A stretch of 64,000 nt of DNA. It comes from Myxococcota bacterium. GTDB taxonomy: Bacteria > Myxococcota_A > UBA796 > GCA-2862545. The notes under the pieces were generated by a model. It did not search any database, was not told where the DNA came from, and worked only from the letters and a program-made list of their open reading frames with translations. Positions 1 to 64,000 of this stretch are shown piece by piece (the first letter of the stretch is position 1; every line of letters starts with the position of its first letter). The stretch lies in the NCBI GenBank assembly GCA_039208735.1, contig JBCCQY010000019.1:17310-81309 (forward strand), given 5' to 3'. Position numbers and translations under genes: made by a program.

Positions 1-3000
1 CCCGCGCGCCCAACGGGCCGTGTCCCACCCCGAACTCATGGTGCACCACGCCTTCGTGCAGGCGCAGACGCATTGGCGCAATGAGGGCATCCTCGACAAG
101 GCGTGCCACCTCCCCTACGACCTCACGCTCTCCATCGTCGGACCGGGAGGCCGCAGCTACGAGGTGAACCGAGCCGATTCGCGAATCCTGGATGACTACG
201 GATCGCGAGCCCTGGCCTACTTCCACCACCTCCACCAGGCGCTCTACAACACCGGCATCGAACGCGAACTCGACGGCTACCGAACGTCCTCTCGGGTCGC
301 CCTGCTCGACGAGGCCGGCCTCGACCACGACCCCCGGAACGGTGCGGCCTGGCGCTCCGAGGATGGTTCGTGGAATCCTCTATTTTGGACCGACCCCAAG
401 GGGGAACCGCTCGAAGTTGACTTCACGGGAAAGCTGCCGGTATCGCTTTGGTTCAAGCATCTTCCACCGGCAACCCTGACGGTGCCCGACGGGGTGTCGT
501 TGTGGGAGGTCGACGCGACCATCACGCGCAATGGTGTGCCGGTGGTCAACGTGCCCGTCGAACAAGTCGACCGCCAACTCGTCCTCAACCTCGATTCCGC
601 TCGCTCCGACCTGCTTGACAGCTACACCTGGTCGGACCCCTTGGTCGGAGCGTTGGTCAGCCACGTGACCGTCGTCCGAACCGCGGGTGGCGAGGACCTT
701 CCGCCGTTCCTGGTTGCCGACCCCCTGGAGGTCCTGCCTGCCCCACCGGTCCGCGTCGGGGTGTACTTCTACACCACCACCGAACTGATCATCATCGGGG
801 GATTGCTTGCGGCACTCGCCACACTCGGGTTGCTCGTCCGCGCCATCTTCTACCAACCACGGCGACTGGCCGCCGAGCTGCGGTGGCGAACCCAGGATGC
901 GCCGTGGCTCGTCGAGGACGACCTTATCGATCTCGAGAAGCTCCAAGATGCCACCGAGTTCGCTCGCGAGTCGACCATCGCACTGCGAGACCCCTTCTCC
1001 TCACGTTGGGTGCCGGGTCGCCGAGGCCAATTCACCATTCGCGTGGCTCGCCGCTCCTTCGTCCAGGCACAACTCCCCCTACGCGACCATGAAGGCTTCC
1101 AGAACCTCACGGGAGCCCATTGGACGGCGACGGGCGCCAATGGCCTTCGGACCCAGGTGGAAGGCGTGCCGTCGAGTCGTCTCGATCGCCAGCTCGCCCT
1201 TCAAGTTGTGACCCGCCACGATCGCATCGATCACGCACAAATCGCCGATCTCGAAGGCGTTCTCGAGGGCCGGGAGCACTTGTCGGTTGTATTGGAAGTC
1301 GACGTCCAGGTCGAGGATGCGCTGGGGCACTTCGAGCCCGTTCATACCGTGCTCTACAAGGCGCTACGGCTTCGCTCGGTTCGCGGTCAGCCCCAACCCA
1401 TCGCCACGGTCCAGGTAGACGACGAGGGCCGCTACGTAGCGCTCCCCATCGATCGGCCCGAAGAGGGACCGTTCGGCGCCATCATCCTTCAGAATCCGGT
1501 TCGGAGGAGCTGCGTCACGCTCCCTGTGCATTGGACCATCCAGAATGCCCAGGCGGTGATGGCCAGCGAAGACGGCACGGTGGAGTGCCACGACGTGCCC
1601 GTTCGGATGTTGATCCACCGGGAACTCGTCGCTGCGCATTCGTTCGTTCAGGACTGTGCCGAGACATCCGAGGTCATCCAACTTGCGCTTCTCCACCCTC
1701 CGGACGTGCTTGCGGAGGCGTCGCCCAAGCAATGGACCGTCAAGGTGAGCGTCCCCGTGTCCTGGCATGTGGTGGGCCAGCCCCATGCTGCACACCACCA
1801 GACCCTGACCGCGCAGTATCGTCTATGGGACCCCGAACTTGCCCGCGCCGTGTGCATCGACTTCGGCGCCAGCGCAACGCGTATTCTGCTTCAAGATCCG
1901 GATCCTCACGAGTACGGCTACCTCCCCATGGCCCACGGGATCGAGGGGATCGAACCGATGGACTTCCCCGCCGAGGCCTTCCTCCACGAAGATGACCAGG
2001 TGACGTTGCCCCCCCATGCTCGCCACGTGGCTGAGCCGGGCCGATTGGTCGAGTCGATCAAACATGCGATTCTCGGCAACACCGCGTCGAACGACCTTCA
2101 CCAAGCGCTTGAGCGGGTTGTGAAAGCACTCCTCGAGAGCCGATTGGCCCGACGCTTACAGACGGATCCAGAGGTGCTGACGCCCACCGGCGGTCGACGA
2201 ACCCTCGAGCCGGGCCCTCGTCATCTCGTCGTTGCGACCGTTCCCAATGAGGCGCCCCCCGCGTACCGACAGTCGCTGGTGAACGGCATCCAAGCGAGCG
2301 AGGTGCTGGCCGACCGCGAAGTCCAGATTCTGGCCGAGGCCGAGGCCGTGGCCCTGTGGCGGGCGGGCCAGATTCTCGGCGAGACGAATGCGGAGCAAGC
2401 GCCCTTCCATCTGCTTGTCCTCGACGTCGGCGCGTCCAGTTCGGATGCCGCCGTCGTTCGGGTGGTCCCTCATCTCTATGAACCGCCCGAAATCCAGGTG
2501 ATCGCCACTGGTGGGATCGCACGAGGCGGACGAGACATCGACTTGGCGTTCCTTTGGGCGGCGGGTGACTTGTCAAGGCCTCGCCATCCGAACCTCACGC
2601 TGGAACGCCTGGCCACGGACGGAGAGCGCCTGCGCATGCGGGCCGCGATGGAGCACTACAAGAAGCTCGCCGCAGCAGGAGAATTGGACAAGCCCATCGA
2701 GCTGACCATTGCGGGCGCAGAGCGAGAGTTGTTCTTGAACCGCCGGGTCCACGATCTCGCGCACCACATGCAGGTCCGAAACCGGACGTGGGAGCTGGCC
2801 ACGGTGCCCTTGTTGGCCGCGGCGGGTCGACTGCCCGCTCCTGTGGCCTTGACCGAGGTGATCCTGACCGGTCGGGCCTCTCGCACCTACTGCCTGGCGG
2901 CCAACGTCCAGTCGGCGCTCAAGCACATGACGCCCGAATCGGTAACCGTGCGACTCGCTGAGGCTCCCATGCTCAAGGCCGCCGTGTCGTTGGGTGCGCG

Positions 3001-3442
3001 CCAGCATGCGATCGGCTTGGGCAATTTCACCACGAGCAACCAAGTGTTTCGAGACCGGCTGATCTACGTCTGGCGCGATGCCCGGCGGAGAGTCCACGCC
3101 ACTGAGTTGTCGCCGGCCTGGCGGAGCGTGCCCCCGGACGGCCTGGACATCGAGGTTGAGCTGGCCGAGTCTCGGGAGGCTCGCATTTTCCGCACCTGGG
3201 TGGGGCTTCCTGCTTCCATGGATGCCACGGGTCCCACGATCCAGCGTCCCCGGATGGACGTGCGGGATCTCGAGCGACTGCTGAACGGCGAAGGCGGTCC
3301 CCCGTGGGCGGTCGAAGGCATTCACCCGGTCCCGTTTGAGATGGGGAGCTTGCGCTGGCGACGGAATGTCGGTCAACGCCGCACCGCACGCGTGCGGATC
3401 CACATGGACGCCAACCAACGCGTCGACATTGGAGCAGTCTGA
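1..3442 (+). CDS. Membrane-anchored divergent Hsp70/actin-fold ATPase. 5' end probably lies outside the window (first in-window start is GTG 20).
   Basis: Frame is open from base 2. TM helix LIIIGGLLAALATLGLLVRAIFY at ~785-853. C-terminal half carries ordered Hsp70-like motifs: CIDFGASAT, TVPN, EAEAVA, LVLDVGASSSD, GGRDID, ILTGRAS, LKAAVSLGA. Confidence 0.85.
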   Translation, partial: PRAQRAVSHPELMVHHAFVQAQTHWRNEGILDKACHLPYDLTLSIVGPGGRSYEVNRADSRILDDYGSRALAYFHHLHQALYNTGIERELDGYRTSSRVALLDEAGLDHDPRNGAAWRSEDGSWNPLFWTDPKGEPLEVDFTGKLPVSLWFKHLPPATLTVPDGVSLWEVDATITRNGVPVVNVPVEQVDRQLVLNLDSARSDLLDSYTWSDPLVGALVSHVTVVRTAGGEDLPPFLVADPLEVLPAPPVRVGVYFYTTTELIIIGGLLAALATLGLLVRAIFYQPRRLAAELRWRTQDAPWLVEDDLIDLEKLQDATEFARESTIALRDPFSSRWVPGRRGQFTIRVARRSFVQAQLPLRDHEGFQNLTGAHWTATGANGLRTQVEGVPSSRLDRQLALQVVTRHDRIDHAQIADLEGVLEGREHLSVVLEVDVQVEDALGHFEPVHTVLYKALRLRSVRGQPQPIATVQVDDEGRYVALPIDRPEEGPFGAIILQNPVRRSCVTLPVHWTIQNAQAVMASEDGTVECHDVPVRMLIHRELVAAHSFVQDCAETSEVIQLALLHPPDVLAEASPKQWTVKVSVPVSWHVVGQPHAAHHQTLTAQYRLWDPELARAVCIDFGASATRILLQDPDPHEYGYLPMAHGIEGIEPMDFPAEAFLHEDDQVTLPPHARHVAEPGRLVESIKHAILGNTASNDLHQALERVVKALLESRLARRLQTDPEVLTPTGGRRTLEPGPRHLVVATVPNEAPPAYRQSLVNGIQASEVLADREVQILAEAEAVALWRAGQILGETNAEQAPFHLLVLDVGASSSDAAVVRVVPHLYEPPEIQVIATGGIARGGRDIDLAFLWAAGDLSRPRHPNLTLERLATDGERLRMRAAMEHYKKLAAAGELDKPIELTIAGAERELFLNRRVHDLAHHMQVRNRTWELATVPLLAAAGRLPAPVALTEVILTGRASRTYCLAANVQSALKHMTPESVTVRLAEAPMLKAAVSLGARQHAIGLGNFTTSNQVFRDRLIYVWRDARRRVHATELSPAWRSVPPDGLDIEVELAESREARIFRTWVGLPASMDATGPTIQRPRMDVRDLERLLNGEGGPPWAVEGIHPVPFEMGSLRWRRNVGQRRTARVRIHMDANQRVDIGAV

Positions 3443-5580
3443 TGAGGGAGCTGCTGGCCCAGCTACAGCAGTGGCTGTCTGGGGTCATTTCAACGTTCAA
3501 CCACCTGATATTCGAGCAGGCTCCGCAACTCGAACAAAAAATCGACCCCGATGAGCAAGACACGTCCCCTCGACTCGAGGCGTTGCCCCCGCGGCCCTCC
3601 CTGCAAGGGGCCCTGGCCGCGGCCCGTCCCGATGATGGGCAGCAACACGCCGGTCTACAGCTGTGTGTGGACTTCGGGACGAGCGCAAGTGCAGTGGCCC
3701 TCGCTCGCGACGAAGACGGGTACGAGCTGGCCAACCTCGACGTCGAAGACGCCTCCAACGGTTTTCGACCACGGCAGACGGTGGATTCCGTATTCGCACT
3801 TCCGCACGATCGAAACAGTCCGGACGGTGCGGTCATCGGACGACTCGCCGCTCAGCTCCGAAACAACCCTCTCGGCAGCCACTACGACTTTTACCAATCG
3901 CTGAAACGCCGCCTGTCGGATGACGAACGTGGCGATGACCACACCCCCGAATTCCTTTTGGACATCCAAGTCGCGATCGAGGAGCTGCTGTGGTTGGCCC
4001 TCTACCCGAAGAATTCGGCCACCCTCCGTTTTGCACGTGAGCATCTCAACTTGCGTACAGAGTACGTCGAGGCGCTGGATACCTACATCGGCTTGCAAGG
4101 CGACTACCAGGTCGATGAACTGCAAGACGGCGTGGCCCTCCATCTCGCTGTGCCCAACGCGTTTGGGGCATACGAGTGCCGCATTCTCAAGAACGCTGCC
4201 GGACGGGCCCTTGAGAACGTGCTGCGTCGACTCACCCAGGTGTGTGAATGGCCCGAGGTTCCTTTCCAGACCGAACCTCACCTGATTCGTGAGGCCGAGG
4301 CCGTGGTTTGGTGGGAGCATCGGTTCCGACGTGAAGCGGGGGAAGTGCGCGACCCCACGATGCCATCCGAGCACTGGCTCGTCTTCGACGTGGGAGGAGG
4401 CAGCACCGACGCAGCCATCGTGCTGGTGGAACACTCGGAAGGGGTCTCGGTCCAGACGGTTCGCCACTCGGGCGTGGCCCTCGGGGGGAACGACGTCGAC
4501 GAACTGATGCTCGCGACGATGGCGGCGCAGGACATGGAACCCGGCGATGATGTCAACATCCATGCGACAAAGTTGGTTGGCAACACCCCCCACGGTCGAG
4601 GATGGCTTCTGCTCGATTACCAAGGCCGAAAAGTTCGTTGGGCCAAGGGAATGGCCAACGATCTTAAAGGCCAGACCAAAGAGGTGCTGCAGGAGTGGAG
4701 CCGCTGGATTCGCGAGGTGGTCACGGGCCGCCGTCATCGAGGAAAGGAAGAGCCGGTCAAGCCGGTTGGCGGATTGGTGACACCATTCGAGCCTCCGGGG
4801 AGCACCCGGGTCCAACTCGAACACCAGGACTACGGACCTCGACTCGCCCAGTACTTTAGAGCCACCGTCTGTGCGCTCCTCGACGACCTATTCGAGAGCC
4901 GCCACGACGAACAAGGCCAGATCGACGCCCCCATCGCCCGCGTGGTGATCTCGGGACGCGGCTCGCTGCTGCCGGGGTTGAAGGACGCGGTGGTGAACTA
5001 CCTGCTCCAGCGGCAGCTGATTCGGGACGCCGACCAGGTTGCCTACGCGTCAGCCGACGAGGGAGCGGTGGTGGCCGACGCCCTGAAGCTGGCCTGCGTC
5101 AAGGGAATCTGGGAGGCGTCGATGGCTCCCAACCGGCACATGCTTCACTTTGTGAACCAGGAGATCACCTACACCGCGCTGCAAGGGGATAACAAGATTC
5201 CCATCTGGAAACATGGTTCGCGACTGACCCCTGACTCGAAGGCCCGAGCGGTGATTCATCGAACCTTTCGGCGACCACAGATATGGCGGTTCTACCAGCA
5301 TCGTTTCCCGCGCACCATGGAGCGGTACTTCCCGGACGGCTCGCGGTGGGGCGGCTTCCGCGTGATCGGAACACACCGCCTGCAGCGCTACGGGGAGGAC
5401 GATGAGGCGTACCTCATCGAATTCGACTGTGCCGAATGGACCCTCGGTCTTTGGAACATCACCGACCTGCGACAGCCGCAGTGGGTCCAGATGGGTCAGA
5501 GAAAGGGTGCCTTCAAATCGAAGAACAACCCCATTTCCCAATTGAGGTGGGGCTGGCGCTGGGAAGGGGAGCGAACATGA
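3442..5580 (+). CDS. Soluble divergent Hsp70-like ATPase (not canonical DnaK)
   Basis: Motifs CVDFGTSAS, SLKRRL, AVPNAF, IREAEAVV, LVFDVGGGSTD, LGGNDVD, VISGRGSLLPGL, LKLACVKG. TGATG overlap with the upstream gene. Confidence 0.9.
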   Translation: MRELLAQLQQWLSGVISTFNHLIFEQAPQLEQKIDPDEQDTSPRLEALPPRPSLQGALAAARPDDGQQHAGLQLCVDFGTSASAVALARDEDGYELANLDVEDASNGFRPRQTVDSVFALPHDRNSPDGAVIGRLAAQLRNNPLGSHYDFYQSLKRRLSDDERGDDHTPEFLLDIQVAIEELLWLALYPKNSATLRFAREHLNLRTEYVEALDTYIGLQGDYQVDELQDGVALHLAVPNAFGAYECRILKNAAGRALENVLRRLTQVCEWPEVPFQTEPHLIREAEAVVWWEHRFRREAGEVRDPTMPSEHWLVFDVGGGSTDAAIVLVEHSEGVSVQTVRHSGVALGGNDVDELMLATMAAQDMEPGDDVNIHATKLVGNTPHGRGWLLLDYQGRKVRWAKGMANDLKGQTKEVLQEWSRWIREVVTGRRHRGKEEPVKPVGGLVTPFEPPGSTRVQLEHQDYGPRLAQYFRATVCALLDDLFESRHDEQGQIDAPIARVVISGRGSLLPGLKDAVVNYLLQRQLIRDADQVAYASADEGAVVADALKLACVKGIWEASMAPNRHMLHFVNQEITYTALQGDNKIPIWKHGSRLTPDSKARAVIHRTFRRPQIWRFYQHRFPRTMERYFPDGSRWGGFRVIGTHRLQRYGEDDEAYLIEFDCAEWTLGLWNITDLRQPQWVQMGQRKGAFKSKNNPISQLRWGWRWEGERT

Positions 5581-7994
5581 CCGTCTGGATCATCTTCACA
5601 TTGGCCCGAACGTCGACGGCGTCCGAGCCTGGGATCCTGGCCGCTTTCCAGCGACTCCCGGGGGAGCAAGGCTCTCGGTTCGTGAACACCACGTACGGAC
5701 AGGAGGTCGTCTCGCCACTCGTCCAGACGCTCAATCCCAACGACTGCGAGGGGGAGGCCTGGGCGGTCGGCGACCCCCAAACCCCTGCGTTCGTCGGTGA
5801 ACAAACCGAGGATTCGGGTCCCGCCTCCCTCGATGAGTGGTCCTGGTGCGAGGACCCCGCGAGGCCCTTCCCCTTGTTTGTCGGTCACCTGAGCGTCCAG
5901 GTTGCCCCGCCCGAAGGGCGAAAGCTTGATGCTGTCCTCACCGAAGCGTTGGCTCCCTACGTGGGAATCCGAAAGGTGTGGGAGCACGGCTTTTACTCGG
6001 TCGTCAGCAAATCCTTGGTCAACGAGCGCCTGCCCTGTTCGCTTTCAGGGTCCCCTTCGCGCAATTCGGTGGCCCCCCTCAGTGCCACCAAACGACATGG
6101 TCTGGATTCCCAAGAGCCCTTGCTGGTGGGCTGGTTCCGAGCCGATGCGAGCCCATGGTGCGAGGTGTGGCTCGACGCCCGCAGCGATCGGCCACGCCTC
6201 TACTCGCTTGATAGCGCCTGCGCCGTCGAGCAATCCGACGGGCGAGCGACCATCACCGGCGAACTCCAACTGTTCGACATGTCGCGCAGGCCCTCTCAGC
6301 TGTGCGAGCAGCCACCGGACAAAACTAAAGGTCCAAGGCCGCACTTCTTGGTTCAGTCGACCATCGACATCGAATGGCGTGCCCACCCTGAGCCCGCCCG
6401 CGCCTTTTGGTTGTGGGTGCTGCTCGGCCTCATCCTCGTCGGAATCGCGGGGGCCGCCGGTTACAGACTCTTCAAGTCCTGGAACTCGCGGAGCAAAACG
6501 GCACCGTCGGGCTCTGGGTCGTCAGGATTTGACACCACGCCCGCGATGGACCTTCGCGCATGGATCGAAGTCCTCTGGGCCGAACTGCATGCCGATCGTC
6601 AGCGCGAGTTTCGTTCGCTCAAGGACGATCGAATGGGCGTTTCCCGCTGGGTCATGGACGAGCACTCCCCCGGGCGAAGGCTGCGGGAGGCCTTTGAGGA
6701 ACGAATGAAAACCCCCTTCGGGGGCCGCCCCCCCGAAGGCTGGACACAGGCCCTCGAAGTGATCCATGACAGCCCACCCTTTGATGGAAAATGGACCGAT
6801 GACCACTGGAATGCTGCTCTGTGCATGGTCCTAGCCGGGTTGAAGAGCGATGCGGATCCGGGCCGCGGCTACGCGGACGTTCCTGACGCGCTCCACGTCG
6901 TGATGACGTTCTTTTGGGATCAAACCCCTCTTCCCGATCAAAGCGCTCGCGCACACGATGCGGTTCCCAGGCTTCTTCGTCACTTCGAGGCGCTTCAGCT
7001 TACCGACAAGGAGCCGCACGACTCGTTCCCCCAACGCCGATCCACGGTCGTCAATCGGCCTCCGCCCGACCTCCTCGACGAAGACGAGGAGGAGGACGAC
7101 GAAAATACGCAGCAGTTGGACAGTGCGCAGGTCGCTCGACTGAGCCAACACCAAGAGGTGCAGGAATTCCGCACCATCTTGCGCAATGTTCGTCAACACC
7201 CAAAGGTCCAGGAGTTGCTGTCCAAGGTCCGCCGAGCCTGTAGCGAAGGCAACCTACAAATGATCTTGGAAGCGGAGAAACTCCTCCGGGAGAGCGACCG
7301 TTACCTAGATAAAGTCAACGGAAGCAGAATCCGGAAAGGCTCACCGTACCATGTGAAGTGGTTGCAGCGACACGAGACCCTGACGACCGGGCTGACGGAT
7401 ATCGAGACCTTTGTGAAGGCCATCCCGGTAGCGCTCACAGGGCAGGACTTCGACGGTGCCTTCGCCGATCTCCTTCGTACCGAGTTTCAGTATCAGCCGA
7501 AGCCTCGTCCAGACCTCGAAAGTCGAGGCATTGCGATTTGGAAGGAACTTTGCGGGCGAATCCAGGACACCCCCCGACCTGATGAAGGCGACAGTTCCGC
7601 AAAGAACCTGTTGCAACAGATTTACGATCGCTTCTTCCTTCCTTGGTTTCATGTTGCTCAATTCATGCAGTATTCGCTCCGCAACGAAGTTCCCAAGATG
7701 AGAAAGGGAACACCTAGTGACCACGTTGGCCTCCTCAACCAGTACGTCGCAAGGTTCGGCTACGAGTTCATGCGCATCCCGCTCTATGACGGCGAGCGAA
7801 AACAGAGCCACTACGCCGGAACAGACATGATGCAAAAACCTACCGAGCCGAGACAGTGGTACGAAGGACTAAGCAACGCTCCCCGGTTCGAATCCGGAAC
7901 GGTGATTTGGGTCGAAACGCCCAAACACATCCAATCACCGCTAGGCTACCTTGAACCCGGAACATTCCTCTACTTGGCTCCTCAAGCTTCGTGA
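5577..7994 (+). CDS. Single-pass membrane protein: Cys-containing N-terminal domain, TM, cytoplasmic helical domain with GrpE-like C-terminus
   Basis: ATGA overlap at 5577-5580 after a purine-rich RBS (GGAAGGGGAG). TM FWLWVLLGLILVGIAGAAGY at ~6405-6465. Acidic linker DEDEEEDDE. C-terminal region aligns by eye with 8094..9674. Confidence 0.8.
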   Translation: MTVWIIFTLARTSTASEPGILAAFQRLPGEQGSRFVNTTYGQEVVSPLVQTLNPNDCEGEAWAVGDPQTPAFVGEQTEDSGPASLDEWSWCEDPARPFPLFVGHLSVQVAPPEGRKLDAVLTEALAPYVGIRKVWEHGFYSVVSKSLVNERLPCSLSGSPSRNSVAPLSATKRHGLDSQEPLLVGWFRADASPWCEVWLDARSDRPRLYSLDSACAVEQSDGRATITGELQLFDMSRRPSQLCEQPPDKTKGPRPHFLVQSTIDIEWRAHPEPARAFWLWVLLGLILVGIAGAAGYRLFKSWNSRSKTAPSGSGSSGFDTTPAMDLRAWIEVLWAELHADRQREFRSLKDDRMGVSRWVMDEHSPGRRLREAFEERMKTPFGGRPPEGWTQALEVIHDSPPFDGKWTDDHWNAALCMVLAGLKSDADPGRGYADVPDALHVVMTFFWDQTPLPDQSARAHDAVPRLLRHFEALQLTDKEPHDSFPQRRSTVVNRPPPDLLDEDEEEDDENTQQLDSAQVARLSQHQEVQEFRTILRNVRQHPKVQELLSKVRRACSEGNLQMILEAEKLLRESDRYLDKVNGSRIRKGSPYHVKWLQRHETLTTGLTDIETFVKAIPVALTGQDFDGAFADLLRTEFQYQPKPRPDLESRGIAIWKELCGRIQDTPRPDEGDSSAKNLLQQIYDRFFLPWFHVAQFMQYSLRNEVPKMRKGTPSDHVGLLNQYVARFGYEFMRIPLYDGERKQSHYAGTDMMQKPTEPRQWYEGLSNAPRFESGTVIWVETPKHIQSPLGYLEPGTFLYLAPQAS

Positions 7995-8093
7995 TGCACG
8001 CGCGCCATGCGTCATGGAGCACGCCCATCCCCCCCTGGGCCATCGGAGCCCGGCATGTCCTTTTCTTGACCCCTCAAGGCCGCTGAATCGACC

Positions 8094-9674
8094 ATGCACA
8101 CACGAATCTCTATCGATCCCGATCATGTTTCCCGAGCCATTGGCGGCACCGGTTTTGCAAGAAATGCCTCCCCTTTGGGGTCGGCTGGCGTTACCGAAAG
8201 CATCCTCGTGCATCGCGGAGACTTTCCCGACCGCCACTCCATCGTCTACATTTTTCCTTATGCCAATACGCCCTTTGAGGAGTGGATCAACGACGCGTTC
8301 GAGTTTGAGGCTGCTGCCTGGCGTGCATACTGGACGGAACTCGAAGTCGCCCTCGAGCTGTTTCGTGCCCCGGCCCCCGGAGCACCACCCCAAGCCCCCG
8401 TCCTGACCGCCGTGCCGCTCCTTGGAGACCTCGAAACGGCGATCTTTCGCGCCAACTACACGCCGCTAGGCAGCGAAGCTTCCTTGCCCATGTTGGTTCG
8501 ACCCTACGTCGAGTGGCCACAAGCGGAGTCGCTCGCAGAACTGCGAGGGGAAGCTGCGATTGCAAAGCTCCACGGGCTCCTAAATCGCATCTGGGCCCGT
8601 CTTCATCAAGAAGGCTATCTTCCAAGTCCAACCGAGCATCTCTCGTTGGATTCGTTGGCCGAGGGCTTTGCTGAGCCGTGGCATCTCCTAAGCGATGGCG
8701 ACCAAGTGGTGCCCACACAGTTTCGCTTGTTTCATGCTGACTTTCGACGCATTCGACGCAATCGAGCTCGGCCTCGCCACATCAATACCCAGCCAGTTCA
8801 AAGGTCTTCATCGCCCGGGCCTTACACCTCCGCCTCATCCCTTGGCCCAGACGGCGACTTCCTGGCGGATACCGTTCGCGGAATCGATAGCCACTCGGTG
8901 TTCAAGGACACGATTTCGGAGATCATGGCACTGTCGAACCGGATTCTTCGGGATGCCCAACGAACCGTCGCTACGAGTCAACGTCTTCGGGAGCATGGCC
9001 AGCGGGGAACCCTGCAATCAGCCATGGCCTACCTCGGCGAGTGGGAAAGACAAGAAAACCTGCTTCGGCGTGGTCTCAATCTGCTGACGGTGTTCATGAC
9101 CGGCGCCGCGAAACTCATCGACCGGCCGGGTAGCATCGAAGACCGTGTGCAATCGGTCATGCAACTTCCCGAGTACCAAAGCGTTCAAAGCCCCGATTCC
9201 ACGAGATGGAAGCCAGGTTTCCAAGCTTGGAAACTGCTCTGCTCTAAAATCCCCGCCGCCCCTCGGCCAGACGGCGGAGCCGCCGCAGGCCATCAAGCCC
9301 AGGGTGGGATGTTCCGCCAAATCGTCCAGCCTTGGATAGCGCTTGCGCAATTCCTCGAAGAAGCGCTACCGGTTGAGGTGCCCGTGCTGCCAAGAACCGA
9401 TCCGGGTCACCAGAGCACCGCTCAACACGTCGCGAGTGCGCTGGGCTTTGAAGTTTCGCCCATTCCCTTGTACCACCCCACGCGCGTAGCCAGCCATTAC
9501 GAAGGTACCAATATCGATATCCAACCGGCACCGCCGGGCACCGTGTTTCACGACCTTCCTGCTCATCCGACGACCCACGACGGAGCCGTGGTCCGGGTGC
9601 AATTCCCCCACCTCATGCGCGCACCGTCGGGACAAGGGCAACCCTCGAGGATCTGGGTACTCCATTCGGGATGA
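8094..9674 (+). CDS. Soluble paralog of the cytoplasmic part of 5577..7994; GrpE-like C-terminus
   Basis: Shared blocks: WKxLCxxIxxxPRPDxG, PWxxxAQF, LxxEVP, GxExxxIPLY, RxxSHYxGT, GxVxxVxxP. Confidence 0.8.
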   Translation: MHTRISIDPDHVSRAIGGTGFARNASPLGSAGVTESILVHRGDFPDRHSIVYIFPYANTPFEEWINDAFEFEAAAWRAYWTELEVALELFRAPAPGAPPQAPVLTAVPLLGDLETAIFRANYTPLGSEASLPMLVRPYVEWPQAESLAELRGEAAIAKLHGLLNRIWARLHQEGYLPSPTEHLSLDSLAEGFAEPWHLLSDGDQVVPTQFRLFHADFRRIRRNRARPRHINTQPVQRSSSPGPYTSASSLGPDGDFLADTVRGIDSHSVFKDTISEIMALSNRILRDAQRTVATSQRLREHGQRGTLQSAMAYLGEWERQENLLRRGLNLLTVFMTGAAKLIDRPGSIEDRVQSVMQLPEYQSVQSPDSTRWKPGFQAWKLLCSKIPAAPRPDGGAAAGHQAQGGMFRQIVQPWIALAQFLEEALPVEVPVLPRTDPGHQSTAQHVASALGFEVSPIPLYHPTRVASHYEGTNIDIQPAPPGTVFHDLPAHPTTHDGAVVRVQFPHLMRAPSGQGQPSRIWVLHSG

Positions 9675-10219
9675 AGGCTCGGGTCCCGTGGCCGATGGCT
9701 GCGGTGGAGGTTCGGATGGATCCGTCCCGACCCGTGGTCCACTACCTGGATGCGCCAACGGCCCCCGCCATCCCGGCGTCCGGCTGGCTCGCGATGCGCC
9801 TGTACGGCCAGCCCCCATGGCGTCCTCGGGCCGTTCCCGCCCCCTGCGTGCGATGGTGGAGCCCTCCGCTCGCGGGTCCTGTGATCGCCTATGTGGTTGC
9901 GTCGGCCTTGGGGATCGAACGACCCAGGGTGGACTTCGATCACCCGACCCTTCGTGATTGGATCCGAGCCAGATATGAACTGGAGAACGGTCGCCTTGTC
10001 GAAGCTCGTCGGCTTGCGCGCCGGGTCGTTGCAGACTGGCCGGACTGGGCCCCAGGCTGGGTTCTCCTCGAGGCCGTAGCCCACCAGATCCCAGGCGACT
10101 CCCAGACCGAAGCCTACCGCCGAGGCCGGGGCCGCCACACGGACTGTGGGTTCGCCATGGGCTGCGGACCGTTCGAAATGACCATGAAGCCCTCCCCGAT
10201 CGCCAAAATGCTCCAGTAA
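9671..10219 (+). CDS. Hypothetical protein with a TPR-like helix pair
   Basis: ATGA overlap with the upstream gene. ARYELENGRLVEARRLARRVVADWPDWAPGWVLL is TPR-like. Confidence 0.6.
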   Translation: MKARVPWPMAAVEVRMDPSRPVVHYLDAPTAPAIPASGWLAMRLYGQPPWRPRAVPAPCVRWWSPPLAGPVIAYVVASALGIERPRVDFDHPTLRDWIRARYELENGRLVEARRLARRVVADWPDWAPGWVLLEAVAHQIPGDSQTEAYRRGRGRHTDCGFAMGCGPFEMTMKPSPIAKMLQ

Positions 10220-10227
10220 GCCAGGAG

Positions 10228-11013
10228 CTACCTACGACGAGGAACCGAAACGATGAGGCCCAGGCCAGGGCTTCGGTTCACGTTGGGGACCAACGAAACA
10301 GAAGCGCGCTTCTTCGAAGACCCCCGGCGCGCCAATAGCACGAAGGTGCTGACCGTAGCGACGACCGCAACACCGGCAGAGAGGTCGGCGGCCAGTGCGC
10401 GACGGGATTGGCGCCTCACAAAGGGCTCCGCTTCGCTATCGCAGAGCACGTCGCCCCCTGGCAAGGTGTTGCTGCAATAGGTGAGCGCTTCGCGTTCGGC
10501 ACGCTCCGACAGGATTCCCAACGTGGCCGCACTGACCGTCGACACCGCAGCCGTCGCCCCGAGCGTAACGATCGGCCACACCGGGCGAGCTTCGATAGGT
10601 TCAACCTCCAACGGCACCGAGGCGGAGGCTTCGGCCTCGCGAGCCTCCTCCAGCCGCTCGAGGCGACGCAACCGCTCCTCCACCGCAACGACGTCGTGGG
10701 CTTCTCCCGAGGCCAGGTACTCTCGATAGTATTGGATGGCCTGCGGATAGTCCGGAAGCCGCTCGTAGGCGTTGGCCATGTTGTAGAGCAACTGCGGCCG
10801 AGGGCTTAGGTCGTAGGCCTCACGAAACCGGGCAATCGCTTCTGGGTAACGGCCCGCTTCGTAGTGGGACGCTCCTTCGAGATAGGCGGCCAGCGCTTGT
10901 TTCTCCACATCATCGCGTTCACCGACTTCCGGATTTGGATCTTCCTGCGCGTGCGCAGGCCCGGCCACCAGCCATGCGGACATCAGCACCAACAGCGTCA
11001 CGGGGTCTCCCAT
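10228..11013 (-). CDS. Secreted/membrane TPR protein (kinase-associated type)
   Basis: Signal peptide ending AHA-Q. TPR YEAGRYPEAIARFREAYDLSPRPQLLYNMANAYERL. Two hydrophobic C-terminal segments. Overlaps the kinase stop. Confidence 0.85.
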   Translation of the reverse strand: MGDPVTLLVLMSAWLVAGPAHAQEDPNPEVGERDDVEKQALAAYLEGASHYEAGRYPEAIARFREAYDLSPRPQLLYNMANAYERLPDYPQAIQYYREYLASGEAHDVVAVEERLRRLERLEEAREAEASASVPLEVEPIEARPVWPIVTLGATAAVSTVSAATLGILSERAEREALTYCSNTLPGGDVLCDSEAEPFVRRQSRRALAADLSAGVAVVATVSTFVLLARRGSSKKRASVSLVPNVNRSPGLGLIVSVPRRR

Positions 11014-12524
11014 GGGTTGAGGATGTCCGAGATCACCTCGATCTCTTTGGATTTGTCCTCGGGTTCGGTCGGAGCCTCTTTCTCGCCTTGCTCTGGGGAG
11101 GCCGTGCCCTCTTGCTTCGCCGATGGCTCTGGCGCCACCACGGTCGGCTGTGGCGACGGCGCAGAAGGTTCGACTTGCTCTGGTTCCTCCGCAGGAGGGG
11201 CGGGCTCCGCCGTAGGCTCCTCGCGCGGAGGGGCCTCCTCCACCAGGGTCGGCACGGGGTCCTCAAGTTCCGCAGGAGCGGTTCGCACCGGCGCTTCCTC
11301 CGAGTCAGAGCGTGCTCCCGGAGGCCCCGCCGGCACGAGTAGCCCCGCCGCCACGACGATCACTGCGAGGATGAGCAAAAGCAGGAGGAGGCTCGAAAGA
11401 CCTGGTCGACGACGCGGTTGTGGAATCGCCGACCGGATGAAGACCGGCGCCTGCGTCACGGCGTTGGACGCACCGGGGTGGTTGTCGAGAAGGTCCATCC
11501 CCTTCGCCAACGCATACGTTCGCCGTTCTTGCTCTCGCCGTTCCGCATGATGCTCGGCAAAGGTCGAGGTCATGAAGAGTTGAAGACGTTGTTCCTGATT
11601 CGTGCCAAACGCGTCCGGCGCCGCACTCATCAGTGCGTCAAGGAAGGCCTTGGGGGAGGGGCAACGCTCCGCTTTTTCATAGCGCAGGGCCCAAACCACC
11701 AGGTCGTCGAGTTCACGGGGAATCGAAGGCTCGACCCGACGAGGGGCTTCAATGCCGCCTTGGAAGATCTTGGCCACGGCACTGGGACCATCTGGGAACA
11801 GGCGTTGCCCCGTCAGCATCTCCCACATCACGACACCGAGTTGGTAGATGTCGGTGCGTTGGTCGAGCGGCTGGCCATTGATCTGCTCAGGCGCCAGGTA
11901 CGAAGGTTTTCCCTTGATCACACCCGCTTGTGTGGGCTCCGAATCCCTCACCTTCGCGACGCCGAAGTCCAACAGCTTCACTTGGCCGTTGTAGCAGCAC
12001 ATGACGTTCGACGGGTTGACATCGCGATGGACGATGGCGAGTGAGGAACCATCTGCCAACTGCAACTGTTGAATGAAGTCGAGGGCTGAGGCCATGGAGG
12101 CGGCGATTCGGCAAACGATGCCGATCGGCAGTCGCGCGTTCGCCTGGCGTAACTTTCGGAGCACGAACGACAGCGTCTCGCCCGAGAGGTACTCAAGGAC
12201 AAGGTAGGGCCCGTCGTCATCCTCGCCGAAATCGAGCGCCCTCACGATGTGGGCATGGCTCATCGTGGCGGACACCTTGGCTTCTAGCTGAAAACTCTTC
12301 AGGGAATCTTCGCTTCGAGCCGCCCAGTCGTTGATTCGCTTGACCACAACGAGACGCTCGAACGAGCCACTGCCCTTCTGCAAAGCCAGATAGACATCCG
12401 CCATGCCACCCCGGCCAATCTGCTCGCCGATGTGGTAGGTGCGGATGGGAGCCTCCAGAAAGCGAGTAACAGTTAGCGCAGCAGACCATTGAGTGGCAAC
12501 CGACGCGGTAACAGCGAGTCGCAC
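10998..12524 (-). CDS. Transmembrane Ser/Thr protein kinase (start codon uncertain)
   Basis: IGRGGMADVY, VVKR, HRDVNPSN, DFG, YLAPEQ, DIYQLG; then a TM helix and a Pro/Glu-rich tail. GTG 12524 chosen to avoid overlapping the divergent gene. Confidence 0.9.
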   Translation of the reverse strand: MRLAVTASVATQWSAALTVTRFLEAPIRTYHIGEQIGRGGMADVYLALQKGSGSFERLVVVKRINDWAARSEDSLKSFQLEAKVSATMSHAHIVRALDFGEDDDGPYLVLEYLSGETLSFVLRKLRQANARLPIGIVCRIAASMASALDFIQQLQLADGSSLAIVHRDVNPSNVMCCYNGQVKLLDFGVAKVRDSEPTQAGVIKGKPSYLAPEQINGQPLDQRTDIYQLGVVMWEMLTGQRLFPDGPSAVAKIFQGGIEAPRRVEPSIPRELDDLVVWALRYEKAERCPSPKAFLDALMSAAPDAFGTNQEQRLQLFMTSTFAEHHAERREQERRTYALAKGMDLLDNHPGASNAVTQAPVFIRSAIPQPRRRPGLSSLLLLLLILAVIVVAAGLLVPAGPPGARSDSEEAPVRTAPAELEDPVPTLVEEAPPREEPTAEPAPPAEEPEQVEPSAPSPQPTVVAPEPSAKQEGTASPEQGEKEAPTEPEDKSKEIEVISDILNPWETP

Positions 12525-12597
12525 ATCGCCCCGTTTCGTGGTAGGACCGAGGCCGGATGCGGGTTTCAGCCGCACCGAACGATGGGGAGTCTGCACG

Positions 12598-14127
12598 ATG
12601 GTTCGCACTCTGGTTGTTCTCGCCGTCGGAGGCTGTTCGACTCAACTGGTCGAACGACGAGCGTGTCAAACGGACGATGAATGCCAACAAGCCTTCGACC
12701 AAGGCGCCATTTGTCTCGATGATGGGTACTGCAGCGGAGGCTCCGTTGGCCCCGTCGTCGATGGCGTCTCGGCCGAGATTGTACGCACGGTGGGCCTCGT
12801 CGACGTCTCCGGCTCCCTGCAAGACCTCGGCATTGGCATGCGCGACGGGGTGAGTGCTGCGCTGGCCGCTTGGAACAACGAGAATCCCGATAAACGACAG
12901 TTCGTCCACGAGGTTCGAGATGACCGCTACGACCCCGAACAAAGCGTTTCGCTGGCCGACGACCTGACCGTTGACGCCGAAGATGGCCAAGGGCGCTATG
13001 CGTTTGCCGTCCTCGGCAGCATGGGCTCTCCAACCTCAAACGCCATGCTGGGGCTCCTCAACGAGCGCCAGGTTCCCTTGTTTGGCACCTACAGTGGCGC
13101 GACCCATCTGCGGAGGGATCCGCCGGACCGTATTGTATGGAACACCCGTGCAAGCTACCGTCTCGAAGGCGAGACGATCACCCGGCACCTCGTCTCTCGC
13201 GACCCGAACCCGATCGCCGGCCAAAACGTGTTCGTGTTTGCCCAGTCCCCCATCGACAGCCCCACCGATGGCCAAGCGGACGCAGCACCCGATGCCGTCG
13301 GCGCCGACCAGGTGGCGCTCGACGCCTACGGCAACAGCGGCTACCGCGGCATTGTCGATGTCCTGACGCCCCTATTGGGGACCCAAGTCGACATCCCGCT
13401 TGCGACCTACCGTGCCACCAGCACCAACACGTCGGTCGCGGAATCGTTCTTCTTTCAGTGGATCGCGGGTCTCGTGAAGCGTACGCCTGGTCCCCAGGTC
13501 GACCCCGAGGGCTTGCGCGTCGGCATTGCCATGGTGCCTGTGGCCAGCACCGCCACGCCCTTCATCCGAGAGATCATCGACGGCTTTGAGCAGCTGCGGG
13601 CCGGAGAGAAGCCCAACAGCCTGACCGAGGCGGAGTGGGCGCTCGTCACCGAGAAACGGAAGGCCGAGCTGATGAAGGCCGAAGTGGTGTTCGCATCCAT
13701 CTCCCCGGTGGGCGACCAGCTCGGCTCAAATCTCGAAGCGGCCGGAGCCTCAACCTATTGCAATCGGGATTATCCAATCATCGTGTCGCAGGTCGTGCCG
13801 TTTCCAACGGGCGGAAGTACGGGCGCCCTGCAGTTTCGCAGCGACCTCGAAGCCTACGATGTCAATTTGACCCCAGGATTCGTAAACTTCGAAGGCTGGA
13901 TCGCGGGCCGCGTATGGGCCAGTGCGGTCGATGCAACCGGCGAAGAACTCACGGTGGACCGTTTGATCGACACGTTGAGTGACCCTGATTTCGAAGTCGA
14001 TTTGGGTGTCGGGTCCATTTTCCGATTCTCAACCAACGACCACGATGGATCGGACGCAGTGTACGGCTCCGTCCTGTCGACCTCCTGCCAATACGAAGAC
14101 TTTTTCTTCGACGGACCGCGCCGGTAG
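12598..14127 (+). CDS. Lipoprotein with Cys-rich N-terminus and a type I periplasmic-binding (LivJ/branched-chain amino acid-like) domain
   Basis: RBS GGGGAG, lipobox VGGC, CQTDDEC..C...C module. Motifs DDRYDPE, GSMGSPT, RASYRLE, SQVVP, FEGWIAG. Confidence 0.85.
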   Translation: MVRTLVVLAVGGCSTQLVERRACQTDDECQQAFDQGAICLDDGYCSGGSVGPVVDGVSAEIVRTVGLVDVSGSLQDLGIGMRDGVSAALAAWNNENPDKRQFVHEVRDDRYDPEQSVSLADDLTVDAEDGQGRYAFAVLGSMGSPTSNAMLGLLNERQVPLFGTYSGATHLRRDPPDRIVWNTRASYRLEGETITRHLVSRDPNPIAGQNVFVFAQSPIDSPTDGQADAAPDAVGADQVALDAYGNSGYRGIVDVLTPLLGTQVDIPLATYRATSTNTSVAESFFFQWIAGLVKRTPGPQVDPEGLRVGIAMVPVASTATPFIREIIDGFEQLRAGEKPNSLTEAEWALVTEKRKAELMKAEVVFASISPVGDQLGSNLEAAGASTYCNRDYPIIVSQVVPFPTGGSTGALQFRSDLEAYDVNLTPGFVNFEGWIAGRVWASAVDATGEELTVDRLIDTLSDPDFEVDLGVGSIFRFSTNDHDGSDAVYGSVLSTSCQYEDFFFDGPRR

Positions 14128-14198
14128 CCTCGGAGCCTCCATGACATGGCTTATCAGCTTGTTCTTGGCCGGGGCAACGCGGGGCTCGATCCGCAGCC

Positions 14199-16739
14199 CT
14201 AGGGCATAGGAACAAAGCGGTACCGGTCCTCGGTCGGCCAATCTGCGGAATCGCAGGTCGGCGAGCAACTTTGGTCCGCGCCGCGCACCCCCGCGACGTC
14301 TTCCCAGCCTTGGGTGGCCGAAAACGACCCGTTTGCCATCCCGTAGTGAACCACGATCTCGTTCGTCCCTTCGTGCAGCTCGACCTGGGCATCGAGACTG
14401 CTCGATGGGTCAGAGTTCTGGGCCCAATCCGTGAACGTGAAGACCATCCGTTGCCGACCGGGCGAGCCTACCGTCGTCACCGTCGCGGACGACGAAGGGG
14501 TTAGCTCGAGGTCGTCCCACCACCAGGCAATCGTGCCGTTGGGATCGAGGGAGGACGGCAGACGACCGTTGTTCGGGAATGTCAGGTTGGACGTTTGGTC
14601 GAACATGACAAGCCCGTTCGTCGAAACCTTGACGGTACTCACGGGTACGCCAAGGTACTCGAACGCAAAGGGAATCGTCTCGGTGGCGATGCCGTTCTGC
14701 AGCGCGGCCGATGGACCCGAAACGTCGAGCGGGCTTACGAACACCAGAGGAGTACCGCCAGGAAGTGACGGAGGTGCGGTGGTGATCGCATACATGTCGA
14801 AATCACGGCCCGGCAGTACCTCACCAAACCGCTGTTCCAAGGTAAAAGTCCGCCAGGGTGAGGCTTGACCCATGGCAAAGATCTCACCGGTGACCGTGTA
14901 AAGTCCGCTGTCCGGAACGAAGTGGAACTCGGGGCCAAACTGAACACAGTCGATGAAGTGGGTTTGGTTCAACGGGTCCGAAACGAACTGGCGTCCCGAC
15001 AACATTTTCCATTGGGTCCGCGATCGGGTGTGGGTCTGAACCTGGGTGCCATCGGTGCACTCGTAGCTGAACACCCCTTCGAGCGTCCATTCCTGGACAT
15101 CAAATCCGAACCCCGCTCCCTCGAGCGAAACCGTGAATCTATAGCTTCGAGCATCTTGCCACGACAAGGGATCCAGCGTGAGATCTTCGAAGCGTCGGGT
15201 GACCGTGGTGTGTGGACCAACCGCCGGCCCCGTCGTGATCACCCAGTTGACGTCCGGCTCAAGCACCGGAGCATCGTGCTGGAAGGTGGCATCCAGACCC
15301 CGTACGATCGAGGCATTGTGCAGGACCGGCCAGCCAGAAGCAGAGTACGAAGCAAGGCCCTGTTCGGGATGGTTGCAATCGACGAACGAAAAGGTCTGAG
15401 CCAGAATGTTTCCATTCACCTCGTCGACCGCGATGAGCAATTCACAGGGGCCGACCACCAAGGCCACATCAAGTTCCCAGCCTTGGCCAGCCAACCAGTC
15501 GTGGGGTCCCATGAGCTTCGTCCACGGTACATTGTCATTGCGATAGAACAGTTCGAATCGGCGGGTCCCGAACAGAGGATCGGATGTATCCGTGGCGGGC
15601 GCGGTGGTGTAGGTCCCTAAGGCAAAGGTTGAACCGGTGGGAAGGCCCGTTTCAGGCAACGCCTGAGCCACGGCAATCTGGTCGATCGTGAACCGGTAGT
15701 TGTTGATGATGCGGGTCGTTCCGAGCGGAGTGGCGGACGTTCCTGGAGTAATGACAGCAAAGGTCTCTGGTGCGATCGCCCGATCCACAAAACCAAACGT
15801 CGAAAGTGAACCACTTACCGCGGTACCCGGCACCGTGTTGCTCGTCCCGAGTTCGTGGATCGTCGAACCCGAAACGGAGAACCCCCGGTTGTTCTCCAGC
15901 AGCGTCACCCCGTCGATCGGTGTCGGAAGGTTCGAGAACGCAAAGGCCGCCGAAAACGATGGCTCCAGCATGAGGGACGCGTTCTCCACCCACCTCTCCG
16001 AAAGCTTGACAAGCCTTCTGCCCTTGGGAAATGCGATCTCAAGCGTGCCCCCGTTTGTGTCCACCGAGGTTTGAACTATCGGATCGGTCGTGTCGAGGAC
16101 GGTGGGAGTGGTCGGGCCAGGCGTGGCAAACGTGAGCATTTCCACGCTCCCGCCGTCGTTGTAGGTAATTCGATAGGTGTCGAGGTCGTGTCGTGTCCCG
16201 AAGAACCCCGCGTCGGCCAGCTGCGGTCGGACATCATGGAAACGCTGATCGTTCGACCCGTCGCAGGGGCTAGCGAAAACCGGGGTTCCCATTTTATCAT
16301 CCGCCACGTGCAGACAATGCCCAGTGGACACCGACACGAGTGACACCCCACCCGCGGGCTGGGGAAAGGGCTTGAACTGCTGGGTGTCTCCTCCGTGGCA
16401 GGGCTGCTGCTGCACGGAAGCATCAGGCATGACCTCGACGCACCATCCGCTGGCCGCATTCTCGAACAACCCTGCAGTGTCCGACGTGTTCGACTCAAAT
16501 CGCCAGTCCTGCTGAAATTCACTGGTACAGAATCCCTGAACGAGCGCCTTGCCGGGGGCCATCGAGCCGCTCTGGGCTTCGAGGCAAAGGCCCGAGTCGG
16601 CCACCGTCACCGGCGCGGTGGCAACGACCTGTGCTTGCGCCTCGCTTATCATCGCCGTCGCACCACTGAGGATTACGAAAAGACTCACCACAATCCGCTC
16701 CAGAAGTTGGATGGACAGCGTATCGGTGGACACCCGCAA
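14199..16739 (-). CDS. Secreted protein: ricin-B beta-trefoil lectin, unknown middle region, nidogen/NIDO-like C-terminal domain
   Basis: Signal peptide ending AQA-Q. Ricin repeats SGLCLE..QQDW, SGWCVE..QQF, TGHCLH..QRF. C-terminal PFAFEYLG..VSTNGLVMF..IAWWWDDL. Confidence 0.75.
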   Translation of the reverse strand: MRVSTDTLSIQLLERIVVSLFVILSGATAMISEAQAQVVATAPVTVADSGLCLEAQSGSMAPGKALVQGFCTSEFQQDWRFESNTSDTAGLFENAASGWCVEVMPDASVQQQPCHGGDTQQFKPFPQPAGGVSLVSVSTGHCLHVADDKMGTPVFASPCDGSNDQRFHDVRPQLADAGFFGTRHDLDTYRITYNDGGSVEMLTFATPGPTTPTVLDTTDPIVQTSVDTNGGTLEIAFPKGRRLVKLSERWVENASLMLEPSFSAAFAFSNLPTPIDGVTLLENNRGFSVSGSTIHELGTSNTVPGTAVSGSLSTFGFVDRAIAPETFAVITPGTSATPLGTTRIINNYRFTIDQIAVAQALPETGLPTGSTFALGTYTTAPATDTSDPLFGTRRFELFYRNDNVPWTKLMGPHDWLAGQGWELDVALVVGPCELLIAVDEVNGNILAQTFSFVDCNHPEQGLASYSASGWPVLHNASIVRGLDATFQHDAPVLEPDVNWVITTGPAVGPHTTVTRRFEDLTLDPLSWQDARSYRFTVSLEGAGFGFDVQEWTLEGVFSYECTDGTQVQTHTRSRTQWKMLSGRQFVSDPLNQTHFIDCVQFGPEFHFVPDSGLYTVTGEIFAMGQASPWRTFTLEQRFGEVLPGRDFDMYAITTAPPSLPGGTPLVFVSPLDVSGPSAALQNGIATETIPFAFEYLGVPVSTVKVSTNGLVMFDQTSNLTFPNNGRLPSSLDPNGTIAWWWDDLELTPSSSATVTTVGSPGRQRMVFTFTDWAQNSDPSSSLDAQVELHEGTNEIVVHYGMANGSFSATQGWEDVAGVRGADQSCSPTCDSADWPTEDRYRFVPMP

Positions 16740-16761
16740 GCTTGAGTCCGGGAGTGTCCGG

Positions 16762-16778
16762 ACGTGTTCGGAACACGT
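16762..16778. promoter_or_regulatory. Perfect palindrome ACGTGTTC-G-GAACACGT between divergent genes; candidate operator
   Basis: Read directly from the sequence. Confidence 0.45.
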
Positions 16779-16856
16779 GCGAACATCCCGTCGACACAGG
16801 CCGACACAACCGTGCGACCCGCCGTGGCCTACCCAAAGAGCACACGGAGGTTCATC

Positions 16857-17210
16857 ATGGTTTCATTCATCGCCGTCGCTGCAGTGACCGCCGCGGCGCA
16901 AGATTCGATCGTCATCGACTACGGGCCCGTCATCGTCGAGCATCGAAGCGACCTTGCATCCCGGCCCGACACTATCGTGGTTCGTTTAACGGCGGACCAG
17001 CAAGTCGAAGCATCCCACATCGATCCCTACACCAACTTCAAGTTTCGCGTTCAATGGAACCCGACAACCTCCACCCTGGATGAAGAGTGCCGAACCAGAA
17101 ACTGCCCCACGATGTACGTTTCGGTAGGGAGCGTGACTTGGGTGTATGAGGCCGAGTACGAAACTCGGACAGAGTCCGAGTGGAAGTATGTCCCGGTACG
17201 GCGCCTCTAA
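16857..17210 (+). CDS. Small secreted hypothetical protein
   Basis: RBS GGAGG, ATG 16857, signal peptide MVSFIAVAAVTAAA-Q. Confidence 0.65.
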   Translation: MVSFIAVAAVTAAAQDSIVIDYGPVIVEHRSDLASRPDTIVVRLTADQQVEASHIDPYTNFKFRVQWNPTTSTLDEECRTRNCPTMYVSVGSVTWVYEAEYETRTESEWKYVPVRRL

Positions 17211-17222
17211 CCCGAAGTCCTT

Positions 17223-18338
17223 CTACTTCGAGGGTCGAATGCCTCGGTAAATGAACTGCCGAACCACAATGGGAAAGAGCAAACGGCGAACCACCCAATG
17301 CGGAAACCGAAAGTGGCCCCCATTGGGCTGAAACACCCGTAGACCGTCTCTCTCTACCCCCAAGATCGATCCCCAGCGGTACGGCGGGGCCCGGTACTTT
17401 CGAAGGGTGGCACGGCCCCTAAGCGTGGCACGGAGGTTGTAGGCCACCACACGAAAGCCCCAATTGCGGGCTGAACTGCGATGTTTGTCGGTCGCCGCGA
17501 TGTCGCCGACGGCAAAGATGCGTTGGGTGCCCTGCACCCGAAGGTACGGATCTGTCTTCACGAACCCGCGGTCGTCGAGCATCTCGGGAGGCAAAAAGCC
17601 ACTATTCGGACGGACCTGTCCAACGGCCCACAACGTAAGGTCGGCAGAGAACGCGGGCTGTCCGGTCGACCAGGTCACAGGCCCTGTCGTCAAATCGTCA
17701 CCGCGAAACCCAACCGGAATGTTCGCGCGATGCCCAGGATGGAGCTGGACACCCCGGCCTCGCAGCCGACGTTCAACCACCTGACGTACCTGAGGATGGT
17801 AGCTCGGCAGCGGTCGATCCTGGCTGTAAAACAGGTGCACTGACGTCTCGGGGAACCGCTCCTTCACATTGGCCGCAACGCTGGTGCCCGTAGCCCCGCC
17901 TCCCACAATGGCAACGGTGTGCGCACGCTCGATGGACAAGGCTCGCTCTGCCAGCTGCCGTTGAACCGTATCGATGTCCTCCAGGGTGTCGTTCCGCCAA
18001 AATCCGTTGGTCACCCCGGTTGCGATCACCAATGCGTCGTACGCCTCGCGGAGGGACTCGCCGTTGGACAACGCAACATCGACCCATTGTGCAGTTGCGT
18101 TGACGGCCACCACATGCCCGTGAAGGATGCGCACGCCGTCAAGCTTGGTGAACCGATCATAATCTTCGAGATAGTTCTGTTTCCACACCGAAGGCTGGGT
18201 CAGTCTGGTCCCCAGTTCTTGGCCGCTGATCCAACATGGCTTGGTACTTATGGCAACAACCTCGAACCCTTGACCCAGATGAATGGCAACGAGCAGGCCC
18301 GTATCTCCAAACCCCACAATCACGACGCGCTTCTTCAC
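17223..18338 (-). CDS. FAD-dependent pyridine nucleotide-disulfide oxidoreductase (AIF/AMID-like)
   Basis: VIVGFGDTG, YDALVIATG, IVGGGATG, IFAVGDIA. Confidence 0.9.
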   Translation of the reverse strand: MKKRVVIVGFGDTGLLVAIHLGQGFEVVAISTKPCWISGQELGTRLTQPSVWKQNYLEDYDRFTKLDGVRILHGHVVAVNATAQWVDVALSNGESLREAYDALVIATGVTNGFWRNDTLEDIDTVQRQLAERALSIERAHTVAIVGGGATGTSVAANVKERFPETSVHLFYSQDRPLPSYHPQVRQVVERRLRGRGVQLHPGHRANIPVGFRGDDLTTGPVTWSTGQPAFSADLTLWAVGQVRPNSGFLPPEMLDDRGFVKTDPYLRVQGTQRIFAVGDIAATDKHRSSARNWGFRVVAYNLRATLRGRATLRKYRAPPYRWGSILGVERDGLRVFQPNGGHFRFPHWVVRRLLFPIVVRQFIYRGIRPSK

Positions 18339-18393
18339 GGTCTTTGGGTATCCTCACGCTACGAAAGGGACACCTCGGGAGGGGGAGACCACG

Positions 18394-18678
18394 ATGGGTG
18401 AAGTCAAGCGCGAAGAACTATCGGATTCAAAAGGTCGCTACGTCTATGCGTCGGACGCGGGCCAGGCCGAGATGACGTTCTCAAAGGCAGGAGATTCGTT
18501 GATTATCATCGACCATACCGATGTGTCCGATGGACTGCGAGGCAAGGGTATTGGAGCCAAGCTCGTTGCCCAGGCGGTCTCCGACGCCAGAGAAGGTCAC
18601 TACAAAATCTTGCCCCTGTGCCCCTTCGCGGCAAAGACGTTTCGCGACCATCCGGAATGGGCGGACATCAAGTCATGA
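18394..18678 (+). CDS. YjdJ-like small GNAT acetyltransferase
   Basis: IIDHTDVSDGLRGKGIGAKLV..KILPLCPFA; RBS GGGGGAG. Confidence 0.9.
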   Translation: MGEVKREELSDSKGRYVYASDAGQAEMTFSKAGDSLIIIDHTDVSDGLRGKGIGAKLVAQAVSDAREGHYKILPLCPFAAKTFRDHPEWADIKS

Positions 18679-19388
18679 AGGACCAAGGCGCAGTATTCCG
18701 ATGGATCGTAGGGGGGCTGCTTTTCGCCACCGTATTGCCATCCGTATGGTTGGTACGCGCCCTCTTCGTAGAGCCGTTTCGCATTCCGTCTGCCGGAGAA
18801 GCACCAACCCTCGCGGTCGGGGACCACGTTTTGGTCGACAAAGCCCGGTACGGTTTGTCGCTCCCCTCACCTTTGGGCGACGGTCGCACTCGGCTCCTTG
18901 ACTTGGGCGTTCCGGAGCGCGGCGAGATCGTGGTCTTTCGGTACCCCGAGGACCCATCCATTCACTACATCAAGCGGGTGGTTGCGGTCGGGGGTGACCG
19001 GATCGCGGTTGAAGACCATCAAGTCCGCTTGAATGGTGCGGTACAGCCTTGGGACGAAGTCGGTCCGGACACCTTCGTGGACGACACGTGCACCGAAAGA
19101 GCCGTGACTCGATTCACCGAGCAGGGTCCGCGCGGCACCTGGGACATCTTCACCGAAGACGGCGCGTCAAGCCGGCTCGCCAACGTCCGTGAGCGCACAG
19201 TGCCGGCAGGCCATGTCTTCGTCATGGGAGACAATCGCGACCATTCTGAGGACTCCCGCGTCTGGGGTTTCGTGCCGCTCGACCATATTATTGGGCGCGC
19301 CGAGCGCATTTGGTTTTCGTTTGACGCCTGCGAGGGGCGCCTGCGTCAAGAGCGTGTGGGCACCTCTGTGCTTCCGGAGGGTTCGTGA
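18675..19388 (+). CDS. Signal peptidase I (S26) paralog with the nucleophile Ser substituted
   Basis: Box B FRIPSAGEAPTL, RGEIVVF, box D YIKRVV, box E GDNRDHSEDSR. ATGA overlap. Confidence 0.9.
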   Translation: MKDQGAVFRWIVGGLLFATVLPSVWLVRALFVEPFRIPSAGEAPTLAVGDHVLVDKARYGLSLPSPLGDGRTRLLDLGVPERGEIVVFRYPEDPSIHYIKRVVAVGGDRIAVEDHQVRLNGAVQPWDEVGPDTFVDDTCTERAVTRFTEQGPRGTWDIFTEDGASSRLANVRERTVPAGHVFVMGDNRDHSEDSRVWGFVPLDHIIGRAERIWFSFDACEGRLRQERVGTSVLPEGS

Positions 19389-19867
19389 CCGACGACGACA
19401 TCAAAGCCCTGCACGACTTCGAAGACACGGCCGTTCCGACCGACCTCGCCTCGCTCAGTCAACGCTGGCTGGCGGGCGCCATCGACTACGCCTTGTTCGG
19501 GGCGGGCCTGTTCGCGGGAGCCGCGTTGGGTATGGGGTTGGCGAGACTCTCGGGAAGCAGCGCCGTCACGCTGATGACGCTCGGCACAGCCATGCTCGGT
19601 GCCCTAATACCCAGTGTCATCAGCTGGGTATTGATCACGCGGGATGGACAAAGCCTGGGCAAGCGGTGGGTCGGCATTCGCATTGTGACGCGGGGCGGTC
19701 AGCCGCCCGGCTTTCTTCGGGGCGTCGTTTTGCGAAACTGGGTGCTTCAATTGGTGGATCGGGCCTGCGGGTTCCTGTTCTTCATTGACCATGCCGCGAT
19801 CCTCCTCCGCGAGCGCCGAGCCATCCACGACTACATCGCGGGAACCTGGGTCATCGACCCAAACTAA
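19385..19867 (+). CDS. RDD family membrane protein
   Basis: ASLSQRWLAGAID, GQSLGKRWVGIRIV, RAIHDYIAGTWV. Confidence 0.9.
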   Translation: MTDDDIKALHDFEDTAVPTDLASLSQRWLAGAIDYALFGAGLFAGAALGMGLARLSGSSAVTLMTLGTAMLGALIPSVISWVLITRDGQSLGKRWVGIRIVTRGGQPPGFLRGVVLRNWVLQLVDRACGFLFFIDHAAILLRERRAIHDYIAGTWVIDPN

Positions 19868-20262
19868 CCCACCAGGGAAGCGAGGAGCGGCCAGGCGACC
19901 AGGGCCGTACCCGCCACTCCCACCATCCAGAGCAAAGAGCGAAGGTAGGTCACGCCCAGGACGTAAATAGGGATGTAGAGCAGCCGGGCGCCTATGAACA
20001 ACCACGCCCCCAAGGCGGAGACGCCGTCGGCGGAGTCCGTCACAACCACGGCCAATGCAATTGGCACGAACAACGCCATGTTTTCAATGTGGTTGGCGAG
20101 CGCCCGGGTGGCCCGTCTCGAAAGCTCCGGGAGGTCCTGGTCCTCCCGGTTGCTAAAGATCCAAGCCGTGCCTTTGGCGGTCGTGTTGACCATCGCCTGC
20201 ACGTTGACGGCGGCAAACAAGAGGGCCGAAGACAAAACCACGGCTAAGATTTCGGTCTGCAT
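19864..20262 (-). CDS. MAPEG family membrane protein
   Basis: RATRALANHIENMALF, ARLLYIPIY; RBS AAGGAG. Confidence 0.9.
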   Translation of the reverse strand: MQTEILAVVLSSALLFAAVNVQAMVNTTAKGTAWIFSNREDQDLPELSRRATRALANHIENMALFVPIALAVVVTDSADGVSALGAWLFIGARLLYIPIYVLGVTYLRSLLWMVGVAGTALVAWPLLASLVG

Positions 20263-20355
20263 GATGCTACTCCTTGCGCCTTGGCGGCGGGAACACCCCT
20301 GACGTACTGCCAGTTTGACCCAAGGTCCGCCGGTGTTGGCGCAGGGCACACCTGC

Positions 20356-20476
20356 ATCAGCTCCGGTGATCCGCTTGCAGGAGCGAAGCGACGAAAGCTG
20401 ACCGCGTGAGCCTGCAGGCGCTTAGCGCCGAAGGCCAGCGGTGATCAGACTCGCGCAAGCTTCGCTTGCTGCTGAT
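20356..20476. other. Highly structured intergenic element (nested hairpins; REP-like or attC-remnant-like)
   Basis: Outer stem ATCAGC/GCTGAT. Mini-hairpins GCGAAGC, GGCGC-TTA-GCGCC, GCC-GAA-GGC, GCAAGC-TTC-GCTTGC. Confidence 0.4.
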
Positions 20477-20787
20477 CAACCCGAGTCGTCGCAGCTCCAG
20501 ACCTCGCTATACAACGACTTCAGATCCGTCGTCTCGTCACAGACGGCGAGCGCAAAGGTATCTTCCATACAGCGAAAGCGCTGGACCGCATCCAGCCGAT
20601 CAAACCCGGTGCGTAGGTTTTCGTTGATGCAGTCCTCGGCGAACAACTCCCCTTCAGAGGCTGCGAAGTCAGGATCCCCCGTGGCTGATTCAACACAGTT
20701 AATAGCCGCATCAACGAACTCCCCACACGCTGCTTCGGGGTTTCCGCAACCCGCCACGACAAATATCCAAAGCACAAATCGACGCAC
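20476..20787 (-). CDS. Small Cys-rich lipoprotein
   Basis: RBS GGAGGA, GTG start, lipobox VAGC, six further Cys. Confidence 0.7.
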   Translation of the reverse strand: MRRFVLWIFVVAGCGNPEAACGEFVDAAINCVESATGDPDFAASEGELFAEDCINENLRTGFDRLDAVQRFRCMEDTFALAVCDETTDLKSLYSEVWSCDDSG

Positions 20788-20861
20788 TGATGTTTCCTCC
20801 GTCTGCCTCACGGTACGCACACGGAGGAAGGGGTGTCGATCTCCTTCCTTACATCAAGGTC

Positions 20862-22046
20862 TCAGTTTCCTGTGATGCGCAGTACGAGGTCGCCCTCGTC
20901 GGGGCAGGTGGCCCGGCCATCGCAGTTTGAGGTCGTCACGTACAACGCGCCGTCTGGACCCACTGCGACATCGCGCATCCGGCCGTATTCACCGCGCAGG
21001 TAGACCTCGGAACGCTCCACGTTGCCATCGGCCGCAAGCGTAAAGCGATGCAAGTGCCCAATGTCGTCCCCGAACCCGAGAACGCCCAACACGAAATCCC
21101 CCTCCCACGAGGGAATGGCCGAACTTGGCACGAAGGCGCCACCACCCGGCGGTAGAGCTTCCGCCCAAGTCATGGATGGAGGCCGCAAGCCTTCCTCACT
21201 TTGGCAACGGTAGATGTCTGGCCAACCCAGGTTATCGCCAAAGTCCGCCACGTTCAGCTCGTCGTGGTCGGTCCAGCTGTTTTCGACCGGGGAACCGCTG
21301 GGCCCGTGATCGGCGAGCACAACGCGGCCATCATCACGGAAGTCGAAGGCCTGAAGGTTGCGCAGGCCCGTAAGGACCGCCGCCGAACCCCATGGATTGT
21401 CGTCAGGGAAGGACCCGTCGTCACGAATACGTAGCAGCTTGCCCGCGAGGTTGTCCGGATCTTGGGACCACTCCGGTGTCGTTGCGTCGCCCGTGCCCAC
21501 ATAGAGCAACCCATCGGGGCCAAATCGCAGGCGCCCGCCATTGTGGAACTGCCGAGCGGGGATGTCGTTGAGAATCAGGGTATCTGCGGTGGCCGCCGTG
21601 CCGTCGGCCGACACCGTCCACCGTTCGACCACGTTGCGCACTCCTCCCACCCCAGCCGTGGTGTAGTAGAGGTAAATCCACCGATTCTCTTCGAAGTCGG
21701 GATGGACCGCGAGCCCCAGAAGGCCCCCTTCGCCGCCGTCCGTGATGGGGACCGTAGCCAAGGGCGCGGGCTCGAGGTTGCCATTGGCATCGATCCGGCG
21801 AACGGTTCCCGCGCGCTCGGTCACCAGCGCCGTGCCGTCGGGCAACCAATCGATGGCCCACGGAATGGCCAGTCCCGAGGTGAAGACCTCGACATTGAGT
21901 TCGTCGGTTCCTTCGTCACCATGAACCTCGGCCGCACGGACCCGTTGGCATTCGACCGCAAGATCGACCACCGGATCGGCTGGGCTATCGTTCGGATCTG
22001 GCGAAACGTTGCAAGCTACGAGCAAAAGGGCAGGGATTGGACGCAT
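20862..22046 (-). CDS. PQQ-dependent glucose/sorbosone dehydrogenase lipoprotein
   Basis: PWAIDWLPDG, GEGGLLGLAVHPDF, HNGGRLRFGPDG, GLRN, GRMRDVAVGPDGALYV. Confidence 0.93.
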   Translation of the reverse strand: MRPIPALLLVACNVSPDPNDSPADPVVDLAVECQRVRAAEVHGDEGTDELNVEVFTSGLAIPWAIDWLPDGTALVTERAGTVRRIDANGNLEPAPLATVPITDGGEGGLLGLAVHPDFEENRWIYLYYTTAGVGGVRNVVERWTVSADGTAATADTLILNDIPARQFHNGGRLRFGPDGLLYVGTGDATTPEWSQDPDNLAGKLLRIRDDGSFPDDNPWGSAAVLTGLRNLQAFDFRDDGRVVLADHGPSGSPVENSWTDHDELNVADFGDNLGWPDIYRCQSEEGLRPPSMTWAEALPPGGGAFVPSSAIPSWEGDFVLGVLGFGDDIGHLHRFTLAADGNVERSEVYLRGEYGRMRDVAVGPDGALYVTTSNCDGRATCPDEGDLVLRITGN

Positions 22047-22090
22047 CGGCTCTCCACGGAGGGTTCATACCGTTTGGGCCGCTCGCCTCG

Positions 22091-23572
22091 TCAGGGCTTG
22101 AAGAGGAACGCTCGTTCTTCGCAAGTCAGCGCGGCCACCTGGGACGCTACCTGGTCGATCCCCGGCCTGTCGGGCGTCCACACTCGACTGGGCAGCGGCG
22201 CTCCCTGACGCTGCGCCACCCCGTCTGCCAATACCAGCGCAAGCGTCATCACGTCGGAATGGGACTCGTTGGCCCGTGCGACGGGCTCTGGCACTTCGGT
22301 CAGTTCTGCCAGGAGTCGGTCATCGTTGCCCAGCATCCTTTGCAAGGTCTTGGCCGAATCGGGATCCGTCGAGCGCATCGCATCGGCGATGTGCGCCAAA
22401 AGGCTCCGCACGACCCGTTCGAGTTCCGCCTGGTTCAATGCCGCAAGCTGCAGGTAGGCTTCGTGGTCGTCGAAGCGACGAACCCGCGCGGTGGGCGTTG
22501 GTGGCGTGAGCAACGGTCGGTGCTCCCGCATCGCATCGATGACCGCGAAGACGACGTCTTCACGCAGCGGAAACAACGCGCCAACATTGGTAAAAACAGC
22601 ATCGTCGGGGAGTTCGGGGTTCGCCAACCACCCCGTGTACTCCCGGTGGTGTCGCCAATCTTGAAATGCTCGATCCAACCCTGCGATGACGTCTTCGAGC
22701 GGAACCTGGCCACGGTCGAAGCGTACCCAAGTCCCTTCGGACACCCCCACATCCTGAACGTGGACTTCACCATTGGCGGGCTGGCCTTCGACGGCACGCA
22801 ATGCGAGCACCGCTCGAACCTCACGGCCTTGGCGCACCACCGGAAACCGGCCACGACCCGGCACCTGGATCACCAACGCCAAATCGATGAACGCCCATAA
22901 GACGGCGGGTTCGAGGGCCGTAAGTGCGGTCTCTCGCTCCATCATGGCTTCGACTTCGCTCACGCCGGAAGGGGGTGGGCGAATGGAAATCGGCCGCCCC
23001 TGACGGAGGCAAAGGAGCAACGCCCAAACGGCAATCGCGGCCTCGAACGGCTTGGGACGTCCAAATTGGTCGCCCACCATGAACTCGGAGTCCTCCGCTT
23101 GGGCATCGGAAAGGCGGATCTCGACCATCGGGTCGCTGACCGTTTCAACAACCTCGAACCAGCGGATCGCACCGAGCAGTCCACCGTTCCAGTGGAACTC
23201 CACGTTCGGCAACCCCAGTACCGCCGAAATGGCATCGAGGAACGGTGAAACCCCAGCCTCCGTTGCCATCGTGGAGGACCAATTTGCGGAAACCGACACC
23301 TCGGTCGGCTCGACGGTTTTGCGCACGAAGCCCGCATCAGGGCCGGTCCGTTGCACCACTGCAACCTGTCCCTCGAAGGGCACCAGGGCAAGGCTCGGTA
23401 GCCCCATGTCACGCCAAGGCGCTCGAAACTGCTCGGCAAGCCCGGCCGACCAGGCTTCGAGCGCATCCAACACGGATGGGGATGCCGCAGGCAACTGATC
23501 GAGCAACGCATCCCCCATCACTTGCCACGACGCAGCATCGGGTTGATTCATCAACCGCTCGAGTGGGATCAC
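22091..23572 (-). CDS. Hypothetical protein with an internal NusA N-terminal-domain-like segment and a possible degenerate TIGR02996-like N-terminus
   Basis: RBS GGGAGG before GTG 23572. EVVETVSDPMVEIRLSDAQAEDSEFMVGD; LERLMNQPDAASWQVMGDALL. Confidence 0.65.
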   Translation of the reverse strand: MIPLERLMNQPDAASWQVMGDALLDQLPAASPSVLDALEAWSAGLAEQFRAPWRDMGLPSLALVPFEGQVAVVQRTGPDAGFVRKTVEPTEVSVSANWSSTMATEAGVSPFLDAISAVLGLPNVEFHWNGGLLGAIRWFEVVETVSDPMVEIRLSDAQAEDSEFMVGDQFGRPKPFEAAIAVWALLLCLRQGRPISIRPPPSGVSEVEAMMERETALTALEPAVLWAFIDLALVIQVPGRGRFPVVRQGREVRAVLALRAVEGQPANGEVHVQDVGVSEGTWVRFDRGQVPLEDVIAGLDRAFQDWRHHREYTGWLANPELPDDAVFTNVGALFPLREDVVFAVIDAMREHRPLLTPPTPTARVRRFDDHEAYLQLAALNQAELERVVRSLLAHIADAMRSTDPDSAKTLQRMLGNDDRLLAELTEVPEPVARANESHSDVMTLALVLADGVAQRQGAPLPSRVWTPDRPGIDQVASQVAALTCEERAFLFKP

Positions 23573-23727
23573 AGGCCCTCCCGCGACATCATGACTCACG
23601 CCGCGGGGGGGTCCAGGGCAAATTGGATCGATGCCCTTGACATCGGACCGAATCGTACAAAGTCCCTCGCTAACGCTACACCTAGCAGACCCATGATCCG
23701 AGACGCGCCCCACAGGAAGGAGGTCCC

Positions 23728-23943
23728 ATGCAAGTCGGATCGGTCGCCCCCAGTCAGTCTGTCATCACCGACGGTGCTTCGACGCGCCCGTCGGCCAGTG
23801 CGAACCAGGACAAGTTCGGCCCGGCGACGAAGGTCTCGTTGTCAGAAGAGGCGTTGAGCGCCTCCAGTGAATCCGCCGCCTCCAAGAAGGCCGCAAAGGC
23901 CGCCAAGACGGGCGCCGCCGCCGCCTACCAGGCCCAGAGCTAG
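23728..23943 (+). CDS. Small low-complexity protein (71 aa)
   Basis: Strong RBS AGGAAGGAGG; KVSLSEEA motif. Confidence 0.6.
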   Translation: MQVGSVAPSQSVITDGASTRPSASANQDKFGPATKVSLSEEALSASSESAASKKAAKAAKTGAAAAYQAQS

Positions 23944-26900
23944 CGGGTTTCGGCTCCTATCGATGGCGCCTCGCGAAGCAGCCTCGCTCGATAGCGCATC
24001 CCCAGGCCCTCCAGCTCCTCGATCGCCCGAGAAACCTCGGCCGCGTCGTATCCGGTCTGGCCAAGCCAACGTCCAGCCTGGATGCGCATCGCCCGTGCAT
24101 AGATCACGTAGCCTTTCATGGAAGCGGGCATGTCGGACAGCACCTCGTCGAGCCGCGAGGCGGCTTGCGTCGCGTCCTGGAGCAACCAACGAATCTCGGC
24201 CTGACGAAGCACAATGATGTGGGAGAGCCAGACATCGTTGGCCTCATGGGCAAGAATCGACGCGCGTTCAAAGTGGTGCCGCATGTCCGTATCGTTCCCG
24301 AGGAACGCGGCCGCCCAGCCCGCCTCGAGGTGGACCCCTGCCGCCACGTTGGCCCGGTTTGTCCCTTCGGCCAGCGCTCGCAAGGCGGTATCGGCCGCGC
24401 GATCGTACTGCCCAAGCGCACTCTGCGCCGCGGCGACCCCGCTCGCGGTGATGACGCGGGCCTGGCGACCTGGCGGCCCCAAGTCGCGAACGCGTTTCGC
24501 AGCTCCCTCCGCCAATCGAAGCGCCCAACGAAAATCGTCCTGTTCCAACGCCAGCCCCGACCGATTGGCATCGAGCCTCGCGACGGTCGTCGCATCGCGC
24601 GTCTCTGCCCCAAACGCCTGGAGCCGTTGATGCACGCGAAGGGCCTCGTTGATCTCGCCCATACGAGTGAGGGCCCCTGCCAGATTGCCAGCCGCGCTCG
24701 TTGCGCCACTCCATTCCTCGACCTCGACGGCGATCGACAACCCCGCTTCGAATCGGTCGCGAGCCCCTGCGAAATTCAGCTGCAGCGTGTCGAGCACGCC
24801 AAGGGCGGAAAGCGTGTGGACCTGCAGCCGACGAACGCCCATCTCACCGTGGATGTGGAGAGCGGTGCTCTGGTGTTGGCGTGCCACCTCGATTTGGCCT
24901 GACATCTTGGCCCATTGACCGAGCAGGCCATGCACTTCCGCCTCCCGACGCCGCATGCCTCGGCCCGCCTCCAATGCCTGATCAAGACGACGTTTTGCGC
25001 CATCGAGATCATCGTGCAAAAGCCCCACGCCTCCGAGCATGACCAGCGCAAGCACGATGAGTTCCTGATGCCCAGCGAGCCGGCCCCGGCTTAGTGCGTA
25101 GCCCAGATGCCCTCGTGCCTCGTCGCCGTCATCTGCGTGAACCCGTCCCAATGACAGGGCCACCCACCCCTCGAGGACCGGATCCCCAGTGTTCGCCGCC
25201 AGAACACGAGCCTCTTCGAGGATCTCCATGGCTTCCGCCGGCCGCTCTTTGAGCCTTAGCACCCGACCGTAGCTCCGGGCCGTGGCCACACGAAGCCTCG
25301 CATCTTTGGCGAGTTCGTAGGCACGCTCGGCCCATAGATTGGCTCGCGCATCGCCCGCTTGTAGGGCCAGTTGTGCGGCGACGTCGAGCAACGCGGGGTG
25401 CTCGGGCTCTACGGCGAGCACGCGCTCGACGATGGTCAGACCGTGGCGCATCGGCCCACGATGCAGGATCACCCGTCCCGCGGCCACGGCACAACCGGCG
25501 GCCGCCGTTCGATCCCCAAACCGCAGGCCGGCTTCGATGCCCGCCACGAAATTGTCGAGATCGCGCGCCTGCCGCGCCCGAAGTGGGTCGCGGGGAGGAG
25601 AAAGCAGGTTGCTCGGCCCCCCCATCCGCGCAAACCACCGCGCATGACGGAGCCTCACCGCCTCGACGTCATCCAGCGTTCGCGACGCATACAGTCGAAC
25701 CGACTCATACAATCGGAACCGGGGTCGGCCCCGCTCACCGGTGCGCTGGGCCACAAGGAGGGAGGCGTCGAGGAGCTTCTCGATGAATTCCGCCAGCCAT
25801 GGGGTGGCAGCCTCCGTCCCCACCACACGTTCCGCATCTTCGATGGTGAACCCACCTCGAAACACCGAAAGTTCGGCCACGCTACGCTGGGCTTCGGCAG
25901 ACAGCTGATCCCAGGAAGCTCGAACGACCGTTTCCAAAGCCCCATGACGCTCGTCGGATTGGCCTAAGAGCTGAAATCGTTCGGCTAACCGGGATAGCAT
26001 CTCGCTTGGCTCAAGGGAACGTGCCCGCGCGGCCGCAAGTTCAAGGGCGAGAGGCAAGAAGTCGAGTTTTTTGGCCAATTCCGCAAGCACAGGCTGCGCT
26101 TCGGTGGCTCCCCAAGCATCCAATCCACCCGCGCGGGCGGCTCGATCGCGCAACAGCGCCACCGCATCGGTTGAGGCGAGCGGCGCAATCCGGACGACAG
26201 TGGCCTGTGCCTCCTTTGCGAACCCCGTCCGGGACGTCACCACGAACCGCGCTTCGGTCGCGATATCGAGCCACACCTCGAGCACCTCGTGCGCCGACTC
26301 CAAGACCTGATCTGCATTGTCCAGAAGGAGGAGCGCGGAGCCCAACCCCCGTAGCTGATGACCGACTTGCCGGACCACTTCCGCTTGGTCGCCAGAACCT
26401 AAAGGATGACCGAGCGCCGCCGCTACCGCCGAGCAAACCCCCTGAACGTCACGCGCTGACGATAGCTCGGCGAAGGTCGGGGCTCCCTCGTAGTTCCGGT
26501 CCATGAGTACCGCGTGGCGTCGAACCAGGGCCGACTTGCCAACTCCACCAGGACCCTGCACCATCACCAGCCGCGACGTCTCCAGCGCTCGGGCCAAGAT
26601 GCCGAGGTCCGCATCCCGACCAAACAACGTGCCGCCACCCGGGTGTGACCCCGAGCCGTGCGAACCTGAGTTGGTGGAGTTGGTGGCGGGACCCACCGCC
26701 AGGTCCCGGTCCGATGTGGCCTCGGTCATCCAATCGGCAAACGAAGGTCCGGTCGCGACCAATCCGGAAAGCGCACTGGCCAAGCTAAGGCAATCTCCGA
26801 ACCGAGCCTCCACGTCATGAGCAAGGCACTGGGCCACGAGCGGACCGAGCCCCGGTAGGGCTTCATCGATCGACCGTTGCAGCTCGCCCATCGCAAGCGC

Positions 26901-27623
26901 CGCAGTGATCTGAGCGTGCCGCTGCTGCACTTGCTCCGCAGTTTTGCCCAAGACCATCCGCCGACCCAGCGCCATCTCGGCCAACACAATGCCCAACGCG
27001 AACTGATCGGTGCGCGGATCGACCACCGACGTCGGTGAAATCTGCTCAGGAGCCATGTAGCCGAACGTTCCCGCCGTGCGAGGAAACGCCACGCCAGCCA
27101 GCGTGGCCACCCCAAAGTCCGCCAGCTTGACCAGGCCACGCTTCGTCAGCAACACATTGCTGGGCTTCAGGTCGCGGTGCACCACGGGTTGCAGCTGATC
27201 ATCCACGACAAGTCCATGCGCGTGGGCCAAGGCCATCGCCAGCTGTGCACCGATTTGCTGGATGACACGGCCGGGCGGCGCCCCACGCTGCTCCATCAGT
27301 TCGCGCAGGGTGTGCCCCTCGACCCACTCCATCGCGATGAGCCACCATGGCTCAACACGAGCCAGGTCATAGACCTCGACGATGTTGTCATGGTCGAGCA
27401 TCGCACCGAGGCGTGCTTCGAACGCCACCTCCTGCTCAGAGAGCGCCGGAATCAGTTTGACGGCCAGCCGCTTTCGAAACCCCGCGGGACCATGAAGGAC
27501 CGCCCGGTACACGGCCCCGGTGGCCCCTCGCCCGACCAGCTGCTTGAGCTGATAGCGGCCCAGGGAGGCGGGTAACGACTCGGGAGGCAGAAATGACGGA
27601 CCGGAGGAAAACATCCGCGCCAC
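23940..27623 (-). CDS. Ser/Thr kinase - STAND NTPase - TPR protein
   Basis: Kinase: GRGATG, HRDLKPSN, DFG, YMAPEQ. NTPase: GPGGVGKS, LLLDNAD, LPLALELAAAR, SWDQL, FRGGF. Helical repeats follow. Start uncertain (could be ~27614). Confidence 0.9.
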   Translation of the reverse strand: MARMFSSGPSFLPPESLPASLGRYQLKQLVGRGATGAVYRAVLHGPAGFRKRLAVKLIPALSEQEVAFEARLGAMLDHDNIVEVYDLARVEPWWLIAMEWVEGHTLRELMEQRGAPPGRVIQQIGAQLAMALAHAHGLVVDDQLQPVVHRDLKPSNVLLTKRGLVKLADFGVATLAGVAFPRTAGTFGYMAPEQISPTSVVDPRTDQFALGIVLAEMALGRRMVLGKTAEQVQQRHAQITAALAMGELQRSIDEALPGLGPLVAQCLAHDVEARFGDCLSLASALSGLVATGPSFADWMTEATSDRDLAVGPATNSTNSGSHGSGSHPGGGTLFGRDADLGILARALETSRLVMVQGPGGVGKSALVRRHAVLMDRNYEGAPTFAELSSARDVQGVCSAVAAALGHPLGSGDQAEVVRQVGHQLRGLGSALLLLDNADQVLESAHEVLEVWLDIATEARFVVTSRTGFAKEAQATVVRIAPLASTDAVALLRDRAARAGGLDAWGATEAQPVLAELAKKLDFLPLALELAAARARSLEPSEMLSRLAERFQLLGQSDERHGALETVVRASWDQLSAEAQRSVAELSVFRGGFTIEDAERVVGTEAATPWLAEFIEKLLDASLLVAQRTGERGRPRFRLYESVRLYASRTLDDVEAVRLRHARWFARMGGPSNLLSPPRDPLRARQARDLDNFVAGIEAGLRFGDRTAAAGCAVAAGRVILHRGPMRHGLTIVERVLAVEPEHPALLDVAAQLALQAGDARANLWAERAYELAKDARLRVATARSYGRVLRLKERPAEAMEILEEARVLAANTGDPVLEGWVALSLGRVHADDGDEARGHLGYALSRGRLAGHQELIVLALVMLGGVGLLHDDLDGAKRRLDQALEAGRGMRRREAEVHGLLGQWAKMSGQIEVARQHQSTALHIHGEMGVRRLQVHTLSALGVLDTLQLNFAGARDRFEAGLSIAVEVEEWSGATSAAGNLAGALTRMGEINEALRVHQRLQAFGAETRDATTVARLDANRSGLALEQDDFRWALRLAEGAAKRVRDLGPPGRQARVITASGVAAAQSALGQYDRAADTALRALAEGTNRANVAAGVHLEAGWAAAFLGNDTDMRHHFERASILAHEANDVWLSHIIVLRQAEIRWLLQDATQAASRLDEVLSDMPASMKGYVIYARAMRIQAGRWLGQTGYDAAEVSRAIEELEGLGMRYRARLLREAPSIGAETR

Positions 27624-27686
27624 GATACCAGGCCTGGACCCCAGATTGCATGTACAAAATCGGGGCCCGCCCGGCAGACAGTCCTG

Positions 27687-29432
27687 TCAGACCACAGTGC
27701 CCTCGATCTCCTTGTCAGCGCACCAGTCCGCGAATTTGTCGAGCCCGGGCCGTTCGACCGTGGGATGGTACACAACGCGCTTGAGGGCATCGGTAGCGGC
27801 CTGAAGCGGACCCGACCAATAGCCCGTGACCTCGGCATATTGAAATCGGCCATCGGGACCCCGTTCGAACACCACACGGTCGGTGGTGCGACGACTCGGA
27901 CCCACGACAAGGCGCTGGATGCGAGGCCGGTCCTCGACCCACGCCGTCCAGGCCGCGTGGTGCTCGGGGAGCACGAGTGTCGCGACGGCCGGAAGTTCAA
28001 AACCAGGGGCGGGCAGTGGAAGATCGAGATGGAGCGAAACCTCGTCCAGACAGCCCGCGTACTGGCGCAGAAGTGCGTCGTCATCACCGAGCCGTGCCCG
28101 CAAGGCCCCCGGACCTACCGGTCCATCAGATGCCGACCATCGGTCGAAGTAGCGGAGGCCCTCGAGCGCCGGCCATCGCTTCAACGACGGTGCGAAGTGA
28201 GCCTGCGGGGTCGGTTCGCCATGCAGCGCGAGGTGCCGCAGCGCACACGCCGGCGTTCTCAGCTTCTTCAGGTCTGCGTCGGTGACGCCCTCCAGGTAGC
28301 GAAGATGCCGAAGCCCAGGATCCTCGAGAAAGGTGACCAGCCGTTTGCGCGAGGGAACCAGATCCCGTCGAACGACCAAGGCCTCCAACGTTCGCAATCC
28401 AGGCTCGCCGCAGGCATTCGGTAGTTGATGAAGGTGCCGAGCAAGCGTAGCGGTGAAGGGAAAGCCCAATCGAAAACGCACACTGGCCATGGTCATAAAG
28501 TGGGCGCCAAACCAGGTGGCAAAGGATGCTTGAAGGGATGAAGATGCCTGCGGCCTACGACGACGCACAAGGACTCGGGTCCGGTCGTCATTGAGAACCG
28601 CTCGATCGTGGTTTTCGATCTGCTCACTCAAAAAGGTGGTTCGAGGGTCGGTCGGGCGATGCACCTTCAGCCAATCAAGGTACACCCGACGTCGTTCGTC
28701 CTCCCATGGCGCCGCCTCGATCGCCGCAAGGAGAACGGTCTCCGTCGAGGGTCGCAGCGCAGGAAGCGGTCGCTGACCCATCGCCTTTTGCCAACGTTCG
28801 AGTTGGCTCTGCTGATGGGGGGTCAAGACCACCGGAGGCGGCGCGTGGGAGCGAAAGGTTCCAATCCAATTGGCAAGGCGAAGGTGGCGCGCCGTCACGC
28901 GACCCACGAGCGAAATGATGATGGCTGCAGCGTGCTCGGCAAAGTCGAAATCGTGAGGAAGATTGGCCTCCATCACGTGACGAACCCGTTGCCACCAGGG
29001 ATGAGACCAAGGGTGTGATGCGTAAGGCGCCTCCTTGGTTAATGCGAGCATGGCCTCGCCCAGTCGAGGGTCGGGCTCCCACGCCACCAGCTGGTTGAGG
29101 CGGGCCAAGGCCTGACGCACACTGGGACGGGCTCCGTTGGGCAAGCCCGCTCCCCAGACGGCATCGAGCAGCCCCCCGAGGTCCTCGGGGCGTCGCGCTT
29201 GCTCACGCACAAACCAAGCTTGGTGGTCAGCCTGACGACGACCCGCGGGAAGTCGGTCGGCAGACCGCCGGGAACGTCCTTCGATCAAGACCCTGGCCAC
29301 ATCGGGGTGACGGGTCTCTCGCCACAATGCCAGCACCGTCTCCAGATCGGGCAGAGTAGGCCTCCGGAACGGTCGTAGCCCATCCGGCTTGGACAGAACC
29401 GGCAGCGTAGGCTCAGAGAGCAGCTCTTCCAA
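27687..29432 (-). CDS. TIGR02996-like domain protein with LRR-like C-terminus
   Basis: LLAAIEAAPWEDERRRVYLDWL..DPRTTFL, FRLGF, LRTLEAL / LRHLRYL / LRHLAL repeats. Confidence 0.75.
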   Translation of the reverse strand: MEELLSEPTLPVLSKPDGLRPFRRPTLPDLETVLALWRETRHPDVARVLIEGRSRRSADRLPAGRRQADHQAWFVREQARRPEDLGGLLDAVWGAGLPNGARPSVRQALARLNQLVAWEPDPRLGEAMLALTKEAPYASHPWSHPWWQRVRHVMEANLPHDFDFAEHAAAIIISLVGRVTARHLRLANWIGTFRSHAPPPVVLTPHQQSQLERWQKAMGQRPLPALRPSTETVLLAAIEAAPWEDERRRVYLDWLKVHRPTDPRTTFLSEQIENHDRAVLNDDRTRVLVRRRRPQASSSLQASFATWFGAHFMTMASVRFRLGFPFTATLARHLHQLPNACGEPGLRTLEALVVRRDLVPSRKRLVTFLEDPGLRHLRYLEGVTDADLKKLRTPACALRHLALHGEPTPQAHFAPSLKRWPALEGLRYFDRWSASDGPVGPGALRARLGDDDALLRQYAGCLDEVSLHLDLPLPAPGFELPAVATLVLPEHHAAWTAWVEDRPRIQRLVVGPSRRTTDRVVFERGPDGRFQYAEVTGYWSGPLQAATDALKRVVYHPTVERPGLDKFADWCADKEIEGTVV

Positions 29433-29438
29433 TGTAGA

Positions 29439-29456
29439 GTACCAACCAGTTGGTAC
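29439..29456. promoter_or_regulatory. Palindrome GTACCAAC-CA-GTTGGTAC; candidate TetR operator
   Basis: Perfect 8-bp arms. A related site ACCAGTAGCTACA (11/13 match) lies at 30093-30105, upstream of tetR. Confidence 0.6.
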
Positions 29457-29513
29457 AGATCGTATCGAGTGGCTTTAAAGAACAATCGAGCAACCCCTCG
29501 AACCAAAGCAAGG

Positions 29514-30074
29514 TCATCGAATACTCCGGAGTAGGGAAAGGGCACCACGCAACGCCTTTTCCATGGCTCCTCGATCGCCCGTGGCTCGGGACGCGACGTA
29601 GCCCCCCTGCACCACGGCAACGAGTGTGCACGCGAGATCCCCGGGATGAAGATGCGGCGGAAGGGTCCCCTCCCGTTGGGCCGCGGTCAACGCGGCCTCG
29701 ATGCGGTCCGTCACATCGGCAAAGTACGCGGCCAAGGGCGCGGCCAGCTCAGGCTGATCCAGAACGTCTTGCTCGGCGGCAAATCGACCGAGCCGACAAC
29801 CGGCCAACGCATCACGAGGTTGATGGAGCCACGCTACGACGCGGTCGAGCGGCGGAAGGGAGCCATCGAACGTGGCATCGAGGCGTTCGGTGAGTGCGGT
29901 CACCGATTCACCCAGGACCTCGGATGCCAGGCCAACTTTTCCAGAAAAATGATGATACAAGCTACCTTGTCCAGCGCCACTCTCCTTCAAGATCATGCCC
30001 GGACTGGTGGATTCAAACCCATGGCGCCAGAACAACGTGTGAGCCGCCTCAACGATGTCGTCTCGCTTGGACAT
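29514..30074 (-). CDS. TetR/AcrR family regulator
   Basis: MSKRDDIVEAAHTLFWRHGFESTS..GAGQGSLYHHFSGK; GCRLG. Confidence 0.92.
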   Translation of the reverse strand: MSKRDDIVEAAHTLFWRHGFESTSPGMILKESGAGQGSLYHHFSGKVGLASEVLGESVTALTERLDATFDGSLPPLDRVVAWLHQPRDALAGCRLGRFAAEQDVLDQPELAAPLAAYFADVTDRIEAALTAAQREGTLPPHLHPGDLACTLVAVVQGGYVASRATGDRGAMEKALRGALSLLRSIR

Positions 30075-30125
30075 GGAGCCCTCTCTGTCCATACCAGTAG
30101 CTACACTGACAAAGGCACGGTGTCG

Positions 30126-30371
30126 ATCCCTCAACCAGGCAAGCCCCCGACGGTCGCTGGCAAACGTCTGTTCCCAATTGAGCCACTGGGTGCTAACGCC
30201 ACGAAGCTGGACTGGTTGGCGGTTTTGGTCGACCAATCGCCCGTCTTGGACCGACAGATGCCCGTGCCGAACCACCGGCGAGGGACGCTCCGCTAGCGGT
30301 CGTCCATCAACGGTGGGCGCCGAAGAACCCGAGCAAGCCAACATCCACCACACGCAGAGAGCTTTAATCAC
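30126..30371 (-). pseudogene. Truncated GH5 endoglucanase lipoprotein N-terminus, in frame with tetR
   Basis: Lipobox MLAC. SPVVRHGHLSVQDGRLVDQNRQPVQLRGVSTQWLNW..LAWLRD matches the start of GH5 cellulases. No NEP motif or rest of the barrel. Confidence 0.75.
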
Positions 30372-30494
30372 CTGGACGCTCCGCTGGTCAGCCATGCCCG
30401 AGCCCTGGTCAACAGGGTGACCACTGGCACCAAGGAACCTGGTTTCAGGGCGGGCACGTCCCATGCACGGGCCTTCGGCATGACTGGAGTCCAA

Positions 30495-31511
30495 ATGCGC
30501 GCCCACCTCCGTCCCCTTCTTCTTCCGGTTCTCGTCCTCAGCACCGGTTGCTTGGAAACCATGGGGACAATCTCTCCCCCATCCGAGCCCGCTGATCTCT
30601 CGGCCCTCACCGCCACAGTCGAGGCGCTACAACAATCGAACGTGGAGTTGCTCTCTCGGATCGAGGCTCTTGAAGCAGAGAATGCATCGCTCACTGGCCG
30701 ACTCGACGTGGTGGAGCCCGAGGTCGTGAGCGGGCTCGCCAGCTTGGTCACCGTGACGACGGACGCCCAGGGCCACCCCACAATTGTGTTCAGCGGCGTG
30801 AATGTCCATGTGAACAACGGCGACGGCACGACCGACACGGTGAACGGGTTGGGCAACCTCGTCGTGGGCTACGACGAACCTCGCATCGACGGCGTACCCG
30901 TCTGCTCGCACGGCCAGTATCGCGATCAGCAATCCTGCGAAGCCAATGGCCTGGTGTGGACCGACAACCACAAGTCGGGGTCCCACAACCTCATCGTTGG
31001 CTCCGAACACTCCTACTCTCAGTTCGGCAGCACCTTGCTCGGGCAGGAGAACACGGTCAACAACGCGTTTGCCACGATCACAGGAGGCCGCCTAAATCTG
31101 GCCCTTGGGACCAACAGCAGCGTGACCGGAGGCTCGGGCAACCTCGCCTCGGGCTTCTTCGCCACGGTCACAGCCGGCTTCGGCAATGAAGCAAACGGTT
31201 TGCTTGCCGCGATTCATGGCGGTACCGACAACGTCGCGGTGGGCACCTACAGCACGATCACGGGGGGTGACACCAACGAGACCAGCGGACAGTCCAGCTC
31301 GGTCAGCGGGGGCGAGAACAATACCGTCAGTGGTCGCGGGGGAAGCATCTCCGGAGGCGAACGCAACGTCGTATTGGGCCGAAGTGGCACCGTCACAGGT
31401 GGCGTGTACAACGAGGCTCACGGTGAATTGAGCACCATCAGCGGCGGCTACGAGGCCACCACCACCGACTTCTTTGACGGGCGGGCGGGCTCACTTTTCG
31501 AAGAGGAGTGA
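30495..31511 (+). CDS. Lipoprotein with coiled coil and 14-residue Gly/Asn repeats (beta-roll/adhesin-like)
   Basis: RBS GGAG, lipobox STGC, repeats S(V/I)(T/S)GGxxNxxxG. Confidence 0.8.
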   Translation: MRAHLRPLLLPVLVLSTGCLETMGTISPPSEPADLSALTATVEALQQSNVELLSRIEALEAENASLTGRLDVVEPEVVSGLASLVTVTTDAQGHPTIVFSGVNVHVNNGDGTTDTVNGLGNLVVGYDEPRIDGVPVCSHGQYRDQQSCEANGLVWTDNHKSGSHNLIVGSEHSYSQFGSTLLGQENTVNNAFATITGGRLNLALGTNSSVTGGSGNLASGFFATVTAGFGNEANGLLAAIHGGTDNVAVGTYSTITGGDTNETSGQSSSVSGGENNTVSGRGGSISGGERNVVLGRSGTVTGGVYNEAHGELSTISGGYEATTTDFFDGRAGSLFEEE

Positions 31512-31535
31512 GCGGCGAATCACCGCCCCAAAGAC

Positions 31536-34226
31536 GTGTTACAAATTACGCCTCCTTCGGAGTACGTGATGCCGCCGCAAGACCGGCGTGAAAGGGTCGT
31601 TCATCTGTCGGACGGGCACATCGCACTCGACGAGGGCACTGCGGTGCGCCATGGCCAGTCCATCGAGTTCACGCGGACCGAATGGCGATTGCTGAAGTTC
31701 TTGCATGAACAGGCGACCCCGGTGCCATTCCGCACCCTGCTCAACGAGGTTTGGGGCTACGCCGAAGCAAGCTCCTCGCGGGCGCCCTACGTCGCCATTC
31801 AACGGCTGCGCAGCAAGATCGAGGTTGACCCGCGGGCGCCCGTTCATCTCCGCTCCGTCCCCGGGTCGGGCTACCAACTCGTCGGGAGTGCCGAAACAGC
31901 CCCCGCCGCTCCACCCGTGGCCACCGAACTCTTCGGACGTGAAGACGATCTGGCCTCCCTACAAGCACTCTTCCAAGCATCAGGCGGCTTTCTCTTGGTG
32001 TTTGGACCGGCTGGCGTCGGCAAGACAACGTTGGTCAAGGCAGCCCAGGAACGAGGGCTCCTCGGTACGGTCGTGATGGCAGACGCCAGCATTCCCGACA
32101 CCCCGCTGCTTTCGCTCATCGCGTCCGCCTACGAACTTTCGGCCGACATCGACGCTGCCCTCGCGCTGCCGCGAACCATGGCGCGTCGGGGGCCCCATAC
32201 GCTGGTGATCGACAACGCCGAAACCCACGGTGATGCCCTCACGGACTGGCTCTCCACCCCTCTGCCCCCCGAGACTCGGCTCGTCGTTACCTCCCGTATT
32301 CGACTTCGTCTTCCTGATGAGCGCGTGCTTGCATTGGGTCCGGTCGATCCGGCAGCCGGCATCTCGATTATGACGAGCGTGGCACGCCGCCAGAATTCTA
32401 GTTTTGAGCTTACTTCACAAGATTTGAAGCATCTTGAGACGCTGGCGCGTGACCATCTCGACGGTCTGCCGCTCGCGCTCGAACTTGCCGGTGGGCGCCT
32501 GGCGTTGATGTCACCCAGCGACCTGTTGGCTCGAATCGAAAGACGATTTCAGCTGCTTCGTGGCACCCCATCGGGCCGTTGGACCAGCCTGAAGGCGGCG
32601 ATTGAGTGGTCGTGGGATCAGCTGGCCGACGAAGAACAACAGGCGCTCATGCAGGCGGCCTACTTCGAGGGTGGGTTCGACCTTGCGACGGCCGAACAGG
32701 TCATCGCGGTGCCCCACCGCTGGGTGGTTGATGTGTTGCAGTCGTTACTCGACCAGTCGCTGCTCCACCGTACCGATGAACCCGGCCGTCCGTTTGTGCT
32801 GCTGGCGTCGATCCGCGACTTCGCGCGGTCCGCACTCGCTCGGTGGCCCGGACGCAGCGACGTTGAGGCCCGCCACCGCCAATGGGCCGCTGAAGTTGCC
32901 CGGGACTACCTTGTAGCCGCAGGCGAACTCGAGGGCTGCGACGATATCAATCAAGAAAGCCGGCTTGGCACCTATCTCGCCACCCAAGAACGGAACCTGT
33001 GGCTTGCGCTCGACTCGGCACGCGAACATGAAGAGCATGAGTCCGCAGCACTTGTGGCTCGCACACTCCAACGGCTGACCTACCTTCGGGGGTCCCGGAG
33101 CGCCGAGACGCTCTCCCGCACCATCGAGGATGTCCTAAGCAACCTGTCCATCGACAACGACCTCTGGTTGCACCTTGCCGGTCATCAGGCCCGGATCGAC
33201 CTACGACCCGAGACATTGGCCCGACTCCAGGCGCTCGACCACGAAGGCTGGACATCGATTCGCCGAGTCTCCCTGTTGTACTCGATCTCGATCGCCGCTC
33301 GGCTTCGCACGGACTTGGAGAGCGCCAAGTCCGCATTGTCCCAGGCCCTCGCATTGGCCTCAAAGGAAGCGAACCTTCCGCTCGGGAAGCGTGTGAGGTT
33401 GAAGCTTGAGCAAATTCGGGTGGGGGTAACCGACCTTTCCATGCCATTTCAGGAGAGTCGGGCGATCTGCGAAGATCTAGTCCGGCAGTTGGGCCCCGAG
33501 CCTTCACCGCTGCAGGCTCACTTGCTTGACCAGGCCGCCAACCGATCGATTACGCTCGGCGAACTCCGCAGAGCAAAGGTTCACATTGACCAGGGCCTTG
33601 CCATTGCAAATGCGCAGAGCCCCATCTTGACCGTCCACCTCACGTCGACGCTCGCACGCTGGTTCCTAAACCAGCGCGACTCCGAAAGGGGAGATCAAAC
33701 CTTTATCGAAGCGGAAGAGATGGCGGCCGCTATGGATCGGTGGGATCTGTGGTGGTGGTGCCGTCTAAACCGAGTCGAACTCGCGCTGATCGAAGCCCGC
33801 CTCGATGATGCGACGACGCTTTGGAATACGCTTCCGCCACGACGTCGACTCCCTGTGGCCACCGCCACCATGGCCACAGAAGCCGAGGCCTGGTTCCTCT
33901 CAAGCCAGGGACGAGTAGCCGCGGCCGAACAGACGTTGCTCGCCGAAGCGTCCGGGATCTTCACGCCCCAAATCACCATGCAGTTGGTCTGGCTGGCCAT
34001 GTTCACAGGCCGTGCGGAAGAGGCCGTGCAACGGTTTGCACCACTCCGTGAACGGGTGCCCAACCTCGGACCCACGGGCGACGCGATGATCGAATGCGTC
34101 GCGCGGTTCGCGGAGGGATGGGAACGCCATGAGACCCGCCTCGTCAACTTGGCGGCGCAATGGTGGTCCATCCATCGCCTGGTCCTCCGACACCCCTTAA
34201 GTCCGCTGCGGTCTGGCCACGGTTGA
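31536..34226 (+). CDS. OmpR-type wHTH - STAND NTPase - helical repeat regulator
   Basis: LLNEVWGY..IQRLRSKIEVDP..VPGSGY, GPAGVGKTT, VIDNAE, DGLPLALELA, IEWSWDQL. Start may be ATG 31569. Confidence 0.88.
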   Translation: MLQITPPSEYVMPPQDRRERVVHLSDGHIALDEGTAVRHGQSIEFTRTEWRLLKFLHEQATPVPFRTLLNEVWGYAEASSSRAPYVAIQRLRSKIEVDPRAPVHLRSVPGSGYQLVGSAETAPAAPPVATELFGREDDLASLQALFQASGGFLLVFGPAGVGKTTLVKAAQERGLLGTVVMADASIPDTPLLSLIASAYELSADIDAALALPRTMARRGPHTLVIDNAETHGDALTDWLSTPLPPETRLVVTSRIRLRLPDERVLALGPVDPAAGISIMTSVARRQNSSFELTSQDLKHLETLARDHLDGLPLALELAGGRLALMSPSDLLARIERRFQLLRGTPSGRWTSLKAAIEWSWDQLADEEQQALMQAAYFEGGFDLATAEQVIAVPHRWVVDVLQSLLDQSLLHRTDEPGRPFVLLASIRDFARSALARWPGRSDVEARHRQWAAEVARDYLVAAGELEGCDDINQESRLGTYLATQERNLWLALDSAREHEEHESAALVARTLQRLTYLRGSRSAETLSRTIEDVLSNLSIDNDLWLHLAGHQARIDLRPETLARLQALDHEGWTSIRRVSLLYSISIAARLRTDLESAKSALSQALALASKEANLPLGKRVRLKLEQIRVGVTDLSMPFQESRAICEDLVRQLGPEPSPLQAHLLDQAANRSITLGELRRAKVHIDQGLAIANAQSPILTVHLTSTLARWFLNQRDSERGDQTFIEAEEMAAAMDRWDLWWWCRLNRVELALIEARLDDATTLWNTLPPRRRLPVATATMATEAEAWFLSSQGRVAAAEQTLLAEASGIFTPQITMQLVWLAMFTGRAEEAVQRFAPLRERVPNLGPTGDAMIECVARFAEGWERHETRLVNLAAQWWSIHRLVLRHPLSPLRSGHG

Positions 34227-34407
34227 ATTGCACAACACGGTGACTGAAACCCGTTTGCGTCACTTCAAGGCGACCGAGCCTCCAAGCCAAGCAAGCGTAA
34301 ATCTTCACTTTTCACCATCGCAAAGATTGAACGAAACTGTGAAATGCGGTGCAACGACCTCGACAGGTACAGCTCCGTTGCCAATTCGGCCACCACACGG
34401 AGAAAAC

Positions 34408-35070
34408 ATGTTGCTTCTCATTGCAGCTGGGCTTTCAACAGCTCTCGCGCAGGTCCAAGATCCAAGGGATGATCCCGACTTCGGAGACTCCCTGCCTCCC
34501 GAGTGTCCCACCGAACGCGTGTTCGATTGTGAAAACCTGCGTCCCGCAGGAGGCCCGGTATGCACGCAGTTCGTCACGACCCGAACCTACACGCCGGACG
34601 CCCTCGGCAACTGCATCCTGACCAACATCGAGCAGTTCACAGCTTCACCGGCCGACCTGTCGGTCGAGGACTGCCCCACGGACCGTCCTCCCCAAGAGAC
34701 CCCCGTCGCTGGCGACGAGGACATCTGCCCCGACATCACGACCTCGACGTGGGACGTGATGTCGCCGGACACGTTCTGTTGCGGCACCTGCAGCGTCATG
34801 GCGTTTGAGCCTCAGGCGCGTCAGATCTTGGTCGGACCGAACGCCGGGGAGTGGTTTTGCGTGCCGATCGATGCCGATCCTTCGACGCCAGGACTCGACC
34901 CCGTGACCCGGGGCGAGTTCTGCTTCCCAGGAGACTGCACCCCAGGCTCTGCCGACGCGGCTGAACTCGGGGTGGACAAAATCGGGAAGATCATCATCGA
35001 CCCCGCATTCGGCAAGACCAAGTTCAACCTCTGGTGGGGCTATCTGGGCCCCGAGTTCGACATCGAGTAA
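34408..35070 (+). CDS. Cys/Pro/Asp-rich secreted hypothetical protein
   Basis: RBS GGAG, signal peptide MLLLIAAGLSTALA-Q, many Cys. Confidence 0.75.
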   Translation: MLLLIAAGLSTALAQVQDPRDDPDFGDSLPPECPTERVFDCENLRPAGGPVCTQFVTTRTYTPDALGNCILTNIEQFTASPADLSVEDCPTDRPPQETPVAGDEDICPDITTSTWDVMSPDTFCCGTCSVMAFEPQARQILVGPNAGEWFCVPIDADPSTPGLDPVTRGEFCFPGDCTPGSADAAELGVDKIGKIIIDPAFGKTKFNLWWGYLGPEFDIE

Positions 35071-35116
35071 TCTGACCGACCGACCCGGTGCGCGGCGCGT
35101 GTGTCGCGCCCCGAGG

Positions 35117-35515
35117 TCAACCGGGCCACCCTCCCAAGATGAGGCCCATGACGACGAACGAGACCATGTGGTAGCCCCCGTTGATCAACCACAGACCTAG
35201 CGGCCTGCGCTCGAAGAGGTAGGTGACGCCCATGCCGAGCGCCACCCACCCGAAACCCGCGGCAAAGGAAGCGCCCGTCGCGAAGGCCAAGGACGGTTTG
35301 GGCCCCAGAAAGGCGGCCAGATTCAGCGCCATGACCAGCTGGAGCACAAAGGCTCCGCCGAACACGCGCCCCGGGTTTTGACCGAGTTCGGCTTCGGAAA
35401 GGTCCAGATAGGTCATCCATCGTCCGCCGAACAACAATGGCGAGTACCATAGGCCGCCCACTGCGAACGTGGCCAGCGCGGCCACGAGCGCTGCCACAAG
35501 ATTGAGTCCGTCCAT
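35117..35515 (-). CDS. DUF1761-like membrane protein
   Basis: GGLWYSPLLFGGRW, YLFERRP..LINGGY; RBS GGAGG. Confidence 0.85.
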   Translation of the reverse strand: MDGLNLVAALVAALATFAVGGLWYSPLLFGGRWMTYLDLSEAELGQNPGRVFGGAFVLQLVMALNLAAFLGPKPSLAFATGASFAAGFGWVALGMGVTYLFERRPLGLWLINGGYHMVSFVVMGLILGGWPG

Positions 35516-35539
35516 CGTGCCTCCGTAGGGGACCCCACC

Positions 35540-36652
35540 ATGGCCCAGCCACCTCCTTCTGTCGCCCTCGACCTCGCTGAACCGGGACGTGCGGAGGCTG
35601 AGGCGCGATGGGGGACCCCCGAACGGGTCACCATTCGCGTACGGGACCGAATCGACGACCGCTGGCTCATGACCCTCCTCATCCCGAGCTTCGGCATTGC
35701 GATTTCCCACAGTACCGGTTTGTTTAGCGGCCTTTCGACGGGCCATCCGGCATGGTGGTGGGGTCACGCCTGGTTCGTAGGCGGAGCTGGGCTCATCTAT
35801 GGCGCGAATCGCACGTTGTTGTTCGCAGGCCGGCGCCACGCGGATTGGTTTTCGCGCCCGTTGGCGCGACTTGTCCTGCTCGTCACCGGCATCGTGTTCG
35901 GGACCGTACCGACTACGGTAGTGATGCTGCAGGGATGGCACGCCCTTTCCGGGGTCCCGCTCGGCGATGCGTTTCGTGAAGTGTTGCTCATCAACATCAT
36001 TTGCGTGCTGTTTGTGACGTGGCTCTACGAAATGCTGTTCCTCATCCGCGAACGGGTTGACGACCAGGTCCGCGCCGCGGAGCTTCGCGCCGCCCAGACC
36101 CGAGCCGAATTTGCCGCGCTTCGAGCCCAGGTCCAACCTCACTTCCTCTTCAATGCCTTGAACACGCTGTCGGCCTTGATCGAAACGCGGCCCTCCGATG
36201 CACAGAGGTTCGTCGAACAACTTGCGCAGGTCTACCGATCCCTACTCGACACTCGTGGACGGACCACCGTCCCGTTGACCGAGGAACTCGAACTCGCTTA
36301 CGCGTATGCCACCCTGCTCGACCTCCGCTACGGCGGAGCGGTCACCACCGAGGTCCGGATGCCAGACAATCCCCACCAATGGCGAATCGTACCTGGCGCG
36401 ATCCAGCTCCTGCTGGAAAACGTCATTCGACACAATCGAGTTGATCCGGACGCCCCTCTTCCGGTCGTGGTCGATGCGACGTCAGGAGCCTTGACGGTCT
36501 CGCACCCCCTCCGACCGCGACCGGTATCGCCCGGAACGGGTACGGGCCTGGCCAACCTCGACGCCCGCAGCCGCGCCGTGACGGGGCGTCCCATCGAAAT
36601 CCAGGCCCACGAACGATTCCGCGTCACGGTCCCCATGGTCTCTGTGTCGTGA
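35540..36652 (+). CDS. LytS-type sensor histidine kinase
   Basis: LRAQVQPHFLFNALN, QLLLENVIRHN, GTGTGLANL; N-terminal TMs. Confidence 0.92.
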   Translation: MAQPPPSVALDLAEPGRAEAEARWGTPERVTIRVRDRIDDRWLMTLLIPSFGIAISHSTGLFSGLSTGHPAWWWGHAWFVGGAGLIYGANRTLLFAGRRHADWFSRPLARLVLLVTGIVFGTVPTTVVMLQGWHALSGVPLGDAFREVLLINIICVLFVTWLYEMLFLIRERVDDQVRAAELRAAQTRAEFAALRAQVQPHFLFNALNTLSALIETRPSDAQRFVEQLAQVYRSLLDTRGRTTVPLTEELELAYAYATLLDLRYGGAVTTEVRMPDNPHQWRIVPGAIQLLLENVIRHNRVDPDAPLPVVVDATSGALTVSHPLRPRPVSPGTGTGLANLDARSRAVTGRPIEIQAHERFRVTVPMVSVS

Positions 36653-37395
36653 AGGTGGTGTTGATCGAGGATGAGGTGCCCGCGCTCGAGCACCTTGAAC
36701 GCATGTTGAAGCGGTGTCGGCCGAGCTTCTCGGTGGTGGCGCGCCTGCGTACGGTGCGCCAGGTCCGGTCTTGGTTCGCCGCGCATGGAGCGACGTGCGA
36801 CCTGATTGTAGCGGACATCCACCTCGGCGACGGTAACGCACTGGATGCCTTCGCCGAACTCGATCGAGCGGTTCCCGTCATCTTTGCCACGGCCCACGAT
36901 CAATACTTAGCCCAGGCCTTCGATTGGAACGGCGTGGCCTACCTGCTCAAACCCATCCAGGATCGAGACCTCGAAGCGGCGCTGGAGCGTCTCGAACGCC
37001 TTGAACGACACTTTTTGGGCAGCTTACGGTCTCTGGTGCAAGGCCTCGAGGCTGCCCCGACGCGCATGGTCGGTCGCCGAGGACGGGATTGGGTTGGGGT
37101 TTCCGTCGCGGACGTCCGCTGGATTCGAGTTCGCCGCGGGATGACCACTGCTTTTGTGGCCGATGGCGCCGAGCTGTTGCTCGAGGACCCTCTGAATCGG
37201 CTGCAAGATCTTCTCGAGCCAGCCGGGTTCTTCCGTGCGAATCGGTGGTACCTGGTGTCGCTTGGTGCGGTGACCCGGGTGCGCCCTGTCGGCCGGGGTC
37301 GGCTCGAGCTGGTGCTCGCTCCAGCCGCGGACGAGGTCGTTGAAGTCCCGCAGACCCACGCTCAGGCGTTCAAGGCCTGGTTTGGCGTGCCCTGA
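36649..37395 (+). CDS. LytTR response regulator
   Basis: IEDE, ADIHLGDG, FATAHD, YLLKP, FFRANR. Confidence 0.92.
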   Translation: MKVVLIEDEVPALEHLERMLKRCRPSFSVVARLRTVRQVRSWFAAHGATCDLIVADIHLGDGNALDAFAELDRAVPVIFATAHDQYLAQAFDWNGVAYLLKPIQDRDLEAALERLERLERHFLGSLRSLVQGLEAAPTRMVGRRGRDWVGVSVADVRWIRVRRGMTTAFVADGAELLLEDPLNRLQDLLEPAGFFRANRWYLVSLGAVTRVRPVGRGRLELVLAPAADEVVEVPQTHAQAFKAWFGVP

Positions 37396-37425
37396 CGCCA
37401 GGAGGACCGCAACGCTCCTTGACGC

Positions 37426-38355
37426 CTATTCAGTGGGTGCCACGAGTTCGGCCTGCACGCCCGTGATCACGAAGATCAACGTGTAGCCATCGGCCATGGC
37501 TGGATTGAAAGGGCAGTCCGTACCCAGAATTTCGGTGTCGTCCCCATCGACACAGCGATCGATCACACCGTCGTCATCGTCGTCGAAAAGGCGTTCAAGG
37601 CCATCACCATCGATGTCTTCGTCGGGCTGGAGGCCAAAGAAACCACAGCCTGTGGCCAAGACGTCAAGGAGCGAGCCACTGCCGCAGTTCTCACCGAGAG
37701 GATTCGGGGTCAACGCCAACAGGGACATGCCGAGGGCCCCCCGCAGGCGGCCGTCTTCGAGCGTGCGAACCGTACCATCCTGGACGGTGAGGTCTCCGGA
37801 GATGGTGAGATTCGACAACGGCAACGGAAACGCATCGCCGATGAGCTCGAGTGCGCCCAGGCCCGAAGCCTCGAGACGGCCGTTCGTAAGCGACGCATCC
37901 ACAAAGTGGAGCACGGGCTCACCATCGACCTGTGCACCAGGTCCCAAACCGAAGGTCTCGGGACGCTCCGGGTCAAAGTTGTCGGTTGGGTCGTCGTCCT
38001 CATCGTCGAGCAGGTACAACCCGACGCTCGTGTCGTCGTCAGACTGAAACTCGGGATCGTCGACGGACCGGAACTCGAGGCCCAACAACAACGTGCCCGC
38101 ATCGATCTGTTCGGCCAACAGCGGGTTCACGACCGTTCCGAGCAACGAAAACGCATGGGCATCCTCGAGCAACCCCGCGATGCGGACGTCGTCGAGAACC
38201 ACTGCCGCTCCAACTTCCGGCTTGGGCTCGGGCTTCGGCTCTGGCTTTACGGTTGGGTCAGGCTCGTTCGCGGTCACGACATCGGACCGCAAACTCGCGT
38301 CGGTACCACCACAACCCAAACCCCAGAACAGGAACATTACGCTGCGCATCTGCAC
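37426..38355 (-). CDS. Acidic lipoprotein, hypothetical
   Basis: Lipobox GLGC, (EPKP)n linker, DxDxDG motifs. Confidence 0.75.
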   Translation of the reverse strand: MQMRSVMFLFWGLGCGGTDASLRSDVVTANEPDPTVKPEPKPEPKPEVGAAVVLDDVRIAGLLEDAHAFSLLGTVVNPLLAEQIDAGTLLLGLEFRSVDDPEFQSDDDTSVGLYLLDDEDDDPTDNFDPERPETFGLGPGAQVDGEPVLHFVDASLTNGRLEASGLGALELIGDAFPLPLSNLTISGDLTVQDGTVRTLEDGRLRGALGMSLLALTPNPLGENCGSGSLLDVLATGCGFFGLQPDEDIDGDGLERLFDDDDDGVIDRCVDGDDTEILGTDCPFNPAMADGYTLIFVITGVQAELVAPTE

Positions 38356-38436
38356 TCCAACTCACCCTCGCGCTTAACCCGGGGGCAAGCGCTTCTCGAA
38401 GTGAATGCAATGTACCTACCTTGCCCACACGCTCGA

Positions 38437-39111
38437 TTAGCGTTTGCGCTTCCTCGCGCCAAATTTGGCTCCGAAGGCGACATCACCAACGTAAATGAAC
38501 GGCTGGAAGAAGACCTCAGTGAGATGGGTGTAGGGATTGTAGTAGGTGCGCGCGAGTCGCGCGTGTTCATCCAGATCGAGGTGTCCGTCAATATTGCCAC
38601 CGCGATGTGCGTTCCACCCTCCACCCCCACGGATCTTGAAGAACAATCCAGGCCCAAACATGGCCTCATACCCTGCCAAAACCACAGGGGTGACGGTAAA
38701 CCCATTGCGTTGTTGGGCCTGCCGAGACGGGTCCAGATATTGCTGGCGCAGCCCCTGCAACGCCACTCCGGCATCGACGAACCCACTGCTCCGGTCGGGC
38801 TTGAAGTACCATCGACCGGTGTTCACGAGGGCGACATAGTTGTGGCTCAACAAGAAGTCACGGCCCTCAGTGTAAAAGCCATTGAGTTGACTGCCTTTGT
38901 CGATCTCCAAGAACACCTGTATCCAGAGGTGTTCACTCACTCGCACACCCGACTCAATGCCCCAAGCCGCCCAGTCGGGATGGGTGTTGAGCATCAACGA
39001 ACTGAGCTTGATCGGTTCAATGGACCAAACATAGTGGGGCCCGTCCTCATCGAGGGTAGCGCTCGGTTCGTCAGCCAAGGCCGAAGACAGGGCCAGGATT
39101 GGAATCAACAT
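38437..39111 (-). CDS. Secreted/outer-membrane beta-barrel-like protein (DUF3575-like)
   Basis: RBS GGAG, signal peptide, alternating aromatic beta strands (GRWYFKP..GFVDAG, LAGYE, FGAKF). Confidence 0.6.
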   Translation of the reverse strand: MLIPILALSSALADEPSATLDEDGPHYVWSIEPIKLSSLMLNTHPDWAAWGIESGVRVSEHLWIQVFLEIDKGSQLNGFYTEGRDFLLSHNYVALVNTGRWYFKPDRSSGFVDAGVALQGLRQQYLDPSRQAQQRNGFTVTPVVLAGYEAMFGPGLFFKIRGGGGWNAHRGGNIDGHLDLDEHARLARTYYNPYTHLTEVFFQPFIYVGDVAFGAKFGARKRKR

Positions 39112-39192
39112 GCGTTCTCCGTTGCGCGGTACGCTGTTTCCAGAACGCATCTGGCGAGCCCTGGCTCGACGGATCGCAAGGACGGTCAGATC

Positions 39193-40068
39193 ATGGAAGC
39201 CCTCGCTTGGCAGACGGTCGCACAAGTCCTCCAGCAGGTCCAGGGCAACCTCGACCACCCCTGGGACCTCGACCAGATGGCCACCGTGTCTGGATACGAG
39301 CGCCATCACCTCGCCCACCTCTTCAGCGAGATCGTAGGTGAACCGCCGACCCGCTACCTTCGGCGACTCCGGCTCGAGCGCGCCGCCTACGACCTGATGT
39401 CGGAGCTTCCCGTTGGGGACTCCGCCTATCGGGCCGGCTATGCATCGGGTGAGGCGTTTAGCCGAGCGTTCAAGCGCCAGTTTGGCATCGCCCCCGCCTC
39501 CTTTCGAAAGCACGCCCTCGCGAACTTGAACGAAGCCACCGCTCCGGTGGTGCGAAGGATCTGTGCATCCGATGCCTTTCCCGAGGGCCTAAGCAGCACA
39601 CCACGCATCGAAGCCGTCGGCCCATGGCAAGGCTGGACGGTCGTGGTGGACTCGTTCGAACTCGGCGATGTTGCGCAAGGCATGGGCCACCTCATGCAAC
39701 GCTGCCCCCCCGATGGACCTTGGCAACTGGGCGGACTAGCGCAGCCTTGGGGATGGCTCGCGAGCGAGACGTCTCGCGAAGCGCGCGAGCTGCGATGCCT
39801 TCGCCTCACGGACGCCATCGAACGAACCCTTCCCCCTCCACTGGTCCGGTGGTCGTGGCCACGGGACTGGTTTGCGGTGTTCGACTACCAAGGCCCGTTG
39901 GACGGCATCTCCGGAGTTTGCCAGTGGATGGCCGCGGCCTGGCCCGAGCGTGTCGGATTGCGGCTGGGCTACGGGCCACTCATCAGCCGCCTGGAAGGAC
40001 TGTCGGACCCTACCCAACCCGTTTCGGCAAAACTCTATCTCGTGGTGCGCCCGCTAAGCATGGCATGA
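39193..40068 (+). CDS. AraC family regulator with GyrI-like effector domain
   Basis: YLRRLRLERAA, AYRAGYASGEAFSRAFKRQFGIAPASFR. Confidence 0.9.
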   Translation: MEALAWQTVAQVLQQVQGNLDHPWDLDQMATVSGYERHHLAHLFSEIVGEPPTRYLRRLRLERAAYDLMSELPVGDSAYRAGYASGEAFSRAFKRQFGIAPASFRKHALANLNEATAPVVRRICASDAFPEGLSSTPRIEAVGPWQGWTVVVDSFELGDVAQGMGHLMQRCPPDGPWQLGGLAQPWGWLASETSREARELRCLRLTDAIERTLPPPLVRWSWPRDWFAVFDYQGPLDGISGVCQWMAAAWPERVGLRLGYGPLISRLEGLSDPTQPVSAKLYLVVRPLSMA

Positions 40069-40075
40069 GCGCACC

Positions 40076-40107
40076 CGAAATGGGATTCTAGTATCAGAAT
40101 CATTTCG
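40076..40107. terminator. AT-rich hairpin after the AraC gene; possible terminator
   Basis: CGAAAT(GG)GATTCT-AGTATC-AGAATC-ATTTCG, between convergent genes. Confidence 0.3.
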
Positions 40108-40290
40108 CTCTTACCTCAACTATATCCTGCATTCCCTCATCCGGTATCGTCACTGTCAGCAGCCGCCGACAGGGGACCTCTCGAGCGACATCAGCAGTTT
40201 AAACATGGCGTTTAGACCGATCACGAACCAAGACCGGGATTTGGCCATCCACATTCGAGCTATTCGTGCCTCTGGCCCCATGGATGGACG

Positions 40291-41046
40291 TCACTCCATG
40301 AACCCGTGCGTGCCTTGTTCCAGCCACTCACGAGCGGCCCGCTTCAGGGCAAGCATGGCCGAGCGGTAGAACCAGCCACCGACCGAAATGCGTGCGACCC
40401 CAGCCTCTGCGAGTTCAGCGACCGTTGGGCCCTCTGGGCTTGCGAGGACGTTCACGGGCACATCCACGGAACGAATCAGCTCACGAATGGTGTTCAATTC
40501 GGTGAGCCCGGGTGCGTACACCACGTCGGCGCCGAGTTCCGCATAGGCTTGCAAGCGTTCGATGGTCGGGCCCAAATCGGTGTGCCCGTGAAGGTGACGC
40601 TCGCAGCGCGCGGTGACCACAAGCGATGAACCGGCCGCTTCGACCGCAGCTTCGACACGGGCCTTCGCTACGTCAAAGGGAAAGATCGGCGAGGCCATAT
40701 CGCGGGTGAAGTCCTCGATCGAAGCCCCCGCAAGGTCAGATTTCGCGGCCGCAGCAAATGTCTGGGCCACCGCTTCGGGGGTCTCTCCAAACCCGTCCTC
40801 AAGGTCTGCGTTCACCGGCAGCAACGACGCTTGGGCGAGGTCGAACGCGTGCTCGAGCGCTTGGTCGCGAGACAGCTGGCCATCTCGCAGGCCGAGACTC
40901 GACGCGTAGCCGGAACTCGTGGTCGCCAGGGCTCCAAAACCGAGCCGAGCGAGCATTCGCGCGCTTCCGCGGTCCCAGACATTGGCAAGGAGAAGGGGCC
41001 CGTCACCGTGGTGCAGGTCGCGAAAAACATCTGTGCGGGTCGGCAT
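40291..41046 (-). CDS. Isocitrate lyase/PEP mutase family protein
   Basis: NVWDRGSAR, ATTSSG, PVNADLEDGFG, SIED, GADVVYAPG. Confidence 0.93.
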   Translation of the reverse strand: MPTRTDVFRDLHHGDGPLLLANVWDRGSARMLARLGFGALATTSSGYASSLGLRDGQLSRDQALEHAFDLAQASLLPVNADLEDGFGETPEAVAQTFAAAAKSDLAGASIEDFTRDMASPIFPFDVAKARVEAAVEAAGSSLVVTARCERHLHGHTDLGPTIERLQAYAELGADVVYAPGLTELNTIRELIRSVDVPVNVLASPEGPTVAELAEAGVARISVGGWFYRSAMLALKRAAREWLEQGTHGFME

Positions 41047-41064
41047 GATTCACCAAAAGCTTGC

Positions 41065-42006
41065 TCACGAAGTAGCATGCGACCCTTCCGTGCCGTCGAG
41101 TCGAGATCGGAAACGCGTCACCGCATCGACCAAGAACTGCCGCACGACGGCAAGCCGCGTGGTGTGACGCAGATCGGGATGGACGAGCACCCAAAGATCC
41201 CATCTGGGCCACGTCGCCACCCCAGGGATGCGGACCAAGTCGGGATCGGGGTCTCCCATGAGGCACGGAAGCACCGCCAACCCCAACCCCGCACGGGCCG
41301 CGGCGATTTGCAGCGCAGCCCCTTCCAAGGCGTGCCGAGTCCGCAGACGGGGGAAGGGGGAAGCCCTGACCCAGGAGGGCAACTCGGGATGGTCGTCGCC
41401 CACCCAGCCCGTCCAAGTGGTGTGCTCGCCGGGTTGTCGAGGGTCGTGGTCGGCGAGCCACCGGCGCGAAGCGTAGACTCCCTGGTGCACCACCGCCACC
41501 CGGCGTCCCACCAGCTCTTCTCGGGGTGACGTTCCCACCGCCCGAAGCCTCACTGCAAGGTCGGCCTGGCGGCCGCCGAGATCCACGAGGTCGTAGGTGG
41601 ACGAAAGTTCAAGATCCAACGCAGGATAGCGACGAGCAAAGTCCACGAAATCGGGCATCAACAGGTGAGTGACGAGTAAATCTGGCGCGCTGATCCGGAT
41701 TCGACCACTCAATCGTTGATCATGGCCCAATACGGTTCGTTCAAGCCCCGTGACTTCACGCTGCACCACGCGAGCCGCATCAATGACCAGTTGGCCCACG
41801 GCATTGGGGATCCACCGCCCCCCTTCTCGCTCAAAGACCCTGGCTCCCAGCCGTTCCTGAAGGGTGCTGAGTCGACGAGCGACCGTAGTGTGCGAAAGCC
41901 CGAGGTGACCCGCCGCCGCTCGGAGGGTGCCGGCCTCAGCAATCGCCACCACCACGCGAAGGTCGTTGAGGTCGAGGTCATCAAACAGTCGTGGGTCTTG
42001 GTGCAT
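41065..42006 (-). CDS. LysR family regulator
   Basis: GTLRAAAGHLGLSHTTVARRLSTLQERLG; substrate-binding domain follows. Confidence 0.93.
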   Translation of the reverse strand: MHQDPRLFDDLDLNDLRVVVAIAEAGTLRAAAGHLGLSHTTVARRLSTLQERLGARVFEREGGRWIPNAVGQLVIDAARVVQREVTGLERTVLGHDQRLSGRIRISAPDLLVTHLLMPDFVDFARRYPALDLELSSTYDLVDLGGRQADLAVRLRAVGTSPREELVGRRVAVVHQGVYASRRWLADHDPRQPGEHTTWTGWVGDDHPELPSWVRASPFPRLRTRHALEGAALQIAAARAGLGLAVLPCLMGDPDPDLVRIPGVATWPRWDLWVLVHPDLRHTTRLAVVRQFLVDAVTRFRSRLDGTEGSHATS

Positions 42007-42087
42007 GTGTAGACCACCATGGCACGAAACTGGGCATCGTGGCACGGATTCGTGCCAGGTACAGCACCCACACCAACGGAGGTTGTG

Positions 42088-42792
42088 ATGGTTCTGGTTT
42101 CAAGCTGGCTGCTCGGGTGCACGGCCGCGGCCGAAGACGTTCGCCTGACGTTCGACGATGCGAAAATGTACGAAGTGGCGATGTTCACGGTCAAGGCAGG
42201 AGAGGCCGACGCCCTCGCCGAGAAGTACTTTGCCAAGGTCATTCCGGTGGCCCAGGAATACGGAATGCGTCCGCTCGCCTCCTTCGACGTGACACATCAG
42301 GAGCACGGACAGCCCCACGCGGCCACTTGGGCGTTCTTCGAGTGGCCGAGTGTCGAAGCGAAAACCAAGTTCGAGGCTGATAAGCGCTATCAGAGGCTCA
42401 AGCCACAGCGCGACCGCCGGCTCGACACCCTGAAGCTCGTCTACACCCAGGTGGCCGAGGACACCTCGGTGACGCTGCGCTCCGATCGCCTCTACGAGTT
42501 CTTCGCAGGCTGGATCAACGCCCACAATGGGTCCCACTTGCCGCAATACTTCGCCTCGGCGGGTCCGTTCATCGGGTCCCGCGGGGTGAAGTTCATCGGG
42601 GACTTCAAGGTCGTCGGGTCTTCGGATCCCGAGTTTCTTCCTTCCACGGTGGGCTTTATCGAGTGGCCCGACCGCAGCGTCAAAGAGGCCTGGTTTGCAT
42701 CAGAGGAGTTCGAACAGAACGGATGGCATCGCGCTCTGGCCATCGACCGTTTGGTCGTCCTCGAAGGTAAGGTACGGCAGCCCGGCCGTTAG
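42088..42792 (+). CDS. Lipoprotein with two DUF1330-like ferredoxin-fold repeats
   Basis: RBS GGAGG, lipobox LLGC, duplicated FxEWP..F...Y/F motif. Confidence 0.7.
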   Translation: MVLVSSWLLGCTAAAEDVRLTFDDAKMYEVAMFTVKAGEADALAEKYFAKVIPVAQEYGMRPLASFDVTHQEHGQPHAATWAFFEWPSVEAKTKFEADKRYQRLKPQRDRRLDTLKLVYTQVAEDTSVTLRSDRLYEFFAGWINAHNGSHLPQYFASAGPFIGSRGVKFIGDFKVVGSSDPEFLPSTVGFIEWPDRSVKEAWFASEEFEQNGWHRALAIDRLVVLEGKVRQPGR

Positions 42793-43529
42793 CATCGCTG
42801 TTCGAGCCAGACGGCCAGCAGGTCGACCATGGCGTCCAGTTGGCTCGCCGCCACGGGGTCGTGGACGTGCACCCGCACCCGCTCGATCGCCATGCGCCAG
42901 CCGACCAATTCAAGTTTCAGGGGCCATAACCCCGAGGTTTCAGCCTCGAGCACGCCTTCAGCATCGCGGATTCGATCGAGCGTCGGCGTCGAGTAGGAGG
43001 CCACGGCCTCGGGAATGTGATCGAGCAATGCGCGAGTGGCCGCGATCGAATCACCCTCCATGAGTTCTGCGCGGCTCACGATCTCAGGTCGCCCAAGCAA
43101 ATGGTCCACGAACGACGGCGCGGTGAGGTCTGGGCCACCAACCAGTTCCACGACCCCAACGTGGTGGCGAAGCCCCGCCTGGATCCGACGCCACTCCTCC
43201 CGCACCCCCCACGTGAGTGCATCTGCTTCGATGCGATCCGCAGCCGCCGAGAGCACGATGGGAATCTGGAAGGCCGCCCGATTGTAGGGGCAGTTCCCTT
43301 GCAAGACCTGTGCGGCCTGTTGAATGGAGGTGCGCGCCTTGGGGCTCAGCGCCCGGATCCGGTCCGCGATGCGGATCACGCTTTCCGTCGTGCCCTTTGC
43401 TCCATCGAGGACTTGCTCCCGGTTCTCGTCTGACCAAACGTCGACCTTAGCGGGAGCAGGGGTGACAGGGCGCGCCACCGACGGGCTGCATGCCGCCGAC
43501 AAAAGGACCAAGAGGATCGAACGATTCAC
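42789..43529 (-). CDS. Hypothetical lipoprotein
   Basis: RBS GGAGG, GTG start, lipobox SAAC. Confidence 0.7.
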   Translation of the reverse strand: MNRSILLVLLSAACSPSVARPVTPAPAKVDVWSDENREQVLDGAKGTTESVIRIADRIRALSPKARTSIQQAAQVLQGNCPYNRAAFQIPIVLSAAADRIEADALTWGVREEWRRIQAGLRHHVGVVELVGGPDLTAPSFVDHLLGRPEIVSRAELMEGDSIAATRALLDHIPEAVASYSTPTLDRIRDAEGVLEAETSGLWPLKLELVGWRMAIERVRVHVHDPVAASQLDAMVDLLAVWLEQRC

Positions 43530-44391
43530 GGGACACCTCCCAAGGGAACTGGGGATTCGCAGGTAGACAAGCAACGATCTCAGGGGCGGGACGAACGGGA
43601 ACCCAGGCCAGCGCGAGCCAAGCCAGGACACCCAACGCGACCCACCCCCGCCGATCGGGGCGGCGAGACCTCGCCAGGAGGGTCTCGATCCGCGTCGACA
43701 ATTCACTGGCGGCCGACAGCCCTGTGAGGGGTGCGGTTCGCGAGCGTGCGACCGCCACAAGCGCCCTGGCGTAGGCGGTCTTACTGAGCGAGGTCTCGCG
43801 GAGAGCGCGTGCGTCGGCGGCCAGTTCAGCCTCACGCTGCTGGCGACGGCGGGCCCACCATACCATTGGATGGGGCCAGCAAATCACGCAGCACAGGGTG
43901 ACGAGCAGGTGGATGAACCAGTCCCCCCTCACAATGTGAGCATTCTCGTGGGCCAGAACAGCGTCTCGCGTCGCAGGGGTCCATCGTTCGCTCGAAGCGG
44001 GGAGGAGCACCACCGGTCGAAAGGCCCCCCAGGTGTAGGGACCCCGTTCGCGCGGCGACACCCACACCCGATCGCCAAGCCGACGTGCGGCACGAACCTG
44101 CAGGTGTAAGGCGAATAGCCCACCCGCAAGGCCAATGAGCCCCACCCCGACGCCGACCGCCCACATCGCCACGAGGCCAGCGCCGAGATCGAGATCCACC
44201 CAACTCCCACGCCACCAAGCCAAGCTCGGCCACACCGGCAGCAGAAGAAGGGTGGCCGTCCACAAGCGATGGCGTGCGCGCGGGGTGGCCAAGCCCTGGC
44301 TGATCACCGTGGCCAGACCAAGGCTTACGGTGGCACGGACTGCTCCGTCGAGCAGGGCGCCTGCAAGCAGGGTTTCGTGCCCGGCGCTCAT
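43447..44391 (-). CDS. BlaR1/M56 family membrane metallopeptidase (short, no sensor domain)
   Basis: GPYTWGAFRPVVLLP, HENAHIVRGD, WPHPMVW, ELAAD. Confidence 0.9.
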   Translation of the reverse strand: MSAGHETLLAGALLDGAVRATVSLGLATVISQGLATPRARHRLWTATLLLLPVWPSLAWWRGSWVDLDLGAGLVAMWAVGVGVGLIGLAGGLFALHLQVRAARRLGDRVWVSPRERGPYTWGAFRPVVLLPASSERWTPATRDAVLAHENAHIVRGDWFIHLLVTLCCVICWPHPMVWWARRRQQREAELAADARALRETSLSKTAYARALVAVARSRTAPLTGLSAASELSTRIETLLARSRRPDRRGWVALGVLAWLALAWVPVRPAPEIVACLPANPQFPWEVSRESFDPLGPFVGGMQPVGGAPCHPCSR

Positions 44392-44774
44392 GGGGCCTCC
44401 TCATCCGCCTCGGCTTCGCGAATCTTTGTCTCGAGCCTGGCGAGTTCATCTTCATCGAGGCGGCCTTCCAGGCGGAGCAACGCCAACGCCGCCTCAACGG
44501 CCGCTCCATCAAAGAACGCATCGACGACCCTCCGGAGCGCCGAACGACCTGCCGCATCGGCCGACACCGCAGGCCGGTACACGTAGCGCCGGCCTTCCTG
44601 CTCATGAACCACCGCGTTCTTGCGAACAAGGGTCGTCAGCAATGCGCGGACCGCGCTGTAGCTTGGAGGGTCGCCCATCGCAGACCGCACCTCAGCCGCA
44701 GTCGCCTTGCCCAGCCGGTACAGAATGTCCATCGCTTCACGCTCGCGTCGCGAAAATGGATCCGGTTCAGCCAA
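44388..44774 (-). CDS. BlaI/MecI/CopY family repressor
   Basis: SRREREAMDILY, SYSAVRALLTTLVRK, RYVYRP, FFDG. RBS AAGGAG before TTG. Confidence 0.92.
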   Translation of the reverse strand: MAEPDPFSRREREAMDILYRLGKATAAEVRSAMGDPPSYSAVRALLTTLVRKNAVVHEQEGRRYVYRPAVSADAAGRSALRRVVDAFFDGAAVEAALALLRLEGRLDEDELARLETKIREAEADEEAP

Positions 44775-44786
44775 TGCAAGATCTCC

Positions 44787-44840
44787 TTGTGCTGTTTTTC
44801 TAGCACAAAGATGGAATCGATGTGCTGTTTTTTCAGCACA
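44787..44840. promoter_or_regulatory. Two tandem palindromes TGTGCT-N8-AGCACA; probable BlaI-family operators
   Basis: 44787-44808 TTGTGCT-GTTTTTCT-AGCACAA and 44821-44840 TGTGCTG-TTTTTT-CAGCACA, 33 bp apart, abutting the blaI-like RBS. Confidence 0.8.
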
Positions 44841-44952
44841 AGTGCGATCGTCAACAAGGGCTCGCATTGCGTGACTTTGGGCGGATATGACGAACACTCG
44901 CGCGACCGGCTAAACGGCCTTTCGGCCCGGGCGAGCGGACGCCTTGGGTACG

Positions 44953-45648
44953 ATGGAGCACGCTGTGTTGGTTTCCCTTTTTTGGATGGTGCTCGGAGGA
45001 TTCGCATGGGCGCAGGCGCCTGACATCTCTTCTGAGCAACTCGCCGAGGGGCGGAAGCTGCATCGATTGGCCGCCGAACTCTACGAGTCGGGCCGTTACG
45101 CCGAAGCGTTGGCCGCGTTCGAAGAGACCTACGCGCTCACCGGGCTCCCCGCCATCCTCTTCAACATGGCCAACACCCAGGAGCGGCTTGGCGACCTCGA
45201 AGGCGCGGTCAACAGTCTCCTGCGCTACCTGCCCGATGCGCCGTCGAACAAAGTCGAGACCATCGAACGCCGTGTCACCTCGCTTCGGGAGCGCCTCGAG
45301 ACCCCGAGCTTACCGATGCCGCCCGAAGAGCCGGTCCCCCTCGTTGCTCCCCTGTCGCCCAGCGAAGTTCAGACCCGCTTGCGTCCGCGGTGGGGACTCG
45401 TTGCTGTGGGCAGTGCACTTGCCGCAGGATTTGGAACCGTCGCGGCCATTTCCTACCTCGACGGGCTCGACAACCGCGATCAGGGCAACGCCGAGGCATA
45501 CCGGCAGACCCTAGTGCTGAACAACGTCGCGCTTACCGCAGCCGGCGTCGGTGGGGGTCTGGTCGCCATCGGCTTCGTAGCTCCGCGCAAGTACGAGGTC
45601 CTCGTTTCGGCTTCGCCTACCGGCGCAGCTGTGTCCTTTCGCTGGTAG
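44953..45648 (+). CDS. Secreted/membrane TPR protein, paralog of 10228..11013
   Basis: YESGRYAEALAAFEETYALTGLPAILFNMANTQERL; C-terminal hydrophobic segments; ends SFRW. Confidence 0.85.
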   Translation: MEHAVLVSLFWMVLGGFAWAQAPDISSEQLAEGRKLHRLAAELYESGRYAEALAAFEETYALTGLPAILFNMANTQERLGDLEGAVNSLLRYLPDAPSNKVETIERRVTSLRERLETPSLPMPPEEPVPLVAPLSPSEVQTRLRPRWGLVAVGSALAAGFGTVAAISYLDGLDNRDQGNAEAYRQTLVLNNVALTAAGVGGGLVAIGFVAPRKYEVLVSASPTGAAVSFRW

Positions 45649-45656
45649 GAGTCGCC

Positions 45657-46910
45657 GTGTTTGGTCTTTCGATTCTGTTCCTTGGCGGATGCCTCCTTCC
45701 CTACGACTTCTCCGAGCTGCCTTCTGCCTCTCCCACCACAGCGTGTGTGGAAGGCACGCCAGAATGCCCCTGTGACGACGGCATCGACAACGACGAAAAC
45801 GGCCAGGCCGATTGTCTCGACGCGGGTTGTGCAACTGCGGTCGTTTGCCAGCCCGAAGATTGCGAAGACGGCATCGACAACAACGGGGATGGGGCTACCG
45901 ATTGCGATGACCTGGCCTGCCTTTACGAGGACGTCTGCCAGGCAGAGATTTGCGATGACGGCGTCGACAACAACCAGAACGGGCAGATCGACTGCCTCGA
46001 CGTCGAAGATTGCGCGCTCCATCCCAACTGTTGCTTGCAGGGAACCCTGACCGACACCGCCGCCATGATCGTCGATGAAGGATTGAACGCGAACGAACCT
46101 ACGTGCGGCGACCTCCTGGGTCCCGACGTGAGCTACGCGTTTACTCCCTCCAAGAGTTCCACCTACATCTTTGAAACGCTCGGTAGCACCTTCGACACGG
46201 TGCTTTCGATTCGCGAGGGCTGTGGAGGGGCCGAACTTGCGTGTGACGACAACACGTTCGGTGCGCAATCCCAAATCACCATCGCGCTACAGGCGGGCGT
46301 CACCTACGCCGTTTACGTGGATGCGAAGTCCAACACCACGTTTCTGGGCGGCAGCGGGGTCACGCTCACGGTGCGCGAGGCCGAAACGACCGAATCTGAC
46401 TGTCACGACGACATCGACAATGACGGGAATGGTGTCGCGGACTGCTTCGACCCGGAGTGTTCGACGCTTCCAGACTGCGTTGAACTGTGCGACGACGGTC
46501 TCGACAACACGAACGACGGGTTGATCGACTGCCTCGATCCCCTGTGTGCAACCGACGCCGTTTGCTGCCCCACGAACACCACAAGCGGCGTAGGCACTTA
46601 CAACACCGCGACCTATGGGCTTAACAACTTCTACGCGGCAAGCTGTAGTATTACCGAATCGCCCGAAGCCACGTTCGCGTTCACCGCCCCCCAGACCGGA
46701 ATCTACGTCATCGACACCTTTGGTTCGACCTTTGATACCGTGTTGTCGGTGTATGACGGATGTGGAGGCCTCGAAATCGACTGCAATGATGATGCAGCGA
46801 GTTCCCTCCTTTCTGAACTCACCATCGCCTTGATGGAAGATGAATCCGTTCTCATCGTGGTCGAAGGGTATGAGGACCAGACGGGTGTCGTGACCCTCAA
46901 CATTGAGTGA
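45657..46910 (+). CDS. Cys/Asp-rich repeat lipoprotein with two PPC-like domains
   Basis: Lipobox LGGC. Five CxDxxDNxxxGxxDCxD repeats. Two GSTFDTVLS..CGGxE..C.DD domains. Confidence 0.85.
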   Translation: MFGLSILFLGGCLLPYDFSELPSASPTTACVEGTPECPCDDGIDNDENGQADCLDAGCATAVVCQPEDCEDGIDNNGDGATDCDDLACLYEDVCQAEICDDGVDNNQNGQIDCLDVEDCALHPNCCLQGTLTDTAAMIVDEGLNANEPTCGDLLGPDVSYAFTPSKSSTYIFETLGSTFDTVLSIREGCGGAELACDDNTFGAQSQITIALQAGVTYAVYVDAKSNTTFLGGSGVTLTVREAETTESDCHDDIDNDGNGVADCFDPECSTLPDCVELCDDGLDNTNDGLIDCLDPLCATDAVCCPTNTTSGVGTYNTATYGLNNFYAASCSITESPEATFAFTAPQTGIYVIDTFGSTFDTVLSVYDGCGGLEIDCNDDAASSLLSELTIALMEDESVLIVVEGYEDQTGVVTLNIE

Positions 46911-46943
46911 CGGGCTCGAAGCTCCGTCAGGTTAGAGCGCCTC

Positions 46944-47513
46944 ATGTCTGTTTTTGCTCGCCACAACCTCGTTTCTCTTGACGAGTACCTCGCCGCCGAA
47001 CGTAGCTCTCCGCTCCGGTACGAGTTTTGTGACGGTCAGGTCTTCTTGATGGCAGGGGGCTCTCCGAGGCACAACTTCCTCGAAACCCGACTTCTCCAGT
47101 TGATTGGCTCCGCTTTGACCGACTCATCGCGCTTTGCGATGACCTCCAACCAGCGACTGTCGACCGCTGACGAACTGTACACCTACGCCGATGGCTCGAT
47201 CTTCTGCGGCGATCTCGAGGTTGGAGAGGACCAAACCGCAACGAATCCGGTGGTGGTTATCGAGGTGCTTTCCGACTCCACTCGTGACTACGATCGAGGC
47301 GAGAAGCTTCGCCGGTACCAAACCATCCCGTCACTCCGGCATGTCGTGCTCCTCGAACAGGACGCGATCGACGTCGAAGTCTGGACGCGAACAGACGCAG
47401 GTTGGCAGCGATGCGTCTACGTCGACGACCAAGACGAAGTCACGCTTTCGGGGATTGGCGTGGTGTTGCGAGCAGGGGACATCTACGAGGGAGCGTTTCG
47501 TCTACCGAACTAG
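46944..47513 (+). CDS. Uma2 family (PD-(D/E)xK-like) protein
   Basis: RYEFCDG..MAGGSPRH, PVVVIEVLSDSTRDYDRGEK..Y..IPSL. Confidence 0.92.
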   Translation: MSVFARHNLVSLDEYLAAERSSPLRYEFCDGQVFLMAGGSPRHNFLETRLLQLIGSALTDSSRFAMTSNQRLSTADELYTYADGSIFCGDLEVGEDQTATNPVVVIEVLSDSTRDYDRGEKLRRYQTIPSLRHVVLLEQDAIDVEVWTRTDAGWQRCVYVDDQDEVTLSGIGVVLRAGDIYEGAFRLPN

Positions 47514-47641
47514 CGCCCGCCGACAAAGCTCATGATGGTTTCAAGCGGGTTCGCAACCGACTTGGCCGGTTCTCTTCCCGTCGCGCTTTCAACCGGGTGG
47601 CAGCTCCCGTGGAGTGAACGACGCGGGGCAAGGGGAAGGAC

Positions 47642-48199
47642 ATGCGCTACAAAAGAACCCACGAGCGGCGGTCGCCGGCTCGCCGAGGCAAAAACCGCCT
47701 CGATCGTCCGCTCCGACAAGCTCCCAGGTCCTTGTACACCCCTCCCGAAGACACCGGACCGTTGATCGACACGGACCCAACGGGCTTCACCCCACCCACC
47801 ACCCGGGTCATCCGATTCCCCGAGGAGCCCCCAGACGTCATCCTTGGCGAGTCGCTCCCACCGGAGCCTCGACCCTACCTTGAACCGATCACGAAACCCC
47901 TGAAGCCCGTCGTCGCCAATCGACCGAGCCGGGGTCCTCTCCGGGTACCGACCACCCGACCCAAGGAGTCCGGGCTCGCCAACCCGCGAGCATCCTTTGC
48001 CGATGGACAAGCCACCGTTATTGCGCCCCCTCCGCTACCCACCCGCATCTCTCGGTCCATCAGTCGGGTGGACCCCTCCCCGGCGAAGCGTGCCCGCGTG
48101 CTCCTGTGGTTGGCCGCCTGGATCTTCCTCATCGGCGTACCTGCCGTCGCGCTGGAGTTCCTCATTCCCGGCCTTTGGCAGCCACTGACGGGCCCCTGA
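47642..48199 (+). CDS. Pro-rich protein with C-terminal TM anchor
   Basis: RBS GGAAGGA; TM VLLWLAAWIFLIGVPAVAL. Confidence 0.55.
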   Translation: MRYKRTHERRSPARRGKNRLDRPLRQAPRSLYTPPEDTGPLIDTDPTGFTPPTTRVIRFPEEPPDVILGESLPPEPRPYLEPITKPLKPVVANRPSRGPLRVPTTRPKESGLANPRASFADGQATVIAPPPLPTRISRSISRVDPSPAKRARVLLWLAAWIFLIGVPAVALEFLIPGLWQPLTGP

Positions 48200-48219
48200 T
48201 TCGACCGGCTTCAACGGTG

Positions 48220-48645
48220 ATGCGGCTCACCCCCGCGAGGTTTGCTGAAGAACACGGGGTGACGGTGGGCGCGTCCGAGGCTTCGGTGGTCGGGTCTTCG
48301 TTGAGCGAAGCGCGAGAAGCGATACGAACGCTGCTGACCGACCGAGCCGACGCCGATCTCGCGCCCGTGCGAGCCTTGCTGCAGGCGGCGCGGGTCGGAG
48401 TTGACGACCATGGGTTGACCCTGCACGCTGATCCGGCCTGCCGCACCCTCGCCGTGCGCGCGGTTCATGATGCGGTCGAACTTTTGCACCGGAAAGGCCC
48501 ACGCATTCGCAGCTGTGCTCATCCTACGTGTGTGTTGTGGTTCCTCGACACGACCCGCAGCGGTACCCGGCGTTGGTGTTCCATGGCCACCTGCGGCAAC
48601 CGAAGTAAAGCGAGGCGCTTTTCCGATGCTCGGAAGGGTCACTGA
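48220..48645 (+). CDS. CGNR zinc-finger protein, apparently N-terminally truncated
   Basis: CAHPTCVLWFLDTTRSGTRRWCSMATCGNRSK. Confidence 0.75.
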   Translation: MRLTPARFAEEHGVTVGASEASVVGSSLSEAREAIRTLLTDRADADLAPVRALLQAARVGVDDHGLTLHADPACRTLAVRAVHDAVELLHRKGPRIRSCAHPTCVLWFLDTTRSGTRRWCSMATCGNRSKARRFSDARKGH

Positions 48646-48748
48646 TTGAGAAATCAGGACGCATATCGGAACTCGTTCTGTAGCGGATGCCGAAGCGGGA
48701 ACCTGAACGTTAAGCGGGCGGCGCGGGGTTGGGAGTACGCACGTGGGC

Positions 48749-49072
48749 ATGTCACGGTGGATCGAGGGTCTTGCTGCACTTCTCGTCGTCGCCTGTACAG
48801 GAGACGACCCTGCGCTCGAGAGCGGCGACACAGGAGAAGAAGAAAAGGAAGTCGGCGTCAGCATCGGGGCCCAGGTATTCGCGGCCAATTGCGCTCGATG
48901 CCATGGCAATAATGGGGAAGGAGGCATCGGGCCCAAGCTCGCGGGCCGAGCCCTTATTCCTTTCGACGTGATCGGCGTTGTGACGAACGGCCAAGGGACG
49001 ATGCCTGCCTTTGGGAACGTGCTGACCATCGACGAAATCGATAGCGTCGCGTTTTTTGTCGAAACGCTGTAG
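48749..49072 (+). CDS. Class I cytochrome c lipoprotein
   Basis: Lipobox VVAC, heme motif CARCH, GPKL, MPAF. Confidence 0.92.
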   Translation: MSRWIEGLAALLVVACTGDDPALESGDTGEEEKEVGVSIGAQVFAANCARCHGNNGEGGIGPKLAGRALIPFDVIGVVTNGQGTMPAFGNVLTIDEIDSVAFFVETL

Positions 49073-49160
49073 ACCCAAAATGCACGCCTAGCGTGCATCT
49101 CAAGGACTTCCAACGTTTGGGACTCGGGCGTACAACCAGGCCACATCCCTGGAGAGCGCC

Positions 49161-49730
49161 ATGATGACTCGATTAGCCCTGGTTGCCGGTGCTTGGTTTG
49201 CCCTGGACTCGAATGCACACGCAACGTCCGTCGACCTTGGCGTCAACGCCCTTGCCGCCACCACAGGGACCGCTGCCATTTCGATCGATGTGGCGGCGAG
49301 TCCAACGTTCAGCCTCGAGGGACTGGTCGGTGCAGGACGCAGCACGATCGACCTCGACGGCGGCCAGCGTTGGGACTATGTCTGGCACCCCAACAACTTG
49401 GTCGGAAAGTTCTACTTCATCCCTGACAAGGGTGCGGATCGCTTCCATGCACTGGTGTTCGGCTGCTACGAGTCGCGCATCTTTCAGCTCCGTGACCACG
49501 ACCTGGACTTCGACCCCGACGTGACGGCTCGCCGCATCGGTGCGGGCGCGGGCATCGGCTGGAAGCAGGTCTTTGACGTCGGACTGGTTCTCGAAGCCAC
49601 CGCGGGAGCCGGCTACGAGTTCGCGCGCTGCGAGGCCTACGAGACGCCAGATCGAAGTGGTGAGGTGCCAGACACCGAGTGGGACCCCCTGCTCGTGCTC
49701 GCGCGGGTCGGGCTCGGCTGGCGGTTCTAG
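49161..49730 (+). CDS. Small outer-membrane beta-barrel-like protein
   Basis: Signal peptide ending AHA; C-terminal RVGLGWRF beta-signal. Confidence 0.75.
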   Translation: MMTRLALVAGAWFALDSNAHATSVDLGVNALAATTGTAAISIDVAASPTFSLEGLVGAGRSTIDLDGGQRWDYVWHPNNLVGKFYFIPDKGADRFHALVFGCYESRIFQLRDHDLDFDPDVTARRIGAGAGIGWKQVFDVGLVLEATAGAGYEFARCEAYETPDRSGEVPDTEWDPLLVLARVGLGWRF

Positions 49731-50623
49731 AGATCAGGCCCCCGTGGCGTACGTTCGCGGTAGTACGCCACGGTGAAGTCGACGAAGGCGCGCACCGCAG
49801 GCAGGACATGCTGGCGGCTCGGATAGACGAGTTGGCCCGAGAGAGACATGCCCACGACATCCTCGAGCACGAACTCGAGCGCGCCTCGTTCGCGATGGGG
49901 GTTCGTATACGGGTCGGGAAGCAGGGCGATGCCAAGTCCCGCAATGGCTGCCCGGAGACTGGCTTGAACGCCCTCACAGGCGAAGTGCGGTCGTACCGCG
50001 ACCGACTCCCCCGTCCACAAGGGCCATGCCGGATCGGGAAGTCCAGATTGACCGTAGCCAACCACACAACGGTGCTCTGTCAAGGCGGCGAGATCGCGAG
50101 GTCGGCCCATGACCGCCAGATAGGCGGGGGAAGCCACGAGGCTGCTGCGGGCGTTGCCGAAGCGTCGCGCGATGAGCCCCTCCTCGGTCACCTCACCAAA
50201 GCGGAGGGCTACGTCGATCCCGTTTTCCAGGAGGTTCACATGCCGGTGCGTGGACTCGACCAACACCCTCACGGACGGAAACGCCACCGCAAAATCGACA
50301 AGCAAGTCCGTAAAGATTGCACTCGGTGGGGTTGAAATCCGCAACGGGCCCGATGGATTTTCGCTTTGGGCCCTGACTTCCTGCCATGCAAGATCGGCTT
50401 CTTGGGCGATACGACGGGCTCGCTTGACGAGCAGTTCGCCCGCGTAGGTCAAGGACAACCGTCGTGAATCTCGATGGACGAGCCGCACCCCAAGTTCGCG
50501 TTCGAGAGACGATAATCGGCGACTGAGCGTCGATCGCGTCATCCCTCCCTTCTCGGCCGCCGCCGCAATGCTGCCCGCCTCCACAATGGCCAGCAACTCG
50601 ACAAGCCGATCCACCGAACGCAC
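49727..50623 (-). CDS. LysR family regulator
   Basis: GSIAAAAEKGGMTRSTLSRRLSSLERELGVRL; DVALRFG. Confidence 0.93.
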   Translation of the reverse strand: MRSVDRLVELLAIVEAGSIAAAAEKGGMTRSTLSRRLSSLERELGVRLVHRDSRRLSLTYAGELLVKRARRIAQEADLAWQEVRAQSENPSGPLRISTPPSAIFTDLLVDFAVAFPSVRVLVESTHRHVNLLENGIDVALRFGEVTEEGLIARRFGNARSSLVASPAYLAVMGRPRDLAALTEHRCVVGYGQSGLPDPAWPLWTGESVAVRPHFACEGVQASLRAAIAGLGIALLPDPYTNPHRERGALEFVLEDVVGMSLSGQLVYPSRQHVLPAVRAFVDFTVAYYRERTPRGPDL

Positions 50624-51257
50624 AAACCACCTCCCATCAGTCGAGGTAATGCTGCCGCTGCGACGAACGAAAGAGAAGGCCCAACACGATCAGTTGCACA
50701 GACGGGGGACGTTCACTCATGCGCGGACGGTAGCACCTCTTGACGGCCTTCGGGCGCACGCCAGCCGTGCAGTGGCGCACGGCCGGCCTCACATCGAGGC
50801 AGCCTAGGACGCCCTTACCATCATGACATTGACCACCGCCCTCATCTGGCCACCAGCCGTTGGGGCGTTGATCGTCAGGGGACCTGGTTTTGCGCCCAGA
50901 TCTCCAGGTCGGCCGTCGCTTCGAGCAACGGCGAAAGTTGACTGGCGGCCTCGACGACCCGTTCGAGAGCCTCAACCTCCGTTGTCACGATGCCCGTGTC
51001 CGCCAACACACAGAGACGACGGCGGGCCTGACGCAGCAATCTGCGAAGGTCGTTGGGCGGCGGCGGCACGGGAGCCCCGGCGATGACTTTCATCCGATGT
51101 CGAAGCACCCCGTGGATCGTGCCGTCCGCTTCCATGACCGTAGCCGTGACGGCGCTCGGGGAAACCCCCGAACCAGAAGTTGCCACCATCGCATAGTGTT
51201 CACTCTCCCGACGACGCCGCATCTTACCAAAACAACAATATCGTGCATCGCACGGCA

Positions 51258-52695
51258 TCAGGCAGCAGTATTTCGAAGGAACGAGCGAAACATAAGGTCG
51301 TAGGCTCGCCTGGAGCCAGACTTCGAGACGTACACCATGGACTCTCCGTCACGCCGAAAGTCAAGGCCCAAAAGGTCCCTTAGGGCGACTCCGTGTTCAG
51401 AAAGCATCATCAATACCGCACCGACCTGCGGACCAGCGACGGACCATACCTCGGCGTTCCACTCCGCCGAGTGGGAAGGTCGCCGAGCAAACAGCGTCTT
51501 CGTTTGGTAGCCCATACGGTGAATGGCATCGCACTCCCACGCCACACCGTCGGTTTGGTCCACCAGAACCAAGATCGCACGAGAACGCTGCATGAGGCCC
51601 ATAATCGCAGACTGCCAATCGTCGGGCGACACCGAGGGGTGAACGGGCCCAAAGGCAGCAGGTGCGGAAGGGTTGGGGTTGCCCAAAGCAACGACGGGAC
51701 CGATCGACCATCCTTCGTGAGCGACGATGTGCTCAACCGTCTCATCCGCAGCCACGAGCGAGTCGAGCCAAGCGAATACCCCATGGTTCCGACGTACGAG
51801 TTGGCGGTTATCGGTGCGAAAGGACCGCAGGAAGAGGACGGGCGCTCTGCGGTCTTGGCCAGTTGCTTGTTCAAGGGTGATGATGGTCAACCGGCGTCCG
51901 TAGTCTAAGAGGCGACGTCCTAAAGCTAGGCTTCCGCCACCTACAATCACAACACCCAAAAGGCCAAGCGACCACCCTGCCTGAGTCCAACCATCTGGCG
52001 TAAACAGCACCGAAACAACGATTGAAATGGATGGAAGCGCAAAGGAGACCATCACGCCGAACCCAAGGCCAATCAACACATTGGCCAGTCCTAAAACTCC
52101 GAACGTCCAAATCCTGGCTCGAACATCGATGGGCACCGTGGGCGGAGCGTTGAAATAGTCGAAGACTTTGCTGATGAATCCAGAGCGAACAAAACCATCC
52201 GCAAACAGCCTTCGTTGGGCTTCGGGAAGGGCGGCGGCGGTAGCCAAGGACCACGTCAGGCTCCCCCCCCCACAGCGCCATGGCGGCCAAGAAAGCATAC
52301 ATGGTCATCGGTGTCGATTGCTCGGAAAGGTCCGCAAACGTAGCAGCAAGCAACGCAACCACGCCGAGGGTCCACATGGCCGCCATCCCCGTGAGAGGAA
52401 CGGTAAGCCAGCGGCTGAGTTGAAGACTCAGTACCGTCAGCCCATGGATTGCAAGCAGGTAAACAGTTCCTGCGCCCACCCCCAAGAAAGGCACGACAAC
52501 GATCGGTACCCACATCTGGACTTCGGGCTCATATAGTTCGTCGTAAAAGATCACCTGACCCACCGCTGCGGGTACGATGAGCAATACATACAAAAGCAAG
52601 CCGCCCTGGGTATTGCTGCGGAATAGATTCATGAAGAAGCGAACCCTCAGGAACACGGGTTCGAGACCGTCGAGATCCACAATCTTCAACGTCAT
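51258..52695 (-). pseudogene. Multi-TM protein with C-terminal TIR/NDT-like alpha/beta domain, frameshifted at a G9 tract (52263-52271)
   Basis: Removing one G joins ...AAMALWGG to SLTWSLATAAA.... C-terminal motifs DRRAPVLFLRSF, GPVVALGNP, DDWQSAI, TDGVAWE. Confidence 0.75.
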
Positions 52696-52757
52696 GCAGT
52701 TAGCCCCTACACGAGCTGGTCTAACCAGATTCACAAACGTTGAGCCTCGAACTCCAG

Positions 52758-53192
52758 CTATCCGGGCCGGCTGCCCATCTTTTCGGGTGAAAACAGGTTG
52801 AACGTGCCCACGCCAAAAGCAACCGCTTCCCCGGAGGACACCAGTTTGGCGGTTCCGGTAATGACCAACAGGGATTTGCCTGCCGACTGAAGCGTAGCTT
52901 CCGCCACCACTGTCTCCCCTTCGAGGGCGGGACGAAGGAAATTCACCTTCATCTCGACCGTGCTCACGAGGCGATTGCGCGGCAGCGCATGCACCAGTGC
53001 GGCCCCTCCAAATGTGGTATCGAGCAGCGCCATAATGGCCCCTCCATGCACCACCCCGGGGGCACCGGTGTGTTTGCGATCGATGCGCATACGTCCCGTG
53101 ACCACGCCGTCCTTGAGCTCTCCTTCCATCTCCAGCGTTTGGAAGAGCCCTCCACTCTCGCGGAGCGCACGCACGATGTCCTCAAAGTCCAT
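52758..53192 (-). CDS. PaaI family thioesterase
   Basis: GVVHGGAIMALLD, TVEMKVNFLRP; RBS GGAGG. Confidence 0.93.
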   Translation of the reverse strand: MDFEDIVRALRESGGLFQTLEMEGELKDGVVTGRMRIDRKHTGAPGVVHGGAIMALLDTTFGGAALVHALPRNRLVSTVEMKVNFLRPALEGETVVAEATLQSAGKSLLVITGTAKLVSSGEAVAFGVGTFNLFSPEKMGSRPG

Positions 53193-53246
53193 GGAGCCTC
53201 CCAACCCTTCGCTGGTCGACATAGGCCCTTCACCATGGCGCTCCAA

Positions 53247-53274
53247 TGCAACATCTGTGGCCTGTCTTGTTGCA
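53247..53274. promoter_or_regulatory. Inverted repeat TGCAACA-N14-TGTTGCA between divergent thioesterase and LysR genes; candidate LysR site
   Basis: Read directly; position is typical of LysR autoregulation. Confidence 0.5.
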
Positions 53275-53283
53275 AGATTGGAC

Positions 53284-54189
53284 ATGCTTGATGACCGTCG
53301 CTATTTCGTCGCCCTCGCGAAAGCCGGCAGCTTCTCCCGCACCGCCCAAATCCTCAACGTCTCCCGTTCCACCGTGATGCGCCGGCTCGACGCTTTGGAA
53401 GCCAAACTCGGCATCACGCTGATCCACCGGGTGGGCCGGCGGTTGGCTCTGACCGAGTCAGGGCGTCGCTACGCCGAGTCACTCAAGCCGGTCTTCGAAG
53501 CGCTCGATCGGGTGGAGCAGGAACTCCACGAGGCAGATGGCCGGCTCGTGGGACGGCTCCGGCTCGCCCTGCCTTTCCTGGGGTCGAGCCGTTTCCTCAC
53601 CCCGGTCCTCGCCGCCTTCCGCCGGACCCATCCTGGAGTAACGCTCGACATCGAACTGGCCCGAGATGTGCGAAACCTCGAAATGGGCTCCTTCGACGTG
53701 GCGATGCAGTTCGGAACGCGCGCCAACCCCGACCTTCGAGCCCAGTTGCTGTACCGCGAACAGATCATCCTCTGTGCCGCGTCTTCCTACGTGGACGCAA
53801 GGGGTGCACCGACGTCGCCCGAAGCGCTCTTGGCGCATCAGGTCATCCTCCTAAGGGACCTTGAAGGCCGAGTCATTCCCTGGCGTCAAACCGATGGACG
53901 CCGAGTGGAGCTTCCCGCCCCGGCGGCGGTGAGCAACTCGCTCATGGTCTCGTTCGAACTCATGCTCGAAGGGGTCGGAATCGCCCGCGTTCCTCGTCTA
54001 CTGGCCAGCGAAATGCTGCATGCGGGTACCGCCGTTCACGTCCTTCCCAACGTCACATCCGAAGCCCCGCTGCTCTTCGTCTACCCGCCCGAACCCAACC
54101 CCATTGCACGTGCATTTCTGACGTTTATGGGTCAACAATCCGAGCTGATCACCGAGATCGCCAAGCGACTCCAGGAGAAGAGTGGATAG
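53284..54189 (+). CDS. LysR family regulator
   Basis: GSFSRTAQILNVSRSTVMRRLDALEAKLG. Confidence 0.93.
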   Translation: MLDDRRYFVALAKAGSFSRTAQILNVSRSTVMRRLDALEAKLGITLIHRVGRRLALTESGRRYAESLKPVFEALDRVEQELHEADGRLVGRLRLALPFLGSSRFLTPVLAAFRRTHPGVTLDIELARDVRNLEMGSFDVAMQFGTRANPDLRAQLLYREQIILCAASSYVDARGAPTSPEALLAHQVILLRDLEGRVIPWRQTDGRRVELPAPAAVSNSLMVSFELMLEGVGIARVPRLLASEMLHAGTAVHVLPNVTSEAPLLFVYPPEPNPIARAFLTFMGQQSELITEIAKRLQEKSG

Positions 54190-54190
54190 C

Positions 54191-54209
54191 GAACCGAACC
54201 GTTCGGTTC
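54191..54209. other. Perfect palindrome GAACCGAAC-C-GTTCGGTTC (terminator hairpin or orphan operator)
   Basis: Immediately after the LysR stop, between convergent genes. Confidence 0.45.
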
Positions 54210-54264
54210 CGATGGCGGAAGCGGCATTGAGAATCGCCAGACGCCGGGCCTCTCCCCGTTTTCC

Positions 54265-54861
54265 TTACCGACGCTCCCAGGACACCGTGAGCGATCCGGA
54301 AGGTTGAACCTGCAGCGTGAGCCTCGCCGGGGTGAGAACCCGCAACGGTAGAAGCCCCTCGGGCGTCTGCACCAGCAGCTGAGGCCCCTGGTCAGGCGGA
54401 TGTTCGATGCGAACCCACTCCGCCCCCAGCTTCGCGCGGCGTCCAGAAGGCCCAGGTCCCGCGACGGGAACGGTAACCGACACGGCCCGGGGGCTGTCGG
54501 GTGACGTGTGCAGGCGAACGTCGAGGCCCCCCGTCGCTTGCGGAGGGGGGAATGTGGTTTCTCCTGGTGGTAACAGCCAGTATTCAACGCGATTCAGCCA
54601 CCCGGGGACCTCGGGACGCACGATGCGGACATGGCACGGCAACATGGCCCCTGGGCGGTCGCCAAGCTCAAATCGTGAGCCGAGGTCCAACGAACGGTAG
54701 GTCGCGGGTCGGTACGCGACGAGCGCTGGAGGCTGGACCTCGACCACCGAAGCTCCTCCCTCAATGAGGCAATTGGGAAAATCCACGAGGTTCATGGGAG
54801 GGGGAGCCTCGAGAGTCCGGCAGCCCAAAGTGAGGAGAAGGGCAAAGCTAGTTGATCTCAT
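54265..54861 (-). CDS. Lipoprotein; candidate immunity/partner protein
   Basis: Lipobox TLGC; start overlaps the last 14 nt of the upstream M91-like gene. Confidence 0.65.
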   Translation of the reverse strand: MRSTSFALLLTLGCRTLEAPPPMNLVDFPNCLIEGGASVVEVQPPALVAYRPATYRSLDLGSRFELGDRPGAMLPCHVRIVRPEVPGWLNRVEYWLLPPGETTFPPPQATGGLDVRLHTSPDSPRAVSVTVPVAGPGPSGRRAKLGAEWVRIEHPPDQGPQLLVQTPEGLLPLRVLTPARLTLQVQPSGSLTVSWERR

Positions 54862-55747
54862 AAGAATGGCGAATCCGATAGCCACGGGCCTTTCGGTACA
54901 GGTTCTCCGTCGGGCCAAGGTACGTCTGTGTCGGATGCTGGGCCATCGCTGCGAGCACGTCGGGAGGAATACCCGCCGGCGAGGCGCCAGGTGAGATCAC
55001 GCCCAGGTGAGTCTGCAACTCATACAGATCGATGGTGTTGCCGGTCACAGGATCCGTTCCTTTCCCAGGCAGCTTGGCGCCGCGATCTGCGAGATCGTGA
55101 TGGAGGAGTTCGCCAAACAGTACCGAATCCGACTCCGGCGCGATGGGGCGCCCGTTCGCATCATCGTAGGTGAACGTCGTGTGACGCCCTCCGGAAAGGT
55201 GCCCCGGTGCAGGGAAATAGACTGAGTCGTTGAGATACCACGGTGAATCAGCGTCCAACGACCGGATGGTGACTGGGGACTTGCCGTTGATGAGCCGCCC
55301 GAGCAAGTCCAGCCCGATCTGGGTCGTCGCCATCTTCTTCAAATCGCCGAGCACCTGCGCTTCGAACCCCGGGGTCTGGGCGCCAAGCGAAACGGGCGCC
55401 GACTCGCCAGTTCTTGGCATTCGGTGAAGTGTATCGTCAATCCGAAGCTGTGTGCGACCGGCCTTGATGTCATCGAGCAACGCCGTGACCGGATCCTTCG
55501 AAGAGGAGGACGTGCACCCCGTACCGAGCAGTGGCCCCAACAAGCCGACCGAAGCCAGGAGAGGCGTTGGTTGATTGCCCGACTGACAGAGTGCCAACTC
55601 TTCCGCCCGGTGGGAATTGAAGCCCAGCGATGGCGGCTGACCACCGGTTTTGACTGCCGCATCTTCGAGCGACGCTTGGAGTGCGGCCCTTTGTTCACCC
55701 TTCATGATCCCCCACCGGCGCCTCTTAACGGGCGACACCGGAGTCAT
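54848..55747 (-). CDS. Peptidase M91 (NleD-like) domain protein with degenerate HExxH
   Basis: LKKMATTQIGLDLL..VTIR, VLFGELLHH..G, TENLYRKARGYRIRHSY. Confidence 0.65.
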   Translation of the reverse strand: MTPVSPVKRRRWGIMKGEQRAALQASLEDAAVKTGGQPPSLGFNSHRAEELALCQSGNQPTPLLASVGLLGPLLGTGCTSSSSKDPVTALLDDIKAGRTQLRIDDTLHRMPRTGESAPVSLGAQTPGFEAQVLGDLKKMATTQIGLDLLGRLINGKSPVTIRSLDADSPWYLNDSVYFPAPGHLSGGRHTTFTYDDANGRPIAPESDSVLFGELLHHDLADRGAKLPGKGTDPVTGNTIDLYELQTHLGVISPGASPAGIPPDVLAAMAQHPTQTYLGPTENLYRKARGYRIRHSYEIN

Positions 55748-55755
55748 GAACGTCG

Positions 55756-56322
55756 TTAGCTGTTTCGTCGGGATTGCAACCTGGCCATCCGCTTCTCAAA
55801 GGCCACGCCACTGGAGCGTCTCGATGCCGGAGTGTCAACGACCAGGCGAACATTAGCCTGGGCGAAGTACGTGCCCGCCCGTCGTGGCGTGGTCCAGGGT
55901 TGGCTTCGTCCCAGGCTACGATACGCGAAGACGTCGTAGCCAAGCTGTCGCTCCAACGCGGTTTTGATGACCATCGCGGATTCGAGGTCCGCTTCCGTGA
56001 ACGAAAGGAATGCGCGCTTTGCGTTCGGCAACACGACCGCCTCGTCCATTCCATCGAGGAACTCGTCCTCCCAGGAGGGGGAAGCCGCAAACGATGGGGT
56101 CCCTTGAAAGGCATCGAGGGGCAGGAGCCTCACGACGTCGCCCTGTGGCTCCTCCGGATGACCCCATCGGGTTTCAATGCCATACGGAGCCAGCACACTT
56201 GTGAGCTGGTGGAGCACACGCCCTTCGGGGGAACTCCCAACCGGACTTCCGAGGAGGAAGCTTGTAATCAGGAGCATCAACAGGTGTACGCTACCCCGAA
56301 CCCTCCGAACGATGTCGTCCAT
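55756..56322 (-). CDS. Signal-peptide-bearing protein with short TIR-like domain
   Basis: RBS GGAGG; N-terminal RRVR plus hydrophobic stretch. AFLSFTEAD..A..I..AL..GYDVF..LVVDTPASRRSSGVAFE. Confidence 0.65.
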   Translation of the reverse strand: MDDIVRRVRGSVHLLMLLITSFLLGSPVGSSPEGRVLHQLTSVLAPYGIETRWGHPEEPQGDVVRLLPLDAFQGTPSFAASPSWEDEFLDGMDEAVVLPNAKRAFLSFTEADLESAMVIKTALERQLGYDVFAYRSLGRSQPWTTPRRAGTYFAQANVRLVVDTPASRRSSGVAFEKRMARLQSRRNS

Positions 56323-56429
56323 CCCACCTCCCCGGTGACGACGCCAGGGTTTACATGGGCACGGCAGGACCCTTCGGCAACTCCGTCCACATCCCCCCGC
56401 GTGGGGTGGCGTAGAATGGCGGCACCCAA

Positions 56430-56930
56430 ATGAGCAAGGCGGTGCGAATGGCCCGGAGAAAGAAGTCCACCCGCGAGCTGCCCGATTCTCAGGACGTCAA
56501 GCTCACCGAGCTGATCGAGGGACGTGGGAAGGCCGGTGACACAAAGTGGGTGCCCTTTTCATCGAGCGCCGATGCGCAACCCGACACTGCGGAGCTGATC
56601 GCAGATTCGGAGGCGATGGCGAAGGGCCGCCCCACCGAGATGCGATCCCGGCCGCGACCCACCGCGGGCCAGCGACCCGCTCCGCAGACCAACGAAGTCC
56701 TCGAACCAGGTCGACGCAAGCGTGCCTCGGCACGCACCACCGTGCTCACACCAGAGGTGCCCCAACCCGAAACCGAACCCCGTCCCAAGCCACGACGCTC
56801 GGGCATCACGGGTTGGGTCAGCAGTCGAACGGAGCTCGTTCGATTGAGTCCGATGGCAAACGGACTGGTCGTCCTTTTGCTGCTTACCACCATGCTGGTG
56901 GCGTTTGGTGCCGTGTTGCTGAACCCCTAA
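56430..56930 (+). CDS. Disordered protein with C-terminal TM anchor
   Basis: TM LVVLLLLTTMLVAFGAVLL; TAATG junction region. Confidence 0.6.
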   Translation: MSKAVRMARRKKSTRELPDSQDVKLTELIEGRGKAGDTKWVPFSSSADAQPDTAELIADSEAMAKGRPTEMRSRPRPTAGQRPAPQTNEVLEPGRRKRASARTTVLTPEVPQPETEPRPKPRRSGITGWVSSRTELVRLSPMANGLVVLLLLTTMLVAFGAVLLNP

Positions 56931-56942
56931 TGGAGTGCCCGA

Positions 56943-57596
56943 ATGAACCCTGTTGCCGCCTTTGCGATGTTGTCAGTGGGCCCTCACCATGGCTCTGATG
57001 TGCCGAGCGATACTGCGTCGCGCACCTGGCATGCGCTCGTCGAGGCCCGGAATGGCGCTTGGTCACTGCAGCCGGTCAAAGTCACCGTCGAGACCGTCCG
57101 CGACGAGATGGTCGACCCCAAAGAAGGCCCGTTCACGGGTCGTGAGGTCCGTGCGACCAAGGTTGAAGGGCAGATTCGGATACTGATTTCGGGTGATCTC
57201 ACCCCAGGTCCCCTCCAAGTCGCCAACCCCAAGCCCACACGGCTTTGGCCCGGTCAACATCAGCGCCTGACCGTAGGCCAACACTGGATCGCCCTCTCGG
57301 CCTTCGGCACCGTTCCCAAACCCTCGGGGAGTTCCGGAGCATTCCTCCATTCGTTTGGCCTCTTGGCGACAACGGAAGGTGACCGGCGCAACCCCGTGAC
57401 CCTTTTTGAGAACGCGGTGGACGATGCCCATCCCAGCGCCTGGTTCGTAGGCGACCTCGACCGCGACGGATTCCCAGACGTCATCGCTCAAACGTCGCCA
57501 AAATACAGTTTTTCCCAGACGACTTTGCTACTGTCGTCCCCATCGAACGGCAAGAGCCTTACCACGGTCGCGGTCTACGCTGAGTACGGGTGCTGA
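56943..57596 (+). CDS. Hypothetical exported protein with one FG-GAP-like motif
   Basis: RBS GGAG; WFVGDLDRDGFPDV; ends YGC. Confidence 0.7.
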   Translation: MNPVAAFAMLSVGPHHGSDVPSDTASRTWHALVEARNGAWSLQPVKVTVETVRDEMVDPKEGPFTGREVRATKVEGQIRILISGDLTPGPLQVANPKPTRLWPGQHQRLTVGQHWIALSAFGTVPKPSGSSGAFLHSFGLLATTEGDRRNPVTLFENAVDDAHPSAWFVGDLDRDGFPDVIAQTSPKYSFSQTTLLLSSPSNGKSLTTVAVYAEYGC

Positions 57597-57694
57597 TCGT
57601 TCACCCCATGTGGCGGCTTCTTGAGGGTCTCTGATCTTCCACCATGGTAAGGTTCCGCCGCCCCGGAGTCGTGGGAAGGTGCGGCATCGAACGG

Positions 57695-59212
57695 ATGCGG
57701 GAGTTGGTTGGAGTTCTGACTGTGGATTGCACGGTCGAGGACCTCCTTCACCTCATGAATGAGCACCCGGACGCCGCGGAACTCCGAACGGTCATTCAAC
57801 CCAATTTGGCCGTGCGAGAGCTGGCGTTTGCTCTTGTAGATGCAGTGGACAATCGGGGTGCCATCGAGGCGTTGCTGCAGGCCTTCGCGGTCATGCGTCC
57901 GTCGAGAACGTCACTCCTCATTGAGCTTGCCGAGGCGAATGGGTGGGAAGCGACCGCTGAGGCTCTCCGCCAAAGCAATCCCGTCACCCAAGAACCCGTT
58001 GGTTCGTGGCCAGGATGGACTTGGCTGTTTCGACCTGCCACCCGGCTGGCCTGGGGCCTTGGGCTGTTCGGAGCCCTCGTCTTGAGCCTCATCGTCTGGG
58101 CCGCGAGCCCTCTCGAGGGAATGTCGACGGCGGCCACTGCATATCTGTGGAACGGGCTGCGTCTCGACGGACATACCGAGCTTCACGACGATCTAATGGT
58201 GCGGAAGCTGCGGCTGGAAGACGCCGATCCGTGCGCGATCCGAGGGTGGGTGTTGGAAGAGATCCGGTCGCTAACGGAGCGGTCCGCGCGTGTCGTGGCC
58301 GCTCACATCAACCTCGACCCCACCCGAAACTGTGCCTTTCCCAGGCGGGCTCCGCTCCCTGTGGACGCCGCTTCGAAGACCGAGGTGGTGTTGGGCTCCG
58401 ACCAGCCCCAAGGCGACGAAAGCACCACGTCGCGTAGGTCTCCGACGATCGACGTCCAATCGAGATCGGGGCAACCCCGCTTTGGCACCACGTGCTACGC
58501 CAATCGGCCTTGGGGCATCGTCGAGCTGACCGGCCTAGTGACGAAGCAAGCGCATCTGGATGCTCCGTTCACCACGATTTTACCTGGCTTCTCGCTCGCG
58601 GCCTTTCTTTCGACCGAAGAACCCACCGCCATCGAGGCCCAGACCACCCCAAGGGGCGATGAACTCATCACCCCGGGGGGCACAAGGCTTCCCGTCTTCA
58701 CGTTGTTTGAGCGATTCCGAGCGGCCGATAGCTGCAAGGCGGAACCCGCGGGCTCGACCATCTGGCGCCTCGCGTTCGTCCCTTCGTCCGACGCCGCCCT
58801 GCATGATCCGACTCGCGATGTCGCAGAAACCGGGTCCCTCGAGGGCAAGATCGTCGTCATCGCAGAGGTCAGCGATGCTCTTACCCACGGTCGCCAGAAC
58901 TACGAACGCCACCTCGATGCCCTCGACGCACTACTGGAGAGCCGCCTCCTCCGACGACCGTCGATGCCAACCGGCCTGGGCGCGTTGCTGTTGTCAGGAC
59001 TTGGCGGCCTTGCCATCGCCATGAGCGTCTTACGACCCTGGCTCAAAGACGGGTTTGCCGCGCTCGGCATGGCTGGCATCTGGGTCCTTGGAACAGGCGT
59101 GCTGTACCTTTTTGCTCAACGCACGGTCCTCGGCATGTTCGATGGTCCCCTTGTCGCGGTCCTGACCTTCGTGTCCGCTCGACTCGTGCTCAGCTGGTCT
59201 ATCCGCAAATGA
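57695..59212 (+). CDS. EAD-like N-terminal domain - TM - CHASE2-like sensor - 3 TM, with no C-terminal output domain
   Basis: ELAFALVDAVDNRGAIEALLQAFAVMRPSR, TM, ARVVAAHI, LEGKIVVI, HLDALDALL, three terminal TMs. Alternative start 57644. Confidence 0.7.
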   Translation: MRELVGVLTVDCTVEDLLHLMNEHPDAAELRTVIQPNLAVRELAFALVDAVDNRGAIEALLQAFAVMRPSRTSLLIELAEANGWEATAEALRQSNPVTQEPVGSWPGWTWLFRPATRLAWGLGLFGALVLSLIVWAASPLEGMSTAATAYLWNGLRLDGHTELHDDLMVRKLRLEDADPCAIRGWVLEEIRSLTERSARVVAAHINLDPTRNCAFPRRAPLPVDAASKTEVVLGSDQPQGDESTTSRRSPTIDVQSRSGQPRFGTTCYANRPWGIVELTGLVTKQAHLDAPFTTILPGFSLAAFLSTEEPTAIEAQTTPRGDELITPGGTRLPVFTLFERFRAADSCKAEPAGSTIWRLAFVPSSDAALHDPTRDVAETGSLEGKIVVIAEVSDALTHGRQNYERHLDALDALLESRLLRRPSMPTGLGALLLSGLGGLAIAMSVLRPWLKDGFAALGMAGIWVLGTGVLYLFAQRTVLGMFDGPLVAVLTFVSARLVLSWSIRK

Positions 59213-61086
59213 AACCTCTGTTCTGGCTTACCTGCGCCCTGTTTCTCTTGAGCAGCTGCCGACGCGTCCATCGCGTGCTGACCCAATGCTCGGGCCAACC
59301 CGATGCCGAAACGTGTACGCGATGGCGCGGGGGCGAGGCGGACATCGAAATCAAGCGAGGAGATACCTCGGTCCCGCTCCGGGAAGGCCTGAAACTCCTG
59401 GATGGCGATACCATCACGGTCGGCGACGACCATGTCGTCATTCTGAGGTTTCGCCCTGGCGTTCAATTGGCGGTCATGCCGGGTTCACGCGTCTCGATTC
59501 GAAGCTTCCACCTCGAATTCGGCAAGGTGTTGATCCGCATTCGCGACTACATCCGGCGAAAGATGGGCGTTCGGTACGAAAGCTACGAAGCGGCACCTGA
59601 CCGAACCGAGTTCTCGTGCGCCGTCGAGGAGGGGGGAGACTTCATCGTTGAAGTGCTCGAGGGCACGGTTCGAGTGACCGACGCCGACGCGGACGAGCTT
59701 CTCGCCAGCGTGCCCGCCGGGTCGCGAGTCGCGGTCGGCCGGACCATCCCCGACCCGAGCGCCATCACCGTGACCCCGGTGGACGCGGATGTGCTGCGAC
59801 GCCAGACCCAAGCCTGGAACCGGATCGAATTGGCCGCCCATCCCGAGCGTCCCCGGCTGCTCGTGCCGGACGTGCAGGGACTGCAGAAGATCGACGCCAT
59901 TGACGTCCTGGACCAGGCACGGCTCCGCAACGTCGAAGTGGATTGGGTGCCTGGCGCAGCCATTCTTACAGGCAAGGTGCTGAACCAGCGACCGTTGCCG
60001 GGCCAACGGGTGCGAAAGGGGCGCAACATTCGGCTCGAAGCCGTCTCGGAATCCATCACGATGCCCAGCCTCCTGCGACAACGACGACGAGAGGCCGAGG
60101 CCCAGCTTAAGGAACTCAAGCTCGTTCCGAGGGACAACGTCCGAGCAACGGTCACCTGCCGCGTGCCCTCGGGAACGGTGAGCCGTCAGCGTCCCGAGGT
60201 CGGCGAAACCGTGACGCGAGGCACCAAGGTACGGCTTTGGATCGAAGGTCCTTCGACCCGCGTGCCTCCCGTCGTTGACCAAGACCCAAAAGAAGCCCTC
60301 CGGCTCCTCACGAACGCGGGGCTGCAAGGCTCAACGAAAGACGTGGAGTCAACTGCGGTGAAGAAACGTACGGTAACGGCTTCGGACCCGCCGGTGAACA
60401 CCTGCGTCAGCACCAGCCAGGCGGTGTCCCTAACCGTGGCCCTTCCGGCGCGAGAGGTTCCTCCGCTTTCAAGGCCGGCTCTCCCCGCAAAGGACGCCCA
60501 AGCCGAGTTGGAGAACCAGGGCTTCATCGTTTCTACCGCCATGCGGCCTGCGAATTGTGCAAGGTACCGAGGGCCTTCGGGTCGCGTTGCCCACACCATC
60601 CCTGAGGCTGGTGAATTGGTGCTGCTCGAGAGGCCGGTGGTTAGCCTGGCGCGATTTGCACCGAGCGCACGGGTACCCGAAATCATACGGACGCCCCCCG
60701 CGACCGCAAGGCGGCGTCTCGCAGGGGTTAAACTCCGATCCCGCGAAATCGAGGTCGAAGTGCGCCGGGACTATCAAGGTGGCAAGTACCACATCCCGCT
60801 GGTTCAAGGCTCCCAACCTGGCGAAGGGCGATGGGCTTGCCTCTCGGAACCGGTGGAAGTGACCATCGAAGTGCCGGTCTATCGGTTGCCTGACGTGGTT
60901 TCGTTAGGAGAGGCGGCGGCCCGGAGGCAGGTCGAGCAAGCGGGCTTCGTCGTCGAAGTCCAGTACGCGAAACCCCGGTGTGACAAAGGAAGAAACGCGG
61001 TCTGCGCCCAGACTCCGGCGGCAAACCAGGACTACGCACCCGGCACGAAGGTCACCCTCACCGTGAACCAAGTCATCCCGAGATAG
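59209..61086 (+). CDS. Lipoprotein with FecR-like domain and six PASTA-like repeats
   Basis: Lipobox LSSC; LLDGDTITVG, TEF, VEVLEGTVRV; repeats VPDVQG, MPSLL, VPPVV, VPPLS, VPEII, LPDVV. ATGA overlap. Confidence 0.85.
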   Translation: MKPLFWLTCALFLLSSCRRVHRVLTQCSGQPDAETCTRWRGGEADIEIKRGDTSVPLREGLKLLDGDTITVGDDHVVILRFRPGVQLAVMPGSRVSIRSFHLEFGKVLIRIRDYIRRKMGVRYESYEAAPDRTEFSCAVEEGGDFIVEVLEGTVRVTDADADELLASVPAGSRVAVGRTIPDPSAITVTPVDADVLRRQTQAWNRIELAAHPERPRLLVPDVQGLQKIDAIDVLDQARLRNVEVDWVPGAAILTGKVLNQRPLPGQRVRKGRNIRLEAVSESITMPSLLRQRRREAEAQLKELKLVPRDNVRATVTCRVPSGTVSRQRPEVGETVTRGTKVRLWIEGPSTRVPPVVDQDPKEALRLLTNAGLQGSTKDVESTAVKKRTVTASDPPVNTCVSTSQAVSLTVALPAREVPPLSRPALPAKDAQAELENQGFIVSTAMRPANCARYRGPSGRVAHTIPEAGELVLLERPVVSLARFAPSARVPEIIRTPPATARRRLAGVKLRSREIEVEVRRDYQGGKYHIPLVQGSQPGEGRWACLSEPVEVTIEVPVYRLPDVVSLGEAAARRQVEQAGFVVEVQYAKPRCDKGRNAVCAQTPAANQDYAPGTKVTLTVNQVIPR

Positions 61087-61108
61087 CACCACACGTTACC
61101 GGTTGTTC

Positions 61109-61699
61109 ATGCCAAAGAAGAGGTACCATCACGGCAATCTACGCGAAGCGCTCGTGCGGGCCGCGACGGAATTGGTCGAAGAAAGCGGTGCAGAAGCCTT
61201 CACGCTGGCTGCGGCAAGCCGCTCCGTCGGAGTCACCCACGCCGCGGCCTACAAGCACTTTGCCGACCGAACCGCGCTGCTTCATGCCGTCAGCAGTTAC
61301 GGCATGCAGGCCTTCGGCGACGTCCTCCAGGCCGCGTTTGAGCAACACGACGACCCAGAGGCGCAGTACCTGGCGACGGGCCGTGCGGTGGTTTCGTTCG
61401 CATCGCGTCGCCCCCACCTCTATCGGCTGTCGTTCAGCAGCATCCGCCGCGACGATCTCACGACGCTCTCCGCTCCTCCTGAGGGTACCGCCTTGGCTCG
61501 CTTCATCGCCATGATCGAGGTCTGGCAGACGAAGGGCTGGCTCAAGGACGGCGACCCCTCGCATTGGGCCCTCGTGTTGTGGACGAGCGCCCATGGCCTC
61601 GCCATGCTCGTGGCAAGCGGTCGCCTCGATGTGAGTCCCACCGCTGCGCAGGAGCTGTCCGACGAGGTGCTACGGAGCGTCCACGCCGGCATCGGATGA
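61109..61699 (+). CDS. TetR family regulator (WHG-type C-terminus)
   Basis: YHHGNLREAL, GVTHAAAYKHF, WTSAHGLA. Confidence 0.93.
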   Translation: MPKKRYHHGNLREALVRAATELVEESGAEAFTLAAASRSVGVTHAAAYKHFADRTALLHAVSSYGMQAFGDVLQAAFEQHDDPEAQYLATGRAVVSFASRRPHLYRLSFSSIRRDDLTTLSAPPEGTALARFIAMIEVWQTKGWLKDGDPSHWALVLWTSAHGLAMLVASGRLDVSPTAAQELSDEVLRSVHAGIG

Positions 61700-62485
61700 A
61701 CACACCGGGTCGGCATCGCGCCTCGTGGGGCGCAGGCGAGCCGTGGTCACCGCACCGGCCTCGGTGGGCACCACCTCGCAGGCGAACCGCTCATCGACAC
61801 CATCGCCACGGTGCCCCCAGAGTTCGACCCGCACCTCCCCCTCGGGGAGGTTCGCGAGGAACGTTCGGCCATCCTGGTTCGTGCCCGAGCGACCGATGCC
61901 GGGAAACCCTTCCCCGCGGTTGAAGTACGCAACCACGAGATCGGTAAGTTCCGTGCCGTCGGGGCCAAACACCCGAGGTCGCAGGTTGGCAACAGGCGTT
62001 TCCGTACAATCCACACCTCGAATCACCGCCTTCGCAAGCGCATGGTCCGGCCGGCCCCGGGCGAAGCTGAAGATGGCCCGCATGCTGTCGTCGAACAAAG
62101 CATTGAGAAATCCCGCATCGTCGGGAGGGTGCACGGCTCCAACCTCGATCGTCGTCATGCGTCGATCCTCGGCGTCCGCGGGCTCCCCCACCACTCGATA
62201 GGCAAACCAGCCGCGAGGAACGGTCACATCGACAAGTCCGGCGCCGTCAGCCACGCGTTCCACACACGGGGGCCGGCACTCGTCGGTCACGTCTCCGTCG
62301 GCAAACAACTGCACCGTCGCACCGGCGTAGGTCTCCTCATCTGTGGGCCCACGAACCTCGTACGTCACGGTTACTTCCTCACCGGCCACAGGCGCCGAGA
62401 TCTCGTCCAAACACGAATAGTCGCCTTCCACCGGGCCACCTCCACCGCCACAACCCACCAACGACCACCACAGCGTCCACATCAT
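61670..62485 (-). CDS. Hypothetical lipoprotein (beta-sandwich-like)
   Basis: RBS GGAGGA, lipobox LVGC. Confidence 0.75.
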   Translation of the reverse strand: MMWTLWWSLVGCGGGGGPVEGDYSCLDEISAPVAGEEVTVTYEVRGPTDEETYAGATVQLFADGDVTDECRPPCVERVADGAGLVDVTVPRGWFAYRVVGEPADAEDRRMTTIEVGAVHPPDDAGFLNALFDDSMRAIFSFARGRPDHALAKAVIRGVDCTETPVANLRPRVFGPDGTELTDLVVAYFNRGEGFPGIGRSGTNQDGRTFLANLPEGEVRVELWGHRGDGVDERFACEVVPTEAGAVTTARLRPTRRDADPVCSSDAGVDAP

Positions 62486-62502
62486 CACGTCCTCCATCGG
62501 GC

Positions 62503-62521
62503 AAGTTACGATACGTAACTT
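62503..62521. promoter_or_regulatory. Perfect palindrome AAGTTACG-ATA-CGTAACTT; candidate TetR operator
   Basis: AT-rich, directly upstream of the lipoprotein RBS. Confidence 0.65.
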
Positions 62522-62561
62522 ACGCGATGTTACTTTGCGATCCTTTAGGAAGGACGTCAAC

Positions 62562-63041
62562 TCAAAGTTGGGCTGGAGGATGACAGGGAGGATTGAGTTC
62601 CGCTTTCGCCGCGGCAAGGGCAGCCGCTTTCTTGGCCCGTCCTTCTGCCGAAAGCCGATAGAAGAACCGCTTGATTCGCCAAAGGGGGCCCATCTGCCAA
62701 CCTCGGATGATGCCGTAGTAGACAGGGCCATCCTTCAGGGTCACCAACCGCCGTTGGGTGCTCCGTCCATCCACATCGACCTTGTCGATCGAGACGGCAT
62801 GCCACCCCTCCTGGGTGATTCCAAATGCATAGGTGCCACGTTCCATGTTTTCGATTCGAACTTGACCACGCGCATCGACGGCGAACGTCTGAACGTCCTC
62901 ACCCTTTCGACACATGGCCACCTGGGCTTTGGTCTGTGGAAGCCCGAAGGTGTCGTCGACAATGGTCAGTTCGACAACACCAGAGGCGGAAGGCGTCGCC
63001 TCAGCCACGAGCGAGAACAGGAGAGCGGCGAAGATACGCAT
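62562..63041 (-). CDS. Secreted carboxypeptidase-regulatory-like (beta-sandwich) protein
   Basis: RBS GGAG, signal peptide, VDARGQVRIENMERGTY..ITQEGW. Confidence 0.65.
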   Translation of the reverse strand: MRIFAALLFSLVAEATPSASGVVELTIVDDTFGLPQTKAQVAMCRKGEDVQTFAVDARGQVRIENMERGTYAFGITQEGWHAVSIDKVDVDGRSTQRRLVTLKDGPVYYGIIRGWQMGPLWRIKRFFYRLSAEGRAKKAAALAAAKAELNPPCHPPAQL

Positions 63042-63161
63042 GTGAACTCCATGAACACATCCACCCCGCGTAGTGGCCGCCGTCCAATTCAAGTTCACCG
63101 CGCGTGGGTCACTCGCAGCGGGGAGTGGTCCGTTCGAGCGCAGCGATGAGCGCGTCCAGGC

Positions 63162-63941
63162 CTATGGATACTCCAGAGCACGAAGGTCTGAAAGGCCGAT
63201 GGAGACCTCTGATCGAGCAAGACCACCAACGGCGAGCACGTCATCGGGCAGCGAACCCCATGCGGCGTACAAGCGCTCACCCAGGGCCATGGCGGCAGGC
63301 AGGTCGATCCCCGCCAGCTCGAAAAGGTGGTCTTCCGCCCGCGCCAAGTACCCCAGCCGATCCAGCACTCGCACGAGGCAACCCCGGACCTCTGCAGCCA
63401 ATGCGAGGGCGTCGATGGCATCACAACTCACGGTGGCCGAGGTCCGGTAAGGGGCGAGCTTGGCCGGATCCGAGGTGCTGCCTCGATCGTAAAGCACGAC
63501 TGCGCGCTGGTGGAGGTTCTCTCGGACGAAACGGTCGTCGAGCTGTTCCTCCGCCATTTCTGTCATCGTTTGGGCACCCTGCAACGTCGCAGAGTCCGAA
63601 GGGGTCCCCACCGCAAGGACACTCAAGATCATGGTCGCACTCATGAGGGCCAAAACGTTCGGAGACATAGAGCGTAGCTTGCCATCGGCAACCGCTTCCT
63701 CGTCCAGCTTCTGCTGTTGCGCTGGCCGCTGGCCGAACGTGGCCAGCCAATAAGCGAGGCCAGCCAAGCCTCGAATCAGATCCATCAAGTAATCACCTTG
63801 CACGGTCACCTCCACGCCCTTCATGGCCACGGGTCGCGAAACGGCAATCGGCCGAGGATCTGTTGATGGCTCGAATGTCAAACTCGGGGCGTCGACGGGC
63901 ACGACGGAGGAGACTGCTGCCCGTAGCCCTCCTCGAGTCAC
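63162..63941 (-). CDS. Hypothetical protein
   Basis: 259-codon ORF; GTGA overlap with an upstream partial CDS. Confidence 0.5.
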   Translation of the reverse strand: MTRGGLRAAVSSVVPVDAPSLTFEPSTDPRPIAVSRPVAMKGVEVTVQGDYLMDLIRGLAGLAYWLATFGQRPAQQQKLDEEAVADGKLRSMSPNVLALMSATMILSVLAVGTPSDSATLQGAQTMTEMAEEQLDDRFVRENLHQRAVVLYDRGSTSDPAKLAPYRTSATVSCDAIDALALAAEVRGCLVRVLDRLGYLARAEDHLFELAGIDLPAAMALGERLYAAWGSLPDDVLAVGGLARSEVSIGLSDLRALEYP

Positions 63942-64000
63942 CCGAATCCGCTAAACCGCGTGGTGAGGTCGTCGAGCACGGCCCGCACCGCCACCGGCAC
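63938..64000 (-). CDS. C-terminal end of a gene entering from outside the window (LysR-like tail)
   Basis: VPVAVRAVLDDLTTRFSGFG* resembles the LysR C-terminal helix (compare VLPAVRAFVDF in 49727..50623). Confidence 0.35.
   Translation of the reverse strand: MPVAVRAVLDDLTTRFSGFG

Follow-up and report, generated by a model that had tools for sequence, protein, structure and literature searches.

To our knowledge, pairs of SEDS proteins and class B PBPs, the core enzymes of wall building, are run by MreB, by FtsA or by sporulation/kinase networks, the RodA-PBP2 pair of the elongasome going with MreB and the FtsW-FtsI pair of the divisome with FtsA. Both MreB and FtsA anchor to the membrane by amphipathic helices. 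A cluster of FHA, PP2C, RodA, PbpA and kinase genes is also known. Among Hsp70 proteins, HscA, HscC and YegD are specialised members, set apart from the DnaK-DnaJ-GrpE system. That a pseudokinase can tune the synthesis of the wall has a precedent in mycobacterial MviN (PMC12599244). A literature search returned no description of an operon such as the one reported here, in which putative SEDS and class B PBP genes adjoin genes for Hsp70-type ATPases.

Organization of the operon

The window (the whole stretch of 64,000 nucleotides that was analysed; its base 1 is G000:C19:17310, in the source genome) opens with five co-oriented open reading frames at 2..3442, 3442-5580, 5577-7994, 8094-9674 and 9671-10219, the first of which is open at the window edge. 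As originally predicted, they are joined by a TGATG overlap at 3440-3444 and ATGA overlaps at 5577-5580 and 9671-9674, with a sole gap of 99 bp. The predicted five-gene cluster is composed of real genes, but is the back half (D-H) of an eight-gene operon that starts 10.2 kb before the window and is cut by it. Retrieval of the upstream sequence, which the prediction had proposed, yielded the remainder of its first gene and three further genes, without vWA or J-domain matches:

Gene A, C19:7155-10628, + strand: 1157 aa, predicted SEDS-family protein
Gene B, C19:10625-14464, + strand: 1279 aa, predicted class B PBP
Gene C, C19:14471-16843, + strand: 790 aa, no membrane span, no family match
Gene D (earlier gene 1), window 1..3442, start at C19:16840, + strand: 1303 aa, optional, predicted Hsp70-type ATPase
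Gene E (gene 2), window 3442..5580, + strand: 712 aa, core, predicted Hsp70-type ATPase
Gene F (gene 3), window 5577..7994, + strand: 805 aa, one-span protein with domain X
Gene G (gene 4), window 8094..9674, + strand: 526 aa, domain Y fused to another copy of domain X
Gene H (gene 5), window 9671..10219, + strand: 182 aa, weak TPR match

All eight genes overlap or nearly abut their neighbours. Coding constraint on them is indicated by comparison with related contigs that two other studies obtained: by hand count, 29 of the 40 differences listed fall at third codon positions (103 further differences lie outside that listing). The nucleotide composition is near the genome norm, with 37 of 150 random windows equally distant from it, and no tRNA was seen near the operon. 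A recent-island origin was rejected, as the composition shows no sign of one. A search for RNA holders listed none.

The putative wall-synthase genes

By profile, multi-span core and motifs, gene A is predicted to encode a SEDS glycosyltransferase. The product has 11 predicted membrane spans, laid out as an N-terminal span, a predicted extracytoplasmic insert of ~550 aa and a SEDS core carrying the sequence NLHSD (Asp1025). This motif aligns with VHND of the genome's own FtsW, as do the AEF, DFG and TG-x-x-LP-x-x-S-x-GGS motifs, and NLH[SN]D, with the SEDS Asp, is kept in all seven intact A homologues. The catalytic Asp of SEDS proteins lies in periplasmic loop 4 and corresponds to Asp262 of Escherichia coli RodA (PMC10449877). 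Against Pfam FTSW_RODA_SPOVE, gene A scored 24 bits as a protein (E 2.4e-5), just under the cut-off of 26.4, and 27 bits in the genome scan, over it; three of seven scanned A proteins passed.

Gene B encodes a predicted class B PBP, judged by its single N-terminal span, pedestal and SxxK/SxN/KTG motifs. The span is followed by a degenerate FHA-like region, the pedestal and a transpeptidase domain with S794-V-Y-K, S863-W-N and K1095-T-G, so that catalytic motifs are intact in both A and B. The protein matches Pfam Transpeptidase (E 1.7e-10) and FtsI/PBP2 structures (best E 1e-15), and the SxxK, Sx[ND] and KTG residues are invariant in 7/7 intact B loci. An FHA match was obtained for one of seven B proteins; the FHA-like regions of the operon are placed after the membrane span and lack the phosphothreonine-binding Ser.

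The locus resembles RodA-PBP2 and FtsW-FtsI in that a SEDS gene and a class B PBP gene, both with catalytic motifs, lie side by side, and in that one system combines an actin/Hsp70-fold ATPase with membrane partners of a single span. A and B are, however, two to three times the normal size, with FHA-like and family-less outer domains; the ATPases are of Hsp70 type rather than MreB or FtsA, C, X and Y are family-less, and the system is rare, existing alongside the dcw cluster. Nor do A and B belong to either pair proper, scoring 31.6 bits against 337.5 for ftsW and 34.7 against 455 for mrdA, and the housekeeping ftsW/ftsI genes lie separately, in the dcw cluster on contig C91. The intervening gene C found no match in Pfam, NCBIfam, PADLOC, PDB or the Atlas, where its model was too poor to use, and has homologues in related loci. 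In one of these (G047), a LysM gene (E 0.00096) and a weak SH3b-like gene (E 0.017) precede A, which, like the tight packing of A-H, was counted in favour of a wall-synthase reading.

The Hsp70-type ATPases

Genes D and E are predicted to encode Hsp70-type ATPases, as had been proposed. Gene D begins 470 bases before the window with a signal-like N-terminus, followed by an outer domain, a single hydrophobic span (residues 418-436 of 1303, window 782-838) and a cytoplasmic Hsp70-type ATPase domain from window ~1850. The outer domain has no match in the PDB, and a guess that it adopts a vWA fold found no support. Its ATPase domain keeps the Lys, Glu and Asp, with Ala/Ser changes in both phosphate loops. 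Gene E, which is free of hydrophobic spans, comprises a predicted N-terminal amphipathic helix, an NBD at ~3658-5109 and a short C-terminal domain. The contrast between membrane-anchored and soluble copies drawn in the original prediction is borne out, with one span each in D and F and none in E, G or H.

A profile of E retrieved Hsp70 NBDs from the PDB (best E 2.6e-10), and all 60 matches listed were Hsp70/DnaK. By alignment, E retains all Hsp70 ATPase residues: D77, G79-T80-S81, K155, E284, D316, T322 and D323 are invariant in 16/16 members, and correspond to phosphate 1, Lys70, Glu171, phosphate 2 and adenosine in DnaK numbering. About 150 conserved residues follow the NBD, where the PDB matches shown stop. 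Pfam HSP70 was matched by eight of the 16 members, MreB_Mbl weakly by three and FtsA by one. D and E are paralogous (phmmer E 5e-12), share the motifs quoted when the paralogy was first suggested, and form one group in a quick tree that includes 12 other Hsp70s. The helix of the window's own E has p 0.148 alone, while 8/16 E rows have p<0.05, with some starts uncertain.

E shares with the DnaK-DnaJ-GrpE system an NBD with all catalytic residues, and its neighbour has a GrpE-like predicted order of helix, helix and beta head. The operon ATPases nonetheless score just 11-19 bits to family models (14.8 bits against the DnaK equivalog cut-off of 822), form their own clade and have a short C-terminal domain, and one copy spans the membrane. 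None of the eight genes matched a J-domain or DnaJ, in keeping with the earlier observation that a J-domain gene is missing.

Gene F and domain X

Gene F encodes a signal-like start, a Cys-containing extracytoplasmic domain, one span (residues 276-294, window 6402-6458) and the cytoplasmic domain X at 7152-7991, which is modelled (pLDDT 84, pTM 0.84) as a helical bundle, a long helix and a small beta head. As anticipated, F and G are paralogous (phmmer E 3e-25 over about 260 residues). An X-bearing membrane-anchored gene directly follows E in 10/10 genomes with E; this part of the neighbourhood proposed earlier holds, but the SEDS and class B PBP pair upstream, probably the output of the system, was invisible in the window.

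The GrpE-like identity of X, also proposed earlier, found no support in sequence comparison. Domain X has no match to Pfam GrpE, hhalign gave E 0.084 and 0.23, 76 of 100 shuffles scored as high in a global comparison, and true GrpE ranked 26014 when 65251 ORFs were scanned with the X profile; a PDB sequence search was likewise negative for GrpE. In the model, the order of elements fits the long helix, short helix and small beta head of GrpE. GrpE (1dkg) appears at rank 48 in Foldseek (E 1.4, rmsd 19.7) with a TMt of 0.41, the highest listed, and is absent from the matches listed in two VIA searches, where the helical bundle dominates. Domain X is possibly GrpE-like, going by this modelled topology.

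Genes G and H and the pseudokinase-like domain Y

The suggestion that gene G consists of domain X holds for its back half (8859-9671); the front half is a different domain, Y (8094-8759), and the whole lacks a hydrophobic span. Two separate sets of homologue matches reveal the fusion, a contig from another study crosses the Y-X junction gap-free, and elsewhere Y is a free gene of ~210 aa. Gene G was modelled in two parts, one folded from the Y rows and the other being X. The Y model (pLDDT about 90) has a predicted two-lobed minimal protein-kinase fold: its Foldseek matches listed are all protein-kinase-like (best E 0.037, probability at most 0.96, none at E<=0.001), and VIA gave OspG (Z 8.9, rmsd 3.4, 135/169 residues) and YihE (Z 8.1, rmsd 11.1). 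A kinase sequence profile fell below significance (E 0.32), and nothing usable came from the PDB by sequence or from the ESM Atlas. With the motif register read by eye, not from superposition, Phe or Leu occupies the VAIK Lys position in 17/17 rows, the alphaC Glu is kept, and the HRD and DFG positions show no conserved Asp. Y is accordingly predicted to be a catalytically inactive kinase.

Mycobacterial MviN-FhaA control is alike in its kinase fold, aromatic ATP-site residues and association of wall genes with FHA-like domains (PMC12599244). Y differs in being a free or X-fused protein of 210 aa rather than part of a flippase, and the operon contains no active kinase or phosphatase.

Gene H was predicted to be TPR-like, and a TPR match exists, but it lies under the cut-off (E 0.0019) in a protein without a hydrophobic span. 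No homologue was found in other loci (best E 0.33); H is a local addition, as judged from these searches, and is not conserved.

Distribution and conservation

The system was found in 11 genomes. In the source's order, E occurs in 8/154 genomes and B in 9/154, with an overlap of eight; in the ninth B genome (G087), A-B-C-D are present up to the contig end. The carriers in the order span ~six genera only and themselves supplied part of the sequences behind the profiles. Overall the spread is patchy (8/154, 6/401, 1/301), and a quick tree of E disagrees with family assignments. The order A-B-C-(D)-E-F-Y is kept in G050, G051, G126, G047, G049 and an acidobacterial genome, whereas A is set apart from the rest in G083, and in G019 long open frames for A, B, C and D-E-F-Y lie at four separate places. 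In G194, genes for E, X and a Y-like protein stand beside a fused A-B that lacks the PBP Lys, KTG and the SEDS catalytic motif, which indicates that an active synthase is not needed for the ATPase module to persist.

The doubling that gave the original prediction its name is not a conserved unit: D is found in 7/11 genomes and a second X in 2/11. D is degenerate in G126 and was not found in G047, G049, G051 or G194, a weak negative, since long-protein queries missed the known D and B of G495. A metagenome scan gave at least 15 loci, the matches listed being ordinary Hsp70s without other operon genes, and a viral scan a single unrelated Hsp70-like gene. A protein search with the PBP profile returned two proteins and missed known members, and is thus uninformative on range.

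A proposed mechanism and its alternatives

The evidence leaves us evenly balanced on whether the operon is an accessory peptidoglycan synthase (A and B) under a dedicated Hsp70-type ATPase cycle. This reading builds on what the analysis shows: gene content and order, motifs, co-occurrence, the Hsp70-type identity of D and E and, in a model of high confidence, the kinase fold of Y. A would polymerise glycan and B cross-link it, and the switch would be the operon's own Hsp70-type ATPase cycle, not MreB or FtsA. E may sit on the inner membrane face through its amphipathic helix, cycling ATP, while F would sense the state of the envelope by its outer domain and reset E through domain X as a nucleotide-exchange partner. 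Y and C might act as scaffold or client tying E to A-B, and D as a further ATPase, optional and tethered to the membrane, that has an outer sensor of its own. Next to the housekeeping FtsW/FtsI, such a system would build or repair wall locally and under certain conditions. Counted against this are the failure of X in every GrpE sequence test and its weak structural resemblance to GrpE, the missing J-domain partner, the degenerate synthase of G194, the narrow range of carriers and the lack of significance of the window's own E helix. That the operon represents a third wall-synthase architecture beside elongasome and divisome, in which a SEDS-PBP pair, a J-domain-free Hsp70, a transmembrane-receptor exchange factor and a pseudokinase brake let an outside signal switch on wall building by way of chaperone chemistry, is a more tentative proposition that we think somewhat less probable than not. 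A SEDS-PBP pair coupled to Hsp70-type ATPases, a receptor-like partner and an inactive kinase would represent a new way of controlling peptidoglycan synthesis and would give the Hsp70 fold a new role. The operon adds three protein families without a Pfam model (C, X and Y) and a very small pseudokinase; as most of its genes escape annotation, more such systems are probably hidden.

The original reading, in which a doubled Hsp70/GrpE machine signals on its own and the wall-synthase genes merely happen to lie next to it, could draw on D-E-F-Y without adjacent A-C in G019 and on G194, but is now very improbable: a B orthologue accompanies E in every carrier examined, even with the operon broken up, most loci have A-B-C abutting D or E or overlapping with them, and the doubling is unconserved. 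Descent from an SrfABC-type system or the E. coli yegD cluster of Hsp70, kinase, phosphatase and vWA genes, which would make the locus a diverged member, seems still more remote. SrfABC-type clusters do share a large divergent actin/Hsp70-fold ATPase in an uncharacterised operon, SrfB is matched by 1/16 E members (E 0.0008), and the best NCBIfam row of E is PRK11678, or YegD (E 0.00045; 19 bits, where the cut-off is 331). These SrfB/YegD matches are, however, confined to the shared phosphate-2 stretch or to single members. The window genes lack SrfB or SrfC matches at E<=1, and the locus is not SrfABC; no SrfC (GTPase), PP2C or vWA match occurs in the eight genes, and a literature search returned no report that combines four of FtsW, penicillin-binding, Hsp70, SrfB, SrfC and vWA.

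More weight, though still that of an unlikely explanation, attaches to D and E being actin-like polymer scaffolds that steer A-B as a stand-in elongasome or divisome, with X as a RodZ/MreC-like membrane adaptor rather than an exchange factor. The amphipathic helix predicted in many E proteins and the few MreB_Mbl and FtsA matches would fit, as would the absence of an MreB match from G000 and G126 and of a canonical rodA from G000. Both MreB negatives are, however, incomplete assemblies, MreB being present in 143/154 genomes, and the structural and Pfam matches of E favour Hsp70. Replacement of the elongasome as a general rule was rejected, since 6/8 carriers of the order have MreB. A conflict or defence system, or a wall anchor for a contact apparatus, whose outer domains sense an attack or a neighbour and whose synthase patches or remodels the wall there, is similarly doubtful. 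The rarity and patchiness of the system, its discordant E tree, fast divergence, fusions and duplications, and the NACHT-LRR gene adjoining the end of the G126 operon speak for it. Against it, PADLOC (2023), a screen proposed with the original prediction, gave no convincing match in the operon (just two in E, of 36-42 residues and 14-17 bits), no nuclease or toxin domain was found, composition is ordinary, no tRNA lies nearby, and the intact scattered genes of G019 look domesticated. As an explanation of what the system is for, it can be held together with the wall-synthase mechanism.

Organization of the operon

The original prediction described a doubled, five-gene Hsp70-like/GrpE-like cluster (genes D to H here). 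The window spans G000:C19:17310-81309. The five ORFs, their three overlaps and the single 99-bp gap are all present in it, but the cluster is larger than proposed, with three co-oriented genes upstream whose junctions are 4-bp overlaps and one 6-bp gap:

Gene A, 1157 aa, SEDS family
Gene B, 1279 aa, class B PBP
Gene C, 790 aa, family not assigned

The single hydrophobic span proposed for each of D and F is found, followed by basic residues, and paralogy holds for both D and E (E-value 5e-12) and F and G (E-value 3e-25). Contigs from two other studies, many of them 95-99% identical, overlap this stretch in part. Counted by hand, third codon positions take 29 of the 40 listed substitutions (103 more lie outside the listing), and among those listed their share is 16/19 in D, 4/5 in F and 9/16 in G. 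Upstream of A, a frame read from its sequence as a LysR-type regulator contains an in-frame TAA mid-way (L001:6000-6990, on contig G000:C19), and is either a broken gene or an assembly error. Two minus-strand genes converge on the operon end, 8 bp from H (window 10228-12608), one for a TPR membrane protein and one for a Ser/Thr kinase that looks intact; neither adjoins the other loci read.

The synthase pair

The NLHSD motif of A lines up with VHND of the FtsW encoded by the same genome (G000), and by this motif we take it to be the site of RodA Asp262. In the E. coli enzyme this residue is described as catalytic (PMC10449877). Protein B carries SVYK, SWN and KTG, and across all seven aligned homologues the Ser, Lys, Ser and KTG do not vary. 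Both A and B contain, past the first span, an FHA-like stretch predicted to be extracytoplasmic, recognized by Pfam FHA in one of seven B members and by eye in A. Because the housekeeping ftsW and ftsI of G000 are located away from the operon, the A-B pair is additional to them. Another extra wall-synthase locus (G000:C42:38409-44067) combines a 1060-aa SEDS-PBP fusion, its motifs intact, with a PP2C-like gene and two small ones; the PP2C and FHA-cluster labels are provisional. MreB matches, found in 143 of the 154 genomes of the order and mostly in two copies, are absent from G000, G001 and G126, as is canonical RodA from G000, possibly reflecting elongasome loss or an assembly gap.

Distribution and conservation

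The system was found in 11 genomes and is real and conserved, with a core of A-B-C-E-F-Y, where Y is a kinase-like domain of about 210 aa that is fused to a second domain X in G.

Gene content by genome
G000: A-B-C-D-E-F-G-H, the window's own operon
G050: A-B-C-D-E-F-Y
G051: A-B-C-E-F-Y, without D
G126: degenerate D plus two additional X genes
G047, G049: without D; LysM gene and membrane-anchored Y-like gene ahead of the operon
G083: A separate; two contig ends carry B-C-D and D-E-F-Y
G019: D-E-F-Y together; A, B and C elsewhere, at three sites
G087: A-B-C-D running to the end of the contig; no E or Y found
G194: A-B fused and degenerate, genes weakly like C and Y, along with E and a membrane X
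Thermoanaerobaculia record: A-B-C-D-E-F-Y

The symmetric doubling originally proposed is not what is conserved, with D found in 7/11 genomes and a second X in 2/11; H was found only in the G000 operon. Using profiles built partly from these same genomes, with carriers spanning about six genera, E was matched in 8/154 genomes of the order and B in 9/154, all eight E carriers also having B; E was also matched in 6/401 genomes of a phylum sample and 1/301 of the acidobacterial class. The X domains of G047 and G049 score an E-value of only about 0.1 against the X profile, yet keep its invariant columns.

Several loci carry further genes. In G126 (L013:14130-20096), Y is followed by a PEGA-X gene, another gene that contains two X-like regions, and a NACHT-LRR gene; a second E copy resides on other contigs. 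Ahead of A in G047 (L043:5512-9125), and in the matching G049 region, are a LysM protein (in G049 joined to a subtilase-like domain), a receptor-like protein whose cytoplasmic side carries a Y-like domain, and an SH3b-like gene. In G194 (contig C69, L054/L055), A-like and B-like parts share a single long frame whose PBP part has SVYH and is missing KTG; this synthase is apparently inactive, judging from its motifs, though kept beside E, X and Y-like genes.

The ATPases and their partners

In profile searches, E matches Hsp70/DnaK nucleotide-binding domains (best E-value 2.6e-10), and all catalytic positions are kept in 16/16 sequences. D retains the Lys, Glu and Asp with drifted phosphate loops, and is decayed in G126. 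In a quick tree with long branches, lacking an MreB or FtsA outgroup and the decayed G126 D, the 16 E and six D sequences each form one group, together apart from 12 other Hsp70s (SH-aLRT 98). The window's E clusters with the E of G050 and G051, from family f2, and not with that of G019 and G083, from the same family as G000, a grouping suggestive of transfer or old paralogy. An amphipathic helix opens the sequence of many E proteins (8/16 at p<0.05; window's own E, p 0.148), so the ATPase first described as soluble is likely attached to the membrane. Elsewhere in G000, a second, divergent GrpE adjoins an Hsp70 gene (G000:C23:929-2077), and several relatives have 2-5 GrpE matches; the Hsp70-like gene that a viral contig (L059:9953-11506) carries by a lysozyme-like frame is an ordinary one and has no relation to the operon.

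Searched against 1.84 billion representatives, G gave 27 matches: 14 stand-alone proteins of about 210 aa aligned to residues 1-229, 11 to the C-terminal part (one being the window's own F) and two fusions, including G itself. The Y model is a confident fold. Foldseek lists kinase-like folds throughout the rows given, none at E-value 0.001, and a wide structure search aligned the minimal kinase OspG (Z 8.9, rmsd 3.4, 135/169 residues). With the register set by eye, Y has Phe at the beta-3 Lys position, Arg at the gatekeeper and Trp/Phe-Arg in place of DFG, the HRD and DFG Asp being absent; it is thus likely a pseudokinase. The nearest analogy is the MviN pseudokinase, which has aromatics in its ATP pocket and damps wall synthesis; the review describing it mentions neither Hsp70 nor SEDS (PMC12599244).

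The X model comprises a helical bundle, long helix, short helix and five-strand head (pLDDT 84). The GrpE likeness originally proposed survives in this order of elements, but every sequence test was negative and Foldseek placed GrpE at rank 48 (E-value 1.4, rmsd 19.7), albeit with the highest target TM (0.41). Kinship of X and GrpE is about evenly poised.

Proposed function

The genetic link of the ATPase module to the synthase is well supported. As the most likely reading, held at about even odds, the operon would encode an accessory wall synthase that an Hsp70-type cycle of its own switches on and off. In the physical steps, all of which we infer, F would sense the outside, X would reset E, and Y and C would connect E to A-B, with D as an optional second input. 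The main result against such switching is G194, where a dead synthase lies beside an intact E.

D and E might instead form an actin-like scaffold, as the missing MreB match in G000 and G126 would allow; six of the eight carriers do have one, and we consider this unlikely. A role in conflict or contact, to which the patchy range and the NACHT-LRR neighbour in G126 would be suited, is similarly doubtful given that no effectors were found. Stand-alone chaperone signalling, as first envisaged, is highly improbable, and a known SrfB or YegD cluster slightly more so.

The combination is apparently undescribed, no account having been found in the searchable, largely open-access full-text literature. 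The SEDS/PBP enzyme pair is of a known kind; the control module joined to it is not. Were an Hsp70-cycle switch shown, the system would rank as a new class.
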